A stretch of 20,000 nt of DNA, from the IMG/VR virus record IMGVR_UViG_3300024270_002537. One strand, 5' to 3'. Positions 1 through 20,000 of this stretch are shown here, one piece after another (position 1 is the first letter of the stretch; each line of letters begins with the position of its first letter). The DNA is from an uncultured virus (IMG/VR IMGVR_UViG_3300024270_002537) (Duplodnaviria > Heunggongvirae > Uroviricota > Caudoviricetes). The notes below the pieces were generated by a model. It was not told where the DNA came from. It worked only from the letters and a program-made list of their open reading frames with translations, and searched no databases. The position numbers and the translations under genes are program-made.

Positions 1-1
1 G

Positions 2-1552
2 GCTACGGAACAGGGGCTTGCCTTTGGTGATATGTGGTCAAGTTCCGAGGCGGCAAAAGCAGGTCTTATCTTACTGGGAGACAGTGCAGAAACCTTTAAT
101 GGAACTTTGGCTGAAATGCAGAACAGTACCGGTGCAACGGATACCGCATTTGAGAAATTAAAGACCAATTCCTATACCATTCAGGTGGCAATCAATCAGC
201 TTAAGAATACGGCGATTGAGTTGGGGAATGCGATTATGTCGGTGCTGGCACCGCTTCTGATGTCTCTGGCAGAAACGATTTCCAAACTGACCGCATGGTT
301 TTCCGGACTGAGTGATGGAACAAAGCGGTTCATTGTCATCATAGGAATGATGGTTGCGGCGGTTGGTCCCGTACTGATTATTGTGGGCAAGATTATGAGT
401 GCAGTTGGTACGATCATGACGGTGGTACCGAAACTTGCCGGAGTGATCAATACAGTAAAGACAGCTTTTGCAGCACTCAACACAACCATGCTTGCCAATC
501 CGATATTCCTGATTATTGCATCCATTACCGCACTGGTAGCGGCTTTTATTTATCTGTGGAATACCAATGAGGATTTCAGGCAGTTTTGGATTGATTTGTG
601 GGAGAACATCAAAGAGGTTGCCATTGCGGTGTGGACTGCGATTAAAGAGTTTTTTGTCTCTGCATGGGAAGCAATCAGCAATGCCGCCCAGACCATTTGG
701 AACGGAATCAAGAATTTCTTCTCTGCAATCTGGGAGGGCATCAAAACCATATTTACCACAGTGCTGAATGTGATCAGTACGATAGTGACCACTTATTTCA
801 ATATCTATAAAACGATTGTGACAACCGTGTTCAATGCCATCAAAACCGTAATTACTACGGTTCTGAATGCAATAAAGACGGTCATCACAACGGTATGGAA
901 TACGATTAAGAATGTGTTTACTACGGTATTGAACACCATCAAGTCAGTGGTTTCCGGTGCATTCAATTCTATGTGGAATGGAATTAAAAATACAGTGTCG
1001 AAGATTGTCGAAAGCATCAAGACAGGATTTAACAATGCTGTCAGCTTCATCAAGAATCTGGCATCTTCCGCATTCCAGTGGGGAGCAGATATTATTCAGG
1101 GTATTGTGAATGGTATTAAGAGTTGCATTGGAAAGGTAAAAGATGCGGTAACGAATGTGGCGGAAACAATCCGTTCTTTCTTGCATTTCTCTGTTCCGGA
1201 TAAAGGACCACTTACAGATTATGAAAGTTGGATGCCTGACTTTATGAGTGGTCTGGCAAAGGGAATTGAACAGAGTAAAAATATGGTAGCAAAAGCTGTG
1301 GAGGGTGTTGCATCAGACATGGTTATCAGCCCACAGATGGCGGTAGCCGGATATGGCGCAGATATGAACATGAAAGCGACATCAGCAACAGAAAGCATTA
1401 GTGGAATCACATCTGCCATTACTGAGGCACTTAGCCAGATGAATGGACAGAATGGAGACATTGTAATTCCAATCTATCTGGGCGGAACCATGCTTGATGA
1501 AGTAATTGTGGATGCCCAGCAGAGAATGAATTTAAGAAGTGGAGGAAGATAA
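2..1552 (+). CDS. Phage tail tape measure protein, 3' part (5'-truncated by window)
   Basis: Frame is open from base 2. Ala/Ile/Thr-rich helical protein with a hydrophobic central region (…LANPIFLIIASITALVAAFIYLWNTNEDFR…) and ~11-residue W/F-spaced repeats. C-terminus 'FLHFSVPDKGPL…WMPD…IVIPIYLGG' is typical of Firmicutes siphophage TMPs. Lies upstream of tail and lysis genes. Confidence 0.92.
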   Translation, partial: ATEQGLAFGDMWSSSEAAKAGLILLGDSAETFNGTLAEMQNSTGATDTAFEKLKTNSYTIQVAINQLKNTAIELGNAIMSVLAPLLMSLAETISKLTAWFSGLSDGTKRFIVIIGMMVAAVGPVLIIVGKIMSAVGTIMTVVPKLAGVINTVKTAFAALNTTMLANPIFLIIASITALVAAFIYLWNTNEDFRQFWIDLWENIKEVAIAVWTAIKEFFVSAWEAISNAAQTIWNGIKNFFSAIWEGIKTIFTTVLNVISTIVTTYFNIYKTIVTTVFNAIKTVITTVLNAIKTVITTVWNTIKNVFTTVLNTIKSVVSGAFNSMWNGIKNTVSKIVESIKTGFNNAVSFIKNLASSAFQWGADIIQGIVNGIKSCIGKVKDAVTNVAETIRSFLHFSVPDKGPLTDYESWMPDFMSGLAKGIEQSKNMVAKAVEGVASDMVISPQMAVAGYGADMNMKATSATESISGITSAITEALSQMNGQNGDIVIPIYLGGTMLDEVIVDAQQRMNLRSGGR

Positions 1553-1553
1553 G

Positions 1554-1916
1554 ATGGCATTTTTTGAATACTTGAAATTTGACGGAACTGTCCTTCCTCT
1601 GCCGGATTCTTATGATGTGTCTTTGTCGGCGGTGGAAGCAGACAGCAGTGGGGAGACAGAAGCGGGAACCACACAGAGGGATGTTGTCCGTCAGGGTGTG
1701 GTGAACATTTCTGTCTCTTTTTCTGTGACAGCCAAATGGCTGAAAGCACTGACTGCCTATTCCAAACAGGATAAGTTGTCGGTGGACTATTTTGATACAG
1801 AGACAGCAGACATGAAGAATACAGAGATGTATGTTGAGGGATTTAAGGCAAAATTGGAAAAGGATACATCCTACAGGGGATTGTGGACGGTATCCTTTAC
1901 CTTGAAAGAATTATAG
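1554..1916 (+). CDS. Phage tail protein, probable distal-tail (Dit-like) small protein, 120 aa
   Basis: RBS GGAGG at 1541-1545 favours ATG 1554 over the ORF-track start at 1539. Position directly after the TMP and 'ETEAGTTQRDVVR' fit small tail proteins. The Dit assignment is positional inference. Confidence 0.7.
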   Translation: MAFFEYLKFDGTVLPLPDSYDVSLSAVEADSSGETEAGTTQRDVVRQGVVNISVSFSVTAKWLKALTAYSKQDKLSVDYFDTETADMKNTEMYVEGFKAKLEKDTSYRGLWTVSFTLKEL

Positions 1917-1931
1917 GAAGGCGGTGTTTGA

Positions 1932-3830
1932 ATGTACCCAGTAAGTGAAGCGTTCCTGTCAGCGGTACAGGAGAACACAAGGAGATATTACTGGACGGGA
2001 AAGATTACCACGAAAGCTGGCGTGGTACATGAGTTTTCCGAAAAAGAGATTGTAAAAGGAAGCGGATATATTTCTGCTCAGTGCTGTGGCAGTACGGAAA
2101 TGGAACTTGGTACGGTGTATGCATCGGAAATGGGGATTACCTTATTTTTGGATGTGGACAGGTACACATTGGAAGATGCATTGGTGGAATTGTTCTATCA
2201 TTTGGAATTGAATGATGGCACATGGGAAGAAGTACCGATGGGGATTTTTGAAATCAGTGAAGCAAACCGGAAAATCAAGTGTCTGGAGATAAAGGCGTAT
2301 GATTACATGCTCCGATTTGATGAGACATTCAATGGTTTTGAGACGGTTGGCAACGCTTATGATTTTATGGAACTTTGCAGTAAAGCGTGTCATGTGGAAC
2401 TTGCCCAGACAAGGGAAGAAATAGAAGCAATGCCGAATGGAGCAGAGGTGCTTTCTGTTTATACGGAAAACGACATTGAAACTTACCGTGACATGCTCTA
2501 TTACATTGGACAGGTGCTTGGTGGATTTTTCTGTATCAACAGATTTGGGAAACTGGAACTACGAAAGTACGGTGCGGAGCCGGTCATGGAGATTGGCAGC
2601 AGACACAGATTCACTTCCAGTTTTTCTGATTTCATTACCAGATATACAGCGGTAAGTTCCACGAATTTAAAAACGGAGATGGCAGAGTATTATGCACTGG
2701 AGCCGGATGATGGTCTTACCATGAATCTGGGGACAAATCCTCTGTTACAGTTTGGTGTGGATGAGACCAGAAAGGAACTTTGCACCAATATCCTGAATGA
2801 CCTTGCAGTTATCAATTATGTGCCATTTGATTCAGAAACCATTGGCAATCCGGCATTAGACCTTGGGGATGTACTGAAATTTTCAGGAGGTCATGCAGAC
2901 GGGGCAGAGTTATCTGCGGTGATGTCCATGCAGATAAAGATTGGTGGGAAACAGACACTAAAAGGTGTCGGCAAAAATCCGAGACTGGCAAGGGCAAAGA
3001 GTAAGAATGACAAGAATATTTCCGGACTTCTGAATCAGATTGAAGAAAACAAGACAGCGGGGAAGATTGGCATCCATACTTTTACCAATGCCAGTGCTTT
3101 TTCCATTTTGGATACAGATACAAAGATTATTTCCATTGAATTTGCCACCAGTGAGGAAGTCATGGCACAGTTCTTTGGGTCGGTAATTGTGGATGTGAAA
3201 GCAGATCCTGTGGAAAAAAGCGTGACAGCAAAGACCAGTCTGGTGATACCGGCTGTGGATGTAACAGCAGTTGTTACACAGACCGAGGGCGAAGAAACAG
3301 AAGAGGGTACAACGGAAGAAGGTACAGAGCCAGATGTGATTGGAAACACGAAAGAGCAGACAATAGAATTGGAAGTGCCTGTGGCATGGAATGAGGATGG
3401 TATGGCAGTTGCCCATTTTATATTTGAGTTCAATGATGTGGTTATTGACATCCATCAGCCGAAAGAAACCTGGCATTCCGGCAGACACACCATCATGTTA
3501 TATTATCCCATTGACCATGTGATTGCCAATTACAGGAATATTTTTAATGTTTACATGAGGATGGAAGGCGGCACCGGGAACGTGGAGACAGGAAATTGTC
3601 TGGCAGCCATTACCGGACAGTCTATGGGAGCCGGAGAAGCATGGGATGGAGAAATCAGGATTGAAGAAAAGATTACTGCATTTTCTGTGGGAACGGTTAC
3701 AAAGGCAGTTGGTCTTAGCGATAGTGTCAGCTTCAAGATTGATGAAACTATGAGAAGGGCATACGCAGATGTGCTTACGGAAAGAATTAAAATCGGTGCT
3801 TTTGCAATGCCGATAGAAACGGAGGGCTAA
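1932..3830 (+). CDS. Phage tail/baseplate hub (Tal-like) structural protein, 632 aa
   Basis: Starts 'MYPVSEAFLSAV', contains 'LEIKAYDYMLRFD' and 'GNPALDLGDVL', patterns of Firmicutes minor tail proteins. Second gene after the TMP; RBS AGGCGGTG. Confidence 0.75.
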   Translation: MYPVSEAFLSAVQENTRRYYWTGKITTKAGVVHEFSEKEIVKGSGYISAQCCGSTEMELGTVYASEMGITLFLDVDRYTLEDALVELFYHLELNDGTWEEVPMGIFEISEANRKIKCLEIKAYDYMLRFDETFNGFETVGNAYDFMELCSKACHVELAQTREEIEAMPNGAEVLSVYTENDIETYRDMLYYIGQVLGGFFCINRFGKLELRKYGAEPVMEIGSRHRFTSSFSDFITRYTAVSSTNLKTEMAEYYALEPDDGLTMNLGTNPLLQFGVDETRKELCTNILNDLAVINYVPFDSETIGNPALDLGDVLKFSGGHADGAELSAVMSMQIKIGGKQTLKGVGKNPRLARAKSKNDKNISGLLNQIEENKTAGKIGIHTFTNASAFSILDTDTKIISIEFATSEEVMAQFFGSVIVDVKADPVEKSVTAKTSLVIPAVDVTAVVTQTEGEETEEGTTEEGTEPDVIGNTKEQTIELEVPVAWNEDGMAVAHFIFEFNDVVIDIHQPKETWHSGRHTIMLYYPIDHVIANYRNIFNVYMRMEGGTGNVETGNCLAAITGQSMGAGEAWDGEIRIEEKITAFSVGTVTKAVGLSDSVSFKIDETMRRAYADVLTERIKIGAFAMPIETEG

Positions 3831-5228
3831 ATGAAGTTAAAAGGAACTATGGTATTGGAACTGACCGATACGAATACAGGAGAAGTGGAGCGTGTGGAAG
3901 AAACCAACATGCTTACCAATGCGGTAAACCATATTTTGGGGTTAAACCCGATGGGGATTTTTTATGCCGCCAGTGGTGAATATGATGAACATGTGCTGTG
4001 GAATGATGTACTTCTGCCGATCTGTCCGAACATGATCGGCGGCATTCTTCTTTATTCCGAAAGACTGGAGGAAGATGTGGAAAATATTTATCCGTCCACA
4101 GCAAAGCTGCCGGTGGCATATGCCAGTAATGATGTCAATGCGACTGCCAGTGTGGCAAGGGGCAGCATGAACCTGACGGAGAGTAAGGTGCTGGATAACG
4201 GGTATCGTTTTGTCTGGGAGTTTACACCGAGTCAGGGAAATGGAACGATTGTAGCGGTGGCACTGACTTCTGCCCTGGGTGGAAAGAATGTCTATGGAGA
4301 TCTGGAAGGCTCGGCAGATGCATTTCTTGTGCTTAAGAGGGTAACACTGGATGCTATGGAAAAAGAAGAAATGGCAAGTATCTACAGTGCCGTGGAGGTG
4401 GATTTTGAAAATAATGTAATGTACAGTATCCGTTTTCAGGATGCATCCGTCATTGTCCGTAAGAAAAAACTTCCGGTGTTTACGTTGGGCATCAATGACA
4501 GGCTGAATGACATGACCTGTACGCTGATTGAAGAAAAGGTTATTACTTGTAAGACCTTTGCTTTTCTTGGAACTTATACTCCATACGGAAATTTCTTTGA
4601 TGGTCATGACGGATACTGGTATGGATTTGCCAATCAGGGTAATTCTTCCGGTGATGCTACCATGTACTGGATTAAGATTAAAAAAGATGATTATTCCATT
4701 ACGGAAAGTGTATGGACATTATCCAATGCACACTTACAGGCTGTGGGAAGTTTTAAGGTGGATACTTATGTGGAAAGGACAAACAGGGGTGTCATCCGAA
4801 ATGGTTATCTGTATGTTCCGGCTTATGAACTTACCGGAATTTATAAGATCAATCTGAATAATTCAGCGGATGTGACTTTTATTGATTTTGGTTTTACATC
4901 AGCCGGGACAGCGTTGTCCGGTTCCAGTACCGCTGCAACATATATTGTATTGGTAAATGACCTGATTATCGGTTGGGATTATCAGATTAAGCCGGATGAT
5001 ACAGTGATACAGACAGCCGGAAGTAAGAGATTTCTTTATGCTGGAACGCCGTTGTTCCAGTATAAGGAATTTGTGACTACATGGGGCGGAAACTATGGTT
5101 CAGACTACCACAGTACATTTCTGGTGACTCCATATCTGGCAAGTATCAATAATCTGGATTCGGCGGTCATCAAAAATACGGATAAGACAATGAAGATTAC
5201 CTATGAATTGACAGAGGTAACAGAATAA
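3831..5228 (+). CDS. Phage tail-associated protein, putative receptor-binding/baseplate protein, 465 aa
   Basis: Abuts the previous stop (TAA ATG) with RBS GGAGG. Beta-rich, aromatic-rich sequence; C-terminus 'KNTDKTMKITYEL'. Last gene before the holin. Function is inferred from position. Confidence 0.6.
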   Translation: MKLKGTMVLELTDTNTGEVERVEETNMLTNAVNHILGLNPMGIFYAASGEYDEHVLWNDVLLPICPNMIGGILLYSERLEEDVENIYPSTAKLPVAYASNDVNATASVARGSMNLTESKVLDNGYRFVWEFTPSQGNGTIVAVALTSALGGKNVYGDLEGSADAFLVLKRVTLDAMEKEEMASIYSAVEVDFENNVMYSIRFQDASVIVRKKKLPVFTLGINDRLNDMTCTLIEEKVITCKTFAFLGTYTPYGNFFDGHDGYWYGFANQGNSSGDATMYWIKIKKDDYSITESVWTLSNAHLQAVGSFKVDTYVERTNRGVIRNGYLYVPAYELTGIYKINLNNSADVTFIDFGFTSAGTALSGSSTAATYIVLVNDLIIGWDYQIKPDDTVIQTAGSKRFLYAGTPLFQYKEFVTTWGGNYGSDYHSTFLVTPYLASINNLDSAVIKNTDKTMKITYELTEVTE

Positions 5229-5237
5229 TTTAATCAC

Positions 5238-5271
5238 AGGGAGCTTTGGTAATGGTGCTAAAGCTCCTTTT
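5238..5271 (+). terminator. Probable intrinsic terminator/attenuator between tail and lysis modules
   Basis: GGAGCTTTGGTA-atgg-TGCTAAAGCTCC stem (with G-U pairs) followed by TTTT. Confidence 0.55.
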
Positions 5272-5305
5272 CATATGCACAAAAAAGAAAGCGAGGTAAA
5301 AGGAT

Positions 5306-5734
5306 ATGAAAGAATTTTGGAATGTGATTCAGATGGTGTTCACTGCGGTGGGCGGATGGCTCGGCTATTTTCTGGGCGGTTATGATGGTCTGTTGTATGC
5401 ACTGGTTGTGTTTATGGTGGCGGACTATATCACAGGTGTCATGTGTGCAGTTTCCGATAAGAAGCTGTCCAGTGCTGTGGGATTCAAGGGTATCTGCAGG
5501 AAGGTACTGATTTTGATGTTAGTAGGCATTGCAAATCTTCTGGATGTGGAGGTCATTGGAACAGGTGCAGTATTAAGGACTGCGGTTATTTTCTTCTATC
5601 TGTCCAATGAAGGTGTGTCCTTACTGGAAAATGCGGCACATCTTGGCTTGCCGATTCCGGAGAAGTTAAAGGCAATCCTGGCACAGCTCCATGACAGAGC
5701 AGAAGGGGATGGTGATGATAATGAAATTGGTTAA
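5306..5734 (+). CDS. Phage holin (toxin secretion/phage lysis holin, Phage_holin_4-type)
   Basis: Motifs 'DYITGV…KLSSAVGFKGI…K' and 'NEGVSLLENAAHLGLPIP', several hydrophobic segments, RBS GAGGT, overlaps the endolysin start. Confidence 0.93.
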   Translation: MKEFWNVIQMVFTAVGGWLGYFLGGYDGLLYALVVFMVADYITGVMCAVSDKKLSSAVGFKGICRKVLILMLVGIANLLDVEVIGTGAVLRTAVIFFYLSNEGVSLLENAAHLGLPIPEKLKAILAQLHDRAEGDGDDNEIG

Positions 5735-7223
5735 GAGTTTGCTGACAAGTAATCCGTGCTATAAAGCCGGAAAGAAGATTACAGTAAAGGGGCTTATGCT
5801 CCACAGCGTAGGGTGTCCTCAGCCGAGGGCATCCGTTTTTATTAACAGTTGGAATAGGGCAGATTATGACAATGCTTGTGTTCATGCATTCATTGATGGC
5901 AATGATGGAATTGTGTATCAGACCCTACCGTGGAATCACAGGGGTTGGCATGGTGGTGGTGCGTGCAACAATACCCATATCGGCGTGGAAATGTGCGAAC
6001 CGGCTTGTATCAAATATACCAACGGTTCAACATTTACCTGTTCCGACAAGGAGACTGCAAGGGCGGTTGCAAAGAGGACTTATGAAGCGGCTGTGGAACT
6101 GTTTGCCATGCTTTGTAAGGAGTATGACCTCAATCCTCTGGCAGATGGTGTTATCATCAGCCATGCAGAAGGCCATAAACGTGGGATTGCAAGTAATCAT
6201 GGAGACCCAGAACATCTGTGGAGACAGCTTGGTATGGGATATACTATGGATGGATTCCGTAAGGATGTAAAAACTACCATGAAAGAAAAAGTGTTAGGAA
6301 CACAGGCAACAGTATTTGCAAATCTTTCTGAAAAAGAAGTGATTGCAAAGGTAGGGGCACTGTTTACCGCTGATCAGAAGAAAAGCGGTATTTTGGCATC
6401 TGTTTCTCTTGCTCAGTTCATCTTGGAAAGCGGATACGGCAAAAGTGAACTTGCCCAGAGTGCCAATAACTGTTTTGGCATGAAAAAATCTTTGTCCGGC
6501 AATACATGGAGTGGTTCAGTGTGGGATGGAAAGTCTGTGTACACAAAGCAGACGAAAGAGCAGAATCCGGATGGTTCTTATGAAACTATCACAGCAGATT
6601 TCCGTAAATATGCATGCGTGGAGGATTCCATTGCAGACCACAGTGCTTATTTGCTTGGTGCCATGAATGGCAGTAAAAAGAGGTATGAGGGCATTGCCGG
6701 AATGACGGATTATAAGAAGGTTGTGCAGCTTATCAAGGATGGAGGGTATGCAACAAGCCTTACTTATGTGGAGAAACTGTGTTCCATTATCGAGAAGTGG
6801 AATCTGACACAGTATGATGTGAAAGAGACTGCTGCAGAACCGGAAAAGTGGTACAGAGTCCGTAAAACATGGGCAGATGCAAAGAGCCAGAAGGGTGCCT
6901 ATAAAGTGCTGAAGAATGCGAAAGCATGTGCAGATAAGAATGATGGATATTCTGTTTATGACTGGAATGGCAATGTGGTGTATGCACCATCAAAAACATC
7001 CGAGCCGGAGCAGAAAAAGGTTTCTTACCGTGTGCGTGTCAGCATCAAGAATCTGAATATCAGAAAAGGTCCTGGTACTCATTTTGCAAAGACGGGAGCA
7101 TATACTGGAGTGGGTGTGTTTACTATTGTTGCAGAGAGTGTAGGGCTTGGTTCTGAAAAAGGATGGGGCAAGCTGAAAAGTGGTGCTGGATGGATTAGTT
7201 TGGACTATGCGAAGAGAATTTAA
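5721..7223 (+). CDS. Endolysin: N-acetylmuramoyl-L-alanine amidase (Amidase_2) + GH73 glucosaminidase + cell-wall-binding repeat + SH3b-like domain
   Basis: Amidase motifs 'LMLHS', 'VHAFID', 'WH.G', 'GVEMCE', 'ISH…NHGDP'. GH73 motifs 'AQFILESGYG', 'NNCFGMK', 'FRKY', 'GYATS'. C-terminal 'WYRVRKTWADAKSQKGAY' and 'LNIRKGPGT…WGKLKSGAGWISLDY'. ATG 5721 (after GGTG) is preferred to the ORF-track start at 5691. Confidence 0.92.
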   Translation: MKLVKSLLTSNPCYKAGKKITVKGLMLHSVGCPQPRASVFINSWNRADYDNACVHAFIDGNDGIVYQTLPWNHRGWHGGGACNNTHIGVEMCEPACIKYTNGSTFTCSDKETARAVAKRTYEAAVELFAMLCKEYDLNPLADGVIISHAEGHKRGIASNHGDPEHLWRQLGMGYTMDGFRKDVKTTMKEKVLGTQATVFANLSEKEVIAKVGALFTADQKKSGILASVSLAQFILESGYGKSELAQSANNCFGMKKSLSGNTWSGSVWDGKSVYTKQTKEQNPDGSYETITADFRKYACVEDSIADHSAYLLGAMNGSKKRYEGIAGMTDYKKVVQLIKDGGYATSLTYVEKLCSIIEKWNLTQYDVKETAAEPEKWYRVRKTWADAKSQKGAYKVLKNAKACADKNDGYSVYDWNGNVVYAPSKTSEPEQKKVSYRVRVSIKNLNIRKGPGTHFAKTGAYTGVGVFTIVAESVGLGSEKGWGKLKSGAGWISLDYAKRI

Positions 7224-7236
7224 GATGTTGTGGATT

Positions 7237-7276
7237 GACCTGTGGGTGCTGTTATGGTGCTCATAGGTCTTTTTTT
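7237..7276 (+). terminator. Intrinsic terminator ending the lysis module
   Basis: GACCTGTGGGTGC-tgttatg-GTGCTCATAGGTC imperfect stem (G-U pairs) followed by 7 T. Confidence 0.8.
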
Positions 7277-7342
7277 ATTTCCAAAGGGCAAAATTTGCCC
7301 ATTGGATTGCCCTTTGAAATTCCAGAGGGTTAATTTGATACT

Positions 7343-7370
7343 TTGAAAAAATGTGGAAGAGTATTATAAT
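7343..7370 (+). promoter_or_regulatory. SigA-type promoter for the nuclease cassette
   Basis: TTGAAA (7343-7348), 16-bp spacer, TATAAT (7365-7370). Implies the true start is ATG 7386 or 7407, not GTG 7353. Confidence 0.6.
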
Positions 7371-7406
7371 AAAGAAGAATACTATATGGAAGAATGTGAG
7401 ATAGAT

Positions 7407-8363
7407 ATGAAAGTTGATATTTTAGACATACATAAGGCGTGTTTGGATTTGTTGTTGGAATGCCAGTTAAAAGATGATAATTTCTATTTTGTGCCTCGCA
7501 AGATCAATAATAAGAATAGGTTAGAACAAGGAATGTACTTCCGGGGAAATGAGAATTATTTAGTTCTTTCATTTTGGGATAGTGCGGACACAAAGGAATT
7601 TATCTATAACATTAACTGGAGTTGTGATACTGATGGAGTATCTTCTATTGAATTGTCTTGCAGAGATAATGATGACGCACTTCCATATGTGATTGCAATA
7701 AAGGAGTTAATAGAATTATCTGGGAAAAAATTCAAGGAAACAAAGAAAAATAGATGGAGATATTTTTACCCAGAAAAAGAACATTACCTTGATACTCTTC
7801 AAGATTTTATTGCTCATGAGAAAGCTATAATTGATGACTATTTGAAAAAGCACCCAGAAAGTGGTATTCCTCTTGCAAGTAGTGATACTAATGATAAATA
7901 TGTAAAAACGCTTCCGTGTTATACGCAGTACATGGATAGTGTCAAAAAAGCTAAGAAGACAGGCAGTGTTAAAGTTAAAGCATCGGAGTATATAATGTCA
8001 TTGCAGCACAACGAACTGTCAAATGCAATGGTAGAATATCTTCAAAAGAATGGATATAAGAATGTCAAGGCTGAAGAAAATTTTGTTGATATCAAGTGTA
8101 TCGATCCTGCAGGAAAAATGATATTTTTTGAGTTGAAGACTGCCCAGACAGTAAAGTCTGCCATCAGAGAAGCCCTTGGTCAGTTGTTGGAATATAATCA
8201 TTACCCTAATACAAAGAAAGCAGATAAACTGATAATAGTAACAAAGCATGAACCGGAGAAATCTGATGTTCAGTATTTGCTGGGACTTAGGATGGTGTAC
8301 AATATTCCTGTCTATTATCAGTATTTTGACATGGGTAAAAAAGAATTATCGAAAGAGTATTAG
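7407..8363 (+). CDS. Protein with C-terminal PD-(D/E)XK-like (restriction endonuclease-fold) nuclease domain and uncharacterised N-terminal domain
   Basis: C-terminal 'HNELSNAM…EENFVDI…FFELKT…IREALGQLLEY' gives D…E-x-K plus the following helix typical of REase-fold nucleases. AT-richer than the phage genes. Start uncertain (7386 or 7407). Confidence 0.7.
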   Translation: MKVDILDIHKACLDLLLECQLKDDNFYFVPRKINNKNRLEQGMYFRGNENYLVLSFWDSADTKEFIYNINWSCDTDGVSSIELSCRDNDDALPYVIAIKELIELSGKKFKETKKNRWRYFYPEKEHYLDTLQDFIAHEKAIIDDYLKKHPESGIPLASSDTNDKYVKTLPCYTQYMDSVKKAKKTGSVKVKASEYIMSLQHNELSNAMVEYLQKNGYKNVKAEENFVDIKCIDPAGKMIFFELKTAQTVKSAIREALGQLLEYNHYPNTKKADKLIIVTKHEPEKSDVQYLLGLRMVYNIPVYYQYFDMGKKELSKEY

Positions 8364-8388
8364 TAAATAATGAAAAGGTGGAAAACTT

Positions 8389-8847
8389 ATGAACGAATTT
8401 CATAAATCATCATCTCATATACAGATTCAGGCCGAAGAATTGATATTTGGAGAGGTTGAAAAGCTTCTTGATATAAAACTGGATAAGAACCCAAAAATCT
8501 ATTTGGCGGATAATGCATTTACTTATATTCAACCAGATTTTTATTCCGAAAAGGAAAATGTTATAGGAGAAATCTTCGCACATATAGGAAAGCCTAAAAA
8601 AGCTCAAGATAACAAGATTGCTAATGATGTTCTAAAAATGCTCTTGTTAGAAAAAATAACAGGAAAGAACTTTAGGAAAATCATTGCAGTATGTGATGTT
8701 TCCGAAAAGAAAAAGCTACAAGGTCAATCTGTTCTGGCCGAAAGCATTCGTCGGTTTGATATTGAAATCATACACATTGAGATTGACGACGACCTGAGAA
8801 AACAAATTGTAGAAGCCCAAGAACTACAAAAAATGATAAATGCATAA
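8389..8847 (+). CDS. Small protein with divergent PD-(D/E)XK-like motif, 152 aa
   Basis: 'QAEELI…IQPDFYS…IGEIFAHIGKPKKAQDNKIANDVLKM': P-D…E present, canonical K replaced or displaced. RBS AAGGTGG, 25 bp after the previous gene. Confidence 0.5.
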   Translation: MNEFHKSSSHIQIQAEELIFGEVEKLLDIKLDKNPKIYLADNAFTYIQPDFYSEKENVIGEIFAHIGKPKKAQDNKIANDVLKMLLLEKITGKNFRKIIAVCDVSEKKKLQGQSVLAESIRRFDIEIIHIEIDDDLRKQIVEAQELQKMINA

Positions 8848-8876
8848 TTCAGAATATAATGAAGAATATTAGCGTG

Positions 8877-8913
8877 AACCGATTGGTGTAATAGCCAGTC
8901 GGTTTATTTTTTT
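8877..8913 (+). terminator. Intrinsic terminator closing the nuclease cassette
   Basis: AACCGATTGG-(8 nt)-CCAGTCGGTT followed by TATTTTTTT. Confidence 0.8.
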
Positions 8914-8992
8914 ATATGAGGTTAAAATCCACATCATTTTCTTTGCCTGTGACATAGGAGGGAATCCCTCACTATGTTTTGGGAGGTGCGGT

Positions 8993-9163
8993 ATGAGCAA
9001 CCATGATAATGCAAGTATCAGTCAGGAAGAAATTGATAGAACAGCACGTATCAATATGGAAGTGTGCGCTACTTTTGTGGCAAGGATGATTCAAAAATAT
9101 GGGCATGAAGTGTTGGCGGAGATCGAGGAAATGAAGTCAAAAGAGAATACGAATGAGCAGTGA
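8993..9163 (+). CDS. Small protein (56 aa) upstream of the recombinases; not in the ORF track
   Basis: Strong RBS GGGAGGTG (8981-8988), ATG 8993, TGA 9161-9163. Translation MSNHDNASISQEEIDRTARINMEVCATFVARMIQKYGHEVLAEIEEMKSKENTNEQ. Has its own terminator immediately after. Confidence 0.75.
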   Translation: MSNHDNASISQEEIDRTARINMEVCATFVARMIQKYGHEVLAEIEEMKSKENTNEQ

Positions 9164-9164
9164 G

Positions 9165-9201
9165 ATGAGCCGGTTGCATTTTTTTGTAATCGGCTCATTT
9201 T
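9165..9201 (+). terminator. Intrinsic terminator after the 56-aa ORF
   Basis: ATGAGCCGGTTGCA-ttttt(t)-TGTAATCGGCTCAT followed by TTT. Confidence 0.7.
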
Positions 9202-9287
9202 ACCCGCTGACGCAATCGAAAAAGTGCGTTATATTTTAGATCCAAACATGAAAGACGAACAATCATTGAGCAACCGAAAAGGGGGAT

Positions 9288-11171
9288 ATGATGAGAAAGA
9301 AAAAATGTTATATATACACCAGAGTATCCACGATGGCTCAGACAGAGGGTTACAGTTTGGAAGCACAAGTCGAAAGGCTCCGTGAATACGCTGAATATAG
9401 AAATTTGCAGATTGTTGGTGAATACTGTGACGCGGGTAAATCCGGAAAAAGCATAAAAGGAAGACCGGCTTTTCAGGAGATGATGGATGACATTGTAAAT
9501 GGGAAAGATGATGTTTCCTATGTGTTGGTATTCAAGTTATCCAGATTCGGAAGAAACGCTGCAGACGTTCTTAAATCCATGCAGTTACTGAATGATTATG
9601 ATGTGGATTTGGTATGTGTGGATGATGCGATAGATAGTTCCACACAGGGCGGAAGACTCACTCTGGCGATTCTCTCAGCCGTAGCCGAAATTGAGAGAGA
9701 AAACATAACCGTTCAGTTCAATGCCGGTAGGATGCAGAAAGTTTTGGAAGGTGGATGGCCTGGTGGACCAGTTCCGTATGGGTATAGAAACATCAAAAAA
9801 CAGATGCAGATTGAACCCACGGAAGCGGAGTTGGTTAAGAAAATGTTTGAAGCATTTCTTATAGATGGAATGACAACCACATCCGTAGCGGCTTATATGA
9901 ATGAACAAGGATACCGCAGAGTGATTAAAGGCGAAGAAAGACCATTTACCTATGACTTTGTTGCAAATGCGTTGGAGAATCCGTTTTATTGTGGAAAGAT
10001 TCTGTACGGGAAACGAAGTAAGAAAAAAGATGTCATGGTCATACAGGGGATTCATGAACCGATTGTAGATGAAGATTTATGGAAACAAGTGCAAGCGAAA
10101 AGAAAAGAATTATCTGTGAAATGGCAAAAGGTAGATGATCCTGAGCGAATCAGCATACTATCCGGTTTGGTTAAATGCCCGCTGTGTGGCAAAGGCATGA
10201 TTGCAACAAAGAATAAGCATGTGAATAAGAACAGAGGTGGTCATTATAAAACCATTCATTATTATTCATGTAGGAATCATCGTAAATCCAGTGGTCGTGA
10301 ATGTTCTTTTACTCGCCAACTTAATCAGTCAAAGATTGATTCCAGTGTGTTTGAAATCTTTTCTGGGATTACAGCGTTGCCGGAATACCATGAGATGATT
10401 GCGAATGTGCTAGGGAATCAGCCTTCTGTGGAACTATTGGAAAACGAATTGAAAGCCCTGAGGAAACAGCTTAGAAGTTATGAAACCCAGAAACGAAAAC
10501 TGGGAGAGGAGTTGGATGGGCTTGATATTCTGGATGATGATTATGATGAAAACTACGATAGGATACAGTCTGAGATGGATGAAATCTATGACAGAATGGA
10601 TGATGCAGAATCTGCTATATCGAAGATAAAAAAGAAACTGTCTGCGACTAAGAATGGAATCCGTTCTATTGAAAAGGTCAAGGAGTTGGTGGAACATATG
10701 CAGTTGCTCTTTCCTAAAATGACCTGTGACGAGCAAAAGGAGATGTACCGATTGTTCATTGAACGAATAGACATTTATCCGGAAGAACAAGATAATGGGA
10801 AGCTGATAAAAAGTATCACCTTTAAGTTTCCTGTTTATTATGAAGATTATGAGACAGTACCTACTAAAACACCGGATGATCAGATTGGATTTGTATTAGA
10901 TTGCAGTACATTAGGTCTGACGGTGGCAGAGGCAAAAGCAACATATGCAGAGATTAAAGCATATGTGAAAGAAAAGTATGGTGCTCCTGTTCATTCGTTA
11001 TATATTGCTCAGATTAAAAAGAAATATGGTTTGGACATGGGGGTAAATTACAACCTATCCAAAAAGGAAAATGCAAGAGTTCCGACCTGTCCTAAAGAGA
11101 AAGAGGCGTACATTGTGGATGCATTGAAACATTTTAGGATGTTGGACATGTCGGTGGAAATGGAGGCGTAG
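9288..11171 (+). CDS. Large serine recombinase 1 (resolvase + recombinase + Zn-ribbon + coiled coil) with extra C-terminal domain
   Basis: 'YTRVST' catalytic Ser, 'DAGKSG', 'FKLSRFGRN', 'GGPVPYGY', 'GIHEPIV', Zn ligands 'CPLCG…YYSC…C', coiled coil. Additional tail 'KATYAEIKAYVKEKYG…YIAQIKKKYG…CPKEKE…ALKHF'. Confidence 0.95.
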   Translation: MMRKKKCYIYTRVSTMAQTEGYSLEAQVERLREYAEYRNLQIVGEYCDAGKSGKSIKGRPAFQEMMDDIVNGKDDVSYVLVFKLSRFGRNAADVLKSMQLLNDYDVDLVCVDDAIDSSTQGGRLTLAILSAVAEIERENITVQFNAGRMQKVLEGGWPGGPVPYGYRNIKKQMQIEPTEAELVKKMFEAFLIDGMTTTSVAAYMNEQGYRRVIKGEERPFTYDFVANALENPFYCGKILYGKRSKKKDVMVIQGIHEPIVDEDLWKQVQAKRKELSVKWQKVDDPERISILSGLVKCPLCGKGMIATKNKHVNKNRGGHYKTIHYYSCRNHRKSSGRECSFTRQLNQSKIDSSVFEIFSGITALPEYHEMIANVLGNQPSVELLENELKALRKQLRSYETQKRKLGEELDGLDILDDDYDENYDRIQSEMDEIYDRMDDAESAISKIKKKLSATKNGIRSIEKVKELVEHMQLLFPKMTCDEQKEMYRLFIERIDIYPEEQDNGKLIKSITFKFPVYYEDYETVPTKTPDDQIGFVLDCSTLGLTVAEAKATYAEIKAYVKEKYGAPVHSLYIAQIKKKYGLDMGVNYNLSKKENARVPTCPKEKEAYIVDALKHFRMLDMSVEMEA

Positions 11172-11174
11172 GAA

Positions 11175-13247
11175 GTGAAAAGTAAAAGATTAAAATGTTA
11201 TATATACATCAGAGTATCAACCGCAATGCAGGTAGATGGATACAGTTTGGAAGCCCAGAATGATAGACTTACAAAATATGCAGAATTTCAGGGGATGGAA
11301 GTTGTTAAGGTTTATTGCGATGCTGGTAAATCCGGAAAGAACATTACAGGCAGACCGGAGTTCACACAGATGCTTCAGGATGTGGCGGATGGAAAAGATG
11401 GTGTTGATTACATTCTGGTATTCAAGTTATCGCGTTTTGGAAGAAATGCTGCTGATGTATTAAATTCATTGCAATACATACAAGATTTTGGTGTAAACCT
11501 TATCTGTGTGGAAGATGGAATTGATTCATCAAAGGACTCTGGAAAACTTACCATCACGGTATTATCTGCTGTTGCAGAAATTGAGCGTGAGAACATTCTG
11601 GTTCAGACAATGGAAGGAAGAAAGCAGAAAGCCAGAGAGGGAAAATGGAATGGTGGTCAGGCACCATTTGGGTACACACTGGATTCTAAGAACAGCACTC
11701 TGATTGTGAACCCGGAAGAAGCTGAATTGGTAAAACTCATTTATGAGAAATATGTATATGAAGACATGGGATTGGATACAATAGCAAACTTCCTGAATGA
11801 CCGTGGTTATAAAAAGAAGAAGACCAGAAGACGTGAATTGGATTATTTTACAAGGGGAACAGTAAAGAACATTCTGGACAATCCGGTATATGCGGGTAAA
11901 ATCGCATACGGGAAAAATGTTACCGAAAAGGTCAAGGGTACCAGAGACCAGTTCCGAAGAGTTAAGAGCGACGAATATCTTTTGGTAGATGGTCTCCATG
12001 ATGCCATCATTGATGAAGAATTGTGGATGCAGACCAAAGCCAAAAGAAAAATAACCGGGGTAAAATGGAACAAGACACATAGTCTGGAGCATGAACACAT
12101 TTTATCTGGCATTATAAAATGTCCGATATGTGGACATGGTCTGAGTGGTACGGTAAGACGTCGCAAGAATAAGAAAACCGGAGACTATGTGGATGATTTC
12201 TATTATCGCTGTCAACACAGACACAAGATTGATGACGAGCATTTTTGTAATTTTCAACCGTCTCTTAATCAGAATGATTTTAACCGTGAAGTGGAGCAAG
12301 TGATTCTGGATATGGTAAACCATGAGAGCTTCCGTCAATTTGTTATGGAGAAGGTTAATACAAAAGTTGATGTAAGTGCTCTGGAAGAAGAACGTGAGAG
12401 AATCAGAAAGTTGCTCAGACAGGTAATGGGGGCGAAAACAAAGCTCACAGACATGCTTGATAAACTGGATGTAATGGATAAGCATTATGACCGAAAGTAT
12501 CAGGACATGCATGACAGACTGGATAATCTGTATGATAAGATTTCCGAATATGAAGACAGCATTGCAGATATCACAGCGAGAATTGAAGCTGTATATGGAA
12601 ATCAGATTACCGGAAAGCAGATATATGACATTCTGGTACATTTTGAAATGATGTATTATAAAATGACGGACCTTGAAAAGAAAGAGTTTATGAAAGACTT
12701 CATAAACAGTATAGAACTTTATCCAGAAAAGATGTATAATGGAAGCATCGTGAAACAGATAAATTTTAAGTTCGGTGTTTATTATGAAGGGCAAGAAACT
12801 ATGGATATTCGGTTGCTCAACGAAAAAACAGTCGAGACAGTAGCATTATTAAGTCGGCAAATCAACGTGCATAAAATGAAGTTAAATTCTACACCTTTTG
12901 AAATGATAAAGAGCGGAGAAAAAACGATTGAACTCCGCTTGTTTGATGAAAAACGTCAACAAGTAAAAGTGGGTGACAAGGTTATTTTTACAAATACTAC
13001 TACCGGTGAAATGCTCAACAGAACCGTTGTAAAATTGCACCGTTTTGATAGCTTTGAAGAATTGTACAAGTCTTTGCCGCTTTTACAATGTGGATATACA
13101 GTAAGTGATGTTGACAGTGCAAAGCCATCTGATATGGAACAGTATTATTCAATTGAAGAACAGAATCAATATGGTGTTGTTGGAATCGAACTTTGTCGAC
13201 ATAAAGAAATTACAGACGAGAGTGTTTGTCTGTTGTCAAGAAAATAG
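11175..13247 (+). CDS. Large serine recombinase 2, fused in frame to a C-terminal ASCH domain
   Basis: GTG start with RBS GGAGG. Motifs 'YIRVST', 'DAGKSG', 'FKLSRFGRN', 'GGQAPFGY', 'GLHDAII', 'CPICG…YRC…C'. After 'VETVALLSR' the frame continues into an ASCH domain. Confidence 0.93.
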   Translation: MKSKRLKCYIYIRVSTAMQVDGYSLEAQNDRLTKYAEFQGMEVVKVYCDAGKSGKNITGRPEFTQMLQDVADGKDGVDYILVFKLSRFGRNAADVLNSLQYIQDFGVNLICVEDGIDSSKDSGKLTITVLSAVAEIERENILVQTMEGRKQKAREGKWNGGQAPFGYTLDSKNSTLIVNPEEAELVKLIYEKYVYEDMGLDTIANFLNDRGYKKKKTRRRELDYFTRGTVKNILDNPVYAGKIAYGKNVTEKVKGTRDQFRRVKSDEYLLVDGLHDAIIDEELWMQTKAKRKITGVKWNKTHSLEHEHILSGIIKCPICGHGLSGTVRRRKNKKTGDYVDDFYYRCQHRHKIDDEHFCNFQPSLNQNDFNREVEQVILDMVNHESFRQFVMEKVNTKVDVSALEEERERIRKLLRQVMGAKTKLTDMLDKLDVMDKHYDRKYQDMHDRLDNLYDKISEYEDSIADITARIEAVYGNQITGKQIYDILVHFEMMYYKMTDLEKKEFMKDFINSIELYPEKMYNGSIVKQINFKFGVYYEGQETMDIRLLNEKTVETVALLSRQINVHKMKLNSTPFEMIKSGEKTIELRLFDEKRQQVKVGDKVIFTNTTTGEMLNRTVVKLHRFDSFEELYKSLPLLQCGYTVSDVDSAKPSDMEQYYSIEEQNQYGVVGIELCRHKEITDESVCLLSRK
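12822..12860 (+). mobile_element. Putative attR junction of the prophage (RlmD/RumA 3'-end-like site)
   Basis: Encodes EKTVETVALLSRQ, resembling the RlmD/RumA C-terminal motif HVE(T/S)VxLLS. Firmicutes serine-integrase elements are known to target the rumA 3' end. Sits exactly where recombinase-like sequence ends. Confidence 0.6.
12870..13197 (+). other. ASCH (PUA-like) domain coding segment
   Basis: 'HKMKL…PFEMIKSGEKTIELRLFDEKRQQVKVGDKVIF…Y…EEQNQYGVVGIEL' carries the ASCH signature GxKxxExR. Confidence 0.88.
13206..13247 (+). mobile_element. Second RlmD/RumA-tail-like att motif
   Basis: Encodes EITDESVCLLSRK*. DNA gaaattacagacgagagtgt versus gaaaaaacagtcgagacagt at 12822; offset is exactly 384 bp. 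Confidence 0.55.
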
Positions 13248-13270
13248 TATGAATTTAGCAAAGGGGAAGT

Positions 13271-13633
13271 ATGATGAAGAGTGAAAAACAAGAAAGATAT
13301 TTAGACAACCTGTTGCTTAGAGGAATGGTGGATGTTCGTAAATTGGCCGGTGTTGCTAATGCGAAAAAACTTCCTAATGGTGAATTTGGTTTTTGTCTTA
13401 TGTGTCTTAATGGCAGTACTTTGAATCTTTATGATACTAATTTCGAACAAGAAGTGGGAGAACTTCTTTATTCTATAGATTTGAAAAAAATAGCAAATCT
13501 TAAAACAAGTTCATTTATATTAAATAGTTATATCAAATTTACTTATGAAGGATTCAACTACAAGTTAGCAGATTGTGCATATAAAGAACTCTATTCTGCA
13601 ATTGAAAAGGAAGTAAAAGATATTTTTAATTAA
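13271..13633 (+). CDS. Hypothetical protein, 120 aa
   Basis: RBS AAGGGG, AT-rich ORF with no motif I recognise. Confidence 0.7.
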   Translation: MMKSEKQERYLDNLLLRGMVDVRKLAGVANAKKLPNGEFGFCLMCLNGSTLNLYDTNFEQEVGELLYSIDLKKIANLKTSSFILNSYIKFTYEGFNYKLADCAYKELYSAIEKEVKDIFN

Positions 13634-13646
13634 GGAGAACTTGAAA

Positions 13647-13682
13647 TAGGGGATAAATCCAAAAACGTGGATTTATCCCCTA
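13647..13682. repeat. Perfect 15-bp inverted repeat (hairpin; terminator or recombination/binding site)
   Basis: TAGGGGATAAATCCA-aaaacg-TGGATTTATCCCCTA with no clean poly-T tract on the + strand. Confidence 0.8.
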
Positions 13683-13706
13683 AATTTATCTATGGTGAAA
13701 TATGTG

Positions 13707-13755
13707 TTGACTGTAGGTGTCAAGTGTCGTACAATTTATTTATGCAATGCATAAA
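13707..13755 (+). promoter_or_regulatory. SigA promoter with two palindromic operator candidates upstream of the HTH gene
   Basis: TTGACT (13707-12), 17-bp spacer, TACAAT (13730-35). TTGAC-n7-GTCAA overlaps the -35 box; TTTATGCA-a-TGCATAAA (13739-13755) abuts RBS AAGGAG. Confidence 0.7.
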
Positions 13756-13766
13756 GGAGACGATGT

Positions 13767-14003
13767 ATGGAAGCAAGAGAGGAATTAAGAAAATTAAGAG
13801 AAAGTACCGGTATGAACCGAAAAGAATTTTGCGAGTATTTTGAAATACCTTATATGACGGTGACAGACTGGGAATTGGGGAATAGAAGGGTTCCACCATA
13901 TCTTTTGCGATTGATGGCATATAAGATTCAGATGGAGAAACTGGCTGATAAGAAAGGTGAGAAATACGATGGAAGAAACTACAGGATTGATGACAGTAGA
14001 TAA
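13767..14003 (+). CDS. XRE/Cro-C1 family helix-turn-helix protein, 78 aa
   Basis: 'LRKLRESTGMNRKEFCEYFEIPYMTVTDWELGNRRVP' HTH_3 pattern; RBS AAGGAG. Confidence 0.9.
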   Translation: MEAREELRKLRESTGMNRKEFCEYFEIPYMTVTDWELGNRRVPPYLLRLMAYKIQMEKLADKKGEKYDGRNYRIDDSR

Positions 14004-14982
14004 AGTATGCAATCGAGTCTATATCATAAGAGGATAACAGGTTATGTTGGATTATGATTTGGCAGAAATTTATGGATATGAAGTGAAACGTTTAAATGAA
14101 CAAGTGAAACGTAATATTGCAAGGTTTCCGGAAGATTTTATGTTTCAATTAACAAAAGAAGAGATTGATTTCGTGAAGTCGCAATTTGCGACTTCACGAA
14201 AATATAATATGTATGAAGGCCAAGATGGTGGAAGAAGAAAAGCGCCATATGCATTTACAGAGCAAGGAATTTACATGCTGGCAACAGTGCTTAGAGGCGG
14301 ACTTGCAGAGCAACAAAGTATATTTATTATGCGTGCGTTTCGTGAGATGCGACATTATATAAAGCAGAATCAGCAGTTTGTCACTGAGTCGGAAATGAGG
14401 CTTGTAACAGCAAAAGTATCAGAAATATCGGTGCAGGTGGCAGAACTTTCGGATTGGAAAAAGAAAACAGAAAATGACATAGTGAGTATTCAAAAAAGCA
14501 TCGATATACTTAACGAAAATTTTGTGTCAGACAAGGATTTCAAAAGTTTTGTTATTTATAAAGGACAGAAATTTGAGGCGGATACAGCATACATAGATAT
14601 ATACCAGCAGGCAACGACAAGTATTTATGTGGTCGATGATTATATGAATACAAAGACATTGCAACTTTTATCGCAGAAGAAGCAGGGTGTGGAGGTTGCC
14701 TTGTTTACAGAGAACGGGCATGGTAGCAAAGGATTTCTGACATCGGCAGTTGTAAGTGATTTTATCAAGCAATATCCGCCACTTCGAATCAAATCAAATC
14801 CGGAGTGCCATGATAGACTAATTGTGATTGATTATGGCTTACCCACTGAACAAGTGTATCATTGTGGCGCATCCAGTAAGGATGCAGGTAAGAAATTGTG
14901 CGCCATAAACAGGATTGAGAATACAGAGATGATTCGTCCGGTGGTGGATAAATTGTTGTTGGGCGCGGATAAGGTTATTTGA
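13969..14982 (+). pseudogene. ORF6N-domain DNA-binding protein with C-terminal PLD-like fold, interrupted by in-frame TAA at codon 23
   Basis: RBS AAAGGTGA then ATG 13969: MEETTGLMTVDKVCNRVYIIRG*QVMLDYDLAEIYGYEVKRLNEQVKRNIARFPEDFMFQLT…SQFATS…GGRRKAPYAFTEQGIYMLATVL, the ORF6N pattern. TAA is at 14035-14037. C-terminal 'VVDDY…CHDRLIVID…YHCGASSKDAGKK' resembles a degenerate HKD fold. Confidence 0.8.
14169..14201. repeat. Perfect 33-bp palindrome within the ORF6N coding sequence
   Basis: TTTCGTGAAGTCGCAA-T-TTGCGACTTCACGAAA (16-bp arms, 1-nt centre). Confidence 0.95.
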
Positions 14983-15011
14983 TTTTTAACGAATGCAATT
15001 TGCGACTTTAA

Positions 15012-15077
15012 AAAGACCTCATAAACAGTATTGAACTTTGCTCATAAAAGATGGATAATGGAAGTGTTGTAAAACAG
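15012..15077 (+). pseudogene. Remnant of a serine recombinase 3' region
   Basis: 55/66 nt identical (hand alignment, ungapped) to 12693-12758 of recombinase 2. Reads KDLINSIELCS*KMDNGSVVKQ versus KDFINSIELYPEKMYNGSIVKQ. Confidence 0.85.
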
Positions 15078-15078
15078 T

Positions 15079-15360
15079 ATGCATCTGAACACGAGATTGA
15101 TATGTGATTATGGGCGTGGCATTGACAAATTCGAGGAGAGTAAAATTGTCCGTTTGGTGCAGGAAACCATTTTGAATGTTAAAAAGGCAGAGCTGTTTTA
15201 TGACGGATATGTCGGGGATTTGTTGTATGATACAACGAACGAATTGGTGGACTTGGACGAGTTAATGGACTGCTATCTTAATAGGAGCATAGTGAAACAT
15301 ACCGGTTTTGCAACACCGGAAGAAATAGTCATGCACTATATATTATCCGGATTATACTAA
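15079..15360 (+). CDS. 93-aa ORF, probably the detached N-terminal part of the RecQ-like gene
   Basis: Same frame as 15382-18093, separated only by TAA 15358-15360 and seven sense codons. No clear RBS at either start. Confidence 0.5.
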   Translation: MHLNTRLICDYGRGIDKFEESKIVRLVQETILNVKKAELFYDGYVGDLLYDTTNELVDLDELMDCYLNRSIVKHTGFATPEEIVMHYILSGLY

Positions 15361-15381
15361 TCTTTTCTGAAAGACGTAAAA

Positions 15382-18093
15382 ATGATGTTTCCGGTATTGG
15401 ATGAGGAGGAAGCAAGAATGCAACATATATTTCAATATGAACGGCATATGAACCTGGATCGTTCAAAGGGTGAAATAGTTCAAGGGATTCCTTGTGGAGT
15501 TGGAGATGCAGATTATGGATTTATGGTTATAGGAACCGGTAAACAAGACTTAAACAGGTCGGACTTTTATCCGACCCTTTTTGCATTGGTGTATAATTTT
15601 CTGATTAGAGATACATGTATTCAGAGAGAAAATTATCCGCAATATATGAAGACGCAGTTTTTCAATCATGAGCTGGATTATGGAAGAGTGTATCGATTTA
15701 TGATGATCTTGATTGACTTGCTTGAGACCGAGGGTGAGACAAAGTTATATTTAAACGTCATAGGAGATATGGATGAGTTCCGTGCGGCAGTGGATATTTT
15801 AAATGAATATTTGGGAGTTTTCGGAAGGTTGATAAAAACCAATCCGAGTTGGATAACAGTGGTACATGATAAAAATGGAAAAAGTATATCCGCTGAAACT
15901 CAAGCAGATTATTGTGTGGAAAATCATACAAAAGATTGTGGATTGAAGAGACGCATTCGGTATGGGAACAGAGTAAATTATAAACTGGATATATCTGACA
16001 AAGAAGATTTGGAGTTTTTGCTGAAAGAAATTTCACCATTTAAGACTTTTAAACGAGGACAGTTTGAAGCGTTATGTTCCATGATGAATTCGAATGGTCA
16101 TGCGGTTTGCATTATGCCGACCGGAAGCGGAAAATCATTGATTTATTACATGGCATGCCTTTTGCAACCGCAAGTGATATTTGTCGTGTCGCCGACAGAT
16201 ATTTTAATTAAAGACCAAATTAGAAATTTGCGTAAAATTCATCATTTTGATAATGTAACCTACTTGGATTTGAATTCGGACAACGATTTTGCATTCTTTC
16301 GTCCGGCCACTAATCTTATTTTCTTGACACCGGCGACATTTCAAAATCGCAATCTGTTCAGTGCATTCAAAAAATGGAAAAAAGAGATTGCGTATGTTGT
16401 TTTAGATGAAATTCATTGTTTGTCAAATTGGGGACATGATTTTCGACCGGAATATCTTATGTTATCAAAAAACATGAGTCAACATTTGGGGGATGCTCGC
16501 TATTTGGGATTTACTGCAACTGCAAATTATACGGTCGCGCAGGATATTCAAAAACAATTGAACATTCCGTTTGAAAATTTCTTTTCACCAATCTTGTTTG
16601 AAAAATATAATATTCGTTATGATTTTAGAGAAGCAGATTCTACAGAAGAAATGTTGCTGCAGGTGAAAGAAATCGGAAAAGAAATCGTGCGAAGAAATGG
16701 GCGTGCCATTGTGTTTACTAAAAATGACACCATATCGCAGCGGGTTGCAGATGCAATCGGATACGAGGCTGATGTGTTTACTGCGGAGGATACGGAAGCA
16801 TACATGCAGTTTGCTGAGGGCCTGTGCAGAATTCTGGTTACGAGTGAAGAACTTGGGATTGGAATTAATCTTCCAAACGTGAATTGCACGGTACATTTTG
16901 GGATGCCTGTTTCGAAAAACGAATATGTTCAGGAGATTGGAAGGGCAGGAAGGATGGGTGAAAAGACTACATCGTATGTGCTTTATCTGAAACCAACAGA
17001 AGGGAACATATCGAAACAGTTGTTGAGTAGGGAAACATCCATATCAGATGAATTTCAGTTGTTAGAAAACATGGAGAACGACTATGCAGACGTATATCGA
17101 AAACTATGCTGTAATACGGATTCAAGAGAAGTATTATCAGTACAACTGCGACATATCTTTGAAGAATTTCAAAAGAAGAAGCAGACAGCTTATATTGTTG
17201 CAAAACCCATAGAATATATGGAGCAATACAAGCGGTTGCTCTATATGCTTTATGTTACAGGATATGTGAAAGACTGGTATACAAACCGTGTGGTTGATGA
17301 AGGACGGCAGATAGAAGTGATTGTTGATATATGCTCAATCCTTAGGGCGGGGCATGAGGTTGCCGTTTTAGATGATGCTGACATGTTGGATAGAATGATT
17401 CATATTTCCAGAGACTATTTTGCATCTATGGGGAATGACCGCGAAAGCGTATTTTTTGTGAGCAGAGCTGAAAGTATTCCGGATATATTGGACATTTATG
17501 TGAAATGGTATTATGACAAATTTTTATATCATCACAAAGAACAGTTTCTGGATGTATTTGAATTTTTCGGGAATAACAGAGAGTGTGATGCTGTGAAAAT
17601 AACGGAAGAGATTGAGGATTATTTTACGCTGCCATTCATACAAATCAAAGAAGATGAAGCGTTTTACGGAAATTTATCGTTTGAAGAGGCTGCGGAACAA
17701 GTTCAAAATGGAATTGGGAAAAATACCTTGTCAAATTTAGAAAGAATTAACAGTGACAACTATTCTTACAAACTTGACTTTCTGCTTTTTGTAGGAAATT
17801 GGGGAAGATGGGGACATTTCGATGTGATGCGGTTGGAACGTTTTTGGGACACATTAAAGGAAGATGAAAAGAATGTGTTTTGGGGAGCATTGAAAGAAGT
17901 TTTTCCAAGGTGCACGTTGGACGCGAAGTGGAGATGTCTCAAATATATCGAAGAACATCAAGACTATCTTGGAATTGAATGGAAAGAATTTCTGGAAGAA
18001 ATTTATCAAAATGGGCCAAGAGATACACTATATTATGGGATTTTATCTGTGATATCAAATGAGAAATTTAGTGAATTTATGAGGAGAAAATAA
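15382..18093 (+). CDS. RecQ-family SF2 helicase with long N- and C-terminal extensions
   Basis: Q motif 'FKRGQFEAL', I 'MPTGSGKSLIY', II 'DEIH', aromatic loop 'WGHDFRPEY', III 'TATA', V 'GIGINLPNV', VI 'YVQEIGRAGR'. No obvious RQC Zn-Cys cluster or HRDC, so not the housekeeping recQ. Confidence 0.88.
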   Translation: MMFPVLDEEEARMQHIFQYERHMNLDRSKGEIVQGIPCGVGDADYGFMVIGTGKQDLNRSDFYPTLFALVYNFLIRDTCIQRENYPQYMKTQFFNHELDYGRVYRFMMILIDLLETEGETKLYLNVIGDMDEFRAAVDILNEYLGVFGRLIKTNPSWITVVHDKNGKSISAETQADYCVENHTKDCGLKRRIRYGNRVNYKLDISDKEDLEFLLKEISPFKTFKRGQFEALCSMMNSNGHAVCIMPTGSGKSLIYYMACLLQPQVIFVVSPTDILIKDQIRNLRKIHHFDNVTYLDLNSDNDFAFFRPATNLIFLTPATFQNRNLFSAFKKWKKEIAYVVLDEIHCLSNWGHDFRPEYLMLSKNMSQHLGDARYLGFTATANYTVAQDIQKQLNIPFENFFSPILFEKYNIRYDFREADSTEEMLLQVKEIGKEIVRRNGRAIVFTKNDTISQRVADAIGYEADVFTAEDTEAYMQFAEGLCRILVTSEELGIGINLPNVNCTVHFGMPVSKNEYVQEIGRAGRMGEKTTSYVLYLKPTEGNISKQLLSRETSISDEFQLLENMENDYADVYRKLCCNTDSREVLSVQLRHIFEEFQKKKQTAYIVAKPIEYMEQYKRLLYMLYVTGYVKDWYTNRVVDEGRQIEVIVDICSILRAGHEVAVLDDADMLDRMIHISRDYFASMGNDRESVFFVSRAESIPDILDIYVKWYYDKFLYHHKEQFLDVFEFFGNNRECDAVKITEEIEDYFTLPFIQIKEDEAFYGNLSFEEAAEQVQNGIGKNTLSNLERINSDNYSYKLDFLLFVGNWGRWGHFDVMRLERFWDTLKEDEKNVFWGALKEVFPRCTLDAKWRCLKYIEEHQDYLGIEWKEFLEEIYQNGPRDTLYYGILSVISNEKFSEFMRRK

Positions 18094-18095
18094 CG

Positions 18096-18596
18096 ATGAT
18101 TGGAACGATTGGAGATTTAGAAAGAGAAATTGAACAGTTTCAAAATAATATTGCGGCATCAGGGGAATTGGTGGCACTGTTAAGAGAAATGTTGAATTCG
18201 GTAAAAATGCAGGAACAAGTGTTTACTGACAAAATGACAATGTTACTTGCAAAAATAGATAGTACACCTGAAAGAATTGTTGCGGACAATTTAAAAATGC
18301 TCGAGAGCACAAAACGCGAATTGGATCAACTATTGTCAGAAAAAAATTACGCTTTTGCGTCTACGCAGGAAAGATTTGTATCTGCATTGGGAGAAACAAA
18401 AACAGAATTGAAAGAATGTGCAGAACAGTTGGAGAAAAAATATGCAAACTTTATAAATGTATTGGAAAGACTGAGAATTACAGACGTATATGAACAAAAT
18501 ATACAAATAAGAAATGAATTGAACAAAAGAACAAGGCTTCTTATGATTTTGTCAGGGGTAAGCGTGATTCTTGGAATTGTAGGTATTATCTTGTAA
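18096..18596 (+). CDS. Coiled-coil protein with C-terminal transmembrane helix, 166 aa
   Basis: RBS GAGGAG inside the helicase 3' end, 2-bp gap after its stop. E/K/L/Q-rich heptads; ends 'LLMILSGVSVILGIVGIIL*'. Confidence 0.8.
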   Translation: MIGTIGDLEREIEQFQNNIAASGELVALLREMLNSVKMQEQVFTDKMTMLLAKIDSTPERIVADNLKMLESTKRELDQLLSEKNYAFASTQERFVSALGETKTELKECAEQLEKKYANFINVLERLRITDVYEQNIQIRNELNKRTRLLMILSGVSVILGIVGIIL

Positions 18597-18601
18597 AAAA
18601 C

Positions 18602-18655
18602 ATGTGAAAATTTTATCAATTTATACTATACAAGATGAAAAATATCGTGTATAAT
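18602..18655 (+). promoter_or_regulatory. pckA promoter with candidate Rex operator
   Basis: TATACA (18627-32), 17-bp spacer, TATAAT (18650-55). Upstream ATGTGAA-aatt-TTATCAA (18602-18619) has two mismatches to the Rex box TTGT(G/T)AA-n4-TT(C/A)ACAA. Confidence 0.45.
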
Positions 18656-18747
18656 GTGTGAAGAAAATTGATAATCGGAGAACCTTCGGGAAAAATCTGA
18701 TTCAATTACATACTCAAATAAAAAGAAGAAAGAAAGAGGTAATGACA

Positions 18748-20000
18748 ATGTCAAAGATTAATTTAGAACAATACGGTATTACCGGAACTACTGAAATCGT
18801 ATACAACCCTTCATACGAAGTATTATTCGAAGAAGAAACAAAAGCTGGTTTGGAAGGTTTTGAAGTAGGACAGGAAAGTGAACTTGGTGCTGTTAACGTT
18901 ATGACAGGTATCTACACAGGACGTTCTCCTAAAGACAAATACATCGTTATGGATGAAAATTCAAAGGATACTGTATGGTGGACAACTGATGAATATAAAA
19001 ACGACAACCACCCAATTTCAGAAGAAGTTTGGGCTGACCTTAAAGCTCGTGCAATCGCAGAACTTTCTAACAAGAGATTGTTCGTAGTTGATGCTTTCTG
19101 TGGTGCTAACGCAGACACAAGAATGGCTATCCGTTTCATCGTGGAAGTTGCTTGGCAGGCACACTTTGTAAAGAACATGTTCATTCAGCCAACAGAAGCT
19201 GAACTTGCAGACTTTACACCGGATTTCGTTATCTACAATGCTTCAAAAGCAAAAGTTGAAAACTACAAAGAATTAGGACTTAACTCTGAAACAGCTGTTG
19301 CATTCAACATCACAAGTAAAGAACAGGTTATCCTTAACACATGGTATGGTGGAGAAATGAAGAAAGGTATGTTCTCTATGATGAACTACTTCCTTCCATT
19401 AAAAGGTATTGCTTCAATGCACTGTTCAGCAAACACAGATATGAATGGTGAAAACACAGCAATCTTCTTTGGTCTTTCAGGAACAGGTAAGACAACATTA
19501 TCTACAGACCCGAAACGTCTTCTTATCGGTGATGACGAACACGGCTGGGATGATGAAGGTGTATTCAACTTCGAAGGAGGATGCTACGCAAAAGTTATCA
19601 ACCTTGATAAGGAATCAGAACCAGACATCTACAATGCAATCAAACGTAACGCATTGTTAGAAAACGTTACATTGGACGCAGAAGGAAAAATCGATTTTGC
19701 TGATGGTAGTGTTACAGAAAATACTCGTGTATCTTACCCAATCGATCACATCGACAACATTGTTCGTCCGGTTTCAGCAGCTCCTGCAGCTAAGAACGTT
19801 ATCTTCTTGTCAGCAGATGCATTTGGAGTACTTCCTCCAGTATCAATTTTGACACCGGAACAGACAAAATACTACTTCTTGTCAGGATTTACAGCAAAAC
19901 TTGCAGGAACAGAGCGTGGTATCACAGAACCAACACCTACATTCTCAGCTTGCTTCGGTCAGGCATTCTTGGAGTTGCATCCAACAAAATATGCTGAAGG
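18748..20000 (+). CDS. pckA: Phosphoenolpyruvate carboxykinase (ATP), 3'-truncated by window
   Basis: Absent from the ORF track because it has no stop in the window. [31 protein letters not shown]…, motifs 'TGRSPKDK', 'YGGEMKKG', 'MHCSAN', '[11 protein letters not shown]', 'IGDDEHGW', 'NFEGGCYAK', 'ENTRVSYP'; highly expressed host codon usage. Confidence 0.98.

Follow-up and report, generated by a model that had tools for sequence, protein, structure and literature searches.

A recombinase-ASCH fusion as a probable prophage junction laid over an earlier in-frame ASCH cassette in the rlmD tail

The window (the whole 20-kb stretch of viral DNA that was analysed) carries two tandem genes for large serine recombinases, LSR1 and LSR2. 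By ORF translation, the LSR2 gene runs from 11175 to 13247 on the + strand and encodes 690 aa. Its Pfam domains are Resolvase (aa 9-158; PF00239, E 3.1e-40), Recombinase (aa 180-292; PF07508, E 4.2e-22), Zn_ribbon_recom (aa 309-377; PF13408, E 4.4e-09) and, beyond these, ASCH (aa 569-636). With a resolvase catalytic domain, a recombinase domain and a zinc ribbon, LSR2 belongs to the large serine recombinases, and LSR1 gave a similar Pfam result. The top NCBIfam matches for LSR1 were CcrB and XisF, all under the cut-off. LSR1 ends in a domain of its own of about 93 aa (KATY..SLYIAQIK). The C-terminal 93 aa have a counterpart at 57% identity (E 9e-36) in L081, a gene of the LSR2 family, where it forms an extension after ETVVLLSQ. 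A KPDD..KATY..SLYIAQVK domain is seen in L062 as well as in L081. The C-terminus of LSR2 reads EKTVETVALLSRQ, then the ASCH domain, then EITDESVCLLSRK and the stop. The features discussed below are as follows.

9288..11171, + strand: LSR1, the first of the prophage's two tandem large serine recombinases (Pfam Resolvase, Recombinase, Zn_ribbon_recom)
11175..12835, + strand: phage-derived part of LSR2, up to the GA (12834-12835) at which phage and host DNA appear to meet
12822..12860, + strand: motif 1, EKTVETVALLSRQ, putative prophage attR and left cassette junction; identity to the host protein P0122 begins at VETVALLSRQ
12836..13219, + strand: ASCH cassette, TVALLSRQINVHKM..ASCH..RHKEITDE, 384 bp, delimited from conservation limits in 23 RlmD::ASCH loci, a GC trough, identity and dN/dS
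12853..12861, + strand: left subterminal inverted-repeat arm, GTCGGCAAA, from a repeat search in the relatives L011 and L013
12876..13193, + strand: ASCH fold, MKLNSTPF...GVVGIEL (Pfam PF04266; phmmer to PDB)
13192..13200, + strand: right subterminal inverted-repeat arm, TTTGTCGAC, one mismatch from the consensus TTTGCCGAC
13206..13247, + strand: motif 2, EITDESVCLLSRK and stop; cassette right end to the GA at 13218-13219, then host rlmD tail and stop at 13220-13247
13271..18596, + strand: genes on the host side, past the rlmD tail (a 120-aa unknown ORF, an ORF6N/PDC-S05-like gene, a DpdF/PsyrT-like helicase and a small coiled-coil/TM protein; Pfam, PADLOC), probably a defence islet lying outside the cassette

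The preliminary description of this DNA had held that the two motifs are related in protein and DNA and lie 128 codons apart, and the comparison bears this out. Aligned in register, they share 8 of 13 residues and 21 of 39 bases (hand count), and a distance of 384 bp (128 codons) separates their E codons. The likeness is centred on ACAG(T/A)CGAGA. When both strands of the window were searched for ACAGHCGAGA, two copies were found, at 12828 and 13212, compared with 0.07 expected, and just 1 of 200 shuffled windows held at least two. A loose peptide pattern of the motif matched solely at motifs 1 and 2 across the six frames of the window. The same description saw no evident promoter or ribosome-binding site for the ASCH segment, and we agree. 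Ahead of the ASCH ATG (12876) there is no sigma-70-like site (positions 12600-13700 hold three such sites versus 4.5 expected), nor did we read any Shine-Dalgarno-like run before it.

The domain between the motifs is a complete ASCH domain, scoring 29 bits on PF04266 (gathering cut-off 21.2) and matching PDB 2z0t at E 2.2e-10. Phmmer matches to the solved archaeal ASCH proteins 2z0t, 1s04 and 1xne are limited to residues 4-106, and short stand-alone homologues end at GIEL(C). Together with the variable tails past ITDE described below, this indicates that ESVCLLSRK-like residues are not the native end of ASCH.

Comparison of LSR2 with its viral relatives revealed where the phage sequence stops. 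Six viral loci on five contigs carry an LSR2 that is 97-100% identical to that of the window; their common sequence ends at ...ACAGTCGA and then diverges, with four different continuations past GTCGA. ASCH is found in the window-like locus and is lacking from the other five. More broadly, it is present in 1 of 60 viral loci with an LSR2 relative, and a protein scan of viral contigs for ASCH found it in a single, window-like contig, so even close homologues of the recombinase need not carry it. The LSR2-family tails in viral loci read ..NTVE followed by variable ETVxLLS-type ends; LSR2 thus has the trait of integrases that target the rumA/rlmD tail, in which att lies inside the integrase 3' end and the C-terminus varies by insertion site. 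In rumA-targeting serine integrases, attR is inside the integrase gene and 3' ends are swapped with rumA, as described in an excerpt of PMC4701971. The four LSR2 continuations and this excerpt fit the earlier suggestion that an HVE(T/S)VxLLS-type RlmD/RumA end is a serine-integrase target whose att overlaps the integrase 3' end. The genes 3' of 14 LSR2-family viral loci were mixed (ABC-3C, RhuM, IS200, STAND and unknowns), and PF05958 had no match in five viral records of LSR2 relatives, which are trimmed.

The host side of the junction is represented by P0122, an uninterrupted 583-aa RlmD::ASCH protein with TRAM, U5-methyltransferase (PF05958) and ASCH domains. Residues 553-690 of the window protein (P0001) equal residues 446-583 of P0122 at 138 of 138 positions, from VETVALLSRQ to the stop, while the upstream parts are unrelated. 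In Logan contigs of runs X1, X8 and X10, one contig per run departs from the window at 12838-12843, and two short contigs (X1, X8), confined to 12807-12845, depart at 12841 and 12845. As shown by these comparisons, the window appears to hold one end, the right one, of a prophage that encodes LSR1 and LSR2 in tandem and is integrated at the known att site in the rlmD/rumA tail; the phage half of att would lie within the LSR2 3' end, with the crossover at or beside the GA of ...ACAGTCGA (12834-12835); and the gene would read RlmD::ASCH when the phage is absent. The intact P0122 gives indirect support for a left junction (attL) in the rlmD 3' end. Since all DNA past the crossover is host DNA, LSR2::ASCH is the attR reading frame continuing into the host gene, and on these alignments the recombinase-ASCH fusion is a passive prophage junction. 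The expectation that the ASCH segment is expressed only as a fusion to whatever lies upstream, and to RlmD once the phage is gone, accords with P0122 and with the genomic loci considered next.

In-frame fusion to full-length RlmD was found in 23 of 56 genomic loci, and in 19 of these RlmD::ASCH loci the gene is followed by ordinary host genes and no recombinase. The host genes are identified as RlmD/RumA by L011, the one fusion scored (394.9 bits on TIGR00479 rumA, cut-off 183.55), and by the TRAM and PF05958 domains of P0122; of rlmD, the window contains just the tail. The best 120 longer fused proteins comprised 103 of RlmD type, 3 LSR proteins (one being the window's own) and 14 others, so both of the fusion types that had been proposed as a check were recovered. 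LSR::ASCH fusions recur (P0125, P0179, L021, P0043). A protein scan of metagenome contigs added 12 loci, at no more than 68% identity except for a 67-residue fragment at 79% (L167). Decayed copies also occur: L015 is frameshifted, and L029 and L030 stop prematurely.

The conserved unit in these fusions has sharp limits. Across the RlmD::ASCH loci, the cassette begins at GA/R ACG GTA on the left and ends at ...ACA GAC GA/R on the right (the slash marks the limit). Conservation on the right side ends after ACAGACGA, and the tails beyond are genome-specific, differing between genomes even where the cassettes are 92-94% identical. The cassette has a GC content of about 35%, even within genes of 57-60% GC, and the GC trough is confined to about 390 bp. 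In GC-rich hosts, third-position GC (GC3) was 0.59-0.73 in rlmD versus 0.25-0.38 in the cassette (0.73 versus 0.38 in L023; 0.66 versus 0.30 in L010), and in the metagenome loci L158/L159 the rlmD flank has a GC of 0.66 versus 0.40 for ASCH. Third-position identity inside one ORF rises at motif 1 from about 0.3 to 0.55-0.65, and the fraction of identical residues encoded by an identical codon was lower in the rlmD part (0.39) than in the ASCH part (0.60).

Cassettes were more alike than rlmD at the DNA level in all 253 of 253 pairs, with cassette identity reaching 0.96 where that of rlmD was 0.46-0.52. Within one family of 151 genomes, RlmD was present in 140, any ASCH of the cassette family (E<=1e-10) in 10 and a match of at least 69% identity in 3. 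Two of these three (G007, G022) were seen as in-frame fusions, and the nearest RlmD orthologues in the family are plain 470-aa genes. Horizontal spread of the cassette among Oscillospirales and Lachnospirales is therefore strongly supported. Four RlmD::ASCH loci (L028, L035, L043, L044) lack the ITDE end and have host-like GC, which suggests that some fusions may be old and vertical.

ASCH is kept under purifying selection, with a dN/dS of about 0.10, so its copies are not mere scars. The mean pS of the cassette was 0.48, compared with 0.79 for rlmD (saturated in 78 of 91 pairs), and many of the transfers are therefore not recent. A quick-method ASCH tree (54 rows, 107 columns) left 30 of 51 forks open, and because of this poor resolution we draw no origin from it. 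In L001, L025 and L031, ASCH adjoins a second U5-methyltransferase gene. With its PUA-like RNA-binding fold, the appended ASCH is probably an accessory RNA-binding module for RlmD.

The 384-bp cassette is one ORF segment on the host side of the prophage junction, without a promoter, ribosome-binding site, stop or recombinase. It ends at the same GA as the phage crossover, each end having one host-like and one element-like arm, and its right end, ACAGACGA (RPK.ITDE), is similar to the LSR2 arm ACAGTCGA. It thus shows the features of a CIME, namely att-type sites at both ends and no integrase or transfer genes. A CIME would also descend from a decayed ICE or IME and be mobilised in cis following accretion; here the window shows an accreted layout, with the prophage beside the cassette. 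Close to the ends are the inverted-repeat arms, which occur in relatives as GTCGGCAAA/TTTGCCGAC (L011) and as a 13-nt, 92% complementary pair (L013). The arms are symmetric about the GA (best offset 2, 22 of 43 positions matching), as in the attP of serine integrases. We note that, taken by itself, an inverted repeat of 9 nt is close to what chance would give in 460 bp (an estimated 0.4 or so), so that its weight lies in the symmetric position, which was spotted post hoc.

Taken together, we consider it probable that two layered events explain the region: a prophage junction, and beneath it an earlier mobile ASCH cassette in rlmD, moved by LSRs and with an RNA-binding role. A first step for which there is strong support is that the host rlmD would have received a discrete, AT-rich 384-bp cassette, in frame, at its tail GA. 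With it would have come a cassette-borne copy of the tail codons (TVALLSRQ), the whole of the ASCH domain and, on the right, a terminus resembling the LSR2 3' end, with the host's original tail and stop following. The prophage would then have integrated at this same GA, on the left side of the cassette. Lacking a promoter, ribosome-binding site and stop, the cassette is expressed solely by translational fusion, and because the cassette entered rlmD first and the phage came later, the fusion to the recombinase is incidental.

Movement of the cassette could be driven by site-specific recombination in trans, catalysed by large serine recombinases specific to the rlmD tail. It might proceed through a small circle whose joined ends would form an attP-like dyad about the GA, or in cis, by accretion with a larger element, as in CIMEs. 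The GA-symmetric inverted repeat, the likeness of ACAGACGA to ACAGTCGA and the accretion of the phage at the left site of the cassette all point to such a mechanism. The Logan contigs of four runs, which cannot show rare forms, held no 384-bp circle, precise cassette loss or phage-free junction, so the mapping proposed earlier for an empty site and a circle turned up neither, and no empty/occupied pair was seen within one strain. A DNA scan with the left cassette arm gave no match in viral contigs or in metagenome contigs; the right arm had 15 matches in viral contigs, all in unrelated proteins reading PKEITD, and no parent recombinase. Of the earlier proposal of an att-based domain-swapping system, the RlmD::ASCH and LSR2::ASCH junctions at the same GA stand, while an active swapping system is still something we infer. 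Of the three findings that were named there as refuting the proposal, each looked for in some form, none came up.

One alternative, which we regard as quite unlikely, is that the cassette is a dead CIME-like relic of one ancient element, which now owes its spread to homologous recombination or natural transformation of the entire rlmD 3' region and not to site-specific recombination. This would suit the mean pS, which implies appreciable age, the decayed copies, and the fact that no recombinase, circle or empty site was observed. However, the rlmD flanks beside cassettes of 92-96% identity are only 46-52% identical, far too diverged for homologous exchange, and the break falls at one dinucleotide. 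The purifying selection on ASCH and the insertions in unrelated genes also argue against a relic, as does run X8, in which a different insert is joined to the host tail at the identical base (inserts described below).

It is very unlikely that ASCH is phage cargo (a moron) carried on the integrase, with motif 2 as the true prophage boundary and the phage bringing ASCH to each host. The recurring LSR::ASCH fusions, the likeness of the cassette right end to the LSR2 3' arm and the inclusion of ASCH in the window-like viral contig are consistent with cargo. Yet five of the six viral loci with a 97-100% identical LSR2 diverge right past GTCGA and lack ASCH, which was seen in only one of the 60 family loci; P0122 has the identical ASCH and tail on RlmD with no phage; and 19 RlmD::ASCH loci are followed by host genes.

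Also very unlikely, in our view, is an ordinary C-terminal RlmD domain inherited vertically, in which motif 2 would be the native end of the fusion and its likeness to motif 1 a product of chance or convergence. RlmD::ASCH is indeed common (23 of 56 loci, 103 of the best 120 longer proteins), the four loci with host-like GC lack the second motif, and the second U5-methyltransferase gene beside ASCH in three loci hints at a functional link. Against this are the composition break within single ORFs such as L023 and L010, cassette DNA that is 92-96% identical where rlmD is about 50% identical, the scarcity of close matches in the family (3 of 151 genomes, versus 140 with RlmD), near-identical cassettes with different tails past ITDE, in-frame copies inside unrelated genes, and an ASCH fold that stops before the tail. 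For the "young" cassettes, this reading is largely refuted. A MITE-like non-autonomous transposon (terminal inverted repeats, DDE transposase), an intein or a self-splicing insert is hardly credible: the 9-13-nt inverted repeats close to both ends and the preserved reading frame would fit, but the repeats are subterminal rather than extreme-terminal as in a MITE or IS, with conserved DNA continuing for another 17-19 nt up to the GA at either end, the rlmD junctions show no target-site duplication, the fold is ASCH and not Hint, the cassette protein ends in ITDE and not in an intein-type end, and a self-splicing intron was ruled out because 12600-13500 has no Rfam match.

The layered reading of a mobile cassette under a prophage junction can be extended to other inserts and other genes. 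In an 81-nt contig from run X8, window positions 13218-13277 (no differences) are joined to the right end of another insert, one known from L017; this insert, attached to the window's host tail exactly at 13218, is recombinase-less. Recombinase-less genes (APH-like, CAT-like and PD-(D/E)XK) also lie between rlmD and ASCH in L017, L025 and L031. In-frame cassette copies were found mid-gene in a CopA-like ATPase and in a ribokinase-like gene, with no host residues lost. At the protein level, the CopA insert appears one codon short of the prediction for a simple GA-for-GA exchange and the ribokinase insert has extra residues at its left end, and from protein these two junctions cannot be reconciled with a single mechanism. 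Secondary insertion sites may share ACNGTNGA. We tentatively suggest, as a possibility somewhat short of even, that the rlmD tail of gut and rumen Clostridia could be an integron-like landing pad run by LSRs with a shared pool of recombinase-less cassettes, among which ASCH would be an in-frame, 128-codon protein-domain graft fused to RlmD, to an integrase or to genes with look-alike sites (CopA, ribokinase).

If the mechanism holds, it would provide a route for the horizontal transfer of single domains ("domain grafting") by site-specific recombination, and would explain the odd ASCH ends on RlmD, integrase and other proteins of gut Clostridia. It would also offer natural attP-like/attB-like pairs of about 54 bp for seamless in-frame insertion by serine integrases, with a use in protein tagging. 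For annotation, LSR::ASCH "fusion proteins" should be treated with caution, as junction artefacts of lysogeny.

Several known systems share part of this arrangement. Integron gene cassettes are small, promoterless, single-ORF units without a recombinase, gathered at one recombination site. The ASCH cassette is likewise small, promoterless and recombinase-less, and other recombinase-less genes lie near rlmD in the three loci named above; however, it has no attC hairpin, its sole repeat being the split 9-13-nt inverted repeat about the GA, and no tyrosine IntI/attI adjoins it, the neighbouring recombinases being of serine type. It is also expressed through translational fusion, whereas integron cassettes rely on a platform promoter. 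Rickettsia palindromic elements are selfish inserts that land in frame and are translated within a host protein. In-frame landing is common to both, but those elements consist of shorter palindromic repeats that encode no known fold, whereas here an entire, conserved ASCH domain is inserted, flanked by att-like ends. Stand-alone ASCH proteins (PDB 2z0t PH0355, 1s04 PF0455, 1xne PF0469; PF04266) have the same fold over residues 4-106; in the cassette form, the domain is extended by att-derived sequence at either side and lacks translation signals of its own.

The closest parallels are among integrative elements. CIMEs, as presented in an excerpt of PMC5704250, are integrase-less segments with attL- and attR-like ends, and an incoming element can integrate at one att to give a tandem; the layout of the window matches this tandem exactly. 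Compared with the CIMEs of that excerpt, the present unit is only 384 bp and consists of one promoterless domain, in frame with the target gene, between serine-recombinase sites; it is also widespread, with up to 96% DNA identity, under purifying selection and with in-frame copies in other genes. The serine-integrase ICEs and IMEs of Firmicutes that enter rumA/rlmD, in the portions of Ambroset et al. 2016 (PMC4701971) and Guedon et al. 2017 (PMC5704250) that describe them, share the rumA 3' target, an att within the integrase and exchanged 3' ends that alter both C-termini. Here, by comparison, a tailed prophage with two LSRs in tandem takes the place of the ICE or IME, the integrase gains a whole folded ASCH domain, and the ASCH piece would itself be an earlier, recombinase-less insertion at the same site. 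The literature searched held no paper linking ASCH to serine recombinases or rlmD and none on recombinase-less rlmD-tail cassettes. It is known that serine-recombinase elements integrate into rumA and that gene ends are exchanged in the process; what appears to be new is a tiny domain unit without a recombinase, promoter or stop codon.

The window contains the right-hand part of a tailed prophage. Tape-measure and tail genes, a holin and an endolysin precede a tandem pair of large serine recombinases, LSR1 and LSR2:

5306, holin
5691–7223, endolysin
9288–11171, LSR1, large serine recombinase
11175–13247, LSR2, large serine recombinase of 690 aa
3′ of the recombinases, host- or island-like genes
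from 18658, PEPCK gene

The last 138 residues of LSR2 comprise VETVALLSRQ, INVHK, an ASCH domain (29 bits in Pfam, cut-off 21.2) and then RHKEITDESVCLLSRK before the stop. The preliminary description had reported two related motifs around ASCH in this reading frame, and this was borne out: the motif starts lie 384 bp apart, and the core common to both, ACAGHCGAGA, occurs at just these two sites in 20 kb (0.07 expected).

Relatives of LSR2 were found at 60 loci in IMG/VR, six of them 97–100% identical. The six near-identical loci have the gene in common as far as ...GAAAAAACAGTCGA, beyond which there are four continuations: the ASCH cassette, ETVALLSKQK.., ECVALLKRAE* and ETVALLSQQKPDD... Among these six, the ASCH continuation is confined to a window-like contig. 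Recombinases of the family end in ..(E/K/N)TVE followed by variable ETVxLLS-type tails, and Logan contigs of three sequencing runs depart from the window sequence at 12838–12845. The variable C-terminus of LSR2 matches the behaviour of serine integrases targeting rumA (the same gene as rlmD): according to PMC4701971, such integrases carry attR within their own gene, and on integration rumA and the integrase gene trade 3′ ends. The database protein P0122 (583 aa, uninterrupted), which combines TRAM, U5-methyltransferase and ASCH domains, is identical to the window at 138/138 positions from VETVALLSRQ to the stop and unrelated upstream. This identity, together with the four continuations, shows that ASCH is host-side DNA. 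Comparison thus places a prophage junction at the 3′ end of LSR2, and the LSR2::ASCH fusion is its attR. Without the phage, the gene reads RlmD::ASCH, an expectation of the preliminary description that P0122 supports.

RlmD::ASCH fusions were common across genomes. A scan of one genome per species returned 56 ASCH loci, 23 of which were fused in frame to full-length RlmD (552–622 aa); L011, the sole fusion scored, was far above the rumA equivalog cut-off. The genes downstream of 19 fusions were ordinary host genes, none of them from a phage or encoding a recombinase. Of the 120 top-ranking longer proteins carrying this ASCH, 103 were of RlmD type and 14 were others; the remaining three were LSR fusions, namely P0125, P0179 and that of the window itself. 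Within a sample of 151 genomes of one family, RlmD was present in 140 and at least one member of this ASCH family (E ≤ 1e-10) in 10. Three genomes carried a match of 69% identity or higher, and in two of them (G007, G022) it was an in-frame RlmD fusion. The nearest RlmD orthologues in this sample were plain 470-aa genes ending in HVE and a short tail.

Single RlmD::ASCH reading frames show a sharp break at motif 1. Mean pairwise amino acid identity was 0.3–0.6 on its 5′ side and 0.7–0.87 on its 3′ side, with third-position identity of ~0.3 and 0.55–0.65, respectively. The rlmD part tracks host composition (GC3 0.29–0.75) and the ASCH part holds ~0.32–0.38 GC (L023, 0.73 vs 0.38; L010, 0.66 vs 0.30; L003, 0.66 vs 0.28); the GC trough spans only ~390 bp, with host-level GC on either side. 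The cassette was more similar than rlmD in 253/253 pairs, reaching 96% DNA identity between genomes whose rlmD DNA was only 46–52% identical. For 14 "young" copies, pS was 0.48 in the cassette vs 0.79 in rlmD (saturated in 78/91 pairs), and dN/dS of ASCH was ~0.10, so the encoded domain is kept by selection. These comparisons indicate a discrete foreign insertion, horizontally spread and under purifying selection.

Comparison also indicates that the insert has fixed ends at the recombinase crossover and an in-frame expression context. On the left, host codons CAY GTN GA precede a conserved R ACG GTA GCA TTA TTA AGT CGG CAA ATC AAC GTG CAT AAA ATG; on the right, conserved CGA CCT AAA SAA ATY ACA GAC GA precedes genome-specific tails, which differ even between 92–94% identical cassettes (e.g., L003 vs L007, L010 vs L014). 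The unit is thus delimited as TVALLSRQINVHKM..ASCH..RPK.ITDE, exactly 384 bp (12836–13219), and the sequence 3′ of it is the host's original rlmD tail and stop. The ITDE-type end was intact in 15/23 RlmD::ASCH fusions, decayed in three (L015, L029, L030), absent in four (L028, L035, L043, L044) and cut by the contig end in one (L033). Solved ASCH proteins align to residues 4–106 alone, so the cassette tail lies outside the fold. The cassette had no excess of promoter-like sites and no RBS on reading its sequence, in keeping with its initial characterization. An inverted repeat, GTCGGCAAA/TTTGCCGAC (13 nt with 92% complementarity in L013), is present at its ends, each arm lying at the same distance from the GA (best offset 2). 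Joining these ends would create a dyad of ~54 bp about a central GA, as in a serine-integrase attP. At the right end, ACAGACGA is a single base away from ACAGTCGA, the LSR2 arm.

One 81-nt contig of run X8 (depth 3) matches 13218–13277 with 0 differences, and its 21 preceding letters are identical to the right end of an APH-like insert of L017, a distinct one that also lacks a recombinase. This sets another cassette against the window's host tail exactly at the inferred right boundary. Recombinase-less genes (APH-like, CAT-like, PD-(D/E)XK nuclease) lie between rlmD and ASCH at L017 8835–9960, L025 5336–5959 and L031 8098–9363, and resemble an array of stacked units; in L017, an att-like arm (..CCTAAAGGGACAACTGTGGA) closes the insert immediately 5′ of the ASCH cassette.

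Two of the 14 other proteins, P0152 and P0165, point to movement outside rlmD, as they carry ASCH in frame midway in unrelated enzymes. In the CopA-like ATPase P0152, residues 131–497 and 619–874 correspond to 111–465 and 463–711 of 3j09_A; in the ribokinase-like P0165, residues 3–204 and 324–418 correspond to 2–206 and 203–296 of 6znx_A. Both host proteins are uninterrupted apart from the added ASCH block, which rules out chimeric assembly. At the protein level, neither junction cleanly fits a single GA-for-GA exchange. P0147 looks similar, in a host protein of no assigned family.

Further genes accompany these sites. A conserved block rich in GCGATAT repeats immediately follows the rlmD tail ("..DINS*") at L001 9433–9990, L018 9447–9980 and L019 9444–9989, and a sortase-like gene instead of rlmD at L022 9395–9989; it holds a four-helix-bundle/23S-rRNA-IVS protein gene (TIGR02436, PF05635), always followed by a stand-alone ASCH. 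ASCH also has fusion partners on its far side, or partners of other kinds: ASCH::GNAT, RlmD::ASCH::GNAT and DUF559::ASCH (L017 9956–10873; P0163; P0230; L034 9527–10345). In viral contigs, LSR2-family genes are followed by a tyrosine integrase, an IS200 transposase and ABC-3C parts (L105 1971–3041; L067 5454–5858; L074 7912–9355), suggesting that the rlmD-tail site collects tandem elements as well as defence cargo. In the window, two genes directly 3′ of the rlmD tail look like a defence islet at this hotspot: an ORF6N protein (14044–14982) matching PDC-S05, a candidate defence family (E 6e-103), and a helicase of 903 aa (15382–18093) matching DpdF/PsyrT models (E 2e-57). Between endolysin and recombinases (7353–8847), the phage encodes a possible accessory or defence pair: a 336-aa protein, PtuA-like at its N-terminus (E 3e-20) and weakly TdeIII-like, and a 152-aa partner of no assigned family.

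LSR1 natively ends in a ~93-aa domain ("KATYxEIKxYV..SLYIAQ(V/I)K..CPxEKE"; 10845–11168) with no Pfam match at E ≤ 0.01. It follows ETVxLLS in many LSR2-family genes (L081 5633–5953, 57% identity, E 9e-36; also L064, L065, L067–L069, L076, L088, L092, L101, L106, L110) and ends RlmD proteins in L121, L127 and L133. It may be the native C-terminus of the excised-form integrase, passed to RlmD on integration.

The ASCH fold is PUA-like, a type mostly associated with RNA binding. ASCH may play an accessory part alongside RlmD, as suggested by its strong conservation, its older RlmD fusions and its adjacency to a second U5-methyltransferase gene. This second, TRAM-less gene lies immediately 3′ of a stand-alone ASCH at L001 10397–11605, L025 6319–7473 and L031 9720–10874, with rlmD one or two genes further upstream; ASCH therefore accompanies the enzyme family in more than one layout.

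We think it somewhat probable that the cassette is moved by serine recombinases of rlmD-tail specificity, which would either act in trans on a circular form or carry it along with a larger accreted element in CIME fashion. No cassette circle or precise excision was seen in the Logan contigs of runs compared with the window, and no recombinase matching the right arm was found among viral contig matches to the arm pattern. Serine-recombinase elements integrating in rumA with gene-end exchange, and the CIME and accretion concept, were already known (PMC4701971 and PMC5704250, respectively). Across openly available main texts, no paper joined "ASCH domain" and "serine recombinase", the only co-mentions of ASCH and rlmD were in two unrelated papers, and the portions available did not describe recombinase-less rlmD-tail cassettes. 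CIMEs move by accretion with a larger element (PMC5704250), and the window itself is such an accreted state. We class the ASCH cassette as CIME-like but, compared with CIMEs, reduced to a single in-frame protein domain with serine-att bounds.
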